In this document: positions 1 through 64,000 of the stretch, piece by piece | How the letters are laid out: the number at the start of each line of letters is the position of its first letter | How positions within the stretch are numbered: position 1 is the stretch's first letter | Source of the DNA: Shigella phage KNP5 | DNA length: 64,000 bases | Sequence record: KX452698 | Strand: one strand, 5' to 3' | Notes under the pieces: generated by a model | Seen by the model: only the letters and a program-made list of their open reading frames with translations | Databases searched by the model: none | Told to the model about the DNA's origin: nothing | Translations under genes and position numbers: made by a program

Positions 1-1007
1 TTTTTATAAATTACCTTAGCTTCATCTAGGTTATTTACTACCTGGTTTTCAATTAAAATTACTTTATCATATCCTGATGTCATTTGTTCTAGTTTAGAAA
101 AACGTACATCATATTTTAAACGAAACGCTGGAAGACCGTATATTTCTACCAACGGGACATAATCCCAGACCTGAAACTTCATGCATTTGGCTTCTTTTTC
201 TGAAATAGTTCCCTTTAAAGATTTATTGGCGATTCCATTAGAAGCAGTACGTGATTCAGCTACTTCGGCAAACTCTTTAACTTTACTATTTTCAGGAGTA
301 TCAAAAAGAAAATCTAGGCCTTCTGGCTCCTTTTCAACTTGCTCATGGTATACCAATTCGCCATCGATTAACACACCTTCTGGATGAATCTGGCGGGCTT
401 CTGCAGTCATTTTGATTAACTCTTCCTTAAGAAGATCTAATCCTAGATATTCATTACCAGCTCGTGATAAAAGACGAACATCATCTAATTCATCGCCTCG
501 GACTTCAGCAAAACACCGAGCTCCATCTGCTTTTAACTGTGCAAAGGCTGGAAATTTGATATTCTTACTAATGCCTTTTTCATCATAAGAACTTGCCAGC
601 ATTTGAGGTTGTTCAGGAATTAAACCTGGCCAAACTTTGTTTGCAATAGATACTGAAGCACCGCATTCAAGGTCTCGCATCATAACTCGACGCAAAACTT
701 CAACATCATCCTTTTTACCATCAGTGATATATCCAGTTAATTCCTCAATTGCAGCATTTCCAGTCAATTTCCGAGTAGCTAACGTGAATTCAATGAAGTC
801 AAGCATATCGGTAATAGTCAGCATTCCAAAACTCTGGGTAGCAATACCGGTCTTAGGCCATTTCTTGATATAATACTGTAACCCACGGGAATAAGTCAGA
901 CGATATACTCGTTTAAGCAATTCGTTATCTTTATTCTTTTCAAGAATTGCTTGCTTCTGCTTAGTTGATCCAATAGATGCTATTTCATTCAGAATTTTAA
1001 GAATCAT
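1..1007 (-). CDS. 30: ATP-dependent DNA ligase, N-terminal part; gene runs off the window start
   Basis: Minus-strand ATG at 1007 in ATGA overlap with the upstream ORF stop; hand translation begins MILKILNEIASIGSTK, the N-terminus of T4 DNA ligase. Absent from the ORF track because no stop lies inside the window; frame not verified to position 1. Confidence 0.8.
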   Translation of the reverse strand, partial: MILKILNEIASIGSTKQKQAILEKNKDNELLKRVYRLTYSRGLQYYIKKWPKTGIATQSFGMLTITDMLDFIEFTLATRKLTGNAAIEELTGYITDGKKDDVEVLRRVMMRDLECGASVSIANKVWPGLIPEQPQMLASSYDEKGISKNIKFPAFAQLKADGARCFAEVRGDELDDVRLLSRAGNEYLGLDLLKEELIKMTAEARQIHPEGVLIDGELVYHEQVEKEPEGLDFLFDTPENSKVKEFAEVAESRTASNGIANKSLKGTISEKEAKCMKFQVWDYVPLVEIYGLPAFRLKYDVRFSKLEQMTSGYDKVILIENQVVNNLDEAKVIYK

Positions 1008-1273
1008 TGTTCATCCTTCAGAGTTTGATTTACATTTCTATTATAAATCAATTCATCATTAAGCTCAGGCAAAGACCTGTGATATGTAGTTCTAACTTTA
1101 TTTCCTTGCATCCAGTGCTTGACGTAAATGAAACCTTGCTCTACGCATTTTTTAAAAATTCGTTCGTCTTTTTGAGCTCGGAATTCTGGATTGCATCTAA
1201 AGAATTGATTTACGTGACCGTAATCACGTGTAGTATTACCTTCATTTTCATAAATAGTGTGAACGACAAACAT
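1004..1273 (-). CDS. hypothetical protein (T4 30.1 position)
   Basis: 89-aa ORF, stop overlaps gene 30 start (ATGA); position between ligase and 30.2-like ORF. Confidence 0.55.
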   Translation of the reverse strand: MFVVHTIYENEGNTTRDYGHVNQFFRCNPEFRAQKDERIFKKCVEQGFIYVKHWMQGNKVRTTYHRSLPELNDELIYNRNVNQTLKDEQ

Positions 1274-2112
1274 TAGAATGCTCCTTGGAAAATATTATCA
1301 CCACAAGTAGGTCTATTATACAAATACTCTATGCCACCAGGTTTAATATAGTTCCATGTCTGAAATGGATGTGTCTGATATGGATGATATAGATGATTAT
1401 AAGGATTAAATCCAGGCGTTCTCCAGGTAGTGTTCCAAGGAAAAGAATCGTTTTTAACCATCTTCTCAATTAAATCTTTTATAGCTTTTTCACTATCAAA
1501 ACTTTCTTTATTTTCCTTCGGTGAAAAAAGCTTATTTTCTACATCATTCCATGTATAAACTCGCTGAGCAGTTTTTGGAATATTGTCACGCTCTCCTCGA
1601 GCCATCCAATAAACAGGAACATTTAATATTTCACTCGCGTGGTCGCAGTGGTGAGCGAGATCGTCAATATAACAAATTACGTTATATTTCTCTTTTGCCT
1701 TTTTAAACAACTCTTCTTTTGAAGAATCATGACCACACATCATTACTTCTGAGAAGGCACCAGGAAAAAGAGCATTCAAATTAAATTGACGATTCAGCAG
1801 AGCGTCAATAGAATCACCCAATGCTGTAACAGCCACAAAATTATAATCTTCTTTTAGTTTGTTAATTACACACAGGGCATCTTTATACGGAGACAAGTAA
1901 CGAATAAAATCTGATCGATTGTATTTTTCAATTAACTTGACGCCAAGTTCTTCATCACAATTAAAGAGTTTACCTGGAGAAATAAATTTCTCATCTTGGA
2001 TCATTTTTAAAATATGTTCTAACGGAAGATTATATTTCTGAGCAAAATAAGGAAGTCCTGATTGCCAGCTTAAACATACTCCATCAATATCAGTTAAAAT
2101 AGTAGGCTTCAT
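1273..2112 (-). CDS. 30.2-like protein with HAD-type N-terminal motif
   Basis: 279-aa ORF; N-terminus MKPTILTDIDGVCL resembles HAD-superfamily motif I (DxDG); abuts neighbours without gaps. Confidence 0.6.
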   Translation of the reverse strand: MKPTILTDIDGVCLSWQSGLPYFAQKYNLPLEHILKMIQDEKFISPGKLFNCDEELGVKLIEKYNRSDFIRYLSPYKDALCVINKLKEDYNFVAVTALGDSIDALLNRQFNLNALFPGAFSEVMMCGHDSSKEELFKKAKEKYNVICYIDDLAHHCDHASEILNVPVYWMARGERDNIPKTAQRVYTWNDVENKLFSPKENKESFDSEKAIKDLIEKMVKNDSFPWNTTWRTPGFNPYNHLYHPYQTHPFQTWNYIKPGGIEYLYNRPTCGDNIFQGAF

Positions 2113-2567
2113 AGAGAGTCTCTTAATAGGTTTAACACATCAATAAATTCAGCTTCGGTTAGTATTGTATCATCTTTTGTTAGACCACTAGCCACACTGT
2201 GCTTCAAAACTTTTCCTTTCGAGGCTTGTAATGCATCACGAAAGCCCTTGTTTTGGATCGCTGCTTCAAAATATGCATTTGTGTATAGCTCTTTCCACGC
2301 CAGTGAATATCTTGAAAACGGAACTCCAAGCCAGAAGAGGGTCCCACGGTCCTGAGCTCTAGCATAAGACCTTCCAGCTTGTTGAGCGACAAGCCCGGAT
2401 AACCCAAATATACGTCTTTGCTGTTCAACATTTTTCACCTTACACCCTTGGAGGAATCCTTCGAGACCTCCAAATTGGATACCATCCATAACAAAAGGCC
2501 ATTGGGCGAAATTACTTAGTGCACATGATGGCCATCTAAAATTGCTTCTTATCTCCAACTCAGACAT
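2109..2567 (-). CDS. hypothetical protein (T4 30.3 position)
   Basis: 152-aa ORF overlapping neighbours by 4 nt. Confidence 0.55.
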   Translation of the reverse strand: MSELEIRSNFRWPSCALSNFAQWPFVMDGIQFGGLEGFLQGCKVKNVEQQRRIFGLSGLVAQQAGRSYARAQDRGTLFWLGVPFSRYSLAWKELYTNAYFEAAIQNKGFRDALQASKGKVLKHSVASGLTKDDTILTEAEFIDVLNLLRDSL

Positions 2568-2775
2568 CTTTAATACTTATAATTTCAACATCAGCCCAAT
2601 GACCGTAACCCGGTAAACGGTCTTCAATAGATAATCCGCCATCATATTTAAGCATTTTAATTGTCATAATATACGGCTCTAAATGGTCTTCAGTGAGCGG
2701 AGAGACATCAGTCACGCGATAAGTAACTTCGACCATTTCCGTGCCAAGTAATTTCTGGATTAATTTCTTAAACAT
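2560..2775 (-). CDS. hypothetical protein
   Basis: 71-aa ORF in tight minus-strand array. Confidence 0.5.
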   Translation of the reverse strand: MFKKLIQKLLGTEMVEVTYRVTDVSPLTEDHLEPYIMTIKMLKYDGGLSIEDRLPGYGHWADVEIISIKDV

Positions 2776-2779
2776 TTCA

Positions 2780-3067
2780 TTAAAACCTCATCTGAAAACC
2801 GTGCGATTTAACATTACCGCCGCCAATATCAGAAATGTTAATTTCACGCGCAATTGAAGGGTCAATGTCAATTTCACGATTGAGTTTAGCGATAGCTAAA
2901 GTATCGCGCCCATTTACTGTACGGAACTCTAAAGGGCAGACTACATTAACGTAGTTTTTAATCGATTCACTGGTAGGTTGTAAATGAGCAGGAAGGTCTT
3001 TAGGCGCTTTAGAGAAAACTACTTCACAGAAATTTTTGCGGGTGTCAAAATAAGTAGTCATAAACAT
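2780..3067 (-). CDS. hypothetical protein
   Basis: 95-aa ORF; GAGG Shine-Dalgarno immediately upstream of ATG at 3067. Confidence 0.5.
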   Translation of the reverse strand: MFMTTYFDTRKNFCEVVFSKAPKDLPAHLQPTSESIKNYVNVVCPLEFRTVNGRDTLAIAKLNREIDIDPSIAREINISDIGGGNVKSHGFQMRF

Positions 3068-3084
3068 AGTATTTTCCTCAGTAA

Positions 3085-3098
3085 GGGGCCGAAGCCCC
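3085..3098. other. intercistronic GC hairpin (GGGGC-CGAA-GCCCC)
   Basis: Perfect 5-bp stem with CGAA tetraloop between two minus-strand ORFs. Confidence 0.5.
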
Positions 3099-3108
3099 TC
3101 ATTTTATT

Positions 3109-3486
3109 TTAAATATCAAATTCGTTAAGAACTACATCAAAGATTGCTTCAAGATGCTCAGGTTTAGCTCTGTTACTCAGAATATGACGAATCCAAGTTT
3201 TAACCAAAAGCTTGCGATTAACGCCATTCCAGCAAGGATGAGTCCCTAAATCGCGTTGACGAAAATCATCATCCAAAGCGATTTTGAAGTTGGAACCTTC
3301 CATTGTGATTGAAACCGTGATGCCATTTTCAAATCGCATATAAACGTAGTTAGGAGTCATGCACTGTTCAATTTCGCATACTGATCCATTTTGATGTTTC
3401 CAAAGGCAAATAGTATCAATAGAACCTGCAATACCATTAGAAACATATTTACGTTCAAAGTTGATGTAGTTCATTTTATTCTCCAA
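3109..3486 (-). CDS. hypothetical protein
   Basis: 125-aa ORF downstream of an early-promoter-like element. Confidence 0.55.
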   Translation of the reverse strand: MENKMNYINFERKYVSNGIAGSIDTICLWKHQNGSVCEIEQCMTPNYVYMRFENGITVSITMEGSNFKIALDDDFRQRDLGTHPCWNGVNRKLLVKTWIRHILSNRAKPEHLEAIFDVVLNEFDI

Positions 3487-3510
3487 GATGTTTAATTGCG
3501 GTACAGGTAT

Positions 3511-3539
3511 ATAATATCATATCCTGTACCAAAGTAAAC
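3511..3539 (-). promoter_or_regulatory. T4-type early promoter (GTTTAC -35, 17-nt spacer, TATTAT -10)
   Basis: Reverse complement reads GTTTAC-N17-TATTAT; same architecture recurs upstream of many minus-strand genes. Confidence 0.5.
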
Positions 3540-3541
3540 AA

Positions 3542-3874
3542 TTATTTTACTACTTTCCAGTGCTGCATGTCAAGTTTACCAACTTTTTTCATCTTCTCAA
3601 TTAAGCGTTCGGCACGTTGGCGAGCTGTAACATAATACCATTCACCTAATTCATTTTGTTCAATTTTTCCAACGATTACTGTATTCAATTCATAAATCCA
3701 ACCAGTAAAGAAATTATGAACTTGAACTGTAAAGGTGAAATCTGTTCCCATACCTTCTGTTGTTTCTACTTCAATAATATCACCTTCAACTGCCATTAAG
3801 AACCACATAGTTTCATCGTATTTACCATTGAAGCATTTAGTTTTAACTGTAGCGTTCAGATTAATCGTTTTCAT
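3542..3874 (-). CDS. hypothetical protein
   Basis: 110-aa ORF. Confidence 0.55.
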   Translation of the reverse strand: MKTINLNATVKTKCFNGKYDETMWFLMAVEGDIIEVETTEGMGTDFTFTVQVHNFFTGWIYELNTVIVGKIEQNELGEWYYVTARQRAERLIEKMKKVGKLDMQHWKVVK

Positions 3875-3950
3875 TTTATTCTCCTTTGTTTGTGTAAGAT
3901 AATACTATCACAAAGGAACCATACTGTAAACAACTTTGTGCAATCTTTGG

Positions 3951-3979
3951 AAAATAAAAAAGGACTCCCGAAGGAGTCC
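3951..3979 (-). terminator. rho-independent terminator (GGACTCC-CGAA-GGAGTCC + T-run on minus strand)
   Basis: 7-bp perfect stem with CGAA loop followed on the minus strand by TTTTTATTTTC; downstream of ORF ending at 3985. Confidence 0.7.
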
Positions 3980-3984
3980 TCAAC

Positions 3985-4203
3985 TTATGCTTTCTGCTTA
4001 CCAAAACGAGAAGCATCATCTCGAAGAACCGCACGTGCTCGGCGCATGATCTTCTCAACAGTTTGATTGATACGAGAGTTCGACCCACGCTTGTAACCAG
4101 CGCGTTTAGAATCACCAACTTTCTTTTCAACTGCTTTCTTTGCTTTAGCTTGTTTTGCCATTATAAATTCTCTTTTAAATGAAAATGCAGGACTTATTGG
4201 CAT
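3985..4203 (-). CDS. small basic protein (alternative ATG at 4161 gives 58 aa)
   Basis: Lys/Arg-rich ORF MAKQAKAKKAVEKK...; followed by terminator. Confidence 0.5.
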   Translation of the reverse strand: MPISPAFSFKREFIMAKQAKAKKAVEKKVGDSKRAGYKRGSNSRINQTVEKIMRRARAVLRDDASRFGKQKA

Positions 4204-4558
4204 TGCCTGCGAAAGCCCTCAAGGGGTACTTAGGTTTTGAATATTTACCGACAGGATAACCATAAACCTCGTCAACATACCTTATAGCTCTTATCTGTTG
4301 CACACCGTTAGCTTAAAGGTTCCGGGTTCGATTTCTCGAGGATAAGATATATACTGATGGATATATAGGCCTTGAGGCGTACTCCCGATTAGCCATCACC
4401 TCGGGGTAGCATGCACTTGCCGCTATAAGAATAACATTCAAGAGGTACACCGTAAAACTGCCGGGGTCTTAAAACTATAATGATTCGCAAATCATTAATC
4501 AGACAGTTCGACGGCTCCTCGTTTTAACTTCACACTAAGGCAGTGACTCTCCAATAAA

Positions 4559-4807
4559 TTACTTCAGTGTTACCACAAAGTGACGAACTGCTTTTCGTGC
4601 AGCAGAAGCCAGAGGCTTAGCATATTTAAGTTCATCTTTTTCCTGAAGCTCAGCGGCTAATGCAGTTTGAGCAGGATTCAGATGTTTGAAATAACGCAGG
4701 ATTTCAAGAGCTTCGGCTTCAACATCAATAGATGCGCCATAGTTTTCGTGACCATTATTCCATGCGTTTCGTTGCAGTTCAAGAGCGTGTTGTAATTGTT
4801 TAATCAT
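4559..4807 (-). CDS. rIII: rIII lysis-inhibition accessory protein
   Basis: 82-aa ORF MIKQLQHALELQRNAWNNGHENYGASIDVEAEALEILRYFKH..., matches T4 RIII in length and sequence as recalled; position before gene 31. Confidence 0.8.
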   Translation of the reverse strand: MIKQLQHALELQRNAWNNGHENYGASIDVEAEALEILRYFKHLNPAQTALAAELQEKDELKYAKPLASAARKAVRHFVVTLK

Positions 4808-4943
4808 TTAAAAATTCTCGTTAGAGATTAAAACTCGGTAGTCACGTTCTTCTGAATTTCATCTTCTTTCGACAGATCTCTCAGTTGTAGACTACCACGT
4901 AGAATTGTTCGGTTAACTTATTATTCCGACACCCAATTCATAT

Positions 4944-4951
4944 TATTATTT
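4944..4951 (-). promoter_or_regulatory. candidate late promoter (TATAAATA on minus strand)
   Basis: Plus strand tatttata = TATAAATA on the minus strand, 137 nt upstream of the rIII ATG. Confidence 0.35.
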
Positions 4952-4954
4952 ATA

Positions 4955-5290
4955 TCACTTATAAAGACACGGAATAGCTTTATAGTGACAGGTAACGAAT
5001 TTTTGTTTAATTTCTTTTGGCTGCTTAAGTCCCAAGGCTACAAAAGGATGCGGAACGTTTCGAATTTGACCAACTGGAAGAGAAGTCAAATCACCAACTT
5101 CGCAGAAACCTTCAGGAACATCAGGACCAACAGAGTGAACTACACACAGTTCAGGAACTTCACCTTGAACACGTTTACCGATAATAAGTCCTGATTCTGT
5201 AACTTCTTCATCACCGGCTTGTGCAGGTTCAGAAACTAAAATAACATATTCACCGACAGCACGAATTGGTAGCTGTTGTACTTCAGACAT
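4955..5290 (-). CDS. 31: gp31 co-chaperonin (GroES analogue)
   Basis: 111-aa [33 protein letters not shown]... identical in length and near-identical to T4 gp31 as recalled. Confidence 0.9.
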
Positions 5291-5346
5291 CGTTTTTCCT
5301 TTTTGTTAACAGATGAATTAATAATAACAAATAATTCTTAAAGCAT

Positions 5347-5655
5347 TTATTTACCAATAAATTGGAGCAAATGCTCAACTTTCATACCATTAACGGAAAT
5401 CAATTTGTCAATAGAAAAACCTCGCCATGCACCAAGCTCAACATCAAATACTGGAATCATATCAGTAGATTCTTTCCGAGCAGATTCAGTCAATTTACCA
5501 GTTTGCATGGTTGGCATAAAGTCCGCATCACGAGTGCCTTTCATAGTACGAATAGTACCATCAGACTTTTCAAAAACTACATTTGAAATACCCATGGACA
5601 ATTTAGTTTTCAAAATTTCACGAATTGCTACTTTTTGTTCAGTCGTTAGTTTCAT
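5347..5655 (-). CDS. hypothetical protein (T4 31.1 position)
   Basis: 102-aa ORF. Confidence 0.55.
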   Translation of the reverse strand: MKLTTEQKVAIREILKTKLSMGISNVVFEKSDGTIRTMKGTRDADFMPTMQTGKLTESARKESTDMIPVFDVELGAWRGFSIDKLISVNGMKVEHLLQFIGK

Positions 5656-5892
5656 TTATTTACCTATCACAGTTTTAATATGAGTTGTTCCACGTTCTTT
5701 AAGAGTGGAAAGCAATTTTTGGCATTTTTCTAAATCAGATTTCCAACTATACGGCCTATCAATACTAGTCCAATCAGTTTTATAATACTGTTTCCATTTA
5801 GAGAAAAAATATTTCTTATACTCTACAGCAAATGAAATGTTCTCGTTAGAATAAGAACTAATTGCTGTGAGCTGTACCAAACGAAATTTCAT
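5656..5892 (-). CDS. hypothetical protein (T4 31.2 position)
   Basis: 78-aa ORF, ATGA-coupled to cd. Confidence 0.5.
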   Translation of the reverse strand: MKFRLVQLTAISSYSNENISFAVEYKKYFFSKWKQYYKTDWTSIDRPYSWKSDLEKCQKLLSTLKERGTTHIKTVIGK

Positions 5893-6473
5893 TATTCACC
5901 ACAGAATTCGTTGATATTTTCCCAGTTTAACTTATTCAAGTTTTTCTTAGGAACATTAAACACTTCAATACCTGCATTTCGCAGAATATCATCCCAGCCA
6001 GGTTTATTTTTATCGTATGTTTCGCAATAAACCAGCTTTTTAATTCCAGATTGAGCTATCGCTTTTGCACAATCTGGGCAAGGAGAAAGTGTTACATACA
6101 TAGTAGCACCTTCAATTGAAGAACCGTTTCGTGCAGCAAACAAAATCGCATTTAGTTCAGCATGAATTTCATTTTTAGACGACCATTCAGAGTGAGCGCT
6201 ACGGTGTTCTTTCGCCAAGACAAAACGATCAGTTGAACCAAATGATACACATTCAGGCTTATGACCTTGAATGATAGTATGTTTAGGCTTATTCAGCAAC
6301 CAACCTTGCTCGGCAGCATAATCACAACAGTTCACACCCCCGGCAGGTGAACCATTATATCCAGTAGAAATAATACGTCCATTCTTTTCAATTACTGCTC
6401 CTACCTTCCAGGAGCAACATTTTGATTCTTGTGATACTAAATATGCAATTTGAAGTACTGTACTCGCTTTCAT
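5892..6473 (-). CDS. cd: dCMP deaminase
   Basis: 193-aa ORF with the zinc-binding cytidine/dCMP deaminase signature (HAELNAI ... SPCPDCAKAI); same length as T4 Cd. Confidence 0.9.
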   Translation of the reverse strand: MKASTVLQIAYLVSQESKCCSWKVGAVIEKNGRIISTGYNGSPAGGVNCCDYAAEQGWLLNKPKHTIIQGHKPECVSFGSTDRFVLAKEHRSAHSEWSSKNEIHAELNAILFAARNGSSIEGATMYVTLSPCPDCAKAIAQSGIKKLVYCETYDKNKPGWDDILRNAGIEVFNVPKKNLNKLNWENINEFCGE

Positions 6474-6808
6474 TTCATAATCACCAGATAAGCAGATTTA
6501 GCAGTTTCAACACGATAAATTTCGTGACGAAGTTTAGTTATACTTTTAATAACAGAACTAATTATATTCTGCCCATCTTTAAAGCGGTTTTTCTTATCAA
6601 TAAAAATTGCGCCAACCATCTTTTTGTGAAGCTCAACTGGATACTTCGTCACAATAATAGCATCATACACAGAAGGATGAATACTATTCACTAGAGTATC
6701 ATTCATTAAAGTTATTCTAATGAACTGTGCTGTTTCAGAATCAAGCGCTCTATGATCGCCAGTATCATTTTCAAGACAATTATCAATTATATCAGTTAAA
6801 TTCATCAT
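6470..6808 (-). CDS. hypothetical protein (cd.1 position)
   Basis: 112-aa ORF. Confidence 0.5.
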   Translation of the reverse strand: MMNLTDIIDNCLENDTGDHRALDSETAQFIRITLMNDTLVNSIHPSVYDAIIVTKYPVELHKKMVGAIFIDKKNRFKDGQNIISSVIKSITKLRHEIYRVETAKSAYLVIMK

Positions 6809-7041
6809 AGTACGCCATACACCCTTTGTGCTTCAACTAATCCATCAAAATCCAATTTGAGATGTGTTATTTGGTCACCATCACCTGGATTCACAATTAC
6901 TAATACTGAACGAGGAGTTTCGGTAATAACGCGAACCGATGTTTCTGGAAATCGTTCAGAAACCTTATTTACCAATTCCTGAGCAAATAGTTTAACTTTT
7001 TCTTGGAATTCTTTAACAGTAATTGGTTTTTCACTTAGCAT
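6805..7041 (-). CDS. hypothetical protein (cd.2 position)
   Basis: 78-aa ORF. Confidence 0.5.
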   Translation of the reverse strand: MLSEKPITVKEFQEKVKLFAQELVNKVSERFPETSVRVITETPRSVLVIVNPGDGDQITHLKLDFDGLVEAQRVYGVL

Positions 7042-7562
7042 GTTGATCCCAGCTCCTTACTTTCAACGTTTTTAACTAATTTGACAGAAACTAATTCGGC
7101 ATCTTGGGTAATCATTACCGGGCCTTCTTTATACTCTTCAAGATATTCTAGAGCTTTCTTTTTAGCTTCTTCCTTCGTATCAGTTTGAGCATAGATATAA
7201 AACATACAACCAGTAATACCTACTACTTTCCACTTAATTTCTTTATCAGTTTTAATTTCAAATTTACTGACAGAATCATCTTTTTGAACTTCTTCGAAAA
7301 AAGAATATTCTAACATATAAGCAATTGAAAATAACGGGCTAACTTTATAGGATTCGCCCATTACATCAACAGCTTTATACCAGCGGTCATCAATTTCGCG
7401 TTTAATGCTAATAACATTTTTCGCAGGATCTATTTTTACTTTAAATGAATTTTCCCCAATAAACTGAGCAATTCGTTTATTGGCCCCACAAGTTTCATTA
7501 AAAATATCTTTATATCCAGCTTTAAAACGATAAACCTTATCTTCTTCAAACCATTCGCTCAT
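7035..7562 (-). CDS. hypothetical protein (cd.3 position)
   Basis: 175-aa ORF. Confidence 0.55.
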   Translation of the reverse strand: MSEWFEEDKVYRFKAGYKDIFNETCGANKRIAQFIGENSFKVKIDPAKNVISIKREIDDRWYKAVDVMGESYKVSPLFSIAYMLEYSFFEEVQKDDSVSKFEIKTDKEIKWKVVGITGCMFYIYAQTDTKEEAKKKALEYLEEYKEGPVMITQDAELVSVKLVKNVESKELGSTC

Positions 7563-7589
7563 TTCAATTTCCTCATTTGTTTTGGTAGA

Positions 7590-7622
7590 GCTATAATATC
7601 ACAACTCTACCATAAAGTAAAC
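7590..7622 (-). promoter_or_regulatory. T4-type early promoter
   Basis: Plus-strand gtaaac (GTTTAC on the minus strand) with AT-rich -10 about 17 nt downstream; directly upstream of ORF starting at 7562. Confidence 0.5.
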
Positions 7623-7624
7623 CA

Positions 7625-7906
7625 TTAAATTGCTTTGAATTCTGATGTCTGTGATTCAAAGCGAATATCGCCTTTGATGACTAGCTCAGCATCAAGACCA
7701 AATACGACAATGATATGCGCGGAACCCGGATACAGCGTAATTGCAATAGAATCCACCTGGTCTGGAAGCAAAGTGTTCAATACATGAGTCACTTGAGCAT
7801 GAATTCGAAGCTCAGCTGCATTATCAAGCTTTTCAAACATATTATTAGCGATAATTTGACTAAACACTACTTCTACGATTTTAGAATAAGTCGGAAACAT
7901 ATTCAC
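7625..7906 (-). CDS. hypothetical protein (cd.4 position)
   Basis: 93-aa ORF. Confidence 0.5.
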   Translation of the reverse strand: MNMFPTYSKIVEVVFSQIIANNMFEKLDNAAELRIHAQVTHVLNTLLPDQVDSIAITLYPGSAHIIVVFGLDAELVIKGDIRFESQTSEFKAI

Positions 7907-8103
7907 CCCACATAATTTTCTTCAAGCCAATTAATAACATCCAACGCATTATCAAAAGTTGAACCATCTACTATGTCTTCTGTTTCATAATCAAGAATAT
8001 CTAAGTCTATTCTTCCATCAACAATAGGCCATAAACAAAATAGATATTTCTTTTCTTTTTCAATTTTATCGCAAAGTTGATAAATCTTTTCTATGTTATT
8101 CAT
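7903..8103 (-). CDS. hypothetical protein (cd.5 position)
   Basis: 66-aa ORF. Confidence 0.5.
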   Translation of the reverse strand: MNNIEKIYQLCDKIEKEKKYLFCLWPIVDGRIDLDILDYETEDIVDGSTFDNALDVINWLEENYVG

Positions 8104-8291
8104 AAGTTTTCCATGGTAAAGGCAGTTTAGTTTTCTTTACTGTTAGTTCAACATCAGGATTCTTTTCTCTTAATTTAAGGCATTCCTCCCAAGCTCTGAT
8201 TTCACTAGTGAATACACAAAATTGCCATTACTAGTACCAACTAAACCGCTATTTACAATAACAATAGACCAAGTTTCATGATGCCACGCCA

Positions 8292-9517
<1,226 letters not shown>

Positions 9518-9520
9518 TTA

Positions 9521-9751
9521 TTATTTCTCAACCAATGATTGAATATAATCATGCAGGTCTTTAGATGCTTTACCCCACTTATTTTGATATTCATTTTTAA
9601 GATTAGCACGTGATTGAGCTAATAAAACATCATTAGTTGGAGGTAAAGATTCTAACCGTTGAATCTGGCGTCCGTAAATCATTGCAGCCATCTCGGATTC
9701 ATAAATCAATCCTTTGAGATGTTCAAATTGGTGCCATGAAATCATTTGCAT
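9521..9751 (-). CDS. hypothetical protein
   Basis: 76-aa ORF. Confidence 0.45.
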   Translation of the reverse strand: MQMISWHQFEHLKGLIYESEMAAMIYGRQIQRLESLPPTNDVLLAQSRANLKNEYQNKWGKASKDLHDYIQSLVEK

Positions 9752-10041
9752 TTATCCTCTTTTAACTCTTGACGATAATAACATATCATAGTTTTCTGAT
9801 CATGTACATATCGTTTTACATCATTAAGCCAAATACGAAATTCCTGGGAATCTTCGAATGGCATACCGACCCAAGCTTTACCATCAATAACTTTAACTTG
9901 CCAAGATAGTTTAGCTTCATCGTATGACTTTATTTGTACTGGCCAATTAGGATGAACTGTTTCTTTCTTTACTTCTAGAGGCTTTGTCGAACAACCAACT
10001 AGAAGACCAATAGATAATATTACTGCTGATAGTTTAATCAT
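9742..10041 (-). CDS. outer-membrane spanin lipoprotein (PseT.2-like)
   Basis: 99-aa ORF with signal peptide and lipobox LLVGCS; immediately downstream of and overlapping the i-spanin-like ORF. Confidence 0.65.
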   Translation of the reverse strand: MIKLSAVILSIGLLVGCSTKPLEVKKETVHPNWPVQIKSYDEAKLSWQVKVIDGKAWVGMPFEDSQEFRIWLNDVKRYVHDQKTMICYYRQELKEDKCK

Positions 10042-10391
10042 TTAGAAAGGTCCTGGATGTCTTCTGCGAACTTGTTGAAGGAGTTGTTGATTTGTTTTTC
10101 AACCAATCCTGGCTTATGAGCCACCACATCCGCCTTCTTTGCGTCTTTGCGCAGTTTTTCATTTTCACGCTCAATAGCAGCAATTGCCTCACGATTTTTA
10201 TTATTCATCGCATCAATATAATTATACTGAATTCGCAAATTATTTAATGCTAAAGCGTTTTCATTGGCCGTTTTTGTAATTTCTACAACAGACGTTTCCA
10301 ATCTTTCAATTTTATTTTTTAAAATTAAAGAAGTTCCGCCCAATGCAATTACAATTAATAGCAAGCCTGCTGTTGTATTACTTAATTGCAT
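10038..10391 (-). CDS. inner-membrane spanin (PseT.3-like)
   Basis: 117-aa ORF with N-terminal transmembrane segment followed by a long charged helical region; paired with downstream lipoprotein. Confidence 0.65.
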   Translation of the reverse strand: MQLSNTTAGLLLIVIALGGTSLILKNKIERLETSVVEITKTANENALALNNLRIQYNYIDAMNNKNREAIAAIERENEKLRKDAKKADVVAHKPGLVEKQINNSFNKFAEDIQDLSK

Positions 10392-10888
10392 AAAGTTTTA
10401 ATAACCTCTATAATATCGTCTTGAGAAAGACCGTTAATTAAAATATGATGTTCAGCAGGAGATTTAGAAATTTTAAAACATGCCTCAACATCTTCTGCCA
10501 TATCCGATGCGCTACGATTTGGATTACTAATTCCAAGACGATGTTTTCCCGTTAAAGGATTGACGATGATATAGCATTTACAGTTGTTAATATGAACATT
10601 AGGTTGAGTCTGATTAATGAACACATCACAATCATATTTCGCAAGCTGATTTTCTAAAAAGACTTTCATCTCCTCAACCGCATCAGGAAGCATATCACGG
10701 GCTTGCTCAAGACGACGATTTCGATATTCTTTAATGGTCGTTTTCCGCTTTACTTGCTTAGCTAAATCTTTCTTAAGATCGGTGATATATCCAACTCGAC
10801 GATTTCCTTTAAATACAGAAATCCCATCTGTAGTATCACCGTATGCTTCAACGACCATCTCAGTAGTAATAAGCTGCAAATCCATCAT
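10382..10888 (-). CDS. alc: Alc, inhibitor of host transcription on cytosine DNA
   Basis: 168-aa ORF at the T4 alc position between pseT.x and rnlA; size matches (T4 Alc 167 aa). Confidence 0.7.
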   Translation of the reverse strand: MMDLQLITTEMVVEAYGDTTDGISVFKGNRRVGYITDLKKDLAKQVKRKTTIKEYRNRRLEQARDMLPDAVEEMKVFLENQLAKYDCDVFINQTQPNVHINNCKCYIIVNPLTGKHRLGISNPNRSASDMAEDVEACFKISKSPAEHHILINGLSQDDIIEVIKTLCN

Positions 10889-10909
10889 AAAGTCCTCATG
10901 TTATGTCAG

Positions 10910-10946
10910 TAATACTACTATAACACAACACGAGGGACTTGTAAAC
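10910..10946 (-). promoter_or_regulatory. T4-type early promoter
   Basis: gtaaac at 10941-10946 (GTTTAC on the minus strand) upstream of alc. Confidence 0.45.
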
Positions 10947-10949
10947 AGC

Positions 10950-12537
<1,588 letters not shown>

Positions 12538-12564
12538 AATAAAATGGGCCTTGCGGCCCACTCC

Positions 12565-13734
12565 TTAAAAATATTTTTTAAAACTCATCATAACTTTATC
12601 ATCAACATCATTATCAATCTGTGCTACAAGGTAAGATGACAGTTCTACTTCTTGTGGCGCGGATTGAACATTATCAGAATTAAGATATTCACGAATCCAA
12701 GGATACGGATGTTTAACCGGAGCATCGGTAATTGGGCATGGAAGACCGCACTGTTTCATACGAGATACAGTTAAGTAATCAATAAAGCTCCACATGCTAT
12801 TTGTATTTAATCCAGGAACATCGCCATCTTTAAATAAATGAACTGCCCAGTCTTTTTCTTGACGGTTAACTTCCATGAAAATATCAACTGCTTCTTGTTC
12901 ACACTCTTGAGCAATTTTAACCCATTCATCCCCATCAGTGCCAAGTTGAAGTTGACGAATAATATATTGGGTGCCTTTAAGGTGAAGCTGCTCATCACGA
13001 GCAATGAACTTCATAATCTTGGCATTACCTTCCATGATTTCCATGTTTTTATGGAAGTTAAAGGTACATGCGAAAGATACATAAAAACGAATAGCTTCCA
13101 ATGCGTTGATTACATGAAGGCAAAGATAAAGAGATTTCATTAGTGCTCGTTTAGTACATTCAACAACTTTGCCTAGCTCTTCTTTACGAAATCCTTCTGA
13201 TAAAATTCCTTCATAATCTTCAACCGCATTCTGATATTCACGAGTCTTAACTAGAACATCATCGTAATAGCGACCAATGGACTCGGCACGTTTCATAATA
13301 GCTTTATCTAATACAATCTCATCAAACACTTTTGACGGATCAGTATAAAGATTTCGCATAATATGAGTGTATGAACGGCTGTGAATAGTTTCACTAAAAG
13401 TCCATGTAGCAACCCATGTATCAAGGCTTGGGTCTGAAATTAATGACATAAGTACAGCAGAAGGTGCACGACCCTGAATGCTATCTAGAAGTGATTGATA
13501 CTTCAGGTTATTAGTAAAAATATCTTGCTGATGCTGAGGAAGCTTATTAAATTGTGCAGCATCCATCATCAAGTTTACTTCTTCAGGACGCCAGAAAAAT
13601 GACAACTGCTTTTCAGTTAAATCTTCAAAAACTTTATGACGTTGAATATCATAACGCGCAATACCAAGACCTGAACCGAAGAACATGGGTTCTTTTAAAA
13701 CATCAACTGGATTTGTATTAAAAACTGTGCTCAT
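12565..13734 (-). CDS. nrdB: ribonucleotide reductase small subunit (uninterrupted)
   Basis: 389-aa continuous ORF; no intron or homing-endonuclease ORF present. Confidence 0.9.
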   Translation of the reverse strand: MSTVFNTNPVDVLKEPMFFGSGLGIARYDIQRHKVFEDLTEKQLSFFWRPEEVNLMMDAAQFNKLPQHQQDIFTNNLKYQSLLDSIQGRAPSAVLMSLISDPSLDTWVATWTFSETIHSRSYTHIMRNLYTDPSKVFDEIVLDKAIMKRAESIGRYYDDVLVKTREYQNAVEDYEGILSEGFRKEELGKVVECTKRALMKSLYLCLHVINALEAIRFYVSFACTFNFHKNMEIMEGNAKIMKFIARDEQLHLKGTQYIIRQLQLGTDGDEWVKIAQECEQEAVDIFMEVNRQEKDWAVHLFKDGDVPGLNTNSMWSFIDYLTVSRMKQCGLPCPITDAPVKHPYPWIREYLNSDNVQSAPQEVELSSYLVAQIDNDVDDKVMMSFKKYF

Positions 13735-13785
13735 AAATTTTCCGCTTAGTTAATAGATAGTGACTCGTCCGTGAGTCAAATTATA

Positions 13786-16050
13786 TCATAATTTACAGGA
13801 TGAACAATCTTCAGCTTTTGGAGTTTCTATTTCATAATCATCAGTACCAGAACCGTCACGGGTATTATGATAATAGAAATTTTTTCCGCCAAAATACCAA
13901 AAATATAAAAGGTCATCAATCATTATTGACATTGGAACCTTTCCTTTTGGAAAAATCTGCGGGTCATAATATGTATTCGCTGAAGCTGATTGACACACCC
14001 ATTTAAGCATAATAGCTACTTGCGTAAGATAAGGTTTATTACCTTTCTTAGCTAATTTCCACGTATAATCATACAGGTCTATGTTATGTTCAATATTGGG
14101 CACGACTTGATTAAAGGAACCCTCTTTTGATTCTTTAACAGAGACTGGTCCACGTGGAGGCTCGATACCGTTTGTACTGTTAGAAACTTGGGAAGATGAC
14201 TCACATGGCATAAGTGCTGATAATGTGCTATTACGGATGCCAAAGAGCTTAAGGTCTTCCCGCAGCGACGACCAGTCACAAACGTATTTTGGAGCTGCGA
14301 TTTGGTCAATCTTTTTATTGTACCAGTCGATAGGTAATTCGCCTCGAGACCAACGAGTGTCTGAATAATATTCGCAAGGTCCTTTTTCTTTGGCGAGCTT
14401 AATGGATGCTTTAATGAGTCCATACTGCAATCTCTCAAATAGTTCATGTGTTAAATCGTTAGCATCTTCATAAGAAGCAAAATTACTTGCCAGCCAAGCT
14501 GCATAGTTAGTAACACCTACGCCGAGATTTCGACGCTTTTTAGCTTTTTCTGCTTCAGGAACTGGATATCCTTGGTAATCCAAAAGATTATCAAGAGCGC
14601 GAACTTGAACTTCTGCTAATTCATTAATTTTATCTTGGTCTTGCCAATCGAAGTTATCTAACACAAATGCAGATAACGTACACAATCCAATTTCAGCGTC
14701 AGGGCTATTCACATCATTTGTTGGAATAGCAATTTCACAGCACAAGTTACTCTGACGAATAGGTGCCTTTTCACGAATAAATGGAGTATAGTTATTCGTA
14801 TTATCAATGAACTGCACATAAATCCTTGCTGTTCCTGAGCGTTCAGTCATGAGTAATTCAAACAGTTCACGGGCTTTAATACGCTTTTTACGAATATTAG
14901 GGTCTTTTTCTGCGGCTTCGTATAATTCACGGAAACGGTCTTGGTCTTTAAAATAAGAATAATAAAGTTCGCCACCCATTTCATGTGGACTGAACAAAGT
15001 AATGTAATCATTCTTTCCGAATCGTTCCATCATCAAATCATTCAGCTGGACGCCATAATCCATATGACGGATACGGTTTTCTTCTACGCCTTTGTTATTT
15101 TTCAAAACGAGAAGATTTTCAACTTCCAAATGCCAAATAGGATAATAAGCAGTAGCAGCGCCGCCACGAATTCCACCCTGTGAGCATGATTTAACAGCAG
15201 TCTGAAAATGTTTCCAAAAAGGAATAACACCAGTATGGCGTACTTCACCTGTGCCAATCTTAGAACCTTCGGCGCGAATCATACCAACGTTAATACCAAT
15301 TCCAGCGCGTTTGGAGATATATTCAACAATTGAAGCGGAAGCCTTGTTGATAGACTTCAGCGAATCACCTGCTTCAATAACAACGCATGAACTAAACTGC
15401 CGAGTTGGAGTACGGCAACCAGCCATAATAGGAGTTGGCAATGAAATCTGTCGAGTAGATACTGCTTCATAAAAACGAATAACATGTTTTAATCTATCAA
15501 CAGGTTCATCTTGATGCAATGCCATTCCAATAGTCATAAATGCAAACTGTGGAGTTTCATAAATTTGACCAGTGGTTTTATCTTTAACTAGATATTTTTC
15601 TTTTAATTGCATCGCCCCAGAATAAGTAAATTCCATATCCCGTTCGTGCTTAATTTTTGATTCTAAAAATGTAATTTCTTCTGTTGAATATTTTGACAAC
15701 AATTCAGGGTCATATTTACCTTCATTTACACAGTAAGAAATATGGTCAATAAATGAACGTGGTTCATACTGTCCATAAACATGCTTACGAAGAGCGAACA
15801 TTAAACAGCGTGCAGCTACGTATTGATAATCAGGCTCTTCAACTGAAATAGAATTCGCAGCAGCCTTAATGACAATAGTCTGAATGTCATCAGTTGTCAT
15901 TCCATCACGGAGATATGATTTAATATTTTCATATAATTCATAAGGATCTACAGATGTTCCTTCAGCTGCCCAAGATAAAACTTTAATAATTTTTTGCGGG
16001 TCAAAGCTCTGAGAAACACCACTACTTTTGATAACATTAATTAATTGCAT
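13786..16050 (-). CDS. nrdA: ribonucleotide reductase large subunit
   Basis: 754-aa ORF with class I RNR features (active-site NLCCEI, C-terminal Cys pair); length equals T4 NrdA. Confidence 0.92.
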   Translation of the reverse strand: MQLINVIKSSGVSQSFDPQKIIKVLSWAAEGTSVDPYELYENIKSYLRDGMTTDDIQTIVIKAAANSISVEEPDYQYVAARCLMFALRKHVYGQYEPRSFIDHISYCVNEGKYDPELLSKYSTEEITFLESKIKHERDMEFTYSGAMQLKEKYLVKDKTTGQIYETPQFAFMTIGMALHQDEPVDRLKHVIRFYEAVSTRQISLPTPIMAGCRTPTRQFSSCVVIEAGDSLKSINKASASIVEYISKRAGIGINVGMIRAEGSKIGTGEVRHTGVIPFWKHFQTAVKSCSQGGIRGGAATAYYPIWHLEVENLLVLKNNKGVEENRIRHMDYGVQLNDLMMERFGKNDYITLFSPHEMGGELYYSYFKDQDRFRELYEAAEKDPNIRKKRIKARELFELLMTERSGTARIYVQFIDNTNNYTPFIREKAPIRQSNLCCEIAIPTNDVNSPDAEIGLCTLSAFVLDNFDWQDQDKINELAEVQVRALDNLLDYQGYPVPEAEKAKKRRNLGVGVTNYAAWLASNFASYEDANDLTHELFERLQYGLIKASIKLAKEKGPCEYYSDTRWSRGELPIDWYNKKIDQIAAPKYVCDWSSLREDLKLFGIRNSTLSALMPCESSSQVSNSTNGIEPPRGPVSVKESKEGSFNQVVPNIEHNIDLYDYTWKLAKKGNKPYLTQVAIMLKWVCQSASANTYYDPQIFPKGKVPMSIMIDDLLYFWYFGGKNFYYHNTRDGSGTDDYEIETPKAEDCSSCKL

Positions 16051-16367
16051 AAGTCCTCAACTTGAAAATCGTCTTTAAACAATCGGTTAACTATATGAGC
16101 TATTATATCACCATGACATGGCTTTGGTTTACATGTGCATCCTAGCCTCATTCCACGTAAAGGCTCTAAATGTGCTTTAGTTATTTCTCCGGATTTAATT
16201 CGACGTATAAAATCTTTTTTGAATAATTCAATGGCAGCCTCCCGGCTGCCAGCATCTTTACCGACGTAATTTCCCCAAAATGTACCACGGTGAATATTAA
16301 CATCAAAGTCGGATTTATATTTATTCACTACCTGGCATAGACGGCCCGCGCGGTGATAATTCGTCAT
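16041..16367 (-). CDS. hypothetical protein (nrdA.1 position)
   Basis: 108-aa ORF with conserved Cys/His cluster ([12 protein letters not shown]). Confidence 0.55.
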
Positions 16368-16596
16368 ATTGTTTTTCCGTTAAAACAGTAATATCATAAT
16401 AACAGTCAGAAGAAGTTTTAACTGTGGAAATTTTATTATCAAAATACTCACGGGTCATTTTATGAGTATAATATTTTTTGCCATAAATGATAATAGGCTG
16501 ATTTGGTCCTGGAACTTCTAACTCGCTTGGATTAGGAAGTGTAAAAAGAACGACACCAGAAGTATCTTTAAATCGTAAAATCATATATCCTCGCAA
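16321..16596 (-). CDS. hypothetical protein (nrdA.2 position)
   Basis: 91-aa ORF. Confidence 0.5.
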
Positions 16597-16607
16597 TTAA
16601 ATTAAAA

Positions 16608-17467
16608 TTATATCGCCATCTTTCCTTTAATTGGCGGGTGAGATACATAGTTGTTAAGAACAAAATTATGCGGCTTTGCGAATTGACTCAACCAAAATAC
16701 CTGCGATTCTGTGTCCCATTCATCAAATTCATCTGGAAATTTTAATTGTAATTCGCATAAATCCATAGGTTCACGACGCAAAATTTCTTTACATTGTTCT
16801 ACGTGATTCATATAGATATGAGTATTACCACCAGAAAATATCAAATCTCCTGGAATAAGATTACACATCTTAGCTACAATATGAACTAACGTAGCATATG
16901 ATGCAATATTAAATGGAAGACCGAGGAAAACATCTACCGAACGTTGATACCACTGCAGATCCAAATAGCCATTACGCACATTAAACTGATAGAACATATG
17001 ACAAGGTGGTAATGCCATTTGCTTAAGTTCTGCCGGATTCCATGCTGAAACAATTTGACGTCTATCATTTGGCAGTTTTTTAATACGTTCAACAACTTCT
17101 ATAATTTGGTCTACGCCACCAAAATCGCGCCACTGTTTTCCATAAATTGGACCAAGTTCACCGCTATGGTATCCTAAATCTTTTGCTTGATTTTCGTAAT
17201 TTTCATCCCAGACTGTTTTGCCTTGAATTAATGAATCATGTTGAATTAATCGCAAATCATTGACATTTGTGCTTCCCGATAAAAACCATATTAGCTCAGC
17301 AATACAGGCTTTCCATGCTAATTTTTTAGTTGTTACCGCAGGAAAACCTTTAGTTAAATCCCAGCGTAATTTAGTACCAAACAAAGCAATTGTTCCTGTG
17401 CCTGTTCGGTCATCGGTTTCGTAACCATTTTCCAGGATATCTTTAATTAAAAATTGGTATTGTTTCA

Positions 17468-17468
<1 letters not shown>
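16608..17468 (-). CDS. td: thymidylate synthase (uninterrupted)
   Basis: ATG at 17468 gives MKQYQ...; active-site region MALPPCHMFYQF; continuous ORF with no group I intron; C-terminal third diverges from T4 as recalled. Confidence 0.9.
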
Positions 17469-18497
<1,029 letters not shown>

Positions 18498-18507
18498 GTT
18501 ATTTTCC

Positions 18508-18750
18508 TTAAACAGACTTTTTCACAATTTTCCAATCAGCTTTAAACTGATCGACGTCAGAATGGTAAATCCAGAATCCTGCGCTTTCTCCATCTTCATA
18601 AAGAGGACATCCATCACATTCATCTTCCCATCCCATATCACGCAAAAGACGTTCAGCTTTTTCAATGAGTTCAGAATCTTTACCGATGATATTAAAATAC
18701 CATTTACCTCTAACTTCTGAATCTTTAATGCTCTGACGTTGTAATCTCAT
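18508..18750 (-). CDS. hypothetical protein (frd.2 position)
   Basis: 80-aa ORF. Confidence 0.5.
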   Translation of the reverse strand: MRLQRQSIKDSEVRGKWYFNIIGKDSELIEKAERLLRDMGWEDECDGCPLYEDGESAGFWIYHSDVDQFKADWKIVKKSV

Positions 18751-18804
18751 TTTATTCCCCTTAGTTGATAGGGTAATAGTATCACACTACTACCCTACTG
18801 TAAA

Positions 18805-19185
18805 CTACTTTTTGAATGTTTTTCGCAAAAGTTCAATGATTTCGTCGACGTTATTTTCGTCTACAATGCAGTGAATTTTTGTTACGCCAGAAACCTTGTC
18901 TTCGATTTCATCTTCTTCAGAAGTCGGTTCTTTATATTCACGAAAACAATGAAATTCATCTTCGCAAATTTCTAAAAGTCTATCTTTAAGGTAAAAATGC
19001 TTTCCATTTGCGCATTCAATGTGTTTTACTGCTTTATATCCATTAGCGACGGAAACTTCTTTAACTTCAAACCATCCGCCATTATCTCGAATAGCTTTAA
19101 CTATTGATGAATTGGAACGTGGGCTATAATTAATAAATGTATCAATAAGTCTTGGAACAAGTTCATACTTTTTGCCAATATACAT
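18805..19185 (-). CDS. hypothetical protein (frd.3 position)
   Basis: 126-aa ORF preceded by an early-promoter-like element. Confidence 0.5.
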   Translation of the reverse strand: MYIGKKYELVPRLIDTFINYSPRSNSSIVKAIRDNGGWFEVKEVSVANGYKAVKHIECANGKHFYLKDRLLEICEDEFHCFREYKEPTSEEDEIEDKVSGVTKIHCIVDENNVDEIIELLRKTFKK

Positions 19186-19229
19186 TACGTTTTCCTCATT
19201 TTAACGGGGCTGTAATAGCCCCTTGATAA

Positions 19230-19481
19230 TTATTGTTCAATCAATCCCATGTAAAATTCTGCGTCTTCAGAATCCATGCCATCACAGTATTCATTAGCCA
19301 TAAAGCGGGTGAGGTCTTCAAGAGGACCTTCAATGACAATAGAAAAATTGCAATAATTGGGATCATCGTGAATACTTGTGATACTAAGTTCAGGATAACG
19401 ATTACGAATAATTTCTTCAATATATTCAAAATCAACGATGTCAATATCAACTTTAGCCATATTATTTTCCTCTTTAATCAT
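19230..19481 (-). CDS. hypothetical acidic protein
   Basis: 83-aa ORF. Confidence 0.5.
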
Positions 19482-19503
19482 CAGCAGTATTGCCGATAGT
19501 TGT

Positions 19504-19533
19504 ATAGTACCATAAAGCTTTATGCTTGTAAAC
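19504..19533 (-). promoter_or_regulatory. T4-type early promoter (GTTTAC-N18-TACTAT)
   Basis: Read on the minus strand immediately downstream of the gene 32 terminator. Confidence 0.5.
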
Positions 19534-19555
19534 CGTTTTGTGAAAAAATTTTTGA

Positions 19556-19583
19556 AATAAAAAAGGGGACCTCTAGGGTCCCC
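19556..19583 (-). terminator. rho-independent terminator after gene 32
   Basis: Stem GGGGACC/GGTCCCC with 4-nt loop followed on the minus strand by TTTTTTATT; 22 nt after the gene 32 stop. Confidence 0.7.
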
Positions 19584-19605
19584 AATTAATTAGTAATATA
19601 ATCTA

Positions 19606-20514
19606 TTAAAGGTCATTCAAAAGGTCATCCAGGTCCGTGTCATCAGCACTAGATGAACTGCCAGAGCTTGAGCTCATAAAATCATCTTCAGTTTTTGTAT
19701 TGAAGTCATCAACATTGAATGCATCCAAATCATCAGCAACTTTATCAGCTTTCTTAGCGGCAGTCGCTGCGGCACCACCCATAGCAGCAGTTCCCATAAC
19801 TTGACTGAACTTAGTGCTCAGTTCTTCAAACGATTTGAATTTATCTTTAGAAGTCATTTCAGAAAGGTCAACCATTTGTTCGAACAGTTCTTTCTGGAAA
19901 GATTCATCATCAATGTTTGGAATCGCAGATTGATTCAGGAATTTAGATTCGTCGTAGTTACTAAAACCAGAAACTTGTTTAACTTTCAGTACAAAGTTAG
20001 CACCTTCCCACGGACAAGTTACATCAACCGGAGTTTCACCCATTTCAACATCAACTGCAATCATTGCATTGATTTTATCCCAGATTTTCTTACCGAAGCG
20101 GTATTTAAATACTTTACCTTCATTTTCTGGAGCAGCTGGGTCTTTTACTACAAGAATGTTAGCCCAGTAAGAAGTTTTACGTTTAACAAGACCGTATTCT
20201 TTATTGTCAGTATTGTACAAATCATTTTTACTGATGTACTGACATACTGGACAAGAATCGTAATCACCGTGGGTAGATGAACAGTTTTCAATATACCATT
20301 TACCATTTTTCTTGAAACCGTGATTTACAAGAATTGCGAATGGTGCTTGTTCATCATTTTTAGACGGAAGAAAACGAATTACTGCTTGACCATTACCCGC
20401 GTTATCGAGTTTCAGTTTCCACTCGCCTTTATCTTCAGAAGAAAAACCACCTTTATTTCCAGCCAGTTTAGCCATTTGTGCAGCGAGTTCAGCAGTAGAT
20501 TTACGTTTAAACAT
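19606..20514 (-). CDS. 32: single-stranded DNA-binding protein gp32
   Basis: 302-aa [56 protein letters not shown]... with acidic Ser/Asp-rich C-terminus; matches T4 gp32 as recalled. Confidence 0.92.
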
Positions 20515-20613
20515 TTTTATTTCCTTTTTAATTTAATTAACAGTTGGTGCTATGACGATGTATGACCTCATAGCTGGTCAGTGAGATAATTATAATCTAT
20601 TTATAATAAGCAA

Positions 20614-21267
20614 TTAATACTTGCAAGATTTCACAGTTTCAATGAAAACACTTTTAGCTTTCTGTGAATCAATATTTAAAATTTTTCTATAAGCCTTTAA
20701 CTTTATAGAATAATTATTCCAGACTAAATTATCAGTCTGTTCATCATGTTTATCGATTATATTTAAAAACGAATCAAGCAAGATAAACGTCTCAAACGAA
20801 ATTATATTCGATTGAAGTAGTTTAAAAATATAACTTGATTGGACTTTTGGATTATACTCAAAGATTTCTTTAAAAGCAGAAACTTCAACTTTTTTACTAA
20901 AATAATAAATGTTGCGAATATCTTCTTCAAACTTAAATTTAATTTGCTTTAAGCGTCCGATATATTCACGATAAAACACAAGTGCATCAGCGTCAGAGAT
21001 ATCACCAATCCAAGCATCTTGGTTAGCAACCAGATTGCTTATAAAGATTAAAGCAAGTTCCTTTAATTTATATTTTTCTGATAACTTCTGGAAAAAATAC
21101 TTATCCCTTCGCTTTTGATAAGCGGCATCAGACACCCGCATGCACCAATTATACTTAATTACATCATACTTTCCGTTCATATGTTGTTTTATCATTAAGT
21201 ATAATTTATAAACTGATTTACCATCAATATATCTTTCACCACCAGCAGGCATGCGGAGTTTAATCAT
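20614..21267 (-). CDS. 59: helicase-loading protein gp59
   Basis: 217-aa ORF directly upstream of gene 32; same size as T4 gp59. Confidence 0.8.
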   Translation of the reverse strand: MIKLRMPAGGERYIDGKSVYKLYLMIKQHMNGKYDVIKYNWCMRVSDAAYQKRRDKYFFQKLSEKYKLKELALIFISNLVANQDAWIGDISDADALVFYREYIGRLKQIKFKFEEDIRNIYYFSKKVEVSAFKEIFEYNPKVQSSYIFKLLQSNIISFETFILLDSFLNIIDKHDEQTDNLVWNNYSIKLKAYRKILNIDSQKAKSVFIETVKSCKY

Positions 21268-21602
21268 AGTAGAAAATCTAATGTATTAGTTTTTTCACAA
21301 CGAACAACAGAAGGACGTAAAAGATTTTCGTCGATAGCTTCTGACTGAATTTTTTCAATTATACCCGAAGGAATAAATTTAGCAAATTGAGTTTCAGGAA
21401 TAGAATTTTCTTCTAAGAATGCTGTTGTAGCTTCAAGATAACTCATTCCAAACTCTTCTACCATTTTTTCAATGATAAATCCATTTTCTTGACGATCAAG
21501 AAGCTTTGCAATTTCATCCTTTTCTTTCTTAATTGAAAGTTCTTTTTCTGAAAGACCGGTCTCATCGACCGGACGAATATCATTTAGAGAAAACTGTGTC
21601 AT
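21264..21602 (-). CDS. 33: late transcription co-activator gp33
   Basis: ATG at 21602 gives MTQFSLNDIRPVDETGLSEKELSIKKE... (112 aa), matching T4 gp33 as recalled. Confidence 0.8.
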   Translation of the reverse strand: MTQFSLNDIRPVDETGLSEKELSIKKEKDEIAKLLDRQENGFIIEKMVEEFGMSYLEATTAFLEENSIPETQFAKFIPSGIIEKIQSEAIDENLLRPSVVRCEKTNTLDFLL

Positions 21603-21849
21603 AAAGTTCAACTACCTCTTCAGTTTCAGCTTCAAACACATCACGGTTATCTTTATGATACAAAGCTAAAAGACGATTAAACATCTTACCATCAACACCA
21701 AGTTCATCTTTGGCGCGAATTCGAATATCTTTAATCAATTCATTATAACCAGAAATTTTCAGTTTATGATCAGATGCTTCTTTAATAAATTTAGCCAAGT
21801 CTTCGCCATGGATAGCTTCATCAAATTCAACCATTTCTTTTTTAGCCAT
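21580..21849 (-). CDS. dsbA: double-stranded DNA-binding protein DsbA
   Basis: 89-aa ORF at the T4 dsbA position between rnh and 33. Confidence 0.75.
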   Translation of the reverse strand: MAKKEMVEFDEAIHGEDLAKFIKEASDHKLKISGYNELIKDIRIRAKDELGVDGKMFNRLLALYHKDNRDVFEAETEEVVELYDTVFSK

Positions 21850-21857
21850 TATTCACC

Positions 21858-22775
21858 TCAAAATTCATTAATGCTATTAGTTAATTTAGAAAGACCCGCT
21901 TTTACAAAATATGAATAAATTTTGCCACGCGGTGGTAATTTATATGAATTATAATAATTCACAATGTTTGAAGCAATATTATCAGGAATATAATCAAAAT
22001 CAATTAGAACTAAATTTTCTTTATAACGATTATATTCAGATTCTGTGAGAAGCACCTTAGCTTGCTCACGGTCATTAGCAATAGCTTCAACAATAGAGGT
22101 TTTCATTGAAGGAGTTCGTTCACCTTCAACTCTGGTAAACCAGAAGTCAGATCGTACTTTAACTGAAGCAACGTTATCCTTTTTGTCGCCTTTAAGGATT
22201 TTAGTCATACAGTCAATTTCAGCAGAACCGCTTTTAATTTTAACCCACTTCTTGTGCATCGGTGACCATTGCTTAACATTTGGGTATTTGTGAAGTTGAG
22301 TAAAGTCACCATCCGATGAAATGATTAAAATCTTATGTCCTTCTAAAGAGAACTTTTTAACCAAAACAGCAATATGGTCATCTGCTTCATACTTATCAAT
22401 ATCCATAACGATGTATGGCATATAAGCTTTCAATTCATCTATAACTTTATGGCTGGATTCAAAATAACCTTCCCAGTCCCAAGTAGATTCTTCTCGTGCT
22501 TTTCCACGGTTTTTCTTATAATAATAAGCAAAATCACGACGCCAGTATCCAGATTTCGCGTTATCAATACACAATACAATTTTAGTGTATCCAAGAGTTT
22601 TTGCTTTTTTGACATTAAACTTAATTGAGTTCAATATCAAATGACGAACCATTGATAAATTAATTTTTTCTTTATCTGGAAAGTTTACCAAAGCAGTTGA
22701 AAGCGCAATTTGACTAAAGTCAATTAAGCAGATTCCTTCTTTGTAATCTTCATCCAGCATCATTTCTAAATCCAT
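21858..22775 (-). CDS. rnh: RNase H (5'-3' exonuclease, FEN family)
   Basis: ATG at 22775 with GAGG Shine-Dalgarno gives MDLEMMLDEDYKEGICLIDFSQIAL... (305 aa), matching T4 RNase H as recalled. Confidence 0.9.
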   Translation of the reverse strand: MDLEMMLDEDYKEGICLIDFSQIALSTALVNFPDKEKINLSMVRHLILNSIKFNVKKAKTLGYTKIVLCIDNAKSGYWRRDFAYYYKKNRGKAREESTWDWEGYFESSHKVIDELKAYMPYIVMDIDKYEADDHIAVLVKKFSLEGHKILIISSDGDFTQLHKYPNVKQWSPMHKKWVKIKSGSAEIDCMTKILKGDKKDNVASVKVRSDFWFTRVEGERTPSMKTSIVEAIANDREQAKVLLTESEYNRYKENLVLIDFDYIPDNIASNIVNYYNSYKLPPRGKIYSYFVKAGLSKLTNSINEF

Positions 22776-22837
22776 ATGAACCTCGTTCAATTAGTGAGAT
22801 TTCTATTATATACTATCCGAATCTTAAAGTAAACAAG

Positions 22838-22845
22838 TATAAATA
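22838..22845 (+). promoter_or_regulatory. late promoter TATAAATA (gene 34)
   Basis: Exact TATAAATA 35 nt upstream of the gene 34 ATG. Confidence 0.75.
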
Positions 22846-22879
22846 CTTATTATTGAAAACACAATAGGAGCCCGGGAGA

Positions 22880-25800
22880 ATGGCCGAGATTAAAAGAAAG
22901 TTCAGAGCAGAAGATGGTCTGGACGCAGGTGGCGATAAAATAATCAACGTAGCTTTAGCTGATCGTGCCGTAGGAACTGACGGTGTTAACGTTGATTACC
23001 TAATTCAAGAAAACACAGTTCAACAATATGATCCAACTCGTGGATATTTAAAAGATTTTGTAATCATTTATGATAACCGCTTTTGGGCTGCTATAAATGA
23101 TATTCCAAAACCAGCGGGAGCTTTTAATAGCGTACGTTGGAGAGCATTACGTACTGATGCAAACTGGACAACTGTTTCGTCAGGACCTTATCAATTAAAG
23201 TCAGGTGAATCAATTTCAGTTAATACTGCAGCAGGAAATGATATCACATTTACTTTGCCAACTTCTCCAATTGATGGAGATACTATCGTTCTTCAAGATA
23301 TTGGTGGAAAACCTGGAGTTAACCAAGTTTTAATTGTAGCTCCAGTGCAAAGTATTGTAAACTTTAGAGGCGAACAAGTACGATCAGTACTAATGACCCA
23401 TCCAAAATCACAGATAGTTTTAATTTTTAGTAATCGTCTGTGGCAAATGTATGTGGCTGATTATAGCAGAGAAGCGGTAGTTGTGACGCCAGCAAGTCTC
23501 TACCAGGCGCAGTCAAACGATTTTATCGTGCGTAGATTTACTTCCGCTGCGCCTATTAATATTAAACTTCCGAGATTTGCTAATCATGGCGATATTATTA
23601 ATTTCGTTGATTTAGATAAATTAAATCCTCTTTATCATACAATTGTTACTACATATGATGAAACTACATCAGTACAAGAAGATGGAACTCATTCCATTGA
23701 AGGCCGTACATCTATTGACGGTTTCTTGATGTATGATGATAACGAAAAACTGTGGAGATTGTTTGACGGGGATAGTAAAGCACGTTTACGTATCATAACG
23801 ACTAATTCAAATATTCGTCCAAATGAAGAAGTTATGGTATTTGGTGCGAATAACGGAACAACTCAAACGATTGAGCTTCAGCTTCCGACCGATATTTCTG
23901 TTGGTGATACTGTTAAAATTTCCATGAATTACATGAGAAAAGGGCAAACAGTTAAAATCAAAGCTGCTGGTGAAGATAAAATTGCTTCTTCAGTTCAATT
24001 GTTGCAATTCCCAAAACGTTCAGAATATCCACCTGAAGCTGAATGGGTGACTGTTCAAGAATTAGTTTTTAACGGTGAAACTAATTATGTTCCAGTTTTA
24101 CAGCTTGCTTATATAGAAGATTCTGACGGAAAATACTGGGTTGTACAGCAAAACGTTCCAACAGTTGAAAGAGTTGATTCTTTAAATGATTCTACTAGAG
24201 CAAGATTAGGCGTGATTGCTTTAGCTACACAAGCTCAAGCTAACGTCGATTTAGAAAATTCTCCACAAAAAGAATTAGCAATTACTCCAGAAACATTAGC
24301 TAACCGTACTGCTACAGAAACTCGTAGAGGTATCGCAAGAATAGCAACCACTGCTCAAGTGAATCAGGATACTACATTCTCTTTTGCTGACGATATTATC
24401 ATCACTCCTAAAAAGCTGAATGAAAGAACTGCTACAGAAACTCGTAGAGGTGTTGCTGAAATTGCTACACAGCAAGAAACTAACGCAGGTACTGATGATA
24501 CTGCAATCATCACTCCTAAAAAGCTTCAAGCTCGTCAGGGTTCTGAATCATTATCAGGTATTGTAACCTTTGTATCTACCGCAGGAGCTACTCCAGCTTC
24601 TAGTCGTGAATTAAATGGTACAAACGTTTATAATAAAAACACTAATAATTTAGTTGTTTCGCCTAAAGCTCTGGATCAGTATAAAGCTACTCCAACACAA
24701 CAAGGTGCAGTAATTTTAGCAGTTGAAAGTGAAGTAATTGCTGGACAAAGTCAAGAAGGATGGGCAAATGCGGTTGTAACGCCAGAAACGTTACATAAAA
24801 AGACATCAACTGATGCAAGAATTGGTTTAATTGAAATTGCTACGCAAAGTGAAGTTAATACAGGAACTGATTATACTCGCGCAGTCACTCCTAAAACTTT
24901 AAATGACCGTAAAGCAACTGAAAGTTTAAGTGGTATAGCTGAAATTGCTACACAAGTTGAATTCGACGCAGGCGTCGACGATACTCGTATCTCTACACCA
25001 TTAAAAATTAAAACCAGATTTAATAGTACTGATCGTACTTCTGTTGTTGCTCTATCTGGATTAGTTGAATCAGGAACTCTCTGGGACCATTATACCCTTA
25101 ATATTCTTGAAGCAAATGAGACACAGCGTGGTACACTTCGTGTGGCTACACAAGTTGAAGCTGCTGCAGGAACATTAGATAATGTTCTAATAACTCCTAA
25201 AAAGCTTTTAGGTACTAAATCTACTGAAGCGCAAGAAGGCGTTATTAAAGTTGCAACTCAGGTTGAAACTGTAGCTGGAACGTCAGCAAATACTGCTGTA
25301 TCTCCAAAAAATTTAAAATGGATTGTACAGAGTGAACCTACTTGGGCAGCAACTACTCTGGTAAGAGGTTTTGTTAAAACTTCATCCGGTTCAATTACAT
25401 TCGTTGGTAATGATACCGTTGGTTCAACACAGTCATTAGAATTATACGAAAAAAATAGCTATGCAGTATCGCCATATGAATTAAACCGTGTATTAGCAAA
25501 TTATTTGCCGTTAAAAGCAAAAGCTGCAGATAGTAATTTATTGGATGGTCTAGATTCATCCCAGTTCATTCGTAGGGATATTGCGCAGACGGTTAATGGT
25601 TCACTAACCTTAACACAACAAACGAATCTGAGTGCCCCTCTTGTATCATCTAGTACTGCTACGTTTGGTGGATCAGTTTCGGCAAATAGTACACTAACTA
25701 TTTCTAATACTGATGGAACAGCAACTCGTCTGATTTTTGAGAAAGGACCTCAAACTGGAACGAACCCGGCTCAAACGATGACAGTCAGCGTGTGGGGGAA

Positions 25801-26752
25801 TCAATTTAGTGGGGAATCAAACACAACACGTTCTACCGTATTTGAAGTTAGTGATGAAACATCTTATCACTTTTATTCTCAACGCGATAAAGATGGTAAT
25901 ATAGCATTTAGCATTAATGGTACTGTAATGCCAATAAATGTGAATGCTTTAGGTTCTTTGAACGCGAACGGCGTTGCAACATTCGGTAGTTCAGTTACTG
26001 CTAATGGCGAATTTATCAGTAAATCGTCGAATGCTTTTAGAGCAATAAACGGTGATTATGGATTCTTTATTCGTAATGATGCTGCTAACACCTATTTTAT
26101 GCTTACTGCATCGGGCGATCAGACTGGTGGATTTAATGGATTACGTCCATTAACTATTAATAATGCATCTGGTCAAGTAACGATTGGTGAAAGCTTAATC
26201 ATTGCCAAAGGTGCTACTATAAATTCAGGCGGTTTAACTGTTAACTCGAGAATTCGTTCTCAAGGTGTTAAAACATCTGATTTATATACCCGTGCGCCGA
26301 CATCTGATACTGTAGGATTCTGGTCAATCGATATTAATGATTCAGCCACTTATAACCAGTTCCCGGGTTATTTTAAAATGGTTGAAAAAACTAATGAAGT
26401 TACTGGACTTCCATACTTAGAACGTGGCGAAGAAGTTAAATCTCCTGGTACATTGACTCAGTTTGGTAACACACTCGATTCGCTTTACCAAGATTGGATT
26501 ACTTATCCAACGACCCCAGAAGCACGTACCACTCGCTGGACGCGTACATGGCAGAAAACCAAAAACTCTTGGTCAAGTTTTGTTCAGGTATTTGATGGAG
26601 GTAACCCTCCACAACCATCTGATATCGGTGCTTTACCATCTGATAATGCTATAATGGGGAATCTTACTATTCGTGATTTCTTACGAATTGGTAATGTTCG
26701 CATTATTCCTGACCCAGTGAATAAAACGGTTAAATTTGAATGGGTTGAATAA
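22880..26752 (+). CDS. 34: long tail fibre proximal subunit gp34
   Basis: 1290-aa plus-strand ORF heading the 34-35-36-37-38 operon; internal tail-fibre repeats; size matches T4 gp34 (1289 aa). Confidence 0.9.
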   Translation: MAEIKRKFRAEDGLDAGGDKIINVALADRAVGTDGVNVDYLIQENTVQQYDPTRGYLKDFVIIYDNRFWAAINDIPKPAGAFNSVRWRALRTDANWTTVSSGPYQLKSGESISVNTAAGNDITFTLPTSPIDGDTIVLQDIGGKPGVNQVLIVAPVQSIVNFRGEQVRSVLMTHPKSQIVLIFSNRLWQMYVADYSREAVVVTPASLYQAQSNDFIVRRFTSAAPINIKLPRFANHGDIINFVDLDKLNPLYHTIVTTYDETTSVQEDGTHSIEGRTSIDGFLMYDDNEKLWRLFDGDSKARLRIITTNSNIRPNEEVMVFGANNGTTQTIELQLPTDISVGDTVKISMNYMRKGQTVKIKAAGEDKIASSVQLLQFPKRSEYPPEAEWVTVQELVFNGETNYVPVLQLAYIEDSDGKYWVVQQNVPTVERVDSLNDSTRARLGVIALATQAQANVDLENSPQKELAITPETLANRTATETRRGIARIATTAQVNQDTTFSFADDIIITPKKLNERTATETRRGVAEIATQQETNAGTDDTAIITPKKLQARQGSESLSGIVTFVSTAGATPASSRELNGTNVYNKNTNNLVVSPKALDQYKATPTQQGAVILAVESEVIAGQSQEGWANAVVTPETLHKKTSTDARIGLIEIATQSEVNTGTDYTRAVTPKTLNDRKATESLSGIAEIATQVEFDAGVDDTRISTPLKIKTRFNSTDRTSVVALSGLVESGTLWDHYTLNILEANETQRGTLRVATQVEAAAGTLDNVLITPKKLLGTKSTEAQEGVIKVATQVETVAGTSANTAVSPKNLKWIVQSEPTWAATTLVRGFVKTSSGSITFVGNDTVGSTQSLELYEKNSYAVSPYELNRVLANYLPLKAKAADSNLLDGLDSSQFIRRDIAQTVNGSLTLTQQTNLSAPLVSSSTATFGGSVSANSTLTISNTDGTATRLIFEKGPQTGTNPAQTMTVSVWGNQFSGESNTTRSTVFEVSDETSYHFYSQRDKDGNIAFSINGTVMPINVNALGSLNANGVATFGSSVTANGEFISKSSNAFRAINGDYGFFIRNDAANTYFMLTASGDQTGGFNGLRPLTINNASGQVTIGESLIIAKGATINSGGLTVNSRIRSQGVKTSDLYTRAPTSDTVGFWSIDINDSATYNQFPGYFKMVEKTNEVTGLPYLERGEEVKSPGTLTQFGNTLDSLYQDWITYPTTPEARTTRWTRTWQKTKNSWSSFVQVFDGGNPPQPSDIGALPSDNAIMGNLTIRDFLRIGNVRIIPDPVNKTVKFEWVE
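24296..25330 (+). repeat. in-frame tandem tail-fibre repeats within gene 34
   Basis: Recurring roughly 40-residue units (..ITPKKL..TATETRRG(I/V)A.IAT.. / ..SLSGI..IATQ..) read from the translation. Confidence 0.6.
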
Positions 26753-26760
26753 GAGGTATT

Positions 26761-27876
26761 ATGGAAAAATTTATGGCAGAGTTTGGACAAGGATATGTCC
26801 AAACGCCATTTTTATCGGAAAGCAATTCAGTAAGATATAAAATAAGTATAGCGGGTTCTTGCCCGCTTTCTACAGCAGGTCCATATGTTAAATTTCAGGA
26901 TAATCTTGTTGGAAGCCAAACATTTAGCGCGGGTCTTCATTTAAGAGTTTTTGACCCTTCCACCGGAGCATTAGTTGACAGTAAGTCATATGCTTTTTCG
27001 ACTTCAAATGATACTGCATCAGCTGCTTTTGTTAGTTTCATGAATTCTTTGGCGAATAACAGACTTGTTGCTATATTAACTAGCGGAAAGGTTAATTTTC
27101 CTCCTGAAGTAGTATCTTGGTTAAGAGCAGCAGGAACGTCTGCTTTTCCATCTGATTCTTTATTGTCAAGATTTGACGTATCATATGCTGCCTTTTATAC
27201 TTCTTCCAAAGGAGCTATTGCATTAGAACATGTTAAACTAAGTAATAGAAAAAGCACAGATGACTATCAAACTATTTTAGATGTTGTATTTGACAGTTTA
27301 GAAGACGTTGGAGCTACAGGATTTCCTAAAAGAACATATGAAAGCGTGGAGCAATTTATGTCAGCAGTCGGTGGAACTAATAACGAAATTGCACGTTTAC
27401 CAACTTCATCTGCGATAAGTAAACTCTCTGACTATAATTTAATTCCTGGCGATGTTCTTTATCTTAAAGCGCAGTTATATGCTGATGCAGATTTACTTGC
27501 GCTTGGAACTACAAATATATCTATCCGTTTTTATGATGAATCGAATGGATATATTTCTTCAACACACGCTGAGTTTACTGGACAAGCTGAGTCATGGGAA
27601 TTAAAGGAAGATTATGTAGTTATTCCAGAAAATGCAGTAGGATTTACGATATATGCACAAAGAACTGCACAAGCAGGTCAAGGCGGCATGAGAAATTTAA
27701 GCTTTTCTGAAGTATCAAGAAATGGTGGAATTTCAAAACCTGCTGAATTTGGCGTTAACGGTATTCGAGTTAATTATGTCTGCGAATCTGCTTCACATCC
27801 GGATATAATGGTACTTCCTACACAAGCATCGTCTAAAACTGGTAAAGTGTTTGGACAAGAATTTAGAGAAGTTTAA
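26761..27876 (+). CDS. 35: long tail fibre hinge connector gp35
   Basis: 371-aa ORF 9 nt after gene 34; T4 gp35 is 372 aa. Confidence 0.85.
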   Translation: MEKFMAEFGQGYVQTPFLSESNSVRYKISIAGSCPLSTAGPYVKFQDNLVGSQTFSAGLHLRVFDPSTGALVDSKSYAFSTSNDTASAAFVSFMNSLANNRLVAILTSGKVNFPPEVVSWLRAAGTSAFPSDSLLSRFDVSYAAFYTSSKGAIALEHVKLSNRKSTDDYQTILDVVFDSLEDVGATGFPKRTYESVEQFMSAVGGTNNEIARLPTSSAISKLSDYNLIPGDVLYLKAQLYADADLLALGTTNISIRFYDESNGYISSTHAEFTGQAESWELKEDYVVIPENAVGFTIYAQRTAQAGQGGMRNLSFSEVSRNGGISKPAEFGVNGIRVNYVCESASHPDIMVLPTQASSKTGKVFGQEFREV

Positions 27877-27881
27877 ATTGA

Positions 27882-27906
27882 GGGAGCCTTCGGGTTCCCT
27901 TTTTCT
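27882..27906 (+). terminator. rho-independent terminator after gene 35
   Basis: Hairpin GGGAGCC-UUCG-GGUUCCC (one G-U pair) followed by TTTTTCTTT. Confidence 0.6.
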
Positions 27907-27907
27907 T

Positions 27908-27915
27908 TATAAATA
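27908..27915 (+). promoter_or_regulatory. late promoter TATAAATA (gene 36)
   Basis: Exact TATAAATA 24 nt upstream of the gene 36 ATG. Confidence 0.75.
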
Positions 27916-27938
27916 CTATTAAAATAAAGGGGCATACA

Positions 27939-28595
27939 ATGGCTGATTTAAAAGTAGGTTCAACAACTGGAGGCTCTGTCATTTGGCATCAAGGAAATTT
28001 TCCATTGAATCCAGCCGGTGACGATGTACTCTATAAATCATTTAAAATATATTCAGAATATAATAAACCACAAGCTGCTGATAATGATTTCGTTTCTAAA
28101 GCTAATGGTGGCACGTATTTAAATAAAGTAATTTTTAATAAAGGAATGACTGTTCCTGGCGCAGGGTCAGGTGACAACGGTATTTTTGCTGGTCCTGGTG
28201 ATAATGCCACGTATGATACTACAAATATGGATATTGTTTCGTGGTATGGTATTGGTTTTAAATCATCACAGGGTTCAGCGGGTAGAACTGTAGTAATTAA
28301 CACGCGAAATGGAGATATTAGCTCAAAGGGTGTAATTGAAGCGTCACAAATACGCGCAACTTCATTATCCCCAGTAAATAATTATGACCTTACACGGAAA
28401 GATTATGTCGATGGAGCAATAAATATTGTTACAGCAAACGCAAACTCTAGAGTATTACGCTCTGGAGATACTATGACAGGAAATTTAACTGCGCCAAACC
28501 TTTTTTCACAGAATCCTGCATCTCAACCTTCGCATGTTCCACGATTTGATCAAATTGTTATTAAGGATTCTGTTCAAGATTTCGGCTATTATTAA
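27939..28595 (+). CDS. 36: long tail fibre distal connector gp36
   Basis: 218-aa ORF; position and size (T4 gp36 221 aa). Confidence 0.85.
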   Translation: MADLKVGSTTGGSVIWHQGNFPLNPAGDDVLYKSFKIYSEYNKPQAADNDFVSKANGGTYLNKVIFNKGMTVPGAGSGDNGIFAGPGDNATYDTTNMDIVSWYGIGFKSSQGSAGRTVVINTRNGDISSKGVIEASQIRATSLSPVNNYDLTRKDYVDGAINIVTANANSRVLRSGDTMTGNLTAPNLFSQNPASQPSHVPRFDQIVIKDSVQDFGYY

Positions 28596-28603
28596 GAGGA
28601 CTT

Positions 28604-32726
<4,123 letters not shown>

Positions 32727-32756
32727 TTTGAATAAATATCCTTAAAAGGAGGGTCT

Positions 32757-33413
32757 ATGGCAGCACCTAGAATATCATTTTCGCCCTCTGATATTCTGTT
32801 GGGTGTTCTAGATCGCTTGTTCAAAGATAACGCTACCGGGAAGGTTCTTGCTTCCCGAGTAGCTGTCGTAATTCTTTTATTTATGATGGCGATTGTTTGG
32901 TATAGGGGAGATAGTTTCTTTGAGTACTATAAGCAATCAAAGTATGAAACATACAGTGAAATTATTGAAAAGGAAAGAAATGCACGCTTTGAATCTGTCG
33001 CCCTGGAACAACTCCAGATAGTTCATATATCATCTGAGGCAGACTTTAGTGCGGTGTATTCTTTCCGCCCTAAAAACTTAAACTATTTTGTTGATATTAT
33101 AGCATATGAAGGAAAATTACCTTCAACAATAAGTGAAAAATCACTTGGAGGATATCCTGTTGATAAAACTATGGATGAATATGCAGTTCATTTAAATGGA
33201 CGTCATTATTATTCCAACTCAAAATTTGCTTTTTTACCAACCAAAAAGCCTACTCCCGAAATAAATTACATGTACAGTTGTCCATATTTCAATTTGGATA
33301 ATATCTATGCTGGAACAATAACCATGTACTGGTATAGAAATGATCATATAAGTAATGACCGCCTTGAATCAATATGTGCTCAGGCGGCCAGAATATTAGG
33401 AAGGGCTAAATAA
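32757..33413 (+). CDS. t: holin T
   Basis: 218-aa ORF with a single N-terminal transmembrane segment and large periplasmic domain; matches T4 holin as recalled. Confidence 0.9.
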   Translation: MAAPRISFSPSDILLGVLDRLFKDNATGKVLASRVAVVILLFMMAIVWYRGDSFFEYYKQSKYETYSEIIEKERNARFESVALEQLQIVHISSEADFSAVYSFRPKNLNYFVDIIAYEGKLPSTISEKSLGGYPVDKTMDEYAVHLNGRHYYSNSKFAFLPTKKPTPEINYMYSCPYFNLDNIYAGTITMYWYRNDHISNDRLESICAQAARILGRAK

Positions 33414-33686
33414 TTATTTGTTTGTATACATCTCTAGATATCGATATACACCCTCAAAACCCTCGTTGAATTCGTCGATGAGGGTTTTCTTATCTTCTTG
33501 AGTTAATTCAGAAACAATTTTACGGAATGAATTCTGATTCAACTTTCTACCTTCATGCGTTACTCCAATCTCATTCAGAAATGCAATAAAATTAGCACGA
33601 TTCTCAACAATATCTTCTCGGGAAAATTTAATCAAAATAGACGCAACAGTAATAATTTCACGAACTGTATCAATATTTTTATTCAT
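33414..33686 (-). CDS. asiA: anti-sigma70 factor AsiA
   Basis: 90-aa ORF MNKNIDTVREIITVASILIKFSREDIVENRANFIAFLNEIG... identical in length and essentially in sequence to T4 AsiA as recalled. Confidence 0.9.
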   Translation of the reverse strand: MNKNIDTVREIITVASILIKFSREDIVENRANFIAFLNEIGVTHEGRKLNQNSFRKIVSELTQEDKKTLIDEFNEGFEGVYRYLEMYTNK

Positions 33687-33698
33687 TAACTATACCAC

Positions 33699-33851
33699 TC
33701 AATTAGTTGACTTTGCTATAATATCATCAGACGTTTGATTTGTAAACTGGTCTGTGTTATTTTCTTCAAAAATTTTTTCTACGAATTCCTTGAACGACTC
33801 ACGTTCCTGAGCTACATTATGCTCGATTACTTTTTCAAGATTATGACTCAT
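33699..33851 (-). CDS. small ORF (50 aa) coupled to arn
   Basis: Hand-translated MSHNLEKVIEHNVAQERESFKEF...; its ATG overlaps the arn-frame TGA (ATGA). Below the track threshold. Confidence 0.4.
   Translation of the reverse strand: MSHNLEKVIEHNVAQERESFKEFVEKIFEENNTDQFTNQTSDDIIAKSTN
33725..33754 (-). promoter_or_regulatory. T4-type early promoter for asiA
   Basis: GTTTACA on the minus strand (plus gtaaac 33749-33754) with -10-like TATAGC/TATTAT downstream. Confidence 0.45.
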
Positions 33852-34126
33852 TCGAAATAATCTTCAATTTCATAATCAAGAACATAAATCATTATAGTTT
33901 TTAATACATCATCAATACTTTTTCCTGGAGCTGGAATTACGTAAAAATATCCCGCCTTTGAATTATCTTTATAAGTTCCAACCAAGAAATCATTATTCTC
34001 AAGATGCAGTTCTTCAACTAATTAATTAACAATTGAGTGGTATAAATTTGGTAGTAACTTGTATAGCTTTTCTAGAATATCAATTTTGATTGTGTATTGA
34101 ACCACAGACTGAGAATCAATAATCAT
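33848..34126 (-). pseudogene. arn: arn (anti-restriction nuclease, McrBC inhibitor) interrupted by in-frame TAA at codon 35
   Basis: Hand translation from ATG 34126: MIIDSQSVVQYTIKIDILEKLYKLLPNLYHSIVN, then TAA (plus tta 34022-34024), same frame continues LVEELHLENNDFLVGTYKDNSKAGYFYVIPAPGKSIDDVLKTIMIYVLDYEIEDYFE to TGA; 92 codons in total. Confidence 0.6.
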
Positions 34127-34209
34127 AGACCTTCCCCTTATGTTTCTGTTTGCGATTAGATTCTTTAAACGCTTTCTTCTTATCTTTATGGACAGAAGCT
34201 TTATTAAAA

Positions 34210-34428
34210 TTATGTTTTGCGACTAAATTGTTCATAGTGCTGAATTACCTCTCTCAAACATTTGCATGTGAATGAAAACTTTTTAGCTACACCACATTCA
34301 AATATATGTTCTCTTAAATCACGTGTGTCAGTATATCCCATCTCAACAATAAAATGCCGTATTAGATTTTTATCTTTATCATTGAGAGAATTGAAATAAT
34401 CGGATTTTGAATTAATTTCCCTGGCCAA
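34210..34428 (-). CDS. hypothetical protein
   Basis: 72-aa ORF with Cys-x2-Cys pairs. Confidence 0.45.
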   Translation of the reverse strand: MAREINSKSDYFNSLNDKDKNLIRHFIVEMGYTDTRDLREHIFECGVAKKFSFTCKCLREVIQHYEQFSRKT

Positions 34429-34708
34429 ATTGAATCACCTTCAGTTGACGTTTTAATTCTTTTATCATTTCTTCGTTCATCGCAATGTAAAGATCGCGTA
34501 AAGCGGGTTTTAGCATTCCATTTACTGGAGAACTAAATGGACATACATAATCTTTTCCTACGAGCTTTTTGGTGAATTCCATATTACAGAATTGAAATGC
34601 CGGTTCATTGGTATAAATTCCCCAATTAGTTGACATCATTTTATTGGCATATTCTAGTGCCTGGATTTGATTCATAATTCCATCAATTTGAAACTTTTTA
34701 ATATTCAT
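34412..34708 (-). CDS. hypothetical protein
   Basis: 98-aa ORF. Confidence 0.5.
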   Translation of the reverse strand: MNIKKFQIDGIMNQIQALEYANKMMSTNWGIYTNEPAFQFCNMEFTKKLVGKDYVCPFSSPVNGMLKPALRDLYIAMNEEMIKELKRQLKVIQFGQGN

Positions 34709-35169
34709 TAGTAAAGGTCCTCAGAGTAAAGTTCTTTTTCACTACCACCGCGTTCAATACGTACTTGTCCAGCATAAGTTGCAATAATCATTGCTTCTTC
34801 ACGTGTCCAATAATTACTATATTGGTCAATAAACCCTTGGTCATCATCGCAAACTTGCTGAGTAACTAATTGAGGTTTAACTACATCTAAAACTTCTGCC
34901 ATATCTTTAGAATAATGACGAGCACCTGGAATAACAAGAGTTCGTCCATCTTTTAATTTAAAACGGTTGGCTGCGCAAACAATTCGTCGTTGATACTTTT
35001 GGTTTTCGTCCCAATACGCAGTCTGCCAACAGATTTCAGGAACTTCTTTCAGAATATCTTCTTCTGTGCATTTATAACCGTGCGCTTTAAATTTTTCAAC
35101 AAGACTTTCCGGAGTTTCACGAGATAAAGGAACATTCAGCATTTTTAAACGATTAATAAATGGATTCAT
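34708..35169 (-). CDS. hypothetical protein
   Basis: 153-aa ORF, ATGA-coupled. Confidence 0.5.
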
Positions 35170-35495
35170 TTAAACCATCCTTTAATACGCTGCCACAAAG
35201 TTTTCTGTTGAGCTTTGTTAACACCAATTGAGCGAATAACTGGCTGAGATTCCTGGAATTCTTTATAATCAGCAAGGTAAATTTCGTAAGCTGCATCTGT
35301 AAATGAACTTATCGCTGCCATAAAATTATTGCGAATACCTACTGGAGCATCTTTACTTTCACGAATAATCATGTATTTACCAGTCTTAATCTTTACGATA
35401 GTTCCAAGATAAGCTCCGTGGTACCAGATGTCCCACCCCTCTTGAGTGGGTTCTGCACAACGACGAAGTTCATTAACAATTTCTAACTTGTTCAT
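35166..35495 (-). CDS. hypothetical protein
   Basis: 109-aa ORF. Confidence 0.5.
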
Positions 35496-35505
35496 TATTT
35501 ATTCC

Positions 35506-36141
35506 TCACAGTTCAGATGCTACGGTGATTACTGCTTCAATGTTTTCTGCCGAGCGTTTAATGTCAAGATACACATTACCATTTTTAGCGATTTTACATG
35601 ACATTCCGATATCAGTAAATTTCTGAATATGATGTTCCATCATTTTGTATCCAAAAATTCGCATATTTCCATTGTTGTTAATTTCAAAATTGCGAATTCC
35701 ATGAGTGCGTTTTTCTAAAATAGCAAGATAGTTACTGCGGTAAGTTTCAACCTTTTTAAGAACAAATCCATTTTCATCTAAAAGTTTTAACATGAAGTCT
35801 TTATCTTCTTCCATATCGGAAGTAATCTCACGAGCTTTACGAGTTGCTCGTTTTTTCAGCAGTTCAGGAGCATTTTCCTGCGCATATAAAGTTGCTGCAT
35901 TTGAAATAATATCCTGAGCTTCACCTGTAATGATTAATCCATCACCAGATTTCTCCACCAGGCCTTTTTTAATCAATACCCCAATATTACTATTAACTAC
36001 TGCGTTACCTAAATCTGGATGCACCTCACGAACTTCTGCAGCTGTAATGAAATCTTTCTTAGCAATGGTAATTAAAATCGCAGCAGTTTTTTCATTCAGA
36101 ACATCGTTAGAAGCTTTGATGATGTAAGTTACTTTAGACAT
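35506..36141 (-). CDS. motA: middle-transcription activator MotA
   Basis: 211-aa ORF at the T4 motA position; same length as T4 MotA. Confidence 0.8.
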   Translation of the reverse strand: MSKVTYIIKASNDVLNEKTAAILITIAKKDFITAAEVREVHPDLGNAVVNSNIGVLIKKGLVEKSGDGLIITGEAQDIISNAATLYAQENAPELLKKRATRKAREITSDMEEDKDFMLKLLDENGFVLKKVETYRSNYLAILEKRTHGIRNFEINNNGNMRIFGYKMMEHHIQKFTDIGMSCKIAKNGNVYLDIKRSAENIEAVITVASEL

Positions 36142-36182
36142 TTTCTAATCTCCGTAATTCTGTATCAGTAGTTGATAGTTGT

Positions 36183-36212
36183 ATAATACCACAGTATGCT
36201 TTGGTTGTAAAC
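36183..36212 (-). promoter_or_regulatory. T4-type early promoter (GTTTACA-N17-TATTAT) for motA
   Basis: Verified on the minus strand; shares a roughly 35-bp identical upstream segment with the promoter at 19504-19560. Confidence 0.55.
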
Positions 36213-36235
36213 CGTTTTGTGAAAAAATTTTTGAA

Positions 36236-36264
36236 ATAAAAAAAGGGAGAGCCAAGGCTCTCCC
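36236..36264 (-). terminator. rho-independent terminator
   Basis: 9-bp stem GGGAGAGCC/GGCTCTCCC followed on the minus strand by a T9 run. Confidence 0.7.
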
Positions 36265-36269
36265 TAAAA

Positions 36270-36419
36270 TTACTGCATGACTGTGATAACTGTCATGATA
36301 ACACGTTGAATTCCGAACGCAAGAAGACCTCCTGCTACGGCAGGAACAACACCTAAACCCGCTAGTAAAATGCTACCAGATACTAATGCAGCGCTTGTAA
36401 TACCTATGAATGGACTCAT
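36270..36419 (-). CDS. small hydrophobic protein (49 aa)
   Basis: Hand-translated MSPFIGITSAALVSGSILLAGLGVVPAVAGGLLAFGIQRVIMTVITVMQ; ATG overlaps the gene 52 stop (ATGA). Below the track threshold. Confidence 0.45.
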   Translation of the reverse strand: MSPFIGITSAALVSGSILLAGLGVVPAVAGGLLAFGIQRVIMTVITVMQ

Positions 36420-37744
36420 TTGATTTCCTCTAAATCTTTAGTGTATTCTGTAACTACATCAGTAGTTTTCCAATATTCGTTTTCTTCTTTTTTAGCTTTA
36501 GCTTCTTCAGCAAGTTTCTTTGCTTCGTCGGAAGTCATATGAAAAATGTTCATTCCAACTAGTTTATCAACATAAGAAGAATACATATCAATTTTAGAAA
36601 GTTCTTCGGTCAGTTCTTTACGAGTTTTACCCTGCACAACAATTTCACCCGAAATTACTTTCTTAATGAAATGTGCCTTGGCAAAGGCTAAACGAAATGC
36701 TGATTCAGTTTCTTTGATTTTGTTATCAATTCGTTTTTGGACATAAGTTTTACGAACTTCAACGAAGTCTTTGATTAAATCAACTACGTTATCGTAAACT
36801 TGCAGTTTTCCTTTCTCATTAATAACGGTAATATTCTGGGAACGCCGCTCAATCAACCCGAAGTCTTTCATAATTTTTGCGTGTCGTTCTTCTTCATTAT
36901 CGCTCAAAGAGTATTCTTTACGGAATTTAACTTTGAAGCCAAAACCGTGCTCACCGCAAGCATCATCCCACGTAATGAAGCCTTTATCTTCAAGCGGGTC
37001 TAAGATTTTACTCACGTAAGTTTCACGATCATACTTATACGGAATCTCAGTGATATGCATTTGAGTTCGTGAAGTAAACTTGTACGTTCCACGAATTTCA
37101 TATTGACCGTCAATTTCAACGACTTCACCGCGAAATTCTGGGAATTCTACCTTCGGTTTAGTTACTTTCTTTCCTTGAAGAGCTTGCAATACAGCTTTCT
37201 TGACAGAAGAAACGCTATGAGGAAGAATGTAAGTTGCATAACCAGTTGCAATACCGGAAACACCGTTAAGAAGAACAGTAGGAATAATAGGCAAATAGAA
37301 AGCAGGCGGAATGTGTTCTTTATCTTGATGTACCGGAGCATATTCAGTATCTTTATATACGTTATAGAAATTTTTACTTACACGAGCAAAAATATAACGA
37401 CTTGCCGCTGCTTTTTGAACGGTACGAGAACCAAAGTTTCCTTGACCATCTAACAAAGGAAAGTTATTATTCCAAGTGTTAGCCATCAAAGCGCCCGCGT
37501 CTTGTGCAGAGTTTTCACCATGATGATATCCAAGGTCCGCTACACCACCTGCAATAGAAGCGAGTTTGTGAAACTTATCTTTATTTCCTCGTGCCAAATC
37601 AAGAGCTCGAGCAATAACAAATCGTTGAACTGGCTTAAATCCATCAATCATATTTGGGATAGCACGATTTTCAACCGTGTACATAGCATAAGCCAATGCT
37701 TCATTATCAATGATACTTTTTAAATCGCGATTATTCAGTTGCAT
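36416..37744 (-). CDS. 52: DNA topoisomerase II medium subunit gp52 (GyrA-like)
   Basis: 442-aa ORF MQLNNRDLKSIIDNEALAYAMYTVENRAIPNMIDGFKPVQRFV... (GyrA-type active-site region); length equals T4 gp52. Confidence 0.9.
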   Translation of the reverse strand: MQLNNRDLKSIIDNEALAYAMYTVENRAIPNMIDGFKPVQRFVIARALDLARGNKDKFHKLASIAGGVADLGYHHGENSAQDAGALMANTWNNNFPLLDGQGNFGSRTVQKAAASRYIFARVSKNFYNVYKDTEYAPVHQDKEHIPPAFYLPIIPTVLLNGVSGIATGYATYILPHSVSSVKKAVLQALQGKKVTKPKVEFPEFRGEVVEIDGQYEIRGTYKFTSRTQMHITEIPYKYDRETYVSKILDPLEDKGFITWDDACGEHGFGFKVKFRKEYSLSDNEEERHAKIMKDFGLIERRSQNITVINEKGKLQVYDNVVDLIKDFVEVRKTYVQKRIDNKIKETESAFRLAFAKAHFIKKVISGEIVVQGKTRKELTEELSKIDMYSSYVDKLVGMNIFHMTSDEAKKLAEEAKAKKEENEYWKTTDVVTEYTKDLEEIK

Positions 37745-37881
37745 AAATTTACCATACTAGTGAATGTAGTGCCATAATAACATCAGAAATGAAAAGCACG
37801 ACTTGAATTAATCCGAACATTACTCCATAATATAGTGCTACCAATAAAGTAGCAAGGGCTAATGAATAGCCCAAGATTTTC

Positions 37882-38040
37882 TTAATCATTAGTAAATAAC
37901 AACACAAATGTTAAATATGCACACATACCCTGGGCTAAAGCTTGTGAAAACACACTGCTAGCATCAATACAGATAGTTAAAACACATGCTACTATCCAAC
38001 AAACAAATGAAATAACTCCTAATAATTTTGCGATATTCAT
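37882..38040 (-). CDS. small membrane protein, paralogue of Ac (52.1 position)
   Basis: ATG at 38040 gives MNIAKLLGVISFVCWIVACVLTICIDASSVFSQALAQGMCAYLTFVLLFTND, similar to the neighbouring ac product. Confidence 0.5.
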   Translation of the reverse strand: MNIAKLLGVISFVCWIVACVLTICIDASSVFSQALAQGMCAYLTFVLLFTND

Positions 38041-38050
38041 AATATTCTCC

Positions 38051-38206
38051 TCAACTATTTTTAGAACCAATGTACGCGAATAATGATAAAATCGCTAATA
38101 CGCCCTGAGCTGATGCTTGCAAAAATACTGAAGTTTCTCCAGTTATTACTGTTCCGATGCATAAAAAGAACCAACAGAAAAAGGCTATACCGTGAACAAA
38201 TTTCAT
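38051..38206 (-). CDS. ac: Ac (acridine sensitivity) small membrane protein
   Basis: Hand-translated 51-aa ORF MKFVHGIAFFCWFFLCIGTVITGETSVFLQASAQGVLAILSLFAYIGSKNS; size and position match T4 ac. Confidence 0.65.
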   Translation of the reverse strand: MKFVHGIAFFCWFFLCIGTVITGETSVFLQASAQGVLAILSLFAYIGSKNS

Positions 38207-38213
38207 ATTTTCC

Positions 38214-38294
38214 TCACTGGCGTCCGAAGACGCCTTTGGTTTTAAGATTATTACGATAGAACTGCATCACGTGTTCGTTATGGAAATTACTCAT
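38214..38294 (-). CDS. stp: Stp peptide (activator of host PrrC anticodon nuclease)
   Basis: Hand-translated 26-aa [29 protein letters not shown], matching T4 Stp as recalled; ATG overlaps the ndd stop. Confidence 0.8.
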
Positions 38295-38749
38295 TAGTAT
38301 GCCTGCAAAACAAATTTAAAGTTATCAGACAACATACGGTTCATTTCTTCAAGCGTTTGATATTCAGAATGATGATTACGAGTAAACGCTAAAGCTAACT
38401 GGCCTTTTCCAAATCCTGTCGTCAGAGGTTTCATCTTAGAAGCAGGTAGATAAAATACTGCGTATGGAACATTATTATTTGCAATAGTACGCGCAAGCTG
38501 AGACCGACGTTGACGAATATGACTTAGAACTGCACTGAATCCTTGCTTAGAACGCTGATTACCTACATAAAATCGTGCAGATACACACGGACTATCAAAT
38601 GGACCACCAAATTTGCTCACTAAAAAGTAAAATCCAGGGTTAGACAAAATGTCTTTATGCGGAGTTCCAAAAACCCATTCACCGCCCTTGATTGTACCAA
38701 TAACAGTAGCACCTGCATTATTCAGATCAGTAACAGTCATGTATTTCAT
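38294..38749 (-). CDS. ndd: nucleoid disruption protein Ndd
   Basis: 151-aa ORF at the T4 ndd position; same length as T4 Ndd. Confidence 0.8.
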
Positions 38750-38808
38750 ATTAATTTCCTCTAATTATTTTCTACTCCAAGGCCGCATGAATACACACGG
38801 CCAATAAA

Positions 38809-39024
38809 TTAATCGTCGCAATCGACGCTCAATTCCCAGAACTCTTCTACAGTATAAGTTTCAGTATCATTTTCAATACAGAAACGTTCATTACTGTTGT
38901 TTGCTAAAGTAGCGTTAACTGTCATTTTCTCGCTAGTGCTCTTAAGAGGTGAAATACGAATTAACTGATCACCACTATCCAAGCAAAAAATTTCGCCAAC
39001 TTTTACATCTTTAAAAATTTTCAT
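38809..39024 (-). CDS. hypothetical protein
   Basis: 71-aa ORF. Confidence 0.5.
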   Translation of the reverse strand: MKIFKDVKVGEIFCLDSGDQLIRISPLKSTSEKMTVNATLANNSNERFCIENDTETYTVEEFWELSVDCDD

Positions 39025-39139
39025 AATTCACCTCAGGGAGTATAAAATCCAAATGCAGTTGTTGACCATCCCATCCAATACGGAAAATTTGCACCAACGT
39101 AAAACATGAGAATATAAAACCAACCACTCAGCAAATTTA

Positions 39140-39358
39140 TCATTTTACACCATTCCAAATTGTTTCAACCACAGATTTCAAACCATTTTGGTGAATGTCC
39201 ATTCCGACAACTACCATCAAATAAATTCCAACTACAACTGAACCTAAGGCAAAAATCAGCATGAAAATGAATAAAGCCGGAAAAATATTATCGAAAAACC
39301 ATTCAATAAATGTAAAAGCACCGCGTTTACGCTTCATATTTTCCTCACATAAATCCAA
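39140..39358 (-). CDS. small membrane protein
   Basis: ORF with one hydrophobic helix (FPALFIFMLIFALGSVVVGIYLMVVVG). Confidence 0.5.
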   Translation of the reverse strand: MDLCEENMKRKRGAFTFIEWFFDNIFPALFIFMLIFALGSVVVGIYLMVVVGMDIHQNGLKSVVETIWNGVK

Positions 39359-39593
39359 AGTAAGCGTTTAATACATCAATCATTAAAACGATTGGGAATA
39401 TACTCAAAACTACTAGTATTATAACTACATTCCATATAGCTTTAACAATCTTTTTCATTTTCTGTTCCTCCGTAGTTGATAGGATAATAATACCACAGAG
39501 GAACAGTCTTGTAAACAACTTTTTTAAAAATATTCGTAATAAATGTGAATACCAACTACTACCGCTGAAACTTGCGCAACCCACCATGCACAA
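39345..39593 (-). CDS. small membrane protein
   Basis: Hydrophobic C-terminal half (IVKAIWNVVIILVVLSIFPIVLMIDVL); true start probably an internal ATG. Confidence 0.45.
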   Translation of the reverse strand: MCMVGCASFSGSSWYSHLLRIFLKKLFTRLFLCGIIILSTTEEQKMKKIVKAIWNVVIILVVLSIFPIVLMIDVLNAYFGFM

Positions 39594-39701
39594 GCAATAA
39601 GTACAGAATTCAAAATTTTCATAATAACCTCATTACAAAAGTAAATGTTAAACAAATTAATGGAATACTAATTAACCAAATAAAACACCACCATAATGAA
39701 C

Positions 39702-40058
39702 TCATAGTTCAATCTCAGCGATTTTCATTTCATTACTATTAATAGCCGCTTTAAGACTATCTGAAAGAATTACATTCCAGTGGTCATTCATATGACCATT
39801 AACTAAGCGTGTAATTTCTTCGGGAGTTGAAAAATAAGGCGTATCAGACTCCCAATGCGATAGTCCCAAGCGAGTATAAATCATGCCTTCATCATCGCTA
39901 GAATATTCAACTGACACAAACTCATCAGTTATTTTATGTTTAGCGTAATAAAATTTAAATTTCATTTTTACTCCTCCGTAGCTGATAGTTGTATAGTACC
40001 ACAGTCCTTGTGGTATGTAAACCGTTTTGTGAAAATTTTTTAAATGGAAAGATACCAT
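39702..40058 (-). CDS. hypothetical protein
   Basis: 118-aa ORF downstream of an early promoter. Confidence 0.5.
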   Translation of the reverse strand: MVSFHLKNFHKTVYIPQGLWYYTTISYGGVKMKFKFYYAKHKITDEFVSVEYSSDDEGMIYTRLGLSHWESDTPYFSTPEEITRLVNGHMNDHWNVILSDSLKAAINSNEMKIAEIEL

Positions 40059-40597
40059 CCGTTGTAGTTGCTTTTTCTTACAACCTTACGAAGGTCTTCT
40101 CTATCACCGATGAACTTCGGAGTGTACTGGATGACACCTGGGTGAATTTCTTTAGTGTTGAATATAATTATACAGTCAGCGACCTGATGATTCAGAATGG
40201 GCCCTAGATTTATTCCAGAACCATATGGATACTCTCCGCTGCATCCTGTTGTTACAGAAATCCAACGTGAGTCAGTTTGATGTGTCTTAACTTCTACACG
40301 AAGCCCGCAGTATCTTGGATGCGCCAATACATCCCATGCGTATGTATACGGGTCATTAACGTCCTCTTGGCCTTTATTAACATACCCGCTTAGCCAATCT
40401 GCTACAAAAAACTCTGCGTACACCGCGATACGGCATCTTTCGATAACTTCTGCTTTATCCTGATTTGGATTTTGTTTTAAAGAGTATCTTGCTGTATCAG
40501 CAATTTTGACCTTCATTTCACTAGTCAAGTCACTGTTCGATAGGGTAAATGTCGGAATCTGAAATAGTCTCTGTAAACCCGGATTCGTTTTCTGCAT
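40040..40597 (-). CDS. denB: endonuclease IV
   Basis: 185-aa ORF at the T4 denB position; same length as T4 EndoIV. Confidence 0.8.
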   Translation of the reverse strand: MQKTNPGLQRLFQIPTFTLSNSDLTSEMKVKIADTARYSLKQNPNQDKAEVIERCRIAVYAEFFVADWLSGYVNKGQEDVNDPYTYAWDVLAHPRYCGLRVEVKTHQTDSRWISVTTGCSGEYPYGSGINLGPILNHQVADCIIIFNTKEIHPGVIQYTPKFIGDREDLRKVVRKSNYNGWYLSI

Positions 40598-40859
40598 TTA
40601 GACTTTCCTTTTTACCGCTGAGATAAGCGTTATATACTTTAAGAGTGCCGTAATAAATTCGGTCATTTTCATCTAAAGACTCATGGTCAAGTTCATCGAG
40701 TTCCTTTTTATCCATGACTATAATATCATTGCAGTAAAGAAACCCAAGTTTTTCGTGACCAAACTCAAATTTATTGCAGTACACAATATTAGCATGATGA
40801 TTTCCGTGCAGTTTAATCTCTTTTATGTCGGAATCACCGATATTCATACAATAAATCAT
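40530..40859 (-). CDS. hypothetical protein (denB.1 position)
   Basis: 109-aa ORF. Confidence 0.5.
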   Translation of the reverse strand: MIYCMNIGDSDIKEIKLHGNHHANIVYCNKFEFGHEKLGFLYCNDIIVMDKKELDELDHESLDENDRIYYGTLKVYNAYLSGKKESLNAENESGFTETISDSDIYPIEQ

Positions 40860-40897
40860 AATTTTTCCTTAAAACAAAAGGGCCGAAGCCCCTTATT

Positions 40898-41092
40898 TTA
40901 TTTGAATTGTGCAATTCTTTTTTCTAAACAGTCTGCGTAAGATTTCATTGAGATGAACTGTGAAAGCAGTAATTCTTGCTCAACTTCATTAACTGATAGA
41001 AACTTTGTGCTTTCTAAAAATTTGCTCAGTGCATTAATTTTGAGCATTAATTGATCGTATTCTTCTTTTACTCGTGCTTGATAACCTAACAT
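40898..41092 (-). CDS. hypothetical helical protein
   Basis: 64-aa ORF bracketed by GC tetraloop hairpins at 40880-40891 and 41109-41120. Confidence 0.5.
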   Translation of the reverse strand: MLGYQARVKEEYDQLMLKINALSKFLESTKFLSVNEVEQELLLSQFISMKSYADCLEKRIAQFK

Positions 41093-41120
41093 AATTTTCC
41101 TTAGTTAAGGGCCGAAGCCC

Positions 41121-42059
41121 TTATTTAAATTGTTCAGTAACGTCTTCAACTACTTCATATTGGCAGGTACGCATTTTAGCATCGTTGTAATCAATCGGAA
41201 TTGATACTACATCACGCGGATGCACTTTAACTTTTACAACTCGACTGGTTGAACTACCAAAGTGACGAATATAAGATTTAGAACACACATGCAGACCACG
41301 AGAACAAGTTTGTGTATCATCGTCATTCACACGAGTACGTGGCATTTTAACTACTTTACCAGGGCTGTTATCAAAAGTATTTGAATGACAGTCAAAGTAA
41401 TTACTGCGAACTACTTTCCAAGCATAGAAGTAGCCATCTTCTGTAATTTCAATATCGTTTGCTACCAAGAAATCAAAGAGTCGAGATACCGCTTTTTGGC
41501 TCGGGTTTTCCAACAGATTTTCCAAGAACGGAAAATAAAATTCAAAGTTTTCGCCTTTTTCCATCGAATCGAGAATACGATCAACTAAACCAGACCGCAA
41601 TTCAATATTTTGATAGAACAAGCTTCCACCTTCAATTCGAACATCACCGGAAATATATTTTTCAACAGCGCGACGAACGTTAATTTTTTGCGCCGCTTCT
41701 TCCAATTTATCTGCAACAAGCAGATTAAGAATTTCCTGGAAGTTTGAATGAGTATTAGGAGTTGCGTTATAAGTTACACCGTCAGCAGTAATTGAAATGA
41801 ATTTTTTAGATGCATTCCAAATAATGTCAGATTTAGCAACTGGAGCAATGGCTACATCACTCTTAACTTCAACTGTAATGTCACCGCTAATGGTAACTTT
41901 GGAACGCTCAGCTTCTTCAGCATTTTTCAAAACACGACGGATTGTGTCAACCGATACACCTTGCCAATCAGCCAATTCCTGTTGGGTGTAATTACCACTT
42001 GAATACAGTTTGACAATTTCAGCTTGTTCGTTTTTGGTCAGGCATTTAATATTGTACAT
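41121..42059 (-). CDS. rIIB: rIIB lysis-inhibition/membrane-associated protein
   Basis: 312-aa ORF immediately downstream of rIIA; length equals T4 rIIB. Confidence 0.85.
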   Translation of the reverse strand: MYNIKCLTKNEQAEIVKLYSSGNYTQQELADWQGVSVDTIRRVLKNAEEAERSKVTISGDITVEVKSDVAIAPVAKSDIIWNASKKFISITADGVTYNATPNTHSNFQEILNLLVADKLEEAAQKINVRRAVEKYISGDVRIEGGSLFYQNIELRSGLVDRILDSMEKGENFEFYFPFLENLLENPSQKAVSRLFDFLVANDIEITEDGYFYAWKVVRSNYFDCHSNTFDNSPGKVVKMPRTRVNDDDTQTCSRGLHVCSKSYIRHFGSSTSRVVKVKVHPRDVVSIPIDYNDAKMRTCQYEVVEDVTEQFK

Positions 42060-42070
42060 AATTTTCCTTA

Positions 42071-44248
42071 TTAGGCCGCAAGGGCCTTCATAGTTTTAGC
42101 GATTTGGGAAACTTCATCATCGCTTAAAGAGTTGCGATAACCGATGAAGTCGGAAACAATACGGAATTTCTTGGTAAACTCAGCAACCATTTTATCACTG
42201 TTTTTTGAAGCATTGTTTGATAATACATCAAAAAGATTAGTTACTGTCCAGATGTCATGACCGATGGTATCTTTTCCACAGTTGAAATATACACCCTGTA
42301 ATGAACTAACCATATTAGCGAGTCGTGTATATTCTTCGGAAACTTCATCTACACTGAAGTACTTCATCATAAAATCTAACTCAGGATACTTGATAATTTT
42401 ATCAATATATCGTTTAGCTGAACTTGAATAACCTACATACTTATCATAATCTACAGCATCAAAAGCATCTACATATAAATCACGCAGAGTTTCAAAAATA
42501 CATTGGCACTGACCAAGTTCTTTTACCTTTTTCTGTAAAAGTGGACGAATAACATAAAATTCATTAATGCCAATAAGATTAGCCATACGAGTCAAAATAC
42601 TCGTAGATGGATGACAAAGCGATGTAGTGCCATCCATAGAGAAAATATCAGAACGATGCATGTATGCTACATAACCAGTAATTTCATCTGCTTCTGACGT
42701 AAGTGTAAACAGTTCCTCTTTTTCCCAGCGCCCGTCTTTAATTTCAAACTTAAACGCAGTAGCAGCTTTAGGACGAGGAGCTTTACTTTTAACTGCCTTC
42801 GGAATATAACTTTTAACTAAAGCTTCAATTTCTGACAAATAATGAATGTTAACTTCATCACTTTCAAACATTGCCATAATATCAGGAAGTAAATCAATCT
42901 GCGATTCTACTTCCGGATTAATAAACAGAAGACGCTCATTATGATGAATATTCAAAGTGTTATTAAATTCACTATCATCTAACGCATGCGCTAATCCACG
43001 GACAATATTAACACGATTTTTAATATTATCAATAACGATATTGATTTTTGTTGTATTAATACCAAACAAACGATAACTTGATGCAACGGCTGAAGTTTCA
43101 TGGCTTTGCTTAATACGTTTCAGCCGAGGGTCAAGATTTACTTCATACACAACTCCTGCATTGCATAACTTACTGTCAGGTTCAAACATGCTTTGCATCT
43201 TCTTATATGACAGATTTTTAGTCGTAAATTTGACTGAATTACTAATCATATAATCTCGAGCAGAATATCCCATCTTCATCAATTCACGGTATGTATGACG
43301 AGGAGATGTAGATTCTTTAAATCGTTTTACATCTTCATTGAATGCTTTCTCACTAAGCTCTTTAACACGCTCAATAATATTTTTACGAGTACGATCATCT
43401 AGTGAAAGAGCTTCGCGTGATGGAGCAATATCCAGTGAACCCATTGGAAACTTAATGTAATTCACTTCATTGCGGATGCTTAACCAGTTACGGTCTCTAA
43501 TAACACCATCGATAGGATAAACAATACCGCCATAGATAGCATACAATCCACCACGATCTGGCCAGTATCTTTCTGGATTTACGCCGTAATAGTCATCAAA
43601 ATCCGGAAAATAATCAATTTCGCGGTCAAGACCATTAATGATAGCTAAATCTTTGAATGGTCGCATGATATAAGAAACTTCATAAGCAAAGTTTCTAAAG
43701 TCTTTTTCTTCAACTGGAACTACGATTTCAATACCAGTTTTATCATCTGGACCCATTTCTTTTACGAATGTAGGTTTAATTTGCGGACCATCACCATCCA
43801 TGTAAGCTACATAACCGCGAATTTCACCTTTATGGTATGAAGTGATACTAAACGTATCAGTATAGCTAAACGGAGATTTAGAACCTAAACCAAATCCGCC
43901 AATGAAATCGTTAGATTCAGCCTTAGATGAACTGAAGTATGAATTATACAGCCCAGGAGAATTATCATCACCCTGAATATCAAAATCGCTCATACCTGGA
44001 CCAAAATCTCGACAAACAAATCGCGGATCTAATCGTCCTGGAACTTGAATGATAAATTTTTCAGGATTTCCATTAAGAGCATGGGCATCAATCATGTTGG
44101 TAATCAATTCACGGACAACTGCGCGAATCTTGTTTGTATACAAATCAGATGACAGAATTTTAAATACTTTAGGAGATGCTGTGATGCTAAATGCCTTTGA
44201 TTTAGAACCATTACCAAGAATTGTTTCTTTTTCAGTGGTGATAATCAT
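42071..44248 (-). CDS. rIIA: rIIA protein
   Basis: 725-aa [35 protein letters not shown]... with GHKL-ATPase-like N-terminus (ELITNMIDA, GxGxG); length equals T4 rIIA. Confidence 0.9.
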
Positions 44249-44258
44249 AATTTCCTCA

Positions 44259-44462
44259 TTAATTCATATTGCGTTTAATAACTTCAGCAACTTCTAGTAG
44301 TTCATCTTTAGTTGCGGTGTCGGATTGAATTTTATCTCTAATATTCTTAAAGCGGTTTTTAAACTCTTCAGCTTCTCCCATATCGAAAAAGCGTTGGATG
44401 ATTCTATATTCTCGATGAACTGCTTTATCAAAAAGTTCTAAATTTACTTTATATGATTTCAT
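44259..44462 (-). CDS. hypothetical protein (rIIA.1 position)
   Basis: 67-aa ORF. Confidence 0.55.
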
Positions 44463-44516
44463 TTCAATATCCTCATTTGCCCAATTAATTATACCACATC
44501 CTTGTGGTAAAGTAAA

Positions 44517-46334
44517 CTACTGGCTCATCCATTCTTTACGAAGGTCAGCATTATCCCCCATGAGCATTTCAAAAAGCTCTTTCCAGTTCTCAGGAAGTTT
44601 AACAACATCATATACCGGATTTTGAATCATCTCACGATATTCAGATTTTTCCAAAGAGCCAAGTCCCTTAATATAACGGATGCTATGTTTAGGTAGAGCA
44701 TCTTTGGCACTCTCATATTCAGCGACTGTATAAAACCATTCTTGTTTTTTACCGACCTGAGCGATGATTACGGGAGTTTTGACGAAGCGAATTCTTCCTT
44801 GTTCAAACAGTTCCGGCCAATTACTAAAAAATCCGAGCAGAGAAGGATAAATGCTTCCTAGACCATCGTGGTCAGCATCAGTCATAATAGCAATATTATG
44901 ATAATTCAAGTTTTCAGCTTTTTCACCAAGAACTAATCCAGTGATTGCGCAAATATCAAACAGTTCTTTGTTTTTAAGCATATCAGCATATGACATACCC
45001 CAACTGTTGAGAACTTTACCACGCAATGGATAACCACCGTGAAGTTCTTTATCACGAACATCAATAAGATATCCGATAGCAGAATCACCCTCAGTCAAGA
45101 AAAGAGTAGTATCAGCATCTTTACCACAAAGATTCGCTTTAATATGTTTATGAACCTTAGCTTTAGAAGCCTTTTTAGCTGCTTTAGTTTCTGCTGCCTT
45201 TTCTGCCGCTAATTTACGAGCCAAGGCAGCTTCAATAATTGGCATTAAAATTGCTTCATTGTTTAAAATAGCGCGTGAAATCTTTTTAGCATCAAGCTGA
45301 ATATGACTACGAATTTCACCAAATGGAGAAGTCAAACGCTCTTTAGTTTGAGAATCAAATCGCATGTTTTTCATATCACGAACAAACATAACGATAGTCA
45401 AGCATTCTTTAACACGTGCTTTAGTTACATCAATTTTGAACTTGCGTTTAATTTGTGGAATAAGGTCTTCACAAATATCATCCATAACGCAGTCAATGTG
45501 ATGGCCGCCATTCTTAGTATGAATGTTATTGACATATGTTAATTGACGAAAACCATCCGGTGAACGACCAACCGCAATAGAACAATTTTCCTGTTCTTGA
45601 ACTATAGCATGCTCATCATATTGGCGTGCGTATTTCTTAAAATTACCCTGAACCTTTTTACCGTTAAAGGTAAATTGAATATCAGGATAAACTACTGCAA
45701 GTGTCTGGAGACGATCCAGTGTAATGTCAAGATAAACTTGAGATAGCTCATTAGTTTCAAATGACATAAAATCAGGAATGAAAGTAACACGAGTTCCTTT
45801 CCATTTTCCAGGAATATCTTCCCATGATTTATTTTCCATGCCATTTGAACAACGAACTACAATATTATTTTGACCATCGCCAGTTTCACCAACAAACATT
45901 ACAGAAAAAATGTTAGTTAAACTAGAACCAACACCGTTCATACCGCCAGTGACGCGTTCTTTATCATCACCGAAGTTACCACCTGCTTTTGGAATAGTCC
46001 AGGCGGCAACAGGACCAGGAATTTCTTCGCCAGTAGGTGTTTTAACCATCGCTTGTGGAATACCACGACCGTTATCTTCAACAGTTACTTGATTGTTTTT
46101 GATAGTAACATTAATTTTATTCGCGAATTTAAACTTAGTACGAATACCTTCATCTACTGAGTTATCGATAATTTCATCAATAAGCTTAACAAGACCAGGT
46201 ACATACTGAACACTTTCCCATTTACCAAACAGAAAGCGCTCATGCATTTCATTAGCAGAAGAGCCAATATACATGCCGCTACGCTTTTTGATATGTTCAA
46301 TATCGCTCAGAATTTTAATTTCATTCTTAATCAT
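44517..46334 (-). CDS. 39: DNA topoisomerase II large subunit, contiguous 39+60 form
   Basis: ATG at 46334 gives MIKNEIKILSDIEHIKKRSGMYIGS...; C-terminal ~150 aa (...AIMTDADHDGLGSIYPSLLGFFSNWPELFEQGRIRFVKTP...KEWMSQ) correspond to T4 gp60 as recalled, in one uninterrupted ORF. Confidence 0.9.
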   Translation of the reverse strand: MIKNEIKILSDIEHIKKRSGMYIGSSANEMHERFLFGKWESVQYVPGLVKLIDEIIDNSVDEGIRTKFKFANKINVTIKNNQVTVEDNGRGIPQAMVKTPTGEEIPGPVAAWTIPKAGGNFGDDKERVTGGMNGVGSSLTNIFSVMFVGETGDGQNNIVVRCSNGMENKSWEDIPGKWKGTRVTFIPDFMSFETNELSQVYLDITLDRLQTLAVVYPDIQFTFNGKKVQGNFKKYARQYDEHAIVQEQENCSIAVGRSPDGFRQLTYVNNIHTKNGGHHIDCVMDDICEDLIPQIKRKFKIDVTKARVKECLTIVMFVRDMKNMRFDSQTKERLTSPFGEIRSHIQLDAKKISRAILNNEAILMPIIEAALARKLAAEKAAETKAAKKASKAKVHKHIKANLCGKDADTTLFLTEGDSAIGYLIDVRDKELHGGYPLRGKVLNSWGMSYADMLKNKELFDICAITGLVLGEKAENLNYHNIAIMTDADHDGLGSIYPSLLGFFSNWPELFEQGRIRFVKTPVIIAQVGKKQEWFYTVAEYESAKDALPKHSIRYIKGLGSLEKSEYREMIQNPVYDVVKLPENWKELFEMLMGDNADLRKEWMSQ

Positions 46335-46403
46335 CACTTATCCTCGTTTGGTTTCGGGAATATTATACTCCGGTAATCATAAAGCTAAAGGCCCGAAGGC
46401 CTT

Positions 46404-46676
46404 TTATTTAAAACGGATAGTCGAATCCTTGAAGAATAGACCAGAACATACGGTTCCTTCTACTTTCTGCCCGGTAGGTCCAATAGCACGAAATCCAGTA
46501 TGTTGGAAATCATTTTCAGAGCAACCGAACCAATTGTATCCAGTGATTTCAATATTAGTAAACCCACTTGAAGACAAAACTTTGGTTGCATTATCAGCGT
46601 CAGTACATCCTACTAAAGATACTGCTAATACTAATGCCGCGATAGAACGATTAACATATTTCATAATTTCACTCAA
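46404..46676 (-). CDS. small lipoprotein (39.1 position)
   Basis: 90-aa ORF with signal peptide and lipobox LVGCT; GC hairpin with flanking A/T runs at 46390-46401 just downstream. Confidence 0.55.
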   Translation of the reverse strand: MSEIMKYVNRSIAALVLAVSLVGCTDADNATKVLSSSGFTNIEITGYNWFGCSENDFQHTGFRAIGPTGQKVEGTVCSGLFFKDSTIRFK

Positions 46677-47040
46677 ATTTAATGGCTTGAAGGAGACTAA
46701 TAATTCTCAAGCGGCTTCTTTCATCTTTAACCGTAAAAGAAAGAGGGTCGCCAGATTTCATAGTGATAGTGCATTCAAAACTAAAATCTTCAGGAACTTC
46801 TTCGAAGAAGTCAAATTCTTCATCATATATTAGAACATTACTCTGAAAACTGTGAAGAATTTTTCCGTCATTTCCAGATGCTGTACTAATCATTGTAACA
46901 TTATTACCTTTCATATCTTCAACGATAAATTCGCTTGTAGATATTACGGCATTAATAGAACCATTCCTATAAATAGAAGAAAGCAGATATTTCTTTTCTT
47001 CACCTTCACGAACACGATATTTCTTACCGATTTTAAACAT
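46669..47040 (-). CDS. hypothetical protein (39.2 position)
   Basis: 123 aa from ATG at 47040. Confidence 0.5.
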   Translation of the reverse strand: MFKIGKKYRVREGEEKKYLLSSIYRNGSINAVISTSEFIVEDMKGNNVTMISTASGNDGKILHSFQSNVLIYDEEFDFFEEVPEDFSFECTITMKSGDPLSFTVKDERSRLRIISLLQAIKFE

Positions 47041-47042
47041 AA

Positions 47043-47219
47043 TCACCCTTTAAGTAAGTCGTAAAATCCACCATTCACATGCTTAGGAGCAGAAGGCCGA
47101 CGAGTAGACAGACGATGACATTTAGGACAAACATCATTTTCTCGTTCAGAAATCTTTTTAATTTTTTCATATTCATGCCCGCAATCTTCGGATTGGCATT
47201 TATAATCATACATTGGCAT
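47043..47219 (-). CDS. zinc-ribbon protein (58 aa)
   Basis: Hand-translated MPMYDYKCQSEDCGHEYEKIKKISERENDVCPKCHRLSTRRPSAPKHVNGGFYDLLKG; two CxxC pairs; packed between neighbours. Below the track threshold. Confidence 0.5.
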   Translation of the reverse strand: MPMYDYKCQSEDCGHEYEKIKKISERENDVCPKCHRLSTRRPSAPKHVNGGFYDLLKG

Positions 47220-47221
47220 AA

Positions 47222-47641
47222 TTATTCCTTAAAGTGTGCTTTCAACATCTGATACAAGGACCATGCCTGTTCATTATTTTCAATAGTAACTTTCATGATA
47301 GGAAATTCTGTGAAATCTTCTATTTGTTCTTGCTCTTCCTGCTCTTGCTCTTCAGCTGCCTGATATGGATTTTCCACTTCATCAAAGAACCCAGCTTCAC
47401 TTTTTGAAAGCCAAATAAAGTCTTCATCCAAAACATCTTTATCAGGAGATAGTACTAAATTTCCAGTAGATGACAAAATTTTAATAGGACGCCCAAGAGC
47501 GTCCACATCTAAAATTTTAAAAGGATACATACCTAAACGGCGCGCATAGATTCCGTTATTAATATGGTCTTTAATAAAATTTTCTTGAGCTTGTTTATTT
47601 TTAAATTGATACCATTTATTAACTTCAAATCTAATAGCCAT
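47222..47641 (-). CDS. hypothetical acidic protein (goF position)
   Basis: 139-aa ORF with a poly-Glu/Gln tract ([14 protein letters not shown]); size close to T4 goF but not sequence-confirmed. Confidence 0.45.
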
Positions 47642-47856
47642 TAATAAATTTCCTTCCAGTAAGTTGTGCCATCTTCAGTAATTTCACGAAATACACCATA
47701 AATCGGTTGTTTATCACCAACCTTTTCATACACATAAACTGAAGTCAAGTGAGTAAACTTAGCAGTGTGTTCCTTTTGAACTACTACCAAATCTGGATCG
47801 AATAATACATCTTCAAATTCGTCATTAGTGCAGTTCTGAACAGTTTTACGTTTCAT
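47641..47856 (-). CDS. hypothetical protein (cef position)
   Basis: 71-aa ORF, same length as T4 Cef; not sequence-confirmed. Confidence 0.45.
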
Positions 47857-48029
47857 TACAATTTCCTCATTAATTGAACAGTGGAGCGATGCGTTTCAGA
47901 AGAGTGGCAGCACCTTTGGCAAATTTTCCATTTTATTCTCCAAGTTGTTTTCTGTATCAGTAGTTGATATTGATATAGTACCATAATCAACTACTGATGT
48001 ATATAGTTTATGAAAAAAAAAATTAAACT

Positions 48030-48527
48030 TTATGCATAGCGAGCTTTGCTATAGTGTTTAATCCAACTTTCAGGAATGACTTTGTATGTTCCTAAAAATA
48101 CCGCGTTGTACAACTTAACGCCATCTTCTACCCATTGATCGGTAATGTATGCACACATAGCGCGAGTACGATGTTTTTGAACAACCCCTTCTTCGTCTTC
48201 GGTAAATTCAAATTCATAAGGAGCAACGAACTTAATAGCTTGACCGAGTTTCCACTTAAAGTCTACACCTACGTGCGAAGTATCAATCGTTTCAATTCCT
48301 TTAGCAGGAACAGCTTTCAAAAACGCAGATTCAAGAAATTTCGCACGAACATAACCAAACTGAGGTTTAGACTTTCCATCTTTAGGAATGATACGCACTT
48401 TTACTTCAGAATCTTCATCTTTAACACCGTGTTTAAGCTGAATGCTTACAATTTCGACCAATTTTCCTGCTGCTTTAGAACGGGATTTATCAGATACACG
48501 AGCAATTTCACCAATATTAATAATCAT
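48030..48527 (-). CDS. motB: MotB-like protein
   Basis: 165-aa ORF at the T4 motB position (T4 MotB 162 aa); C-terminal motif CAYITDQWVEDGVKLYNAV shared with the next ORF. Confidence 0.55.
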   Translation of the reverse strand: MIINIGEIARVSDKSRSKAAGKLVEIVSIQLKHGVKDEDSEVKVRIIPKDGKSKPQFGYVRAKFLESAFLKAVPAKGIETIDTSHVGVDFKWKLGQAIKFVAPYEFEFTEDEEGVVQKHRTRAMCAYITDQWVEDGVKLYNAVFLGTYKVIPESWIKHYSKARYA

Positions 48528-48603
48528 AGTTATCTCTCACCTGTTAAAAAGATTTTATACTCCACAGGACCATTATACTCTGGTCCCAAGAGTTTGTAAA
48601 CTA

Positions 48604-49143
48604 TTAATTCAAAATAGCTACCACTGCACTACGAGGTACTACACTAAAATCACCTGCATGAACAACGTTCAGAAGTTCAACACCATCTTCAATCCACTGG
48701 TCTGTTACCCAACCACAGACCGAAATAAATGGGGTCTTGATAGCTACAGCACGAGTTAGAAGGTCAGTAGGATCGCATTCTTGGAAGAGGATAAGCTCTG
48801 CTTCAAAGACTATAGTTTTAATTACTTCATCATTATCTAAGCGTTGTGCTCGAATCACATAAGCTTTATTCTTATCATACCAATTACTTTTTGAAAAACT
48901 TTTAACCACAAACTCGCCTTCACCCAAAACACTGGTCAATGCTTTATAACCCAAACTTAGTTCAGTAGTTTTAATTTCAGTTTCAACCAGTTTGTAGGTT
49001 TTGCCGATTTCAATAGCGGTAGTCATAGTAGGTTCCTTAATTTCCAGTGGTTTAACAGGGCATACATAAGTGCTTACAACATCAAAATCAATCAGTTTAG
49101 CTACCGGATTTGGTGTGTATTCAGGATTATAATTAAATTTCAT
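48604..49143 (-). CDS. MotB paralogue (motB.1 position)
   Basis: 179-aa ORF; C-terminal CGWVTDQWIEDGVELLNVV parallels MotB. Confidence 0.5.
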   Translation of the reverse strand: MKFNYNPEYTPNPVAKLIDFDVVSTYVCPVKPLEIKEPTMTTAIEIGKTYKLVETEIKTTELSLGYKALTSVLGEGEFVVKSFSKSNWYDKNKAYVIRAQRLDNDEVIKTIVFEAELILFQECDPTDLLTRAVAIKTPFISVCGWVTDQWIEDGVELLNVVHAGDFSVVPRSAVVAILN

Positions 49144-49145
49144 AA

Positions 49146-49646
49146 TTATCTCATTTCAATAAAATCTATAAGTTCAGCATGGGATTTACGGAACATTACT
49201 TGATGTCCGCCAATGATAACTTGGTCATCTGGCACTTCGTATACAGCAAGATAAAATCCTTTAGAAGATAATTCTTCACGCTCTTCTCGTGTGAACCATC
49301 TCATCATATCATATTCACTAGCGAAAGCAAAATGATAAAGAGCTATAAACCATCCTGGAATATAGTGATCTACGCCTACATAATCTTTCTTGAACTTAGT
49401 ATTAATTACTGTATTAGCGTTTTTAACTAATAGTTTATCTTCGTGTGGTAAAGGAATTCTTTTATTATTATCGCTATGATGCATAAAATTAGGTCTGTCA
49501 TAACCTACGTGTAATAACCACTCTTCGCTCCATGAATCTATTATACTCCTGTATGGCGTTATTTGAACACAAAGATTTCGACGTATTGTTATAGCATCTT
49601 CATAATTAAGAATACTAAAAGATGATTCAACACGATAAATTTTCAT
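49146..49646 (-). CDS. hypothetical protein (motB.2 position)
   Basis: ATG at 49646 preceded by GAGGA gives MKIYRVESSFSILNYEDA... (166 aa); early promoter just upstream. Confidence 0.5.
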   Translation of the reverse strand: MKIYRVESSFSILNYEDAITIRRNLCVQITPYRSIIDSWSEEWLLHVGYDRPNFMHHSDNNKRIPLPHEDKLLVKNANTVINTKFKKDYVGVDHYIPGWFIALYHFAFASEYDMMRWFTREEREELSSKGFYLAVYEVPDDQVIIGGHQVMFRKSHAELIDFIEMR

Positions 49647-49673
49647 TTTATTATCCTCAGTAGCTATGGTGTT

Positions 49674-49703
49674 ATAATACCACAACTAACCGAGGAAGTA
49701 AAC
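49674..49703 (-). promoter_or_regulatory. T4-type early promoter (GTTTAC-N18-TATTAT)
   Basis: Verified on the minus strand between dexA and the downstream ORF. Confidence 0.5.
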
Positions 49704-49709
49704 AACTTT

Positions 49710-50393
49710 TTATCGTTTTGTTGGAAGAGAAAGAGGATCGCACTCTTCCTCTGACGGAGCATCTTCAAGACCCATAGCATATCGCAAAGCATACTTCATC
49801 ATCAGGATGTCTTTCGCACAGTCATGAATAGAATCATGTGCAACGAATCCATCTAAAGTTCCCTTTGGAAGAGGACATGTAGTCATATCACGAACAAGCA
49901 GAAGTGCTTCAATTCTTGTACGGATATCACGCTGATTCCAGAATTTACATGGTTCTAACTTAAATGTATCAAGCTCATTCTCGGAAACGCCGTTAAGACG
50001 CTGAATATCACGAATGAGATCAACTAAAATTGGAAAATCAAACGACATTCCACGGCACCAGCCTTGAGATTTCCAAGGATCGATGTTATGTGCATTGATG
50101 TAATCATTAAATTTTGCAATACCATCGATAGTGCTTACATCTTCATCTGATGGTGCAATATTTTTTCGAGCTTCAGGAGACTGATTTTTCCACCATTCGA
50201 TAGTGCTTTTAGTAAAAAGACGATGTCCTTTTTGGCTTTTTAAATCAAATTTGATTTTAATGCCGCGTGAAACTAATTCATCAAACGTTTCAACTACTTC
50301 TGGATTAGGGTCAAAGGCAATGACAGCCAAATCAATAACAGCTGCCTTTTCACCGCTTCCCATTGTTTCAAAATCTATAATAAAATCAAACAT
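49710..50393 (-). CDS. dexA: exonuclease A (3'-5' DEDD-type)
   Basis: 227-aa ORF MFDFIIDFETMGSGEKAAVIDLAVIAF... at the T4 dexA position; same length as T4 DexA. Confidence 0.85.
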   Translation of the reverse strand: MFDFIIDFETMGSGEKAAVIDLAVIAFDPNPEVVETFDELVSRGIKIKFDLKSQKGHRLFTKSTIEWWKNQSPEARKNIAPSDEDVSTIDGIAKFNDYINAHNIDPWKSQGWCRGMSFDFPILVDLIRDIQRLNGVSENELDTFKLEPCKFWNQRDIRTRIEALLLVRDMTTCPLPKGTLDGFVAHDSIHDCAKDILMMKYALRYAMGLEDAPSEEECDPLSLPTKR

Positions 50394-50668
50394 TAAATTT
50401 TCCTCGCTAAATCGCGAATTTGACCTACAGTATAATCTTGGATATAAACTTTATTAATGGGCTCATCAATAAATTTTGCCATAGATTCAATATCTTTTTG
50501 TATCTCTTCAAGACTGTATACTATCTTTAAAGCTTTTTCGCGAATAGTAACATTATCAGGTCCTGAATTTTCTTGAATGACAGCTTTAACATTTGCCATA
50601 AGAGACTTAAACTGATGCAAACTTAATTCAATCATTAATAACCGCCTTATAAAGATGGCTAATTTCAC
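50393..50668 (-). CDS. hypothetical protein (dexA.1 position)
   Basis: 91-aa ORF; first of three similar-sized ORFs. Confidence 0.5.
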   Translation of the reverse strand: MKLAIFIRRLLMIELSLHQFKSLMANVKAVIQENSGPDNVTIREKALKIVYSLEEIQKDIESMAKFIDEPINKVYIQDYTVGQIRDLARKI

Positions 50669-50888
50669 CTAAAACATAATCACTGATTGTAACAGTTTTC
50701 ACTTCACCGCAAAAGAATTCTAACGCAATCAAATCTCGTTCAATTTCTTCCAATTGAAGCATTAACTTGCCTGATTCAATTTTCACGTTTTTGCGATTTT
50801 TACTATAAGCTATTTCATAAATTTCGCTCACTTTATCTTGAAGTAGATAAAACTGGTCTTTAGTTATTTCCACGAATAGCTTCCTCAA
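50628..50888 (-). CDS. hypothetical protein (dexA.2 position)
   Basis: 86-aa ORF. Confidence 0.5.
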   Translation of the reverse strand: MRKLFVEITKDQFYLLQDKVSEIYEIAYSKNRKNVKIESGKLMLQLEEIERDLIALEFFCGEVKTVTISDYVLGEISHLYKAVIND

Positions 50889-51120
50889 ATTTAATCAGCA
50901 GCTTACAGACACTTTCATCTAACGTAATTACCGTCTCTGTATTACTGTGATATGATTGTTTTTCAATTCGTTTAATTGCTAGTATAGTATCACTTATAAG
51001 ATTAAGCTTATAAAGGAGCTCAGCTCCTGTTACCATAACACTGAGGTTATCTTGCTTATCAGTGTGCTTCTTTATACTATCTATTAGACGATTTAAATAT
51101 TTTGAATTGATGTTAATCAT
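50860..51120 (-). CDS. hypothetical protein
   Basis: 86-aa ORF. Confidence 0.5.
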   Translation of the reverse strand: MININSKYLNRLIDSIKKHTDKQDNLSVMVTGAELLYKLNLISDTILAIKRIEKQSYHSNTETVITLDESVCKLLIKFEEAIRGNN

Positions 51121-51126
51121 ATATCC

Positions 51127-52446
51127 TCACACATAAAACACATCATAACGACCACGAGTGACACCAACATAAAGAAGCTGCTGAGCTAGTTCAGCATCTG
51201 CATAATGAATACAAGGCGTATAGATGAAAGCACGGTCTACAGACATGCCCTGAGCTTTATGGAATGTTGATGCAGGAAGTGCTTTCACTTTACTAAACTG
51301 TGATTTAGCATCCCAAAAATCACTCCACGGAGCTTTTCCACCTTTATTCCAATTTTTATACGTTTCTGCCGTTTTACCTAAAAATAAGTTAAACTTATAC
51401 AGCTCTTCATCAGATGAAATTATTTTAATCTTTTCACGATAATATTCATCATCGCCGTAAGTTTCTACCGTTAAATCCCAATGACGAATTAGATATTCTC
51501 CAGAAACACCACGAGCTTTAACAAATGTTGATGTATACTCTGCTTCTATAATACGAACTAATTGTCCGTTATTAAAAATAATTTCTGACACAGGCTTTCC
51601 ATCAATTTTATATGTTTTAATTAATGGTTCCTGCATTACAATAATTTCGCCAACGATAAAATCTTTATCAGTTTCAAAAATCTTTTTGCGAATAATGTTA
51701 TTTAACTTATCAACAGATTTATTCGTAAATGCCATGACGCGATTTTCAAACAAATCATCTAGTGATTTTACGATTGAAAAATAATTTACCATAAAATCGC
51801 GTAAAGCGGCATCACCGGTAAATCCACGTACTCCATGCCCGTCAACAACTTTATCATAAATCCACTTACCGTTGCGAACATCAGTAGCTACATCAATAAT
51901 AGGAGCATTACTGCGTTTAACTTCAGTGAGTTCACACTGATAAAAATCTTTATGTGTAAAGAACGGACTGATATAAGCGGTGTTTTCTCCTGGGTCAACA
52001 GGTCTAATTTGCTTATTATCGCCTATTCCAATTATAGTACACCACGGCGGGATAGTTGAAAGTAGAATTTTGAATAGCTTTCTATCATACATTGACACTT
52101 CGTCGCAGATTAATACTCTGCATTTAGCTAAATCCGGTACTTCTTTTTGTTCAAAAAGAACGTTTTCTTCATATGTTACTGGGTTAATTTTGAGAATACT
52201 GTGAATAGTACTCGCTTCTTTCCCTGACAGTTTTGAAAGAATCTTTTTAGCTGCATGAGTAGGAGCTGCTAAAATAATGCCAGTTTCGCCTGTAGATATT
52301 AAGGCTTCAATGATGAACTTAGTAAGAGTAGTCTTACCAGTACCAGCAGGTCCATTAATAGTTACATGATGTTTCTTTTCTTTAATAGCCCTCATAACGA
52401 TGTTAAAGGCATTTTTCTGGCCTTCGGTCAAATCATCAAATGTCAT
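51127..52446 (-). CDS. dda: Dda DNA helicase (SF1B)
   Basis: 439-aa ORF with Walker A GPAGTGKT; length equals T4 Dda. Confidence 0.9.
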   Translation of the reverse strand: MTFDDLTEGQKNAFNIVMRAIKEKKHHVTINGPAGTGKTTLTKFIIEALISTGETGIILAAPTHAAKKILSKLSGKEASTIHSILKINPVTYEENVLFEQKEVPDLAKCRVLICDEVSMYDRKLFKILLSTIPPWCTIIGIGDNKQIRPVDPGENTAYISPFFTHKDFYQCELTEVKRSNAPIIDVATDVRNGKWIYDKVVDGHGVRGFTGDAALRDFMVNYFSIVKSLDDLFENRVMAFTNKSVDKLNNIIRKKIFETDKDFIVGEIIVMQEPLIKTYKIDGKPVSEIIFNNGQLVRIIEAEYTSTFVKARGVSGEYLIRHWDLTVETYGDDEYYREKIKIISSDEELYKFNLFLGKTAETYKNWNKGGKAPWSDFWDAKSQFSKVKALPASTFHKAQGMSVDRAFIYTPCIHYADAELAQQLLYVGVTRGRYDVFYV

Positions 52447-52754
52447 CGTAAATTCCCTGCAATTGGTATACTAACAATACGCCCAGTATCTAAAATTCGC
52501 CGATATAATCTTTGTGTGTCTATATCAGGCTTAACATGTTTAACTTCTATTTTATTAAACCAAAACTTGCGTGGAGTTTCAACTAATCTAGGAATTCCCA
52601 TACCTAAAGCTAGTAGATACTGCTCTTTAAGAGTTGTAAAAACTTTATCAGCAATCTCCCTTTCAAAAAATACAGCAGGACGATGTTCATCAAGAGGAAC
52701 AGGCACTGCAAATCCATCTTTGTCTCTATACACTATCGCATATACATAAAACAT
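52443..52754 (-). CDS. hypothetical protein (dda.1 position)
   Basis: 103-aa ORF, ATGA-coupled to dda. Confidence 0.55.
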   Translation of the reverse strand: MFYVYAIVYRDKDGFAVPVPLDEHRPAVFFEREIADKVFTTLKEQYLLALGMGIPRLVETPRKFWFNKIEVKHVKPDIDTQRLYRRILDTGRIVSIPIAGNLR

Positions 52755-52755
52755 A

Positions 52756-53502
52756 TTATCCTCGGATAAGTTTAAAAATTGAACAATTTAGCGGGTATCC
52801 TCTTTTCAGTTTAAGTTTATCAATAAAAGACAAGTTTTGATACCGCTCTACACCTTGAATAATTTTATCACACATATCATATTGCATTTCTGCTTCTGAC
52901 AACTTTTTCACAGTTTTCCAATCAGAGCCTTTAAGAAGAACGTTCAATTTAACAACTTCAGTGCCTTCTGCTATACGAGAACCATCAATACGAGCTTTGA
53001 GTGCTACAATCGTTAGCTTAATATCAGAGGTTTGTTTTGATTTAGAAAGCTGAGAAATGTGCTCAATTCGGTTTTCACGTTTTTTCTGTATAGCTTTAAT
53101 TTGATTATAAGTCTTTTTGATTTTAGCCCATTTCTTTTCATTTAAATTTAGTTTATGAACTTTTTTCGCAGATGAACGACCAATTCGCAAAGCAAATAAA
53201 TCACGCTTTTCAATCAACTCTTCTAAAGTATAATCAGAACGAAATGTATTGTACTTTTTCTTTACTGCAATAACATTCCCTTTAATGTATCCAACGTTAT
53301 TATCAAAACGTTCTAATGATAATTTCTCTCCTTCAATACGATTATCAAAAGGTTCTCCCGAGTAAGCGCAAACTTTCTGATCTAAAATGTTCTTAATATA
53401 ATTGAAGTCTAAGTTAAAATCTTTAGAACGTCTTTTAGCGGATGCCTGAGTGTGCTCTAGACGACGTGTAATTTTACGAATTTGATTTTTAGACAGTTTC
53501 AT
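52756..53502 (-). CDS. srd: Srd-like basic protein
   Basis: 248-aa Lys/Arg-rich ORF at the T4 srd position between dda.1 and modA. Confidence 0.6.
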   Translation of the reverse strand: MKLSKNQIRKITRRLEHTQASAKRRSKDFNLDFNYIKNILDQKVCAYSGEPFDNRIEGEKLSLERFDNNVGYIKGNVIAVKKKYNTFRSDYTLEELIEKRDLFALRIGRSSAKKVHKLNLNEKKWAKIKKTYNQIKAIQKKRENRIEHISQLSKSKQTSDIKLTIVALKARIDGSRIAEGTEVVKLNVLLKGSDWKTVKKLSEAEMQYDMCDKIIQGVERYQNLSFIDKLKLKRGYPLNCSIFKLIRG

Positions 53503-53617
53503 ATTTTTCTCACAGACGGGTTAACTACTTATATTATAACATTTTCACTTCAGCTTGTAAACAACTTTATGAAAATGCTTTAAAACTTTCATGGTATAAT
53601 GAATCTAAGTCCTTCCA

Positions 53618-54220
53618 TTATAGATTAAATCCTTCAAAATCAAGAGTATAGATAGTGTATGTTGAATACTTTTTATACTCATATCTATCCGCAATTCTAA
53701 ATACACTTCCAGCAGGTATCATTACTTCTTGTTCATCTGAAACTAATTCCATATTACGATAGCGATGGCTATCCGGAAATTTAAAACTCGGGCTATATTC
53801 TTTACAACGTAAAGCTTTTATAGCATACTCCTGGAAATTAAACACCATAGGAGCTTTGAATTCAAAAATAACTTGCGTGTTGTATTCTAATCCAGAAGCA
53901 AAATGTAGAGCTATATTTTTATCATATGAAGCTGATACTACTTTATCAAATGTAATAATATCAATTCCTTGATTTAACACCTGCTTAGTCTCAACTGGAA
54001 CACCTCTCCAAAGAGGTTTATCGTTTGGAACCAAACGAGATTTGATTATTTCATTTAACCAAGAATGATCGTCTGGCTTATTAGTAATACAATGAATTAA
54101 AAGTTCAATTTCGGATAAATTAAATCCTTCAGAAAGTAATTCTTCACGAATAGAAGCACGCACCGATGCATCCATTGATTTGATTTTAAAATCTTTTAAT
54201 TGCATTGCTGAATATTTCAT
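53618..54220 (-). CDS. modA: ADP-ribosyltransferase (ModA/ModB family)
   Basis: 200-aa ORF with R-S-ExE signature: LWRG, SAS, EQEVMIP. modA versus modB assignment is by size only. Confidence 0.75.
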   Translation of the reverse strand: MKYSAMQLKDFKIKSMDASVRASIREELLSEGFNLSEIELLIHCITNKPDDHSWLNEIIKSRLVPNDKPLWRGVPVETKQVLNQGIDIITFDKVVSASYDKNIALHFASGLEYNTQVIFEFKAPMVFNFQEYAIKALRCKEYSPSFKFPDSHRYRNMELVSDEQEVMIPAGSVFRIADRYEYKKYSTYTIYTLDFEGFNL

Positions 54221-54852
54221 TCAACTACCTCAATATCATACACTTTAAATGTTCCAAATGAATCGTGTAATTTTTCTTTTGAAATAGAAGTTATTTTATA
54301 CTTTCCAATTGGAATCATCCATTCTTGTTCACGTACAATCATCATTAAGTTATCAGTACGTTCTGAATCTAATCCATCAGTATCTTCATATGTATACTTA
54401 AACTCAGTATTAGGAGAAGAAAGTATAATATCGCTGATATGGTCAGAATAATTAAAAGCTTTATCAGTTTTTAAGCGAAATATTATTTCAGTGGAATATT
54501 CAACATAAGAAAAACCACATGCTGTATGCAAACTAGTAGTAAATGAATCTACTCTGTTCGTTGAAAACACTTCTCCGACTTGTAAATCTTTAATGAGTTC
54601 TTTTGTCGATTTTGATATACCACGATATAGCTGATAAGGCGATTTAGTTAAATGCTTTTTAACGATTTTATTCAACTGCTGATGAAGAGCTTCATTCTTT
54701 TTGGCTTCCATACATTGCCAAAGAACTGACTGTTCAAAGTCAGTAAATTTTTCACAGACCTTTTTATACATATCATATTGAAAATCAACACTTTCAGCTT
54801 TTATAGATAACTGTTCAACATCTGCAAGATTAATAATCATGATAGCCTCCAT
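54217..54852 (-). CDS. modB: ADP-ribosyltransferase (ModA/ModB family)
   Basis: ORF with LYRG, STN/SFTTS, EQEWMIP motifs; internal ATG at 54840 would give 207 aa. Confidence 0.75.
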   Translation of the reverse strand: MEAIMIINLADVEQLSIKAESVDFQYDMYKKVCEKFTDFEQSVLWQCMEAKKNEALHQQLNKIVKKHLTKSPYQLYRGISKSTKELIKDLQVGEVFSTNRVDSFTTSLHTACGFSYVEYSTEIIFRLKTDKAFNYSDHISDIILSSPNTEFKYTYEDTDGLDSERTDNLMMIVREQEWMIPIGKYKITSISKEKLHDSFGTFKVYDIEVVE

Positions 54853-54907
54853 ATACTTCAGAAGCTATCATATCATTGTTAGGAAGGAAAGTAAACAACT
54901 TTTTGAA

Positions 54908-55090
54908 TTATTTTGCCCAGGGAGCCCAAGGCGGAGGGTCAAGATGGTATGAAGCTAGTTCTTCTAGAAGAGCATCTGGGGCTTCAATTCCATAATTCTG
55001 TAATACTATACGGTACTCTTTCTTATAATCACTAGAATCATTCTGGTTATTTGTAGAATGATTATCTTCTAACATCTCAAATAAATCCAT
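54908..55090 (-). CDS. hypothetical acidic protein
   Basis: 60-aa ORF. Confidence 0.45.
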   Translation of the reverse strand: MDLFEMLEDNHSTNNQNDSSDYKKEYRIVLQNYGIEAPDALLEELASYHLDPPPWAPWAK

Positions 55091-55098
55091 ATTAATTC

Positions 55099-55569
55099 CT
55101 AGCGATAAAAACCAAAATGACGATTAGCTTCAATAATCTTTCTTTCTTCTTCGGACATTCTCCAGCGTAGTCCAACATCAAAATGAGCCCAGACCATCTT
55201 AACAAATGCATTTATATCTTTAATATCTTCAATAATGAATGTTTTACTTTTATAAGGTTGACTAGCTAATTTAACTTTATCGTCTTCAAACAGGTCAAAA
55301 AGACCATATTCATGAGCTCTTTTATAGCCTTTAATAGTTAAAGCTTCAGAAGAAGAAAACGGTGAATCAGTATTCTGTAAAATATCTTCAGTATGCTTTA
55401 TAATTAGAATAACATTTTCTGGATATTTTCTTTCTTTTATATCTTTAATTAAAAAATCCGGATTTTCTGCTAAAGGAATAATTAATGAGCAATTTTTATT
55501 AAGTGTATTTACTGATTTACCTTCTTTAGACATAAATTCTATTGAATATCGTTTTGCTACTTCAATCAT
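55099..55569 (-). CDS. hypothetical protein
   Basis: 156-aa ORF. Confidence 0.5.
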
Positions 55570-55722
55570 GTGATTTCCTTTTGCCTACTAATGGACCGTC
55601 AGGAATTTTGTTTTCCTGGATATATTTCTCATTTTCTTCCATCATTTTACTGCCAATTTTAAGAAGCAAATCCAGTGCTTCGTTTGCTTTAGCTTTAGCC
55701 TCTTCTAATGCCATATCTCTGT

Positions 55723-55926
55723 TCACGATTTATCCCCATAGATGTCTCTCATCAATTTAAGCGCTGAGCGTTCTAATTTCTTTTCTTTCTCAGCACTAAT
55801 CATTGATTTCATCCATTCTTCTGATTCGTTCTGCATTTCTTTATTTGCTTGTTCAACCCAACCATCGTCAATATACATTGAGTTTGGTCTATTGAACCAT
55901 TCAAGCATTTTCTTCAGAACTTTCAT
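55723..55926 (-). CDS. hypothetical protein
   Basis: 67-aa ORF. Confidence 0.45.
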
Positions 55927-56398
55927 TTGTTTTACCTAAAACAACAGTAGGAGCATCATCAAATTCATGAATTTTTAGCAAATTTGGATGTAAACTATTC
56001 CACACAGAAGAAATAAAGTATGATAAAGCATCTTCACTCGCAATTATAAATTTATTTCCTTTATCTATTTTCCAACTATATACTGAATCATACGAATAGA
56101 AAGATAAAGGATTATCATTATATTGTTCTGCGCTAACATTAATGTATTCTGATTTAGTAAATGCTTCAATTGCTCTAAATGGAATATTTGGTACAGTTTC
56201 AATAATACCAATCTTTTTAAGTTTTATTTCAGCATCTTCTGGAACTGGCATTGAAACGAAATTTTCTACGAGATACATTGGGTCACAATAACCCTTATCA
56301 ATCATTACTGCTACGGTAATTGGAACGTCTTTAGCAAACGACAAACTATTACTGCTAATATACATTTCAAACAAAATCGCTTCCATAATTTTCCTCAA
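55901..56398 (-). CDS. hypothetical protein
   Basis: 165-aa ORF. Confidence 0.5.
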
Positions 56399-56733
56399 TC
56401 ACAAGATGTAGATGAACAACTAGAATCACAAGAACTTCCACATGAATCGCCCGTCCATACATGAACAGGAACATTAGTATCATATGAATCAGAACTAGAC
56501 TGTGTATTCTGCGTATTAGATGATGTAGGTGTTGACCAGCGCCAAGGATTTTTATAATATTCCTGGGCTTCTTCATAAGTCATAGTAACTGCTTCTACTG
56601 TTCCATCTCCCATATAAACATATTCAACTACAGTTAAAGGGAGGTAGTCATTTGAAATAGGAACTACACCTTCTCCGGGAGTTGTAGAGAAAAAATCCGT
56701 AAAGAAACTTTTAAACCAATTAAAGATAAACAT
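56395..56733 (-). CDS. hypothetical protein with Cys/Ser-rich C-terminal tail
   Basis: 112-aa ORF ending ...[20 protein letters not shown]. Confidence 0.5.
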
Positions 56734-56945
56734 TACAAAAAGCCTCTTTGAAATTCGACTCTTTGAAATCCACCCCAGTCAGTGTATCGCATTTCAGCAT
56801 TGAACTCGACTGAACCATCTGCATGCATCATGAATGAATGCGTGACGATATCACAATCCCAGCTTTTCATACCCCATTTATCAGAGATAGCTTTATCAAG
56901 AACCTTCTGGAGGTCTTCATTTGGTTTAATCCAACGATTTAACAT
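56733..56945 (-). CDS. hypothetical protein
   Basis: 70-aa ORF. Confidence 0.5.
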   Translation of the reverse strand: MLNRWIKPNEDLQKVLDKAISDKWGMKSWDCDIVTHSFMMHADGSVEFNAEMRYTDWGGFQRVEFQRGFL

Positions 56946-57011
56946 AGTGCTCTCCTTTATAAGATAATTCTATTATACCATACTTGTTTTGGAAAGTAAA
57001 CCGGTAAAATG

Positions 57012-57036
57012 AAAAAAAGGACTCCCGAAGGAGTCC
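57012..57036 (-). terminator. rho-independent terminator after soc
   Basis: Hairpin GGACTCC-CGAA-GGAGTCC followed on the minus strand by a T7 run; hairpin identical to the one at 3962-3979. Confidence 0.7.
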
Positions 57037-57044
57037 TTAAATTA

Positions 57045-57281
57045 TTAACCACCTATTTGTGTAGGCGTAAACATTGCAGCATTCTTAGTTTTCCAATCAG
57101 CTGCATCAGAAACTACGGTAGAATATGCTGCCTTTTCAGAAGGAAAGATCTGATAATGAGAATCTGCGATACGATGCTCGTTAGAATAAATTTCAAACGG
57201 AACAGAAACTTCCATACCTTTAACTTCTTTGCCTTCACCTGCTGGATGAGTAAAGGTCTTGATGTTAACGAAACCACCCAT
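57045..57281 (-). CDS. soc: small outer capsid protein Soc (diverged from T4)
   Basis: 78-aa ORF with AAGGAG Shine-Dalgarno; shares ..VNIKTF..HYQ.FPSEKAAYSTV.. with T4 Soc as recalled; late promoter upstream and terminator downstream. Confidence 0.7.
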   Translation of the reverse strand: MGGFVNIKTFTHPAGEGKEVKGMEVSVPFEIYSNEHRIADSHYQIFPSEKAAYSTVVSDAADWKTKNAAMFTPTQIGG

Positions 57282-57312
57282 AATAAACTCCTTTATTGTT
57301 TAATTACAGGTG

Positions 57313-57320
57313 TATTTATA
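57313..57320 (-). promoter_or_regulatory. late promoter TATAAATA (soc)
   Basis: Plus tatttata = TATAAATA on the minus strand, 32 nt upstream of the soc ATG. Confidence 0.65.
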
Positions 57321-57323
57321 TCA

Positions 57324-57842
57324 TCAATAACCTCGGTCTTGACGAGCGAAGTTTTCAGCATTTTTCAGATAATAAAGTTTAAAGATTTCTTCAGCAGTAA
57401 GACCGAGACCTTGGAACATGTTCAGAACGAAATGAAGAATATCAATCATTTCGAATTTAATTTCCAACTGGTCTTGTGGAGACAAATCAGTAATTAAAGT
57501 TTCACGGCGTTCACCATGCTGTGACTTCCAAGGTTTCCATACAGCAGATGCATCTTTTTCACCATTACTCATACCACCAAGAGAAGTCAGTAGTTCGCGG
57601 AATTCATCATCAATATAATCTTTCTGATTACGCAACCAATCAACAACTTCACCTGCAGTAGCCAAATCATCAGGATGACGGTTATATTCAGGTTTATCTT
57701 TAGCTAAACGAACCTGTAGAGATTTCTGCATATCAAGCATAACCTGCAGCGGGTCTTTTTCATCACCGAGAATATCCCAGTATTCATTTTGAGCTTTATC
57801 AGCGCCTTCAATCAGTTGTGAACATTCATTAAAGTATGCCAT
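57324..57842 (-). CDS. 56: dCTPase/dUTPase gp56
   Basis: ATG at 57842 (AAAGGA Shine-Dalgarno) gives MAYFNECSQLIEGADKAQNEYWDILGDEK... (172 aa; T4 gp56 171 aa). The track ORF starts 31 codons upstream. Confidence 0.8.
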   Translation of the reverse strand: MAYFNECSQLIEGADKAQNEYWDILGDEKDPLQVMLDMQKSLQVRLAKDKPEYNRHPDDLATAGEVVDWLRNQKDYIDDEFRELLTSLGGMSNGEKDASAVWKPWKSQHGERRETLITDLSPQDQLEIKFEMIDILHFVLNMFQGLGLTAEEIFKLYYLKNAENFARQDRGY

Positions 57843-57913
57843 TATTTTTCCTTTCAATTCATGGGTTAGTAGATTAATTATACAATAAATATATAAAGCA
57901 ATAAGGAGGACAT

Positions 57914-58114
57914 ATGGTACAAAAATTAATGGCACTTGTTAATGCCATAAAAGGTAATAAGAAACGTATAGCTTTTACTATTTCTGCTATGGTAGGAATT
58001 TTACTCTGGAATTTTGTTTTATCGCCAATTGCTATTGCTCATGGCGTTAATATTCCAGTAATTACTCTTGATACATTCGTAGATTTAGCATTTGCTTTAG
58101 TTGGGTTAATTTAA
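57914..58114 (+). CDS. small membrane protein on the opposite strand
   Basis: 66-aa ORF with strong AGGAGG Shine-Dalgarno 4 nt before the ATG; one hydrophobic helix; stop codon overlaps the convergent gene 61 stop. Confidence 0.5.
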   Translation: MVQKLMALVNAIKGNKKRIAFTISAMVGILLWNFVLSPIAIAHGVNIPVITLDTFVDLAFALVGLI

Positions 58115-59139
58115 ATCTTAGCATATTTAGATAGCCGCATTTTAGCCATCAACCCTTGAGCAATATTATTTTTCATATATTCCATAATTTGTTTAGGGGT
58201 TGCACCTTCCTTTCTAATCATATCATTAACATCTTTTGATTTCCAGGGGGATTTATCCCAAAACATAACCCTTTCTCCTGCATCAACCAATTTAGTCATT
58301 CGTTTAATAGTGTCAGGGTGACGAGGTTCATTATCTAAAACCCATACACGTCTATCTTTAAATGGAACAATTTCTAGGTCTAATTGACCACCCGTAATAG
58401 CTATACCATTTTCAATAAAAAGTGAATCTATAGGTCCTTCTAGAACATATACATCACCATCTTTGACTCGTTCGACTCCATATATTTTTGTTGCCTCAGG
58501 ATAAGCTTTGATGGTGATATATTTTTGAGGAGCATCTTTCTTTAGTGCACGTCCTTGAAAAGACTCAGCTTTTCCGTTAGCATTATAAATTGGAATAACA
58601 AGACGAGGCTCAGGTATTTCCTTTTTATATGTTCCTGGCGCTATACTATTAACTAATTTAGGCCATTCGGTTGTAAACCAAAGATATTTCCATTTATCCT
58701 TTGGAATACAACGAGCTTTTACATATTTTATAATTGGATGGTCTTCCGCCAATTTATCTAATCTGATGCATGACGGAAGAGATTTAATTATTTTCTTCTC
58801 AGGTTGTTTAGGAAGTTCTTTAGGTTTTTCTACTGGACGACTTTTACCTTTTTCTTTTCTTATTTCAAAGATATACTCACGATATAAATCAGGTTCAAAC
58901 TCCTTTAAATATATTCCGATTGGTGCATGATAGTTGCAGTTATAACAATGAATATTTCCTTCATTATTATCACCATAATACCATCCACGGGCTTTATTTT
59001 GGTCGGTTTTTGAATCTCCACAAACAGGACATCTAAACCGTAATTTAAAAGTTGAACTATTATTTACTTGTGCAAATTTAGGTAAATGAGCCAATGCACG
59101 GTATGCAAACTCATTATCAATCCAAGGTATTGATGACAT
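58111..59139 (-). CDS. 61: DNA primase gp61
   Basis: 342-aa ORF with N-terminal zinc-ribbon cysteines (CPVCGDS...CYNCNYH) and TOPRIM-like region; length equals T4 gp61. Confidence 0.9.
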   Translation of the reverse strand: MSSIPWIDNEFAYRALAHLPKFAQVNNSSTFKLRFRCPVCGDSKTDQNKARGWYYGDNNEGNIHCYNCNYHAPIGIYLKEFEPDLYREYIFEIRKEKGKSRPVEKPKELPKQPEKKIIKSLPSCIRLDKLAEDHPIIKYVKARCIPKDKWKYLWFTTEWPKLVNSIAPGTYKKEIPEPRLVIPIYNANGKAESFQGRALKKDAPQKYITIKAYPEATKIYGVERVKDGDVYVLEGPIDSLFIENGIAITGGQLDLEIVPFKDRRVWVLDNEPRHPDTIKRMTKLVDAGERVMFWDKSPWKSKDVNDMIRKEGATPKQIMEYMKNNIAQGLMAKMRLSKYAKI

Positions 59140-59141
59140 TT

Positions 59142-59306
59142 TTACTCTTCTTTTTCTTTAGATTCCTCTTTTTTCTTTTTAGGAATCTGTTCAGGACCTT
59201 TATTTACTACAGCGCCTGACGTTGTTCCAGTGGAGATATTTTCAGGATTACCACCTGAATCTCCAGCGACCATATCTTCTTTAATAAATTCTTTAAACGT
59301 TTTCAT
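59142..59306 (-). CDS. hypothetical protein (61.1 position, 54 aa)
   Basis: Hand-translated MKTFKEFIKEDMVAGDSGGNPENISTGTTSGAVVNKGPEQIPKKKKEESKEKEE. Below the track threshold. Confidence 0.45.
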   Translation of the reverse strand: MKTFKEFIKEDMVAGDSGGNPENISTGTTSGAVVNKGPEQIPKKKKEESKEKEE

Positions 59307-59318
59307 ATTAGCCTCTAA

Positions 59319-59612
59319 TTATTCACCTACCACTTCAGCGATGATATTTTTATTATTAAAGTTTTTATCGCAATACAGAACATAATTATACTGCATTACA
59401 CCACCAGACTTAAGCTGTTTTTGCACTTCAGCTTTCATTTCAGGACGGTCACGCTCAACGATATTCATAATATCTGCTTCAATTTGAGTTTCAACTTCAG
59501 TCTGATCTGCAGTCATAGACCATTCACACAAATCTTTGTCATAACCCGCCATAGCAGGCTGAGCAGCACAAGAAGATAAAGCAAAAATTGTAGCAAAGAT
59601 AAATTTTTTCAT
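59319..59612 (-). CDS. sp: Spackle periplasmic protein
   Basis: 97-aa ORF with signal peptide MKKFIFATIFALSSCAAQPAMA; matches T4 Sp in length and sequence as recalled. Confidence 0.8.
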   Translation of the reverse strand: MKKFIFATIFALSSCAAQPAMAGYDKDLCEWSMTADQTEVETQIEADIMNIVERDRPEMKAEVQKQLKSGGVMQYNYVLYCDKNFNNKNIIAEVVGE

Positions 59613-59638
59613 GATAATCTCCTCAGTAGTTTATGTTT

Positions 59639-59668
59639 ATAGTATCTCAATTTCCAATAAAAGTAAAC
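59639..59668 (-). promoter_or_regulatory. T4-type early promoter (GTTTAC-N18-TACTAT)
   Basis: Verified on the minus strand upstream of sp. Confidence 0.5.
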
Positions 59669-59670
59669 AA

Positions 59671-59970
59671 TTATTTTAAAACTTCTGCATAATCACATGT
59701 TACAAACTGTTTCTCTAACTTGACGATTTTACGAAAGTATCTTTTGCATTGGCGAATCTGTCGCTTCGTAGGGCGCACAGCAAACTTAATAAATTCTACT
59801 CGACCAGATGGAGGACTTTCTTCTGGTGGAATATCTAATACCAATTCCCACGTATCTGCAATAAGTGCTTTGAATTGAGTATTTTTCCTGACGTTATACG
59901 GTGTAGGTTTAAATAAAACAATATGCATATTATCCTCGGCAATCCACTTCGCATACTTTCTTGTCATCAA
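59671..59970 (-). CDS. hypothetical basic protein (61.2 position)
   Basis: 99-aa ORF. Confidence 0.5.
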   Translation of the reverse strand: MMTRKYAKWIAEDNMHIVLFKPTPYNVRKNTQFKALIADTWELVLDIPPEESPPSGRVEFIKFAVRPTKRQIRQCKRYFRKIVKLEKQFVTCDYAEVLK

Positions 59971-60112
59971 TGAAAGCTTTAACTAATGCTTTATTAACTT
60001 CAGCATATTGAGTAGTAGCCCATTGAACGTCATCTTTCATCATTGTGATTTCTTTAGTAAACATGCTTTCATTCTTAAACCACCCCATAAAAACTACCTT
60101 TACCAATTCCAT
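59930..60112 (-). CDS. dmd: Dmd, antitoxin against host RnlA/LsoA RNase toxins
   Basis: 60-aa ORF MELVKVVFMGWFKNESMFTKEITMMKDDVQWATTQYAEVNKALVKAFIDDKKVCEVDCRG; matches T4 Dmd as recalled. Confidence 0.85.
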   Translation of the reverse strand: MELVKVVFMGWFKNESMFTKEITMMKDDVQWATTQYAEVNKALVKAFIDDKKVCEVDCRG

Positions 60113-60170
60113 AACAATCTCCTCATTTAACCAACAAGACTACTATACCATAGTCTTGTCGGCTTGTAAA

Positions 60171-61598
60171 CTAAAATTTTAATTCATTTGCCAAAGCATC
60201 TAACTGAGCTCGAGCAGATTCGTTTCTTTGATAGCGATTCTGCTCAGCCTGAATCTGCTGTGAACCTGCTACTTCGTTCACTTCAGTTGGAGTAGAATCT
60301 TGTTCAATTTCTACCCATTTCTGATTTCCTTTTTGAACACCCATCAAAAACTTATTCCATTTATTCTTATCACCGTATCGTGATTTGATTTGCTTAATGA
60401 GTTGTTGTTCAGCAGCTGCTAGCTCCTCGGTTTCAATGACCGCAAGCATAAAATCAGCTGTTGCTGGAAGACCGGCAGATTCTGCAATATCGCTCATGTT
60501 AACATCAGAAGAATCCCAAGCTTGCTTACCAACCTGTGCTGCGGTCCAAAGAACAGTTTCGGTTTCAACAGCCAGAGCGCGCAATTCCTCTGCAATAGCT
60601 TTAACAGTCGTGTAACTATTTTCTGAATAAACTCTAATGCGGCAAGATTTACAAATACCCAGATAGTCAACAATAATGATTGTTGGAACAAAATTCTTCT
60701 TGAGCTTCAATTCGTTCAAAAGCGACCGAAATGTATTAGCGTCTGCTCCACCAGTAGGATATTGCTTAACGATTAAACGACCGAGAGTAGATTTCTCACG
60801 CCATTTTTCCATTTTTCCTTTATACTCAGCGTAAGAAATATGCCCGTCATCAATGTCATCAAGAGAAACATCAAGCATATTAGCGTCAATACGCTTAGCA
60901 CAAACTTCTTCTGCCATTTCCATGGAAATGTAAAGAACATTATGTCCGAGCTGCAAATAATCTGCTGCCAATGAACACAGACCTAATGACTTACCGACGT
61001 TAACACCAGCCATTAAAACGTTCAGTGTTCCAGTTTCAGCTCCGCCTTTAGTAATTTTATTTAGAATTTTGAGTTTAAATGGAACCTTACGAGCTTTATT
61101 CATATAAGATAGCCAACGTGCTTCGTAGTCATCCATCCAATCATGACCAACGTAGCTATCAAATGAAATTGATAATGCTTGGCGCATGATGTCAGGAATA
61201 GCACCTACATCTGGCATTTTCTTATTTCGTTTTTCCGGAGGAAGCTCAGCATTAGTTTGAATTTCAATTATTTTAGACGTAGCATTAAACATCGCCCTTT
61301 GCTGAACATATTTTTCTGTTTCTTTTACTAACCAGCTGTGGTCTTCTGGAGAATCGGCTAGTTTCGAAATAAGTGTTTTTACACCAGAATATTCTGTTTC
61401 AGTAAATGAACTATTTTCTAATGCAACATTTAACGCATTAATAGATGGAACGCTATGGTACTCATTAACATGAGATTTAATTAATTTGAATGTATTTTTA
61501 GCTGGACCACTTTCAAAATATTCTGAATCCATATATGGCCAAACTTTTGAAAAATAAGCTTGATCAAATATGAGATGAGAAAGAATAATTTCTACCAC
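60171..61598 (-). CDS. 41: replicative DNA helicase gp41 (DnaB-like)
   Basis: 475-aa ORF with Walker A GVNVGKS; length equals T4 gp41. Confidence 0.9.
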   Translation of the reverse strand: MVEIILSHLIFDQAYFSKVWPYMDSEYFESGPAKNTFKLIKSHVNEYHSVPSINALNVALENSSFTETEYSGVKTLISKLADSPEDHSWLVKETEKYVQQRAMFNATSKIIEIQTNAELPPEKRNKKMPDVGAIPDIMRQALSISFDSYVGHDWMDDYEARWLSYMNKARKVPFKLKILNKITKGGAETGTLNVLMAGVNVGKSLGLCSLAADYLQLGHNVLYISMEMAEEVCAKRIDANMLDVSLDDIDDGHISYAEYKGKMEKWREKSTLGRLIVKQYPTGGADANTFRSLLNELKLKKNFVPTIIIVDYLGICKSCRIRVYSENSYTTVKAIAEELRALAVETETVLWTAAQVGKQAWDSSDVNMSDIAESAGLPATADFMLAVIETEELAAAEQQLIKQIKSRYGDKNKWNKFLMGVQKGNQKWVEIEQDSTPTEVNEVAGSQQIQAEQNRYQRNESARAQLDALANELKF

Positions 61599-61607
61599 AC
61601 TTACTCC

Positions 61608-61970
61608 TTAAAAGAATTTAAATTTTTTCTTTGACCTTTTATTAAATGCATCTTGTAGTTGCATTGTAATACATTTTTCTACATGAGGAGCTAACTCAGC
61701 TTTTCTTTCTTGGTCAAGAACAGCAAAGTCCATTACGACTTTTCCATCAACCCAATCTAATTTTGTCACATACACAATGTGTGTAGAACCGTCTTCTAGT
61801 TTAATGACAATCTCCTGGATAACATTTTCCATGGCAGATTTAATTATCTTAAGAGATTCATTAAAAAGACGTTCTTTTCTTTCTTCTTCCCCCTCCGAAG
61901 AGGGGGATTCGTCGATAATTTCTAGATCTAAATCTAAATCATCTTTATTCATTAAATTCTTCCATATCAC
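61608..61970 (-). CDS. 40: gene 40-like protein (head vertex assembly), by position
   Basis: 120-aa acidic ORF between 41 and uvsX. Confidence 0.55.
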   Translation of the reverse strand: MIWKNLMNKDDLDLDLEIIDESPSSEGEEERKERLFNESLKIIKSAMENVIQEIVIKLEDGSTHIVYVTKLDWVDGKVVMDFAVLDQERKAELAPHVEKCITMQLQDAFNKRSKKKFKFF

Positions 61971-63126
61971 TTAACTGATCTAGGTCAGTTTCTAAATCAG
62001 CTGCTGATTTACTTTTACTTTCTGGAGATTTAAATTTTTCAACCTTTGAGTTAATCAATTCATCAACTTCAGCTTCAACAATTTCATTACTATCAATAGC
62101 ACCTAACTGATAAGCACGTTTAATAGCATCTCGGAATGGTTGATGCTTAAATAAAGGACCCCAGAATGTAGTGCAGTTGGTATCTTTTGCACGCCAAGAT
62201 TTTTCTTCGCGAATCATCTCACCGGTTTCTTCGTCAAGAAATTCACGAGCATACCAGCCATTTTTAGGTTTTACCACAAATCCTAATTCAAGAGCCATAT
62301 CTAACAATCCAGAATAAGGATCGATACCACCGTCAAATTTAACATCAATAAAGAATTTACTTTTTTCTTTAACGGTACGAGATTTTTCTACATTTAGAAC
62401 AAATTGATACCCCTGAAGATCAGAACCATCTTTAATCTGGCGCTTACCGATAATGAATACAGTATCAGCCGAATACATTACGCCTGTACCACCTGTCATC
62501 ACGGTTTTACTAAACATTTCAATTGTTTCAATTGTATGGTTAACCGCAACACATGGAATGTTTTTAATACTAAAATAAGGAGTAACAATACGGAATAATG
62601 ACTTCAGTGATTTAGCACGAGTCATATCTGCCACAGATTTTTCATTCAAGGCATCTTCCGTTTCTTTCTTAGAAGCCATATTACCGATTGAGTCGATGAA
62701 TACAATAACTTTTTCACCACGCTCAATAGCTTCAAGCTGATTCACCATATCAATTTTCAGCTGTTCAACTGACTGGATTGGTGTATGAATTACTCGTTCC
62801 GGGTCAACTCCCATGGATCGCAAATAAGCTGGAGTAATACCAAATTCGCTATCATAAAATAGACAAACCGCGTCAGGATATTTGTTCAAATACGCCGCAA
62901 CCATAGTCAAAGACATATTTGATTTAAAGTGTTTAGAAGGACCTGCAAAAATGGTTAAACCAGACTGCATACCACCATCAATCGCACCAGAAATAGCGAT
63001 ATTAAGCATTGGAATTTTTGTACGGATTACATCCTTTTCATTAAAGAATTTAGATGTAGTCAGTTCAGCAGTCATTTTAGAAGTGGAAGCTTTAATCAAA
63101 CGGGATTTTAAATCTGCAATAGACAT
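61945..63126 (-). CDS. uvsX: UvsX recombinase (RecA-like)
   Basis: 393-aa ORF with Walker A GPSKHFKS; C-terminal 2/3 near-identical to T4 UvsX as recalled. Confidence 0.9.
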   Translation of the reverse strand: MSIADLKSRLIKASTSKMTAELTTSKFFNEKDVIRTKIPMLNIAISGAIDGGMQSGLTIFAGPSKHFKSNMSLTMVAAYLNKYPDAVCLFYDSEFGITPAYLRSMGVDPERVIHTPIQSVEQLKIDMVNQLEAIERGEKVIVFIDSIGNMASKKETEDALNEKSVADMTRAKSLKSLFRIVTPYFSIKNIPCVAVNHTIETIEMFSKTVMTGGTGVMYSADTVFIIGKRQIKDGSDLQGYQFVLNVEKSRTVKEKSKFFIDVKFDGGIDPYSGLLDMALELGFVVKPKNGWYAREFLDEETGEMIREEKSWRAKDTNCTTFWGPLFKHQPFRDAIKRAYQLGAIDSNEIVEAEVDELINSKVEKFKSPESKSKSAADLETDLDQLSDMEEFNE

Positions 63127-63203
63127 TCATTTTTTCCATAGGCAACATTATATTTTCCTCACTGGTTAAAGATAGAGTAATTATAACACAATAAATTTAG
63201 GCA

Positions 63204-64000
63204 TTAATCAACTGCTATTGGATGAATAGCATTAAACTTATGAAACGCTTCTGATTTTTCTTTGCGTGAAACACACATGCGAAGAACCTTTAATGGCTCG
63301 TCTTCTTCACCCAACGATTTTCTCTTTTCAATATTCGATGTTTTCCAACGAGCTTGCTCTGGAAACTCTCTATTGATTTGCTCAAGAGCTCTATTATGTT
63401 TTGAATTACTACGAATTGAACTACATCCGCCAGGAGCCTGTGCTTTTCCAGACACAACCAGATATTTGAACAAGGCCAAATGCGGATAACCTTGATTAAT
63501 TAAATTGAGAAATGCATACATATCTTCGCATAAATCAATTTTTCCATACCCAATTTGTTCTGTTGTAAGTTTCCCGAGGTCATACCAAGTATTCGTGAAT
63601 CCATATGAATTTTCACGATAATTACCCCAAGATGAAGTAATTTTAAAAATAGGTAGACGAGCATGACCGTGATAATACCCGCAATCCATGGCATCTTCAA
63701 CGTATTGAATCAATTCATAGAACTGTTCACGAGTTAACTGATTAATTTTATCTACGCAGCGACGATCATCTTTCTTTCGCATTGAACTCATACGAATAGT
63801 AGTATCATCATCAATCATCCAGATTCGTTGACCTGCATACATATCAGTAATTGCTTTACGAGTACCAGCAATTCCATTAACATCATCAGGAATAGTTATA
63901 ATTTTAGCTCTAGACCCATAAGCGTCATAATAAGCTTTTTCTTCATGTTCACGTACTACAATATGAGGTTCATAATCAGTCGGAAACATATCAAGGGCAG
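63204..64000 (-). CDS. putative DNA-modifying glycosyltransferase (partial; N-terminus beyond window end)
   Basis: ORF at the position of T4 beta-gt but unlike T4 beta-gt as recalled; contains a DxD-like motif (WMIDDDTTI). Frame stays open upstream of the ATG at 63989 to the window end. Confidence 0.45.
   Translation of the reverse strand, partial: ALDMFPTDYEPHIVVREHEEKAYYDAYGSRAKIITIPDDVNGIAGTRKAITDMYAGQRIWMIDDDTTIRMSSMRKKDDRRCVDKINQLTREQFYELIQYVEDAMDCGYYHGHARLPIFKITSSWGNYRENSYGFTNTWYDLGKLTTEQIGYGKIDLCEDMYAFLNLINQGYPHLALFKYLVVSGKAQAPGGCSSIRSNSKHNRALEQINREFPEQARWKTSNIEKRKSLGEEDEPLKVLRMCVSRKEKSEAFHKFNAIHPIAVD

What the first reader, a model, noticed from the sequence alone, without database searches (positions are those of the whole stretch)
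4204..4558. 355-bp ORF-free, GC-elevated island between the 30.x cluster and rIII
In a genome where neighbouring genes overlap by 1-4 nt, this stretch has no ORF longer than 27 codons on either strand. It is visibly more G+C-rich than flanking coding DNA and carries several short complementary segments (GCCCTCAAGGGG; CCTCGGGG; CACTAAGGCAGTG) plus a tRNA T-arm-like GGTTCGATT. I could not fold a complete tRNA cloverleaf. It could encode a structured small RNA, be a decayed remnant of an inserted element, or be a regulatory or origin region.
Basis: seen in the sequence. Interest (0 to 1): 0.45.

Follow-up and report, generated by a model that had tools for sequence, protein, structure and literature searches.

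The report
Undescribed structured RNAs beside phage rIII
The gap between two genes of this T4-like phage is not junk or a dead gene: it encodes several folded RNAs, and the central 149-base one matches no RNA family in Rfam, is kept almost unchanged in about 400 related phage genomes, and has no known function.

Summary
The island is real. It has 43.4% G+C against 35.8% for the window, which puts it in the 98th percentile, and it holds no conserved ORF. It is a mosaic of RNA structure modules on the minus strand, the strand of rIII and 30.9.

Module A (4281-4429) is absent from T4. It is 93-94% identical across phage genera whose flanking genes are only 63-81% identical. In 26 distinct copies, 25 of its 40 base pairs show compensatory changes, and a loop-loop kissing helix is maintained in six sequence versions. 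ARAGORN finds no tRNA, and Rfam finds nothing even at E<=10. The core motif gave no hit in 185,579 bacterial and archaeal genomes, and BLAST found nothing in E. coli genomes.

Module B (4439-4521) and the pseudoknot module C (4229-4273) are also present in T4. They recur inside tRNA gene clusters of unrelated myoviruses, next to tRNAs and a homologue of the T4 stable RNA rnaD.

In Pseudotevenvirus, module A sits at the end of the uvsY operon, facing a convergent gene. That argues against a leader or riboswitch role.

My best reading is a set of cassette-like structured RNAs, co-transcribed with rIII and probably released as stable RNAs that act in trans. The structure is shown. The processing and the function are inferred.

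The parts
4530..4546 (-). h0: small hairpin UCAC-UGCCUUAGU-GUGA, directly after the rIII stop codon (4559-4561). It is preceded by GGAG.
   Evidence: It is conserved in T4, Mosigvirus, fHe-Yen9-01 and Phapecoctavirus, and follows module A in JC221. The stem covaries between UCAC/GUGA and UCGC/GCGA (read by eye).
4439..4521 (-). Module B: an 83-nt elongated hairpin. Helices GAGG/CCUC, GCCGU/ACGGU and AACUGUC/GGCAGUU lead to the apical hairpin AAUGAUU-UGCG-AAUCAUU, with a conserved asymmetric internal loop. It is also present in T4.
   Evidence: RNAalifold on 11 distinct copies gives 25 pairs, 5 of them with compensatory double changes. The MFE z-score is -3.57 on the minus strand against -2.57 on the plus strand. 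Copies lie inside tRNA clusters of phiWec190 (Phapecoctavirus) and A5-4 (Vequintavirinae).
4281..4429 (-). Module A: a 149-nt multi-helix RNA that is absent from T4. The closing helix P1 (4422-4429 with 4281-4288) stacks on P6 (4341-4347 with 4289-4295). Hairpins P3, P4 and P5 branch off between P1 and P6. P6, P7 (4328-4339) and P8 (within 4303-4327) form a three-way junction. The invariant stretch GCUAACGGUGUGCAACAG lies at 4295-4312.
   Evidence: In a CM alignment of 26 distinct copies, 98.6% of cells are paired and 25 of 40 pairs have double changes. No shuffle in 500 reached this, and slid controls gave 25-41% paired. An independent MAFFT plus RNAalifold run gave 20 of 40. The single-sequence MFE reproduces the fold. 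Identity between genera is 93-94%.
4393..4398 (-). Module A kissing loop, 5' partner: UGAUGG in the P3 apical loop. It pairs with CCAUCA at 4355-4360.
   Evidence: All 10 distinct loop combinations keep 6-7 contiguous Watson-Crick pairs, in six sequence versions. Loops taken from different classes give only 2-5.
4355..4360 (-). Module A kissing loop, 3' partner: CCAUCA in the P5 loop.
4229..4273 (-). Module C: an H-type pseudoknot. S1 is GAC(G)AGG (4267-4273) with CCUGUC (4250-4255). S2 is UAUGGU (4259-4264) with ACCUAA (4230-4235). Loop 3 is conserved and A-rich (CGUUAAAUA..CAAAA). It is also present in T4.
   Evidence: nhmmer found 43 distinct copies. On 22 of them, 83.5% of cells are paired against 30-47% when slid. 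The covariation score is 0.446 against 0.187 in shuffles (0 of 500 reached it), and each helix has 4 pairs with double changes.
4215..4227 (-). h1: hairpin (GUA)CCCC-UUGA-GGGC(UU). In other genera it follows module A directly, and in COW86c it precedes it.
   Evidence: It recurs next to the modules in all genera examined. There is no U-tract on the RNA strand. The terminator-like hit is on the plus strand only. It is the only h1-like site in the window.
4187..4210 (-). h2: hairpin GCAGG-CAAUGCCAAUAAGU-CCUGC in the 30.9 leader. Its loop contains the ATG (4203) that T4-style annotation uses as the 30.9 start.
   Evidence: Read from the sequence. The conserved 30.9 protein starts at MAKQ (ATG at 4161), as annotated in PEi20, Merlin, PS2 and mogra.

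Best explanation
SHOWN: The rIII/30.9 gap is non-coding. It encodes, on the minus strand, a string of independently folding, evolutionarily maintained RNA structures in the order h0 - B - A - C - h1 - h2.

Module A (149 nt) is a compact RNA with eight predicted helices, six of which covary, and a covarying kissing loop between the P3 and P5 hairpins. It has long invariant junction sequences and matches no Rfam family.

The modules behave as cassettes. T4 has B-C. This phage and Dhakavirus CLBP2 have B-A-C. Dhakavirus C6 and Mosigvirus mogra have B-D-C. In Jiaodavirus and Kanagawavirus module C lies upstream of A, followed by h1. Pseudotevenvirus carries A after uvsY.-2. B, C and D also sit between tRNA genes in Vequintavirinae and Phapecoctavirus phages, next to a homologue of the T4 stable RNA rnaD.

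INFERRED: There is no promoter or terminator inside the gap, so the RNAs are made as part of the 31-rIII-30.9 transcript, which ends at the strong terminator at 3960-3981. I propose that host or phage RNases cut them out as discrete, nuclease-resistant small RNAs, in the way RNAC and RNAD are cut from the T4 tRNA precursor. I further propose that module A works as RNA in trans. The near-invariance of even its unpaired nucleotides across phages of Enterobacterales suggests that it binds, sequesters or mimics a substrate of a conserved host or phage macromolecule. The partner and the biological effect are unknown.
For: - Covariation of A.
- Kissing loop.
- Covariation of B. Covariation of C.
- A is the most conserved sequence locally, 93-94% against 63-81% for gp31, rIII and 30.9.
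- No frame is open in all copies.
- The A indel relative to T4 has clean boundaries, and the CM finds no copy in T4.
- The cassette at the same site is swapped for A or D.
- B and C lie in a 675-nt ORF-free gap of phage A5-4, followed by a tRNA, tRNA-Met and an rnaD homologue. h0, B and D lie between tRNA-Gln and tRNA-Pro in phiWec190.
- A is followed by a convergent gene in JC221 and Olmo.
- A always has the orientation of the flanking genes.
- No sigma-70-like promoter or intrinsic terminator lies on the RNA strand inside the gap, and a strong terminator follows 30.9.
- The family is restricted to T4-like phages of Enterobacterales, about 400 records. It is absent from bacterial genomes.
Against: - I had no transcript data, so neither processing nor accumulation of a discrete RNA is shown.
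- In T-even phages the modules are not flanked by tRNAs, so the automatic release by RNase P and 3' trimming that would apply in tRNA clusters does not apply here.
- Module A itself was never found in a tRNA cluster. Only B, C and D were.
- T4 grows well without A, so A is accessory.
- The thermodynamic z-score of A alone is weak (-1.55).
- Helices P2 and P4 of A do not covary and may be wrong.
- The high identity between genera could partly reflect recent horizontal transfer rather than constraint alone.
Confidence: 0.55

Rival explanations
1. The modules are cis-acting mRNA architecture. They would be structured spacers inside the 31-rIII-30.9 polycistronic mRNA that set its processing, protect the upstream rIII/31 segment from 3'-to-5' exonucleases, or insulate or tune translation of 30.9. 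They would never act as free RNAs.
For: - The modules are always co-oriented with the flanking genes and internal to an operon.
- They have no promoter or terminator of their own.
- GGAG motifs, the RegB recognition sequence (PMC3014915), flank h0 and lie within B.
- h1, h2 and C lie in the 30.9 leader here and in T4.
- In JC221 and Olmo, A lies at the 3' end of the uvsY operon, where a 3' protective structure would make sense.
Against: - A simple stabiliser needs only a stable hairpin. It does not need a 149-nt fold with a kissing loop and more than 50 invariant nucleotides held at 93-94% identity across genera.
- The same modules sit between tRNA genes, where no mRNA needs protecting.
- The order of the modules and their neighbouring genes vary.
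Confidence: 0.28
2. Module A is a ligand-sensing riboswitch aptamer that controls the downstream gene 30.9.
For: It has a compact junction fold with a loop-loop contact, as in purine-type aptamers, and highly conserved junction nucleotides. In most genera it lies upstream of 30.9, with a hairpin (h1) after it.
Against: - There was no match to any riboswitch in Rfam, even at E<=10.
- h1 has no U-tract and does not overlap the ribosome-binding site, so no expression platform is evident.
- In this window the 45-nt module C separates A from h1.
- In JC221 and Olmo, A follows uvsY.-2 and faces a convergent gene, so there is nothing downstream to regulate.
- T4 expresses 30.9 without A.
Confidence: 0.06
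3. Module A is a self-cleaving or otherwise catalytic RNA that processes the transcript.
For: Invariant nucleotides concentrate in the junctions of a compact, tertiary-stabilised fold. A processing activity would explain how a module without flanking tRNAs is released.
Against: There was no match to any ribozyme family in Rfam. No strictly conserved linker that could hold a cleavage site was recognised. The idea rests on analogy alone.
Confidence: 0.07
4. The island is a decayed protein gene or the scar of a mobile element, such as a homing-endonuclease cassette, or a DNA-level site such as a replication origin.
For: A is an insertion relative to T4. Some annotators called small ORFs here.
Against: - The called ORFs differ between genomes, and no frame is open in all copies.
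- Substitutions are compensatory for base pairs rather than following codon periodicity.
- Conservation exceeds that of the neighbouring genes.
- G-U pairs make the fold strand-specific.
- The tandem-like composition expected of origins was not seen, and no known T4 origin maps here (the last point is from my own knowledge).
Confidence: 0.03

Closest known systems
T4 RNAC and RNAD (species 1 and 2 small stable RNAs of the tRNA cluster)
   Same: These are phage-encoded, structured small RNAs of about 120-140 nt with no known function (PMC3014915, PMC9697503). They are made as part of a longer precursor. Modules B and C lie 18 nt upstream of a tRNA and about 200 nt upstream of an rnaD homologue in phage A5-4.
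   Different: I saw no sequence similarity by eye between A, B or C and rnaC or rnaD. The CM for A and the HMM for C gave no hit in the T4 tRNA region. In T-even phages the modules lie outside the tRNA cluster and have no CCA-like or T-arm-like ends. Stability was not tested.
GOLLD and ROOL 'ornate' RNAs (PMC12286853)
   Same: They are orphan, highly structured RNAs of unknown function. From my own knowledge, they are typically phage-associated and often lie next to tRNA genes.
   Different: They are 4-5 times larger and form homo-oligomers. There was no Rfam match to them, and their taxonomic range is different.
PeSL promoter/stem-loop cassettes of T4-type phages (PMC2839356, PMC4122927)
   Same: They are short conserved intergenic cassettes at the boundaries of indels and module swaps in T4-like genomes. 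The A/D/none polymorphism between B and C looks like cassette shuffling.
   Different: A PeSL is a simple stem-loop plus an early (or Mot) promoter. No promoter-like site lies on the RNA strand in this gap. The modules here are complex covarying folds of 45-149 nt.
Junction aptamers with loop-loop contacts (purine riboswitch type)
   Same: Two hairpins emerging from a junction are locked together by Watson-Crick loop-loop pairing, and the junction nucleotides are conserved.
   Different: This RNA has a different number of helices and different conserved sequences. It has no Rfam match, no expression platform and no constant downstream gene.
H-type pseudoknots with an A-rich loop 3 (for example the T4 gene 32 operator pseudoknot and the preQ1 class)
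   Same: Module C has the same topology, S1-5', S2-5', S1-3', A-rich loop, S2-3', and both stems covary.
   Different: There is no sequence or CM similarity to any of them. Module C is not tied to a particular start codon and also occurs in tRNA clusters.

Membership tests
tRNA / tmRNA | Cloverleaf (or tRNA-like domain plus tag) recognised by ARAGORN or Rfam RF00005 / tmRNA models | tested here: not met
   ARAGORN found 0 genes in the window. Rfam found none at gathering score or at E<=10. The GGTTCGATT motif is on the non-RNA strand. Local alignment of A to E. coli ssrA is at chance level (p=0.44).
Any Rfam 15 family (riboswitches, ribozymes, sRNAs, GOLLD, ROOL and others) | Covariance-model match | tested here: not met
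   There were no matches for the whole window at gathering score, and none for 4050-4700 at E<=10 with permissive filters.
Riboswitch | Aptamer consistently placed in the 5' leader of the gene(s) it regulates, coupled to an expression platform (a terminator or RBS-sequestering helix) | tested here: not met
   In JC221 and Olmo, A lies after uvsY.-2 and before a convergent gene. No terminator lies on the RNA strand in the gap. Module C intervenes between A and the 30.9 leader here.
Riboswitch | Specific ligand binding | not testable with these tools
   This needs in-line probing or ITC.
PeSL cassette | Stem-loop coupled to a sigma-70-like early (or Mot middle) promoter | tested here: not met
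   The promoter scan found minus-strand sites only at 4782-4754 (inside rIII) and 3930-3902 (after 30.9), and none within 4162-4558. The definition is from PMC4122927.
Protein-coding gene or pseudogene | A reading frame conserved among homologues | tested here: not met
   The longest stop-free runs differ between copies and fall to 12-31 codons in fHe-Yen9-01, PS2 and Muldoon. Indels are not multiples of three.
T4 RNAC/RNAD-type stable RNA | Sequence or structure homology to rnaC or rnaD | tested here: not met
   I saw no similarity by eye. R1 and the C HMM gave no hit in the T4 tRNA region L033.
T4 RNAC/RNAD-type stable RNA | Excised from a longer precursor and accumulating as a discrete stable species | not testable with these tools
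   The only evidence is context: B, C and D lie between tRNA genes in A5-4 and phiWec190.
Intrinsic terminator | G+C-rich hairpin followed by a U-run on the transcribed strand | tested here: not met
   The only hit inside the gap (4215-4227) is on the plus strand. On the RNA strand, h1 is followed by CUUUCGCAGG. The real terminator is at 3981-3960.
Conserved structured RNA (generic) | Base pairs maintained by compensatory substitutions beyond shuffled and slid controls | tested here: met
   A: 25 of 40 pairs, 0 of 500 shuffles. C: covariation 0.446 against 0.187, 0 of 500. B: 5 of 25 pairs. Kissing loop: six versions.

The most novel reading that the evidence does not exclude
Module A is the founding member of a new class of phage-encoded, trans-acting structured RNA. 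It would be an RNA decoy, inhibitor or catalyst that targets a conserved component of Enterobacterales cells, or a host defence. Modules B and C, present in T4 itself, would be further unrecognised stable RNAs. Together they would give the T-even phages an RNA-based layer of host takeover that has been missed for decades.
Probability: 0.35. Interest if true: 0.85.

Novelty: new variant of a known kind. Interest (0 to 1): 0.7.

Why it matters
T4 and its relatives are the best-studied lytic phages and are mainstays of phage therapy cocktails. A 2010 review (PMC3014915) states that no riboswitch or trans-acting small RNA has been functionally characterised in T4, and that RNAC and RNAD remain without a role.

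The sequence here gives a concrete, testable set of new RNA genes:
- A 149-nt fold with a proven tertiary contact, held nearly invariant in about 400 sequenced phages of Escherichia, Shigella, Klebsiella, Enterobacter, Yersinia, Serratia, Edwardsiella and Erwinia.
- Two smaller folds present in T4 itself.

T4 lacks module A while close relatives carry it, which makes a ready natural knockout. Modules B, C and D are shared with tRNA clusters of unrelated myoviruses. That links them to the old, unsolved question of what the non-tRNA stable RNAs of phage tRNA regions do.

There are two practical consequences. Automatic annotation currently places spurious 'hypothetical proteins' over these RNAs. 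The T4-style start codon of 30.9 is probably wrong.

Tried and rejected
- **tRNA or tmRNA:** ARAGORN found 0 genes. My impression that A resembled tmRNA was at chance level.
- **Known RNA families:** Rfam found nothing at gathering score or at E<=10. Rfam also has no model for rnaC or rnaD.
- **Host mimicry or a host origin:** there was no BLAST match in 5,426 E. coli genomes. The core pattern was absent from 185,579 bacterial and archaeal genomes. The metagenome scan returned only the same T4-like phage types.
- **Homology of A, B or C to T4 rnaC/rnaD:** none.
- **tRNA genes hidden in the rIII/30.9 gap of other T4-like phages:** none in 34 loci.
- **Extra copies of A in the window:** none.
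- **h1 as a repeated genome-wide motif:** only one site in the window.
- **11-nt GAAA-tetraloop receptor (UAUGG/CCUAAG) in module C docking the P7 GAAA loop:** rejected. Homologues turn that segment into an ordinary covarying helix (S2), and the P7 loop is not conserved as GNRA.
- **A partner protein next door:** 30.9 is a very basic 58-aa protein but has no Pfam family, and its PHROG has unknown function. The small Cys-rich ORFs upstream of the modules in Olmo and A5-4 are not homologous.
- **PeSL cassettes:** no promoter is present.
- **Whole-gap thermodynamic stability:** not significant (z = -0.26 and +0.15). Energy-based screens would miss this region.
- **Literature:** eight full-text searches, including literal sequence strings, found no description of these elements. 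The Miller 2003 T4 genome review is not held in the library.

Full report
**What the window is.** Over 4204-4558 the window is 100% identical to Escherichia phage KNP1, and it is 97-99% identical to many other Tequatrovirus genomes. All genes in this stretch are on the minus strand: gp31 at 4955-5290, rIII at 4559-4807 and 30.9 at 3985-4203. A strong intrinsic terminator follows 30.9 at 3981-3960.

**Checking the observation.**
- The 355-bp stretch has 43.4% G+C against a window mean of 35.8%, which is the 98th percentile of all 355-nt windows.
- With ATG starts only, it has no ORF above 27 codons. With GTG and TTG starts there are minus-strand ORFs of 45, 42 and 33 aa.
- None of these ORFs is conserved. 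Among 26 homologues of the central part, no reading frame is open in all of them.
- The small 'hypothetical proteins' that some annotators placed here differ from genome to genome.
- ARAGORN finds no tRNA or tmRNA in the whole window.
- Rfam 15 finds nothing at gathering score for the whole window, and nothing at E<=10 for 4050-4700.
It is simply the complement of helix P7 and its junction.

**T4 lacks the middle of the island.** T4 has only 202 bp between rIII and 30.9. Alignment shows a clean indel of about 150 nt. I call the inserted piece module A.

**Module A is unusually conserved.** BLAST of the island against 50,697 phage records hits 1,013 records. Query positions 85-219, the core of A, are 90-95% identical in Jiaodavirus (Klebsiella), Kanagawavirus (Edwardsiella) and Enterobacter phages, and 83-85% identical in Moonvirus and Serratia phage PS2. 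In all of these A sits in the same place, between rIII and 30.9. Between the same pairs of genomes, the gp31, rIII and 30.9 genes are only 63-81% identical at the DNA level, against 93-94% for A. About 400 records carry A.

**Module A is a structured RNA.**
- Divergent copies supply the variation needed to test the fold. These come from Yersinia phages JC221 and fHe-Yen9-01, Klebsiella phage Olmo, Escherichia phage EcS1 and Erwinia phage COW86c.
- A MAFFT alignment of 22 distinct sequences folded by RNAalifold gives 40 pairs, 20 of them with compensatory double changes.
- A covariance model built from that alignment aligns 26 distinct copies. In that alignment 98.6% of cells are paired and 25 of 40 pairs have double changes. 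No shuffle in 500 reaches any of the five measures. Sliding the partner column by 1-3 positions drops pairing to 25-41%.
- That alignment is fitted to the model, so it leans towards the structure. The independent MAFFT result agrees, and the single-sequence MFE fold of the window copy reproduces the same helices.

**Architecture of module A.**
- The closing helix P1 (CUUAUAGC/GCUAUAAG here, UAAAC/GUUUA in Jiaodavirus) stacks on P6.
- Hairpins P3, P4 and P5 emerge between the 5' strands of P1 and P6.
- P6 ends in a three-way junction with P7 (UCGA-GAAA-UCGA) and P8.
- P2 and P4 do not covary and are uncertain.
- The invariant segments are GGCAAG.GCAU, CCU before P5, ACC.GGA.CC and GCUAA.GGUGUGCAAC.

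**A tertiary contact in module A.** The apical loop of P3 and the loop of P5 are complementary in every copy, although the sequences differ. The versions are CGAUGG/CCAUCG, UGAUGG/CCAUCA, CUAUGG/CCAUAG, CAAUGA/UCAUUG, UUGUAUU/AAUACAA and UGCAUU/AAUGCA. Matched loops always give 6-7 contiguous Watson-Crick pairs. Loops from different classes give 2-5. This is a covarying kissing loop, so A has a defined three-dimensional fold.

**Which strand is the RNA.**
- About 7% of paired cells are G-U (my count from the pair table). These would be A-C mismatches on the other strand.
- The fold scores better on the minus strand (z = -1.55 against -0.66).
- A always has the orientation of the surrounding genes, whichever genome it is in.

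**The flanks are structured too.**
- Module B (4439-4521) is an 83-nt elongated hairpin that T4 also has. Eleven distinct copies give 25 pairs, 5 of them with double changes, and an MFE z-score of -3.57.
- Module C (4229-4273), also in T4, is an H-type pseudoknot with a conserved A-rich third loop. An HMM finds 43 distinct copies. On 22 of them the two interleaved helices are 83.5% paired against 30-47% when slid. The covariation score is 0.446 against 0.187 for shuffles (0 of 500 reached it), and each helix has four pairs with double changes.
- Small hairpins h0 (4530-4546), h1 (4215-4227) and h2 (4187-4210) complete the gap.

**The modules are cassettes.**

| Phage or group | Arrangement |
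|---|---|
| T4 | B-C |
| This phage and Dhakavirus CLBP2 | B-A-C |
| Dhakavirus C6 and Mosigvirus mogra | B-D-C (D is a different hairpin-like module) |
| Jiaodavirus and Kanagawavirus | C upstream of A, then h1 |
| COW86c | h1-A-C |
| Pseudotevenvirus JC221 and Olmo | A after uvsY.-2, followed by uvsW.1 on the opposite strand |

The Pseudotevenvirus arrangement means A is not a 5' leader there.

Twenty of the 47 rIII loci in IMG/VR carry A. The window has a single copy.

**The link to tRNA clusters.**
- In Phapecoctavirus phiWec190, h0, B and D lie between tRNA-Gln and tRNA-Pro, on the strand of the tRNAs.
- In the Vequintavirinae phage A5-4, a 675-nt ORF-free gap holds B, then C. Eighteen nucleotides later comes a tRNA (Rfam, 35.8 bits), then tRNA-Met, then a clear homologue of the T4 stable RNA rnaD.
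- In those genomes, the enzymes that mature the flanking tRNAs would release the modules as separate RNAs. This is an inference.
- RNAC and RNAD have no known function (PMC3014915, PMC9697503).

**Distribution.** The core motif of A is absent from one genome each of 185,579 bacterial and archaeal species. The island has no BLAST match in 5,426 complete E. coli genomes. The metagenome scan returns only the same T4-like phage types. All hosts are Enterobacterales. The three loci from 220-233-kb T4-like genomes gave no hit.

**How it most likely works.**
- Shown: this is a set of selected RNA folds on the gene strand, internal to the transcription unit that ends at the terminator after 30.9. There is no promoter-like site or terminator on that strand inside the gap.
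- Inferred: the RNAs are co-transcribed with rIII and then cut out as stable species, in the manner of the non-tRNA RNAs of phage tRNA clusters.
- Inferred: module A has a self-contained closing helix, a tertiary lock and near-invariant unpaired nucleotides. I take this to mean that it acts in trans by binding or mimicking the substrate of a conserved host or phage macromolecule.
- My confidence is about 0.95 that these are functional structured RNAs, and about 0.5 that they are free trans-acting RNAs.

**Rivals.**
- The main rival is a purely cis role in mRNA processing, stability or translation (0.28).
- A riboswitch is unlikely, because there is no constant downstream gene, no expression platform and no Rfam match.
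- A ribozyme cannot be excluded.
- A decayed gene, a mobile-element scar or a DNA-level site is contradicted by the covariation and the conservation.

**Novelty.** I found no Rfam family and no paper describing these elements. The eight full-text searches included literal sequence strings. The kind of object is known: an orphan, phage-encoded structured RNA, as RNAC/RNAD and GOLLD/ROOL are. The families themselves appear to be new, and two of them are in T4 itself.

Noticed in passing
window 4161-4203 (minus strand): The T4-style 72-aa form of 30.9 starts at an ATG (4203) inside the loop of hairpin h2. The N-terminal extension MPISPAFSFKREFI is not conserved. Other genera annotate a protein of 58-59 aa that starts MAKQ (ATG at 4161). 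The long start is probably an annotation artefact, which would make the non-coding gap about 397 nt.
   Followed up: partly
window 3985-4161 (minus strand): 30.9 is a very basic 58-aa protein (MAKQAKAKKAVEKKVGDSKRAGYKRGSNSRINQTVEKIMRRARAVLRDDASRFGKQKA). It has no Pfam family and belongs to phrog_1427, of unknown function. Its composition would suit a nucleic-acid binder placed next to structured RNAs. Whether it co-occurs with the modules outside Straboviridae was not tested.
   Followed up: partly
L055 (Escherichia phage A5-4, OP744025.1) 1850-1945: This is a clear homologue of the T4 stable RNA rnaD (CGGGUCGCUCCCGAUAAGUCGUCGGACUGAUGUUCCCUGA...AUCACAGCAGAAACGGCGCACC) in a Vequintavirinae tRNA cluster, and it is unannotated. 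Rfam has no model for rnaC or rnaD.
   Followed up: partly
L055 1669-1747: This is a tRNA-like gene that ARAGORN missed and the record does not annotate. Rfam tRNA scores it 35.8 bits (gathering score 29). It has an unusually long insert between the D and T regions.
   Followed up: no
L054 807-870, L056 826-890, L009 about 1440-1495 (minus strand): 'Module D' (CACGCGUCAGAAAAAGGUUAUCUGUCUAAGCCGUGG and relatives) occupies the same site between B and C that A occupies here. It also follows B in the phiWec190 tRNA cluster. Its structure was not analysed.
   Followed up: no
window 3960-3981 (minus strand): This is a textbook intrinsic terminator (GAGGACUCC-UUCG-GGAGUCCUU followed by UUUUUAUUUU) just after 30.9. 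It marks the end of the transcription unit that contains the RNA modules.
   Followed up: yes
phage database hits H52, H99 and others: Records named 'Campylobacter phage A145/B15' and some 'Vibrio' records carry T-even rIII/30.9 spacers at 90-97% identity. They are probably mislabelled or contaminated T4-like coliphage assemblies.
   Followed up: no
L030 1157-1339 and L055 1182-1355: The ORFs just upstream of the RNA modules in Olmo (uvsY.-2) and A5-4 both carry a CxCxxC ... C motif. BLASTP shows no significant homology between them (E=0.07 over 6 residues).
   Followed up: yes

What the first reader, a model, noticed from the sequence alone, without database searches (positions are those of the whole stretch)
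33848..34126. arn (anti-McrBC) carries an in-frame ochre codon at codon 35
The minus-strand frame from ATG 34126 reads MIIDSQSVVQYTIKIDILEKLYKLLPNLYHSIVN, hits TAA (plus tta 34022-34024), then continues in the same frame for 57 more sense codons (LVEELHLENNDFLVGTYKDNSKAGYFYVIPAPGK...EDYFE) to a TGA that is ATGA-coupled to the next small ORF. The total of 92 codons equals T4 Arn, whose residue 35 I recall as Glu (GAA), so one G-to-T change explains it. Either this phage is Arn-deficient, which matters only when its DNA is under-glucosylated, or it is a sequencing error. Neither half appears in the ORF track.
Basis: partly seen in the sequence, partly recalled or inferred. Interest (0 to 1): 0.6.

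Follow-up and report, generated by a model that had tools for sequence, protein, structure and literature searches.

The report
Nonsense-broken arn gene in T4-like phage
This T4-like phage carries a single-base change that puts a stop codon one third of the way into arn, a small non-essential gene whose product blocks the host McrBC restriction enzyme, so the record describes either an ordinary natural knock-out or a base-calling error.

Summary
On the minus strand, ATG 34126 opens a frame of 34 sense codons, then TAA (34024-34022), then 57 sense codons, then TGA (33850-33848) overlapping the next gene's ATG. The frame is collinear over all 92 residues with T4 Arn (PDB 3WX4, E 3.8e-52). Residue 35 is Glu/GAA in T4 and in every relative examined.

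The window is a Tequatrovirus of the pSs-1 group, about 99.9% identical to phage KNP1. Within arn it differs from KNP1 only by this G-to-T change.

The TAA allele is absent from 483 arn-bearing phage records and from three contig collections. The rest of the window is clean: arn is the only one of about 114 genes with an internal stop.

The 34-residue product ends mid-helix and lacks almost all the acidic surface. I found no suppressor tRNA in KNP1, no recoding route and no second arn copy. As written, the phage is Arn-null.

Whether the change is biological (my estimate about 0.65) or a consensus error (about 0.28) needs the reads. Either way this is a point-mutated copy of a well-known accessory gene, so interest is low.

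The parts
34025..34126 (-). arn codons 1-34 (N-terminal stub, the only part expected to be translated)
   Evidence: Hits Pfam DM_Arn model positions 1-26 (48 bits) and phrog_3151 positions 1-34.
34022..34024 (-). Premature ochre codon TAA at codon 35 (ancestral GAA, Glu). The mutated base is 34024.
   Evidence: It is private to the window compared with KNP1, pSs-1, sb1, Ec_MI-02, SsoM_113 and an IMG/VR contig. The TAA query found 0 records against 300 for the GAA control.
33851..34021 (-). arn codons 36-92, still in frame and undegraded but untranslated as written
   Evidence: Hits Pfam DM_Arn model positions 28-79 (110 bits). Identical to KNP1.
33848..33850 (-). Natural arn stop TGA, overlapping the asiA.1 start as ATGA
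34022..34029 (.). PacI site TTAATTAA created by the mutation (ancestral TTAATGAA on the coding strand)
34130..34139 (-). Shine-Dalgarno-like AAGGGGAAGG upstream of the arn ATG (intact)
   Evidence: Read directly from the sequence. Identical in all relatives aligned.
33699..33851 (-). asiA.1 (50 aa), whose start is coupled to the arn stop. Coupling is probably lost because ribosomes now terminate 171 nt upstream.
   Evidence: phrog_3762 E 9e-37. Named asiA.1 in T4 and SsoM_113. The loss of coupling is an inference.
33414..33686 (-). asiA (anti-sigma-70, 90 aa), intact
   Evidence: 100% identical to pSs-1. A promoter-like site at 33746-33718 lies just upstream (consensus match only).
34116..34235 (-). 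39-aa ORF (DUF7230, RB32ORF249c-like) whose end overlaps the arn start by 11 nt
63207..64000 (-). Beta-glucosyl-HMC-alpha-glucosyltransferase (T2/T6 type), cut by the window edge. This is the context for how much Arn matters.
   Evidence: phrog_842 E 4e-80 and Pfam TAGT. 100% identical to the pSs-1 280-aa protein.

Best explanation
arn in this phage is a genuine loss-of-function allele (E35ochre), produced by one G-to-T transversion in an otherwise intact gene. Ribosomes start at the normal ATG and stop after 34 residues in a strong TAA-T context. The stub ends in the middle of helix alpha2. It lacks two of the three beta-strands, both C-terminal helices and 12 of the 16 acidic residues, so it cannot form the DNA-mimic surface, and the phage makes no functional Arn. 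The phage remains viable because arn is an accessory gene. Its DNA is presumably hydroxymethylated and glucosylated, so McrBC is normally blocked without Arn. The cost should appear only on unglucosylated DNA in McrBC+ hosts, and possibly in H-NS-related effects. A side effect (inferred) is weaker translation of asiA.1, which normally starts on the arn stop codon. What is shown: the sequence, gene identity, privacy of the allele, absence of rescue routes and the structural position of the stop. What is inferred: that the base is real, and the phenotype.
For: Sequence and collinearity. The only difference from the 99.9%-identical KNP1 within arn is this single base, and it is derived in the window. 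The window looks accurate. It shows 33 substitutions and no indels against KNP1 outside KNP1's own N runs. Most differences are clustered synonymous patches typical of natural recombination. arn is the only one of about 114 pSs-1 CDS with an internal stop. A 1-bp frameshift in another small ORF is reproduced exactly in KNP1, which shows the assembly reports real lineage-specific lesions faithfully. The downstream 57 codons are undegraded, so the event is recent. The structural argument rests on an AF2 model with pLDDT 90 that matches 3WX4 at TM 0.94, with the stop inside helix 26-43. The stub has net charge 0 against -9 for the full protein. No rescue route was found. KNP1's 10 tRNAs have no suppressor anticodon. 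TAA ends 68 of 110 genes and TAA-T is the commonest terminator context. The other two frames stop within 3 codons, and there is no second arn copy in the window or the KNP1 genome. A defective arn is tolerated elsewhere: T4 record MT984581 has a C-terminal frameshift.
Against: No reads are available, so the base call itself is unverified. The allele is a singleton: it is seen in no other record or contig. arn is otherwise intact at 90% identity or better in 483 of 483 phage records, which indicates purifying selection and makes a null allele unusual. One nonsense change among about three isolated private substitutions is not statistically remarkable either way.
Confidence: 0.65

Rival explanations
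1. Sequencing, consensus or editing error, or a minority variant fixed in the consensus. The phage population actually carries GAA and makes normal Arn.
For: The allele is unique among all public sequences searched. Codon 35 is invariant Glu in all family representatives. arn is intact in 483 other records. The nearest relative has G. The change sits in an AT-only low-complexity stretch (TTAATTAATTA).
Against: Consensus substitution errors are rare in assemblies of this quality. Here there are no indels and no other broken gene in 64 kb, and the lineage-specific frameshift at about 8222 is reproduced exactly. Error-prone platforms mostly give homopolymer indels, not isolated transversions, and none are seen.
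Confidence: 0.28
2. The stop is real but bypassed, by an ochre-suppressor tRNA, programmed readthrough, or frameshifting/hopping, so that full-length or near-full-length Arn is still made.
For: The 57 downstream codons are perfectly preserved and in frame. T-even phages carry their own tRNA cluster, which lies outside this window.
Against: The 10 tRNAs of the 99.9%-identical KNP1 all have sense anticodons. TAA is the normal terminator of 62% of the window's genes, and TAA-T is the commonest context, so an efficient ochre suppressor would be harmful. The +1 and +2 frames hit stops within 3 codons, and re-pairing of tRNA-Asn on the next AAT lands on TAG. The preserved downstream codons are equally explained by the mutation being recent, because the region is identical to KNP1.
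Confidence: 0.04
3. The null allele was selected: the phage lost Arn because Arn itself triggers an abortive-infection or defence system in the isolation host. This is a special case of the best explanation.
For: Literature only. PARIS is suggested to recognise T4 Arn as it does Ocr (PMC9122126, PMC10802264). arn was among the accessory genes that were lethal in some but not all ECOR strains (10.1101/2023.04.06.535777).
Against: Nothing in the sequence distinguishes selection from drift. No recurrence of arn loss was found. The isolation host is unknown. The PARIS authors could not isolate T4 escape mutants (PMC10802264).
Confidence: 0.06

Closest known systems
Bacteriophage T4 Arn (anti-restriction nuclease; PDB 3WX4; Pfam PF22134 DM_Arn)
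   Same: 92 codons, collinear end to end and 93% identical when codon 35 is restored. The genome position is the same, between arn.1-like ORFs and asiA.1/asiA/t. The same ATGA overlap with asiA.1 is present. The predicted fold of the 99%-identical homologue matches 3WX4 at TM 0.94.
   Different: Codon 35 is TAA in place of GAA. There are six substitutions relative to T4: F13I, F24L, I49V, L55N, N70S and H83L.
T2-type Arn (Ser70 allele)
   Same: The window allele has Ile13 and Ser70, as reported for T2 Arn. According to PMC12871103 this type does not bind or inhibit PUA-Cal-HAD. The phage also has T2/T6-type features: a glycine-rich gp38 adhesin and the beta-alpha-glucosyltransferase.
   Different: T2 Arn is intact (row H126). 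This one is truncated.
arn of T4 record MT984581
   Same: Another deposited T-even genome with a damaged arn reading frame.
   Different: There the lesion is a frameshift at about codon 87 that replaces only the last six residues. Here 62% of the protein is lost.
T7 Ocr and other phage DNA-mimic anti-restriction proteins
   Same: The same functional class as intact Arn: small, acidic DNA mimics that block host nucleases and bind H-NS (PMC12707154).
   Different: They are not homologous. They are relevant only as the precedent that DNA mimics can be sensed by PARIS, which would give a selective reason for losing one.

Membership tests
DM_Arn (Pfam PF22134) / phrog_3151 'inhibitor of MrcBC restriction' | Sequence match above the curated threshold | tested here: met
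   The restored 92-aa sequence scores 169.3 bits against a cut-off of 26. The N-terminal half scores 48.4 bits and the C-terminal half 109.6 bits. phrog_3151 E 1.5e-40. 3WX4 E 3.8e-52.
DM_Arn (Pfam PF22134) / phrog_3151 'inhibitor of MrcBC restriction' | Conserved genome position in Tequatrovirus (motA - arn.4..arn.1 - arn - asiA.1 - asiA - t) | tested here: met
   The same order is seen in the window and in T4, pSs-1, sb1, Ec_MI-02 and SsoM_113.
DM_Arn (Pfam PF22134) / phrog_3151 'inhibitor of MrcBC restriction' | Uninterrupted reading frame of about 92 codons encoding the whole domain | tested here: not met
   TAA at codon 35. The locus is therefore an arn pseudogene or null allele, not a functional family member as written.
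DM_Arn (Pfam PF22134) / phrog_3151 'inhibitor of MrcBC restriction' | Arn fold with a negatively charged DNA-mimic surface | tested here: not met
   The fold is confirmed for the intact homologue (pLDDT 90, TM 0.94 to 3WX4). The encoded 34-aa stub keeps only beta1, alpha1 and half of alpha2, and has net charge 0 against -9.
DM_Arn (Pfam PF22134) / phrog_3151 'inhibitor of MrcBC restriction' | Inhibition of McrBC restriction of non-glucosylated hmC DNA; H-NS binding | not testable with these tools
   This needs plating of galU-grown phage on mcrBC+ and mcrBC- hosts, or biochemistry. The activities are known for T4 Arn from the literature (PMC12707154).

The most novel reading that the evidence does not exclude
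The ochre mutation is an adaptive escape. In the host on which this phage was isolated, Arn (a DNA mimic) is the trigger of an abortive-infection system such as PARIS or an uncharacterised ECOR-type system. The phage escaped by knocking out arn, which it can afford because its DNA is glucosylated. With its arn+ near-twin KNP1 it would then form a natural near-isogenic pair for finding the Arn sensor.
Probability: 0.06. Interest if true: 0.5.

Novelty: already known. Interest (0 to 1): 0.15.

Why it matters
It matters little beyond correct annotation. The locus should be annotated as an arn pseudogene (or the base corrected), not left as two unannotated fragments.

If the mutation is real, the phage is a natural Arn-null Tequatrovirus with T2/T6-type glucosylation and a 99.9%-identical arn+ relative. 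That would be a convenient but minor resource for testing what Arn contributes outside the laboratory T4gt background: McrBC, H-NS, and possible sensing of DNA mimics by PARIS-like systems. It could also be relevant for phage-therapy host-range notes.

It opens no new question by itself.

Tried and rejected
1. Split arn in other phages. Annotation strings showing 'anti-restriction nuclease (x2)' for PBM-1 and EP01 turned out to be neighbouring arn.1-arn.3 genes given the same label. arn itself is an intact 279 nt in both.

2. Recurrence of the allele. Exact and degenerate TAA-allele patterns found nothing in IMG/VR, JGI metagenomes or GTDB genomes. SNP-centred 55-mers in the window background and in the T4 background found nothing in 50,697 phage records, while the GAA control found 300 records. 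The 34-aa and 45-aa fragments are not on record as called genes.

3. Suppressor tRNA. There is none in the window and none among KNP1's ten tRNAs.

4. Frameshift or hop. The other two frames terminate within 3 codons, and re-pairing on the next AAT lands on TAG.

5. Compensating paralogue. None in the window or the KNP1 genome.

6. Quasi-palindrome correction as the mutational mechanism. The change does make TAATGAATTA into the perfect palindrome TAATTAATTA. However, the corrected pair is the central dinucleotide, which a hairpin could not template, so I dropped this idea. Transient misalignment between the two AAT repeats (AAT-G versus AAT-T) could template the T, but that is only a conjecture.

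7. General sloppiness of the assembly. Rejected: there are no indels against KNP1 and no other internal stops. KNP1's unaligned stretches are its own N runs.

8. Ho et al. 2014 (PMC4175342) could not be read, so structural statements rest on the model and on 3WX4.

9. The contig encoding P0011 could not be looked up.

Full report
**Observation.**
- ATG at 34126-34124 follows a good Shine-Dalgarno-like AAGGGGAAGG.
- 34 sense codons follow (MIIDSQSVVQYTIKIDILEKLYKLLPNLYHSIVN), then TAA at 34024-34022.
- 57 further sense codons continue in the same frame (LVEEL...EDYFE), ending at TGA 33850-33848.
- That TGA overlaps the ATG of the next 50-aa ORF as ATGA.

**Identity.**
- With codon 35 restored to Glu, the 92-residue sequence aligns end to end, without gaps, to the crystallised T4 Arn protein (3WX4, E 3.8e-52). 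T4 has Glu at residue 35 and the T4 codon is GAA.
- Pfam DM_Arn (PF22134) scores 169 bits against a cut-off of 26. The two halves hit model positions 1-26 and 28-79 separately, so the stop interrupts one continuous domain. PHROG 3151, 'inhibitor of MrcBC restriction', agrees.
- The neighbourhood is the canonical T-even one: gp37, a glycine-rich T2-type gp38, holin t, then on the other strand asiA, asiA.1, arn, small arn.x ORFs and motA.

**What the window is.** It is a Tequatrovirus of the pSs-1 species group.
- The nearest record is KNP1 (KX452694; UNVERIFIED, unannotated, with N-filled gaps), at about 99.9% identity over the whole window.
- Across arn the window and KNP1 differ at exactly one base, the G-to-T that makes GAA into TAA.
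- With pSs-1 and four other relatives as outgroups, the T is derived and private to the window.

**Is the allele seen anywhere else? No.**
- A 31-mer and a background-independent degenerate 26-mer carrying TAA found nothing in IMG/VR, JGI metagenome contigs or GTDB genomes. The GAA control 31-mer did find IMG/VR contigs.
- For the 50,697 annotated phage records I used 55-mers centred on the SNP, so that every 28-base megablast seed must contain it. The TAA versions (window and T4 backgrounds) gave no match. The GAA control gave 300 records.
- tblastn shows arn in 483 records, all as a single piece with at least 80% coverage and at least 90% identity.
- Only one, T4 record MT984581, has a visibly damaged frame: a frameshift replacing the last six residues.
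- In the 5.8-billion-protein collection the family is small and nearly all members are 91-92 aa. Glu35 is invariant among the representatives.

**Quality of the window.**
- Against KNP1 there are 33 substitutions and no indels in about 62 kb. KNP1's unaligned stretches are its own N runs.
- Most differences are clusters of synonymous changes, as expected from natural recombination between related phages. Only three are isolated, window-private non-synonymous changes, and the arn stop is one of them.
- Of about 114 annotated pSs-1 CDS spanning the window, arn is the only one with an internal stop.
- A 1-bp deletion that frameshifts a 65-aa T4_Y13H-family ORF next to the PseT homologue is present identically in KNP1, and in none of 218 other records. 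The assembly therefore reproduces at least one real lineage-specific lesion.
- These points favour a real mutation over an error, but they cannot prove it.

**Consequence for the protein.**
- An AlphaFold model of the 99%-identical intact homologue P0001 (mean pLDDT 90) superposes on 3WX4 with TM 0.94 and rmsd 1.5 Å.
- Its elements are beta1 11-14, alpha1 16-24, alpha2 26-43, beta2 47-51, beta3 60-65, alpha3 71-84 and alpha4 87-91. The stop at 35 cuts helix alpha2 in half and removes two of three strands and both C-terminal helices.
- The stub has 3 acidic and 3 basic residues (net 0). The whole protein has 16 acidic and 7 basic (net -9), and -8 of that lies downstream of the stop. A DNA mimic without its acidic surface and fold is not expected to work (inference).

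**Rescue routes.**
- The window has no tRNA gene. The ten tRNAs of KNP1 (Arg, Asn, Tyr, Met, Thr, Ser, Pro, Gly, Leu, Gln) all have sense anticodons.
- TAA terminates 68 of 110 genes in the window, and TAA-T, the context of the premature stop, is the commonest terminator tetranucleotide with 41 genes. An efficient ochre suppressor would be costly, and the context favours termination.
- The +1 and +2 frames stop within three codons, and slipping of tRNA-Asn to the next AAT lands on TAG.
- The only in-frame start downstream is a TTG at codon 48, which would give a 45-aa piece lacking beta1, alpha1 and alpha2.
- There is no second arn copy in the window or in the KNP1 genome.

**Expected phenotype (inferred from the literature, not tested).**
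- Arn inhibits McrBC restriction of non-glucosylated T4 (T4gt) and binds H-NS (PMC12707154).
- The window carries the T2/T6-type beta-glucosyl-HMC-alpha-glucosyltransferase at its right edge. The DNA is therefore presumably glucosylated, and Arn is dispensable in ordinary growth.
- T4-type Arn also inhibits the PUA-Cal-HAD system, but the T2-type Ser70 allele does not (PMC12871103). The window allele has Ser70, so nothing is lost on that front.
- A local side effect is likely. asiA.1 starts on the arn stop codon and has only a weak Shine-Dalgarno sequence, so ending translation 171 nt upstream should reduce its translation.
- asiA itself is intact and has a promoter-like match just upstream at 33746-33718 (consensus match only).

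**Could the loss be selected?** Two papers raise the possibility that Arn is a liability in some hosts. PARIS may recognise Arn as it does Ocr (PMC9122126, PMC10802264). arn was also among the accessory genes lethal in some but not all ECOR strains (10.1101/2023.04.06.535777). Nothing in the sequence supports selection over drift, and no recurrence was found, so I give this a low probability.

**An unexplained coincidence.**
- The protein search returned a 57-aa 'partial' T4-type Arn (P0008) that starts exactly at Leu36.
- Its contigs are T4 DNA in Enterococcus faecalis assemblies. L015 is 100% identical to T4 and begins at the second base of codon 35. L016 begins at codon 36.
- A cluster mate, P0011, is the 45-aa TTG-start fragment called as a complete gene on another contig, which I could not retrieve.
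- This may be a chance low-coverage contig end, or an assembly-graph branch at that very base. It cannot be decided here.

**Verdict.** This is a point-nonsense allele of a well-characterised accessory gene. It is real with probability about 0.65, an error with about 0.28, and it has essentially no chance of being a recoding signal. It is ordinary and should be annotated as an arn pseudogene pending read-level confirmation.

Noticed in passing
window 8099-8292 (minus strand), deletion at about 8222: A 65-aa ORF of the T4_Y13H family (PF25744, phrog_2430), just downstream of the 302-aa PseT homologue, is frameshifted by a 1-bp deletion (GGG to GG). The same deletion is present in KNP1 and in none of 218 other phage records, so it is an inherited marker of this lineage and a second decayed small gene in the window.
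   Followed up: yes
L015 (NCBI GCA_046614045.1 JBKKEM010000083.1) 1-176; L016 (Logan SRR27475848_53881) 1-174: T4 DNA contigs inside Enterococcus faecalis assemblies begin at the second base of arn codon 35 and at codon 36, the same spot as the mutation in the window. A related 45-aa TTG-start fragment (WP_411399572.1) is called as a complete gene on another contig. This could be chance or a variant bubble at that base; it is unresolved.
   Followed up: partly
L018 (MT984581.1, Escherichia phage T4) 301-585: This T4 record has a frameshift near arn codon 87, giving ...HDYELKIISNES* where other T4 records read ...HDYEIEDYFE*. It is the only other damaged arn frame noticed among 483 records.
   Followed up: partly
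window about 59306-59322: A 118-aa pSs-1 gene (KM501444 23069-23425) has no counterpart here. The flanking genes abut, so this is a presence/absence polymorphism within the species group.
   Followed up: no
window 31935-32726 (+) and 63207-64000 (-): The phage has a glycine-rich T2/T6-type gp38 adhesin and the T2/T6-type beta-alpha-glucosyltransferase. It therefore belongs to the T2-like subgroup for receptor recognition and DNA glucosylation, even though it is classified in the pSs-1 species.
   Followed up: partly
window 33644 (asiA codon 15); L005 34166: KNP1 has Pro where the window, pSs-1, T4 and the others have Ala at AsiA residue 15. This is a KNP1-private change in an important gene, possibly an error in that UNVERIFIED record.
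   Followed up: partly
proteins P0009 and P0010 (Logan contigs): These divergent, N-terminally short Arn-like proteins differ from the consensus mainly by changes expected from C-to-T conversion (P to L, A to V, H to Y, T to I). They look like products of bisulfite-converted or damaged reads rather than real variants.
   Followed up: no
window 34022-34029: The nonsense mutation creates a PacI site (TTAATTAA). It is one of nine in the window and gives a simple restriction test for the allele.
   Followed up: yes

What the first reader, a model, noticed from the sequence alone, without database searches (positions are those of the whole stretch)
48030..49143. Adjacent paralogues sharing a C-terminal TDQW(V/I)EDGV module
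The two neighbouring ORFs (165 and 179 aa) have unrelated N-termini but end in the same motif: AMCAYITDQWVEDGVKLYNAVFLGTYKVIPES versus ISVCGWVTDQWIEDGVELLNVVHAGDFSVVPRS. This suggests a duplicated or shuffled C-terminal domain in the MotB region. The function of the shared module is not evident from the sequence.
Basis: seen in the sequence. Interest (0 to 1): 0.4.

Follow-up and report, generated by a model that had tools for sequence, protein, structure and literature searches.

The report
MotB and MotB.1 share a barrel domain
Two neighbouring early genes of a T4-like phage, motB and the gene in the motB.1 position, really do end in the same small beta-barrel domain behind different front halves, but this was already published for T4-like phages in 2021, so the finding is correct and ordinary.

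Summary
The window is a Tequatrovirus (T4-like) genome. ORF 48030-48527(-) is MotB, a full-length Pfam PF17613 match. ORF 48604-49143(-) sits where T4 has motB.1. Their C-termini align at 16/32 identities (BLASTP E 4e-11; profile-profile E 7e-16 over 38 columns).

The module is not a free-standing motif. It forms strands 2-5 of a five-stranded C-terminal barrel that looks SH3-like (KOW/Tudor-like). MotB carries an extra hairpin between strands 1 and 2.

The copies are old paralogues: 54% nucleotide identity and 31% at third codon positions. They belong to a small family confined to T4-like phages (about 25 clusters at 50% identity), in which this barrel always sits at the C-terminus behind interchangeable N-terminal barrels.

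Patterson-West et al. 2021 (PMC7827196) already reported the shared C-terminal domain, the different N-termini and a probable duplication. Novelty: already known.

By-products that may be new:
- The T4 reference sequence has one extra G that cuts MotB.1 off inside this module (119 aa instead of 143). Every re-sequenced T4 record listed lacks it. Published MotB.1 assays report a 13.8 kDa protein, the size of the 119-aa form.
- The fold evidence points to SH3-like rather than the published OB-fold prediction.
- The mosaic breakpoint against T4 lies at the module's start.

The parts
48030..48527 (-). motB, 165 aa (stop codon included): basic two-domain DNA-binding early protein
   Evidence: Pfam PF17613 over its full length, E 9e-100. 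phrog_1671, E 2e-76. About 95% nucleotide identity to T4 motB. pI 9.2.
48324..48527 (-). MotB N-terminal barrel (residues 1-68), KOW-like, net charge +5
48033..48260 (-). MotB C-terminal barrel (residues 90-165); long hairpin between strands 1 and 2 (about residues 104-122)
   Evidence: AF2 block pLDDT 85-95 (82 for the last few residues). Strands 97-112, 115-134, 137-144, 147-152, a 3-10 helix, then 156-159. The hairpin tip is the only variable patch against T4.
48051..48164 (-). Shared module in MotB (residues 122-159): RAMCAYITDQWVEDGVKLYNAVFLGTYKVIPESWIKHY, strands 2-5 of the barrel
   Evidence: hhalign 38 columns, E 6.7e-16. BLASTP E 4e-11.
48572..48600 (-). Sigma-70 type (T4 early-like) promoter for motB in the 76-nt gap after the upstream gene's stop codon
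   Evidence: TTTACA-17-TATAAT, 11 of 12 matches. The 40-column blocks over this gap are 95-100% identical to T4. Function is inferred, not shown.
48604..49143 (-). Gene in the motB.1 position, 179 aa (stop codon included): acidic protein, pI 4.8
   Evidence: Lies between motB.2 and motB, as in T4. phrog_2333 over its full length, E 2e-81. 197 homologues, all from T4-like phages or phage contigs.
49018..49143 (-). N-terminal extension (residues 1-42), predicted disordered, carrying the conserved short motif DFDVVSTYVCPVKPLEI (residues 19-35, nt 49039-49089)
   Evidence: pLDDT below 50, yet many invariant residues across homologues. The motif D-x-D-[VILT]-x-[SCH]-[MATV]-[YF] recurs at other positions in 9 of 20 representative relatives and in none of the 120 MotB hits.
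48775..49017 (-). N-terminal barrel of the 179-aa protein (residues 43-123), likely in the LSm/SH3-like GoF/MotB.1/Frd.2 family
   Evidence: AF2 strand-helix-four strands, but low confidence. Foldseek match to T4 MotB.1 (P39415), E 3.8e-5 over 120 columns. The window's GoF paralogue cross-hits phrog_2333 positions 43-140, E 0.0025. Family described in PMC12152347.
48607..48774 (-). C-terminal barrel of the 179-aa protein (residues 124-179): DPTDLLTRAVAIKTPF... to the end
   Evidence: AF2 strands 132-136, 141-152, 155-162, 165-170, a 3-10 helix, then 174-178. phrog_1671 (MotB-like) matches residues 122-177, E 1.3e-16. hhalign extends to strand 1 when intermediate family members are included.
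48613..48726 (-). Shared module in the 179-aa protein (residues 140-177): ISVCGWVTDQWIEDGVELLNVVHAGDFSVVPRSAVVAI, net charge about -4
   Evidence: Its 5' edge coincides with the point where identity to T4 jumps from 15-50% to 72-100%.

Best explanation
These are motB and the motB.1-position gene of a T4-like phage. They are old tandem paralogues that share a homologous C-terminal domain.

What the module is. The 32-38 aa module forms strands 2-5, plus the short 3-10 helix, of a five-stranded small beta-barrel that looks SH3-like (KOW/Tudor-like). The whole barrel is homologous. MotB has a roughly 17-20 aa hairpin inserted between strands 1 and 2, and the 179-aa protein lacks it. Each protein puts a different small barrel in front. 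MotB has a basic KOW-like domain. The 179-aa protein has an acidic LSm/SH3-like domain of the GoF/MotB.1/Frd.2 kind, preceded by a disordered extension.

How it arose. The pair came from duplication followed by exchange of the N-terminal part. In today's phages the N-terminal part of motB.1 is a swappable cassette, bounded on one side by the end of motB.2 and on the other by the start of the conserved module.

How it most likely works (inferred, about 45% likely). The shared barrel is a common docking or self-association unit rather than the main DNA-contacting surface. It is neutral to acidic, and its invariant surface-type residues are D, Q, W, E, D/E and N. In MotB, the basic KOW-like domain and the basic tail would hold DNA. 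The barrel would supply the second valency needed for the published DNA compaction and for disturbing H-NS on DNA. In the 179-aa protein the same barrel would bring a different N-terminal domain, possibly RNA- or protein-binding, to the same partner.

Shown here: homology, domain boundaries, age of the split, distribution and mosaicism. Inferred: what the barrel does.
For: Identity of the genes.

Homology of the module: BLASTP E 4e-11; Pfam motB model on residues 141-174; hhalign E 6.7e-16.

Whole-domain homology:
- The strand order is the same in both AF2 models: strands 1 to 4, a 3-10 helix, then strand 5.
- Intermediate family members (P0251, P0253, P0255) combine the MotB.1-type DPTDLL start with a MotB-like 'PVEFEF' hairpin.
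- Local hhalign grows from 38 to 49-50 columns when they are included.
- phrog_1671 matches residues 122-177.

Old paralogy: 54% nucleotide identity and 31% at third positions. Two sequence subtypes exist (KLYNxVF versus ELLNVVH), with 60-71% identity within a type and 46% between types.

Domain shuffling: the barrel is always C-terminal. It follows KOW-like, single LSm-like or doubled LSm-like N-termini in only about 25 clusters among 1.84 billion representatives.

Cassette exchange: identity to T4 is 15-50% across the N-terminal part, then 72-100% from nt 48725 onward.

Charge argument.

MotB biology: non-specific DNA binding, co-purification with H-NS/StpA, a twofold effect on burst size (PMC6070864) and an altered H-NS footprint (PMC7827196).

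Prior publication of the shared C-terminal domain.
Against: - The AF2 model of the 179-aa protein has low confidence (mean pLDDT 56), so its domain picture rests mainly on secondary structure and on homology to MotB.
- The fold searches used whole two-domain models, so individual hits cannot be assigned to the C-terminal barrel rather than the N-terminal one.
- Extension of the homology to strand 1 needs the intermediate sequences. The pure subgroup comparison stops at 38 columns.
- The functional part is inference from charge and conservation only.
- The published prediction is that the MotB C-terminal domain is an OB-fold DNA-binding domain (PMC7827196). No experiment separates the two domains.
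Confidence: 0.8

Rival explanations
1. The shared barrel is itself the nucleic-acid-binding domain, as in the published OB-fold/cold-shock-like prediction. Both proteins would then be DNA or RNA binders through their C-termini, with the N-termini modulating this.
Confidence: 0.3
2. The similarity comes from recent gene conversion or ectopic recombination between the 3' ends of two adjacent genes, not from an old duplication kept by selection.
For: The genes are adjacent and in the same orientation. A 27-nt direct repeat at 78% identity lies at the core (48117-48143 and 48679-48705).
Against: Nucleotide identity over the 96-nt module is only 54%, and 31% at third codon positions, which is near saturation. 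Each paralogue has its own conserved signature across many phages.
Confidence: 0.03
3. Conservation of the 3' end of the motB.1-position gene reflects a DNA-level signal, such as an upstream element of the motB early promoter that starts 4 nt after the stop codon, rather than selection on a protein module.
For: The strong promoter-like site at 48600..48572 directly follows the module. This DNA block is 82-100% identical to T4, whereas the N-terminal part is not alignable.
Against: The same peptide is conserved at the end of motB itself, with different codons and no such promoter downstream. Distant relatives keep the amino-acid motif at 40-46% protein identity. A promoter element may add to DNA conservation within Tequatrovirus but cannot explain the protein similarity.
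Confidence: 0.05
4. The resemblance is chance or convergence on a short motif.
For: Only about 32-38 residues align in direct pairwise comparison.
Against: E 4e-11 pairwise, E 7e-16 profile-profile, and a Pfam score above the curated cut-off. A graded series of intermediates exists.
Confidence: 0.01

Closest known systems
T4 MotB (Pfam PF17613; phrog_1671), a phage nucleoid-associated DNA-binding protein
   Same: The 165-aa ORF is a MotB orthologue: full-length Pfam match, same locus, about 95% nucleotide identity to T4 motB. The 179-aa ORF shares MotB's C-terminal barrel.
   Different: The window's MotB has a slightly longer hairpin tip (165 aa against 162 aa). The 179-aa protein lacks the KOW-like N-terminal domain and the hairpin, and it is acidic rather than basic.
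T4 MotB.1 (UniProt P39415) and the MotB.1 categories 2-4 of Patterson-West et al. 2021 (PMC7827196)
   Same: Same position between motB.2 and motB, and a nearly identical C-terminal barrel (DPTDLL...GWVTDQWIEDGVELLNVVHAG..SVVPRSAVVAILN).
   Different: The N-terminal part is not alignable at DNA level and only weakly similar as protein. The window's protein also has a 42-aa extension. It seems to belong to the published group with 'another distinct NTD', but I did not check the paper's category lists. The reference T4 entry is truncated at 119 aa, whereas re-sequenced T4 encodes 143 aa.
GoF/MotB.1/Frd.2 family with an LSm-like (SH3-topology) fold (Kim et al. 2025, PMC12152347)
   Same: The N-terminal barrel of the 179-aa protein appears to belong here. 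The window also encodes GoF (47222-47641) and a GoF paralogue (46669-47046).
   Different: That paper deals with the N-terminal domains, not the shared C-terminal module. Membership of this particular N-terminal domain rests on weak cross-hits and a low-confidence model.
[not shown]
   Different: There is no sequence relationship, so the resemblance is at fold level only. The conserved TDQWxEDG hairpin has no counterpart I know of in those families. The Sso7d, Cren7 and integrase comparison was not tested here.

Membership tests
Pfam PF17613 (motB, modifier of transcription) | Whole-protein score above the curated gathering cut-off (25 bits), with a match along the model | tested here: met
   The 165-aa ORF scores 331.6 bits on model positions 1-162 of 162. 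The 179-aa ORF scores 34.1 bits but only on positions 120-153, so it is a member at domain level only.
MotB.1-type proteins (phrog_2333; MotB.1 group of PMC7827196) | MotB.1-type C-terminal domain (DPTDLL...ELLNVVH) behind a non-KOW N-terminus, encoded directly upstream of motB | tested here: met
   phrog_2333 over the full length, E 1.8e-81. Synteny. C-terminal subtype signature.
SH3-like small beta-barrel fold | Five antiparallel strands with a 3-10 helix between strands 4 and 5, and structural neighbours that are SH3-like barrels | tested here: met
   [not shown]
OB-fold, cold-shock DNA-binding type (the published prediction for the MotB C-terminal domain) | Five-stranded barrel with a helix between strands 3 and 4, and OB-fold structural neighbours | tested here: not met
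   [not shown]
KOW motif domain (MotB N-terminal domain) | SH3-like barrel with the conserved glycine-containing motif between strands 1 and 2, resembling NusG/Spt5 or ribosomal KOW domains | tested here: met
   [not shown]
LSm-like GoF/MotB.1/Frd.2 family (PMC12152347) | N-terminal bent five-stranded sheet homologous to the GoF and Frd.2 N-terminal domains | tested here: inconclusive
   Foldseek to T4 MotB.1, E 3.8e-5, but the query model has pLDDT 56. The window's GoF paralogue cross-hits phrog_2333, E 0.0025. BLASTP finds no similarity between the N-terminal domains.
Nucleoid-associated, H-NS-antagonising protein (MotB function) | Non-specific DNA binding and compaction, with an altered H-NS footprint | not testable with these tools
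   Experimental properties are reported for T4 MotB only (PMC6070864, PMC7827196). Nothing is known for the 179-aa protein.

The most novel reading that the evidence does not exclude
The conserved acidic and aromatic face of the shared barrel (TDQWxEDG...N) would be a dedicated protein-docking site for one host target, for instance a basic segment of H-NS/StpA or another nucleoid or RNA-polymerase-associated protein. MotB and the MotB.1-type proteins would then be two arms of one host-takeover system that bring different N-terminal barrels to that target. The published lack of a MotB.1 phenotype would be partly an artefact of testing the 119-aa reference form, which is cut off in the middle of this barrel.
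Probability: 0.12. Interest if true: 0.55.

Novelty: already known. Interest (0 to 1): 0.2.

Why it matters
The shared C-terminal domain of MotB and MotB.1 is already in the literature, so the finding itself adds nothing new.

The follow-up does give people working on T4 early proteins three practical points:
- The reference T4 MotB.1 (119 aa, 13.8 kDa) is very probably cut short by a one-base difference found only in the reference record. Full-length MotB.1 (143 aa) carries the complete barrel, so earlier negative functional tests deserve repeating.
- The domain is better described as a second SH3-like barrel than as an OB-fold. That changes which surfaces one would mutate.
- The module boundary is the recombination joint at which different N-terminal cassettes are exchanged. 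This is a tidy example of domain-level mosaicism in the hyperplastic early regions of T-even phages.

Tried and rejected
- PDB sequence search with both proteins: no relatives; only two chance-level hits, E about 0.7.
- Pfam gave nothing for the N-terminal part of the 179-aa protein apart from a sub-threshold DUF4978 hit.
- The AF2 model of the 179-aa protein was poor (pLDDT 56), because its 28 homologues are 73-95% identical. I used it only for secondary structure, and its Foldseek results are cautious support only.
- The afdb50 fold library was not available, so cellular structural relatives were not surveyed.
- The Nucleic Acids Research 2021 MotB paper (Son et al., PMC8450097) is not held. 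I cite its title only, as listed in another paper's references.
- Nine of the 34 hits in the representative search (P0260-P0263, P0266-P0268 and two others) were set aside. Seven are long proteins matched in 4-7 short stretches; the two whose sequences I read are low-complexity repeats.
- Chance similarity, recent gene conversion and a purely DNA-level signal were considered and rejected.
- tRNA and Rfam scans of the whole window found nothing.

Full report
**What the region is.** The 1.9-kb stretch around the finding matches 680 phage records at DNA level, almost all T4-like phages of Escherichia, Shigella and Yersinia. The best match is 97.6% identical. On the minus strand the gene order is goF, cef, motB, a 179-aa gene, motB.2, dexA, as in T4. 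ORF 48030-48527 (165 aa) is MotB, with Pfam PF17613 matched end to end (E 9e-100) and phrog_1671 at E 2e-76. ORF 48604-49143 (179 aa) occupies the place of T4 motB.1. It matches phrog_2333 (unknown function) over its full length. Its 197 detectable homologues carry only phage names, or E. coli/Shigella/Salmonella names that probably reflect phage DNA in those assemblies.

**Checking the observation.** The quoted peptides are present. BLASTP of the two proteins gives a single significant segment, 16/32 identical, E 4e-11. The Pfam motB model hits the 179-aa protein only at residues 141-174, above the curated cut-off. A profile-profile comparison of 28 and 47 homologues aligns 38 columns, residues 140-177 against 122-159, at E 6.7e-16. 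A profile of the module finds just these two copies in the window.

**What the module is structurally.**
- The AlphaFold2 model of MotB (47 sequences, mean pLDDT 79, C-terminal part about 82-95) shows two all-beta domains joined by a disordered linker at residues 69-83.
- The C-terminal domain has strands 97-112, 115-134, 137-144, 147-152, a three-residue helix, then 156-159.
- The model of the 179-aa protein is weak (pLDDT 56), but its C-terminus has the same order of elements: 132-136, 141-152, 155-162, 165-170, a short helix, then 174-178.
- A short helix between strands 4 and 5 is the hallmark of SH3-like small barrels. An OB-fold would have its helix between strands 3 and 4.
- The search used the whole two-domain model, so hits cannot be assigned to one domain.
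- I therefore read the shared module as strands 2-5 of an SH3-like barrel, not as the OB-fold predicted earlier by HHpred (PMC7827196). This rests on predicted models.

**How far the homology extends.** A search of 1.84 billion representative proteins with a profile of the module found 34 hits. About 25 are genuine. All are 43-251 aa long and all carry the module at the C-terminus. Their sequences fall into four groups:
- KOW-like N-terminus with a MotB-type C-terminus.
- KOW-like N-terminus with a MotB.1-type C-terminus.
- One or two LSm-like N-terminal domains with a MotB.1-type C-terminus.
- A few more distant KOW-plus-barrel proteins.

Some members (P0251, P0253, P0255) begin the domain like MotB.1 (DPTDLL...) but then carry a MotB-like 'PVEFEF' hairpin. 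With these included, local hhalign extends across a 17-residue gap to pair LTRAVAIKTPF with LGQAIKFVAPY, giving 49-50 columns at E 1e-22 to 2e-27. Without them it stops at 38 columns. The MotB-like PHROG profile matches residues 122-177 of the 179-aa protein at E 1.3e-16. The whole barrel is therefore probably homologous, with a variable hairpin between strands 1 and 2.

**Age and mode of origin.**
- The two modules are 54% identical in DNA and 31% at third codon positions. This is an old split kept by selection on the protein, not recent conversion.
- Two subtypes are recognisable (KLYNxVF...PE against ELLNVVH...PR). Identity is 60-71% within a subtype and 46% between them.
- The module occurs at 1683 places in 779 phage records, roughly two per genome.
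- Against T4, the window is 15-50% identical (not truly alignable) over the N-terminal part of the 179-aa gene. It then jumps to 72-100% from about nt 48725, which is the first codon of the module, and stays high through motB.
- The N-terminal part thus behaves as an exchangeable cassette, with the module as one conserved flank.

**Function.** Published work on T4 MotB shows the following:
- It binds host DNA and modified T4 DNA without sequence preference.
- It co-purifies with H-NS and StpA.
- It doubles burst size.
- It alters the H-NS footprint and de-represses some H-NS targets (PMC6070864; PMC7827196).

A later paper, which I could not read, reports DNA compaction according to its title. 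No experiment assigns these activities to a domain.

In the window, MotB's N-terminal domain is basic (+5) while the module is slightly acidic. The 179-aa protein is acidic overall (pI 4.8), with a module charge of about -4. The residues invariant in both paralogues include D, Q, W, E, D/E and N. From this I infer, at roughly 45%, that the barrel is a common docking or self-association unit and that the N-terminal domains supply DNA or other binding. The alternative, that the barrel binds nucleic acid itself, gets about 30%.

**Comparison with the literature.** Patterson-West et al. [quoted passage not shown] They suggest that one gene arose by duplication of the other, and they sort 102 homologues into four categories by N-terminus. 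Kim et al. 2025 describe the MotB.1 N-terminal domain as an LSm-like/SH3-topology barrel related to GoF and Frd.2.

**By-products.**
- T4 reference truncation. In NC_000866.4/AF158101.6, motB.1 (119 aa) ends ...GWVTDQWIGRWR*. An extra G (GGATTGGAAGATGG against GGATTGAAGATGG) shifts the frame inside the module, and the next frame continues EDGVELLNVVHAGEYSVVPRSAVVAILN.
- All thirteen other closely matching records lack that base: eleven T4 or T4T records, plus RB55 and RB59. MT984581 annotates a 143-aa MotB.1 with the complete barrel.
- Kim et al. built their amber constructs from NC_000866.4 and report MotB.1 as 13.8 kDa, the size of the 119-aa form. The paper contains no occurrence of 'frameshift' or 'truncat'.
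- A second short motif, D-x-D-[VILT]-x-[SCH]-[MATV]-[YF], often followed by ...P.KPL, lies in the disordered N-terminal extension of the 179-aa protein. It recurs at other positions in 9 of 20 representative relatives, all with a MotB.1-type C-terminus, and in none of the 120 MotB hits. I defined the pattern after seeing the sequences, so this is only a lead.
- motB has its own near-consensus promoter 4 nt after the upstream stop codon.
- A stable conserved hairpin lies between motB and cef.

**Verdict.** The feature is real and correctly interpreted, but already described. Interest is low. The T4 reference truncation is the one item worth passing on to people who work on these proteins.

Noticed in passing
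L002 (NC_000866.4) locus 3292-3651, record 7291-7650; compare L003 (MT984581.1) 710-1141 and window 48660-48750: The T4 reference has one extra G inside motB.1 (GGATTGGAAGATGG against GGATTGAAGATGG). It truncates MotB.1 at 119 aa in the middle of the shared module. The thirteen other closely matching records (eleven T4 or T4T, plus RB55 and RB59) lack it and would encode 143 aa; MT984581 annotates exactly that. The published MotB.1 work built on NC_000866.4 and reports a 13.8 kDa protein, the size of the short form.
   Followed up: yes
window 49039-49089 (-), residues 19-35 of the 179-aa protein: A conserved short motif (DFDVVSTYVCPVKPLEI; pattern D-x-D-[VILT]-x-[SCH]-[MATV]-[YF]) lies in a predicted disordered extension. 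The same motif sits in the linker or at the N-terminus of 9 of 20 representative relatives, all with a MotB.1-type C-terminus, and in none of the 120 MotB hits. It may be a docking peptide. The pattern was defined after seeing the sequences.
   Followed up: partly
window about 48725 (-): Against T4, DNA identity jumps from 15-50% to 72-100% exactly at the first codons of the shared module. The N-terminal part of the motB.1-position gene is a swapped cassette and the module is its conserved flank. A second small variable patch (48170-48209) is the tip of the MotB hairpin.
   Followed up: partly
window 47956-47998 (-), between motB and cef: Strong RNA hairpin (13 + 5 bp, -22 kcal/mol for the 96-nt stretch, z -5.7). 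The part that was aligned is conserved in T4. A run of ten T precedes it and no T run follows, so it is not a canonical intrinsic terminator. It may be a processing or stability element.
   Followed up: partly
window 48572-48600 (-): Near-consensus sigma-70 promoter (TTTACA-17-TATAAT) in the 76-nt gap upstream of motB, in blocks 95-100% identical to T4. By contrast, the 179-aa gene starts 2 nt after the motB.2 stop codon and is probably co-transcribed with it.
   Followed up: partly
window 46669-47046 (-) and 47222-47641 (-): The window encodes GoF (139 aa) and a 125-aa GoF paralogue (both phrog_622) at the position where T4 has only a 65-aa gene 39.1. The paralogue also weakly hits the N-terminal region of phrog_2333, which links the GoF-type and MotB.1-type N-terminal barrels.
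   Followed up: partly
P0259 (43 aa, metagenomic); compare window 49146-49685: A 43-aa protein joins the first 17 residues of MotB.2 (MKIYRVESSFSIL.YED) directly to the tail of the module (GVELLNVVHAGDFSVVPRSAVVAILN). It looks like a deletion across a shared 'ED' microhomology. The 29-aa RB69 peptide reported in PMC7827196 may have a similar origin.
   Followed up: no
window 49146-49685 (-), motB.2 homologue: Public annotations of this gene disagree ('cell wall hydrolase', 'adenylribosylating enzyme', 'hypothetical'). It has no Pfam hit and only an unknown-function PHROG. The mechanical ORF starts at a TTG 13 codons upstream of the ATG used in T4.
   Followed up: no

Follow-up and report, generated by a model that had tools for sequence, protein, structure and literature searches.

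The modB–soc interval of Shigella phage KNP5 corresponds to the T4 early gene block modA.2–mrh.2 and includes an Mrh.1 protein with a Cys/Ser tail that is a family signature

The interval between modB and soc of Shigella phage KNP5 is filled with small reading frames on the minus strand, and the question raised by this locus is whether these constitute a hyperplastic set of unknown genes, as proposed in an earlier note made from the sequence alone, or a gene block already known from related phages. In the current work, a 64,000-nucleotide stretch of record KX452698 (hereafter the window) was used to generate an ORF map, in which the block (positions 54908-56945, minus strand) consists of seven tightly packed genes with the minus-strand order mrh.2, mrh.1, mrh, srh, modA.4, modA.3 and modA.2 (Table 1). 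The ORFs occupy 2022 of the 2038 bases (a coding density of 99%), with neighbours overlapping or separated by gaps of 8 nt, and it is thus correct that minus-strand ORFs span the interval end to end. The number of six ORFs given previously has to be raised to seven, the GTG-started modA.4 (54 aa) being shorter than 60 aa and having been missed, while the upper end of the reported size range (60-165 aa) has to be lowered: the 165-aa ORF is Mrh, of 161 aa, whose start is the ATG at 56386 preceded by a GAGG Shine-Dalgarno sequence, the upstream TTG falling within the ribosome-binding site. Start and stop codons are coupled between the block genes, and the seven small genes are translationally coupled.

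Table 1 Features of the KNP5 modB–soc interval and its boundaries (positions refer to the 64,000-nucleotide window)
Feature	Position	Strand	Length	Description	Relation to T4
modB promoter (next early-type promoter)	54867..54895	-		TTTACT, 17-nt spacer, TATGAT	
modA.2 orthologue	54908..55090	-	60 aa	acidic; C-terminal end DPPPWAPWAK; PHROG 1647	100% aa identity
modA.3 orthologue	55099..55569	-	156 aa	Pfam T4_MRH	95% aa identity
modA.4 orthologue	55562..55726	-	54 aa	GTG start overlaps srh stop (GTGA); PHROG 2681	94% aa identity
srh orthologue	55723..55926	-	67 aa	overlaps mrh end by 26 nt	100% aa identity
mrh orthologue	55901..56386	-	161 aa	Pfam T4_MRH; divergent allele	76% aa, 84% nt identity
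mrh.1 orthologue	56395..56733	-	112 aa	DUF7206	98% aa identity
Mrh.1 C-terminal tail codons	56398..56451	-		encode the 18-residue Cys/Ser/Asp tail	
mrh.2 orthologue	56733..56945	-	70 aa	divergent allele; PHROG 1873	57% aa, 66% nt identity
Block promoter (early, sigma-70 type)	56972..57000	-		TTTACT, 17-nt spacer, TG-extended TATAAT	
Intrinsic terminator after soc	57017..57038	-		GGACTCC-TTCG-GGAGTCC, then T run; from terminator scan	

Comparison by BLASTP assigned to each block gene, as its one-to-one T4 orthologue, the gene located at the same position in T4, with full-length alignments at 57-100% amino acid identity, the sole cross-match being that of ModA.3 to its paralogue Mrh. The KNP5 gene order agrees with the T4 RefSeq annotation, with which the annotation of Shfl2 and RB18 is concordant, and the DNA of the block is 99.6% identical to that of phage KNP1 and 92.8% identical to that of T4. 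Each of the seven proteins matches a PHROG family, and Pfam families are matched by Mrh and ModA.3 (T4_MRH, PF24070) and by Mrh.1 (DUF7206, PF23836). For every ORF that had been described as unknown and without recognisable motifs there is thus a named T4 orthologue and a curated family. The KNP5 modB–soc interval is the early gene block modA.2–mrh.2 of a Tequatrovirus (T4-like) genome, and its seven genes are already known and named T4 genes and part of ordinary T4 biology. Neighbours within about 3 kb are all identified T4 genes (soc, 56, 61, mrh, srh, mod and srd). An NCBIfam scan of the block proteins gave no matches; searches of PDB sequences with Mrh.1, Mrh, ModA.3, Mrh.2 and Srh returned nothing meaningful (best E 0.5-7); Rfam yielded for positions 54000-58200 only a chance preQ1-II match (24 bits versus a gathering score of 47 bits); and literature searches on mrh.1, modA.2, modA.3, modA.4, DUF7206 and PF24070 found nothing relevant. 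Many GenBank records wrongly call ModA.2, ModA.3 and ModA.4 a ‘molybdenum ABC transporter’.

Considering that several of the ORFs are very short (54-70 aa) and that three lack a match in the local Pfam copy, some or all of them might be chance reading frames in AT-rich DNA. However, dN/dS values determined from six Tequatrovirus genomes range from 0.04 to 0.30 for the seven genes, all of which are under purifying selection, and six of the seven T4 orthologues, including ModA.4, have been detected by mass spectrometry (MS), T4 Mrh.1 being the sole block protein that was not seen (PMC9697503 supplement). On account of these dN/dS values and MS detections the block ORFs are real genes; with the dense coding, the coupled start and stop codons, a PHROG family for every ORF and homologues in other genera, the idea of chance frames is already refuted and retains practically no probability. 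The absence of Mrh.1 from the MS data may only reflect missing tryptic sites, its C-terminal tryptic peptide, without Lys or Arg, comprising 47 residues.

The block is delimited by transcription signals. Its upstream boundary is the soc terminator, the hairpin of which is retained through compensatory changes in JS98 (GGAACC/GGTTCC) and F2 (GGAATCC/GGATTCC). Adjacent to it lies the block promoter, representing the best promoter match of the region (10 of 12 positions in the promoter scan), of which GTTTAC and the -10 element are conserved in T4, pSs-1, RB18, JS98 and F2. The promoter preceding modB, with a mean column identity of 98% across KNP5, T4, pSs-1 and RB18, constitutes the downstream boundary, and no internal terminator was predicted between the two promoters by the terminator scan. 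The seven genes form one early transcription unit starting just past the soc terminator. The T4 early promoters Pe15.0 and Pe12.8 have been reported for the corresponding region (PMC6024815), and we infer that these are the block and modB promoters described here. The view that these are early genes agrees with the early-type promoter and with measurements in T4, in which all seven orthologues were assigned to the early RNA class (PMC9697503 supplement).

The proposed hyperplasticity would imply a cargo region of fast turnover which carries lineage-specific ORFs for anti-defence or host takeover. Compatible with this are the early expression, small size and dispensability of the genes, five of which have no known function, as well as a content that changes between genera: JS98 is devoid of mrh, neither srh nor mrh has a clear orthologue in the RB69-like phage F2, and in Klebsiella phages matches were limited to ModA.2 and a part of ModA.3. 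Furthermore, nucleotide identity to T4 drops to 84% for mrh, 66% for mrh.2 and 60% for soc, with neighbours at 94.5% or above, so that mrh, mrh.2 and soc are divergent allelic cassettes; mrh, recovered by tblastn from 500 phage records at an identity of at least 60% in every one, falls into 109 clusters at 90% identity, and the KNP5 allele of mrh.2 (at least 95% identity) was present in only 119 of the 741 phage records in which this gene was found. In contrast, the same seven genes are collinear in T4, pSs-1, Shfl2, RB18 and slur07 and are present in all six Tequatrovirus genomes compared, content varying only between genera; of 555 matching phage records, 496 cover the block to at least 80%, every gene has a dN/dS well below 1, and single genes were found by tblastn in 500-812 phage records (584 for modA.3, 586 for modA.4 and 812, of which 160 represent Klebsiella phages, for modA.2, the most widespread member). 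A core consisting of Mrh.1, one T4_MRH protein and ModA.2 is still found among more distant T4-like phages (Dhakavirus, RB69-like, Enterobacter and Edwardsiella), and in PEi20 and an Enterobacter phage the DUF7206, T4_MRH and Y01E genes (the latter corresponding to ModA.2 homologues with the precomputed Pfam label PF26838, Phage_T4_Y01E) are syntenic between soc and a Mod ADP-ribosyltransferase gene. Neither defence-related nor other functional libraries gave matches, the PADLOC scan being based on models of defence and not of anti-defence proteins, and the literature search found no link of any of the seven genes to a defence system. A rapidly exchanged cargo region is therefore improbable: within the genus the block is not hyperplastic, and its variation is allelic. 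The syntenic core adjacent to a Mod ADP-ribosyltransferase gene across genera suggests a functional unit. Apparent insertions inside the RB18 and slur07 blocks proved to be a joining artefact of concatenated tblastn matches, both blocks being intact and collinear on inspection.

The two T4_MRH proteins of the block cover positions 1-143 of the 144 positions of the PF24070 profile, with scores of 143.4 bits for Mrh (E 6e-42) and 132.5 bits for ModA.3 (E 1.3e-38) against a gathering threshold of 24.4 bits. ModA.3, being 23% identical to Mrh, would represent its paralogue, and since a single T4_MRH gene holds that place in distant relatives, the mrh/modA.3 pair of Tequatrovirus may reflect a duplication. 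Within T4_MRH a genetic phenotype is available only for Mrh itself, and the RefSeq label ‘Mrh transcription modulator’ on ModA.3 is a name transfer. The AF2 model of Mrh (pLDDT 62, pTM 0.62) found fold matches in BFVD only among T4_MRH-type proteins of other T4-like phages, and a comparison of Mrh with RpoH revealed no similarity. In T4, Mrh is a soluble protein whose elution corresponds to a very large complex (PMC8076793).

A link of the block to the heat-shock sigma factor stands on T4 genetics of the 1990s for two of the seven genes, mrh and srh, whose effects on late transcription are seen at 42 °C and in mutants of rpoH (sigma-32) (PMC6070864, PMC8076793), with Srh postulated in the T4 literature to be a decoy of sigma-32 on the RNA polymerase core. 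KNP5 Srh matches PHROG 2441, ‘decoy of host sigma32’ (E 6e-41), and BLASTP aligned its residues 23-60 with residues 244-279 of E. coli RpoH, a short alignment of 38 residues at 32% identity. The Smith-Waterman z-score of this pair is 5.2, with none of 3000 shuffles scoring as high, and JS98 Srh (60% identical) aligns with the same RpoH segment (z = 4.7); in a database search the similarity falls short of significance, no sigma factor being retrieved among PDB sequences for Srh at E values up to 10. We infer from these alignments a resemblance of Srh to the helices of region 4.2 at the C-terminal end of sigma-32, too weak to claim homology but fitting competition for a sigma-32 partner. Unlike sigma-32, Srh comprises only 67 aa and is devoid of the other sigma regions. 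Clear srh orthologues were found only in Tequatrovirus and in phages of the JS98 type, the Srh-like ORFs of other phages being weak. Considering that srh is so narrowly spread and that Mrh.1, T4_MRH and ModA.2 occur in phages without mrh proper, the core of the block need not act via sigma-32.

The second question concerns the C-terminal end of Mrh.1, the unusual nature of which had been pointed out correctly: the 18-residue tail is identical in T4, and no other 18-residue stretch in the 71 window ORFs of 100 aa or longer contains four or more Cys, the Cys count of the tail having a binomial P of 6e-5 at the window Cys frequency of 1.25%. Mrh.1 matches the entire PF23836 profile (positions 1-107 of 107; 98.9 bits, cutoff 25.6) and is built, from its N-terminus onwards, of an amphipathic helix, a hairpin with YxYMGDG, a variable linker of Ser/Thr/Asn/Gln and the Cys/Ser/Asp tail. 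An exhaustive phmmer search with Mrh.1 retrieved only 10 representatives, the number rising to 127 with a profile search. In 110 of 121 DUF7206 members the protein ends with Cys-Asp, a second conserved Cys being located 4-9 residues upstream, and among 33 diverse members C111 is invariant while at least 90% retain C102 and D112. The family signature derived in this analysis consists of the YxYMGDG core and a C-terminal Cys-Asp with the second Cys 4-9 residues upstream, the family tail having roughly the pattern S-C-D, 4-9 Ser/Gly residues and S-C-D at the carboxyl end; KNP5 Mrh.1 carries this signature, with Y40, G42, D43 and G44 and its final 12 residues. Ser, Asp, Gly and Cys account for 43%, 14%, 12% and 8% of the last 25 residues. 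The tandem-repeat search found no DNA tandem repeat or microsatellite beneath the tail. Four tail Cys are restricted to the T4 clade, KNP5 included, as compared to two in 106 of 112 tailed DUF7206 members, and the short Ser/Thr/Asn/Gln linker of the T4 clade is replaced in other clades by a charged linker and a hydrophobic stretch. The tail is thus no peculiarity of KNP5 but the C-terminal signature conserved across the Mrh.1 (DUF7206) family; no description of this Cys-Asp motif was found in the searchable literature.

The tail had been likened to metal-binding or disulfide-rich peptides. In favour of a peptide dedicated to metal binding, of the zinc-finger or metallothionein kind, or rich in disulfides are the uniqueness of its Cys density in the window and the retention, in 110-112 of 121 family members, of a pair of Cys, mostly with Asp as the next residue, together with the free C-terminus; both Cys and Asp bind metals well. 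Also in favour, other clades have Tyr or Ser at the positions of the two additional Cys of the T4 clade. However, with only two conserved Cys a monomer has no classical four-ligand site unless Asp, a carboxylate or a second chain contributes, and there is neither His nor CxxC, the spacing C-x3-C-x3-C-x4-C differing from that of zinc fingers, zinc ribbons and metallothioneins. Disulfides are unlikely because Mrh.1 has no signal peptide and should stay in the reducing cytoplasm. Moreover, the tail is predicted to be disordered in the AF2 model, which is poor overall (pLDDT 55, with 74-81 for a short hairpin-helix core). Such a dedicated peptide is consequently rather unlikely. The tail might alternatively be a substrate of post-translational modification, corresponding to a RiPP-like Cys/Ser/Asp core on a leader; Cys/Ser-rich RiPP cores resemble it in composition and in C-terminal position, and Mrh.1 is the one block protein missing from the T4 MS data. 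Yet the latter is explained by the lack of Lys and Arg, and no maturase-type gene is present nearby, either in KNP5, where the neighbours are all identified T4 genes, or in distant loci, rendering this possibility very remote.

Returning to the family signature, the tail, carried on the flexible linker, would most likely contact a partner through its thiol and carboxylate groups, either directly or via a bridging metal, and the N-terminal amphipathic helix could anchor the protein to a surface; this reading is a guess to which we give less than even odds. More speculatively, and with a low probability, Mrh.1 could exemplify a new kind of small phage effector in which the helix sits on a membrane or partner and, through the linker, an ‘SCD...SCD-COOH’ warhead plugs or bridges a host metal site, for example by cysteine-switch-type inhibition of FtsH, the membrane Zn protease that degrades sigma-32. 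This would, if true, give Mrh.1 a functional link with the neighbouring mrh and srh. The conserved C-terminal Cys-Asp provides a simple mutagenesis handle on the Mrh.1 family.

The block region is dispensable in T4 in the laboratory (PMC6070864, PMC8262927), where mrh.2 is non-essential (PMC8262927); further T4 literature on block function is available (PMC3594737). Taken together, the block most likely represents a host-takeover accessory module that would tune host transcription and the heat-shock machinery, acting together with the neighbouring Mod ADP-ribosyltransferases and with Srd. The takeover part of the earlier proposal is in line with this dispensability and with the action of mrh and srh on host transcription, whereas for its anti-defence part neither PADLOC and NCBIfam nor the literature offered a match. 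All seven genes possess conserved T4 homologues, an outcome which the earlier note had named as contrary to its view if their function were housekeeping, but none is a housekeeping gene. As a genome-scan finding the locus is of little weight, consisting of annotated T4 genes in their usual place; five of the seven have no known biochemical function, though their conservation extends over hundreds of T-even phages.

The T4 counterpart of the block comprises modA.2, modA.3, modA.4, srh, mrh, mrh.1 and mrh.2 (NC_000866, T4p022-T4p028). T4 and KNP5 have in common the seven genes, their order and strand, the modB and soc flanks, the promoter and the terminator, and the encoded proteins are of equal length for the genes of 60, 156, 54, 67 and 161 aa, whereas Mrh.1 comprises 112 aa in KNP5 versus 113 aa in T4 and Mrh.2 70 aa versus 68 aa. 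Differences are also seen in the adjoining region, in which the KNP5 soc represents an RB69/JS98-type allele (46% to T4) and KNP5 is devoid of the segF gene that T4 carries between soc and gene 56.

In the current work, the modB-soc interval of this T4-like (Tequatrovirus) genome, here called the block (54908-56945, minus strand), is found to consist of already-known T4 genes at their canonical position. The T4 RefSeq record carries in the same interval exactly seven genes with the same order and strand: mrh.2, mrh.1, mrh, srh, modA.4, modA.3 and modA.2. The earlier note had counted six ORFs of 60-165 aa; all six are present, yet a 54-aa gene had been overlooked. The seven genes occupy 2022 of the 2038 bases, their junctions being either overlaps (TAATG, GTGA, ATGATTGA and 26 nt between mrh and srh) or 8-nt spacings, and the longest mrh frame (165 aa) starts from a TTG within the GAGG ribosome-binding site. 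The block had also been described as devoid of recognisable motifs, which is refuted by PHROG family matches for 7/7 proteins, a Pfam DUF7206 (PF23836) match for Mrh.1 (98.9 bits) and T4_MRH (PF24070) matches for both Mrh and ModA.3, the latter two therefore being paralogues. Many GenBank phage records matching 54908-55726 name ModA.2, ModA.3 and ModA.4 'molybdenum ABC transporter, periplasmic molybdenum-binding protein', a label evidently carried over in error from E. coli modA.

Features of the modB-soc interval (window coordinates) and identity of the encoded products and genes to T4
Feature	Position	Strand	Description	aa identity	nt identity
modB	54217-54840	-	borders block		
Promoter-like site in front of modB	54895-54867	-	98% conserved		
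modA.2 orthologue	54908-55090	-	60 aa	100%	99.5%
modA.3 orthologue	55099-55569	-	156 aa	94.9%	96.8%
modA.4 orthologue	55562-55726	-	54 aa, GTG start	94.4%	94.5%
srh orthologue	55723-55926	-	67 aa	100%	96.6%
mrh orthologue	55901-56386	-	161 aa, ATG start	76.4%	84.0%
mrh.1 orthologue	56395-56733	-	112 aa	98.2%, tail identical	96.5%
mrh.2 orthologue	56733-56945	-	70 aa	57.1%	66.2%
Sigma-70-type promoter	57000-56972	-	best match in region; TTTACT, 17-nt spacer, TG-extended TATAAT		
Strong hairpin and T run	57038-57017	-	after soc		
soc	57045-57281	-	borders block		

All seven ORFs are real genes, with dN/dS values of 0.04-0.30 for each (Nei-Gojobori) across six Tequatrovirus genomes (the window, pSs-1, T4, Shfl2, RB18 and slur07). 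In T4 time-course omics data, 7/7 orthologues belong to the early RNA class, and proteins were detected for six: ModA.2 (Y01E), ModA.3 (Y01F), ModA.4 (Y01G), Srh (Y01H), Mrh and Mrh.2 (Y01J) (PMC9697503 supplement). The sole member of the seven without mass spectrometry detection, although its RNA is early, is Mrh.1 (P20706) (PMC9697503 supplement). Its sequence contains just three Lys/Arg residues and yields a C-terminal tryptic peptide of 47 residues, so that the near absence of tryptic sites probably accounts for the missing detection; processing or modification may also do so.

Escherichia phage KNP1 matches the region 54700-57300 at 99.6% identity, and 494 phage records cover 80% or more of this region. 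The term 'hyperplastic', previously applied to the block, fails within the genus, since coverage of its 2038 bases reaches 80% or more in 496 of the 555 records that match, and the seven genes are alike in the annotated loci of pSs-1, T4, Shfl2, RB18 and slur07. When each protein was searched by tblastn against a collection of 50,697 phage records (E up to 1e-5), matches were obtained in 812 records for ModA.2, 741 for Mrh.2, 599 for Srh, 586 for ModA.4, 584 for ModA.3 and 500 each for Mrh and Mrh.1. Variation inside Tequatrovirus takes the form of alleles: divergent cassettes are seen at mrh, mrh.2 and soc, among neighbouring genes that are at least 94.5% identical to T4 at the nucleotide level. 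Mrh forms 109 clusters at 90% identity, and the Mrh.2 allele of the window occurs at 95% identity or more in only 119 of the 741 records. Soc, being 60% (nt) and 46% (aa) identical to T4, shares 87-91% aa identity with JS98 and F2. The soc and mrh.2 alleles (56733-57281) are of RB69/JS98 type beside T4-type flanking genes, and the region is therefore a recombination mosaic with a boundary near the mrh.1/mrh.2 junction.

The gap between soc and gene 56, the dCTPase gene (57282-57323), contains neither the segF homing-endonuclease gene that T4 has nor the soc.1/soc.2 pair found in Shfl2, RB18 and slur07, an arrangement as compact as that of pSs-1. The opposite strand carries, in the interval from gene 56 to the primase gene, a 66-aa hydrophobic ORF (57914-58114, plus strand) which is annotated in pSs-1 (gp45) and RB18 ('similar to RB69ORF029w').

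The hairpin after soc and the promoter preceding the block are both conserved in T4, pSs-1, RB18, JS98 and F2, the hairpin through compensatory changes, and a terminator scan predicted no minus-strand terminator within the block. The T4 early promoters Pe15.0 and Pe12.8 are listed with modA, modB, srh and mrh as downstream genes (PMC6024815), and we infer that they are the two promoter sites tabulated here. In the modB leader (54838-54872, minus strand), the Shine-Dalgarno and AUG of the gene are paired in a hairpin of 14 pairs that also overlaps the -10 element of its early promoter. This hairpin, with 98% conservation in T4, pSs-1 and RB18, could sequester the start site in read-through transcripts from the upstream block.

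The proposal that these are early, dispensable, host-directed genes stands. The T4 39-56 region can be deleted, and deletions as long as 526 bp are tolerated in mrh.2 (PMC8262927); Mrh and Srh are named in reviews as decoys of sigma-32 (PMC3594737). Srh residues 23-60 align with residues 244-279 of E. coli sigma-32 (RpoH; region 4.2 helices) at 32% identity, with a Smith-Waterman z of 5.2, above 3000/3000 composition-preserving shuffles, and the 60% identical Srh of JS98 aligns with this RpoH segment too (z = 4.7). These alignments are consistent with, yet far from proof of, mimicry of sigma region 4 by Srh. Mrh has no similarity to RpoH. When produced recombinantly, Mrh is soluble and its elution corresponds to a very large complex, and a 3.3 Å cryo-EM structure is mentioned without being shown (PMC8076793); a PDB search returned no corresponding chain. 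The Mrh AF2 model is of modest quality (pLDDT 62, pTM 0.62), and in BFVD this model matches only T4_MRH-type proteins from other T4-like phages.

The Cys/Ser-rich tail formerly noticed on Mrh.1 (the last 18 residues) is real, and no other 18-residue stretch in the 71 ORFs of the window that reach 100 aa contains four or more Cys (binomial P = 6e-5). A DUF7206 profile search recovered 127 proteins, every placeable one from T4-like phages or from contigs of corresponding size; tail statistics were derived from 121 members, with 62 distinct tails. The C-terminus is C[D/N/E] in 112/121 and CD in 110/121, the nine exceptions all being truncated or frameshifted calls. Exactly two Cys occur in the last 25 residues of 106 members, spaced 4-9 residues apart (commonest 6), and Asp directly follows the penultimate Cys in 99/112. 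Ser accounts for 43% of these 25 residues, Asp for 14%, Gly for 12%, and Cys and Tyr for 8% each; Lys, Arg, Glu and Leu are absent. Across 33 aligned diverse members, Y40, G42, G44 and the terminal Cys are invariant, while K8, F11, E37, D43, E47, V49, S101, C102, S104 and D112 are at least 90% conserved. Conservation of the tail across the family therefore indicates a selected motif rather than drift. The four-Cys form is peculiar to the T4 clade, which has Cys at two positions occupied by Tyr or Ser in other clades. From N- to C-terminus, the family architecture comprises an amphipathic helix (hydrophobic moment 0.4-0.65), a YxYMGDGMMEEV hairpin and helix, a hypervariable linker and the tail; only the hairpin and its accompanying helix reach pLDDT 74-81 in the Mrh.1 AF2 model. 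Mrh.1 has no signal peptide, its tail lacks both His and CxxC, and no modifying enzyme is encoded near mrh.1; these absences speak against reading the tail as a classical zinc finger, as a periplasmic disulfide peptide or as a RiPP. The most economical guess is that it serves as a thiol/carboxylate contact site, which a metal may bridge or two chains may form together. Elsewhere in the window, a stop-to-stop frame near 24299 (minus strand) also ends Cys/Ser-rich (...SSGCYSCDTSTSFCSSTVS), and may represent either a genuine gene or an artefact of reading out of frame.

Between genera, the gene content of this region does vary. Edwardsiella phage PEi20 and a T4-like phage of Enterobacter (Logan contig ERR11525766) each retain a DUF7206 gene, one T4_MRH gene and a ModA.2 family gene (PF26838, Phage_T4_Y01E) in the interval from soc to the gene for the Mod ADP-ribosyltransferase. 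Upstream of DUF7206, small ORFs (PEi20 locus L009:3056-3492; Enterobacter locus L010:3289-3504) share the pattern W..W...P...KEKK...A.KL.D.(F/Y)G.KS; their sequences are suggestive of very distant homologues of Srh and, in the case of PEi20, additionally of Mrh.2, suggestive only because the pairwise E-values are 0.001 and 0.022. In the Enterobacter phage, a normal 82-aa soc gene is directly followed by a 504-aa protein (L010:1724-3238) with Pfam matches to Soc and GDSL lipase, possibly a fusion of a capsid-decoration protein with an esterase. Only two items here are mildly new, neither being described in the searchable literature: the sharply conserved SCD...SCD motif at the C-terminus of Mrh.1 family members, and the deep synteny that places Mrh.1, T4_MRH and ModA.2 beside mod. 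In comparison with the seven-gene T4 arrangement, the block of JS98 (Dhakavirus) is without mrh, and the RB69-like F2 carries mrh.2, a short mrh.1, one T4_MRH gene, modA.2, a modA.4-like ORF and a weak Srh-like ORF.
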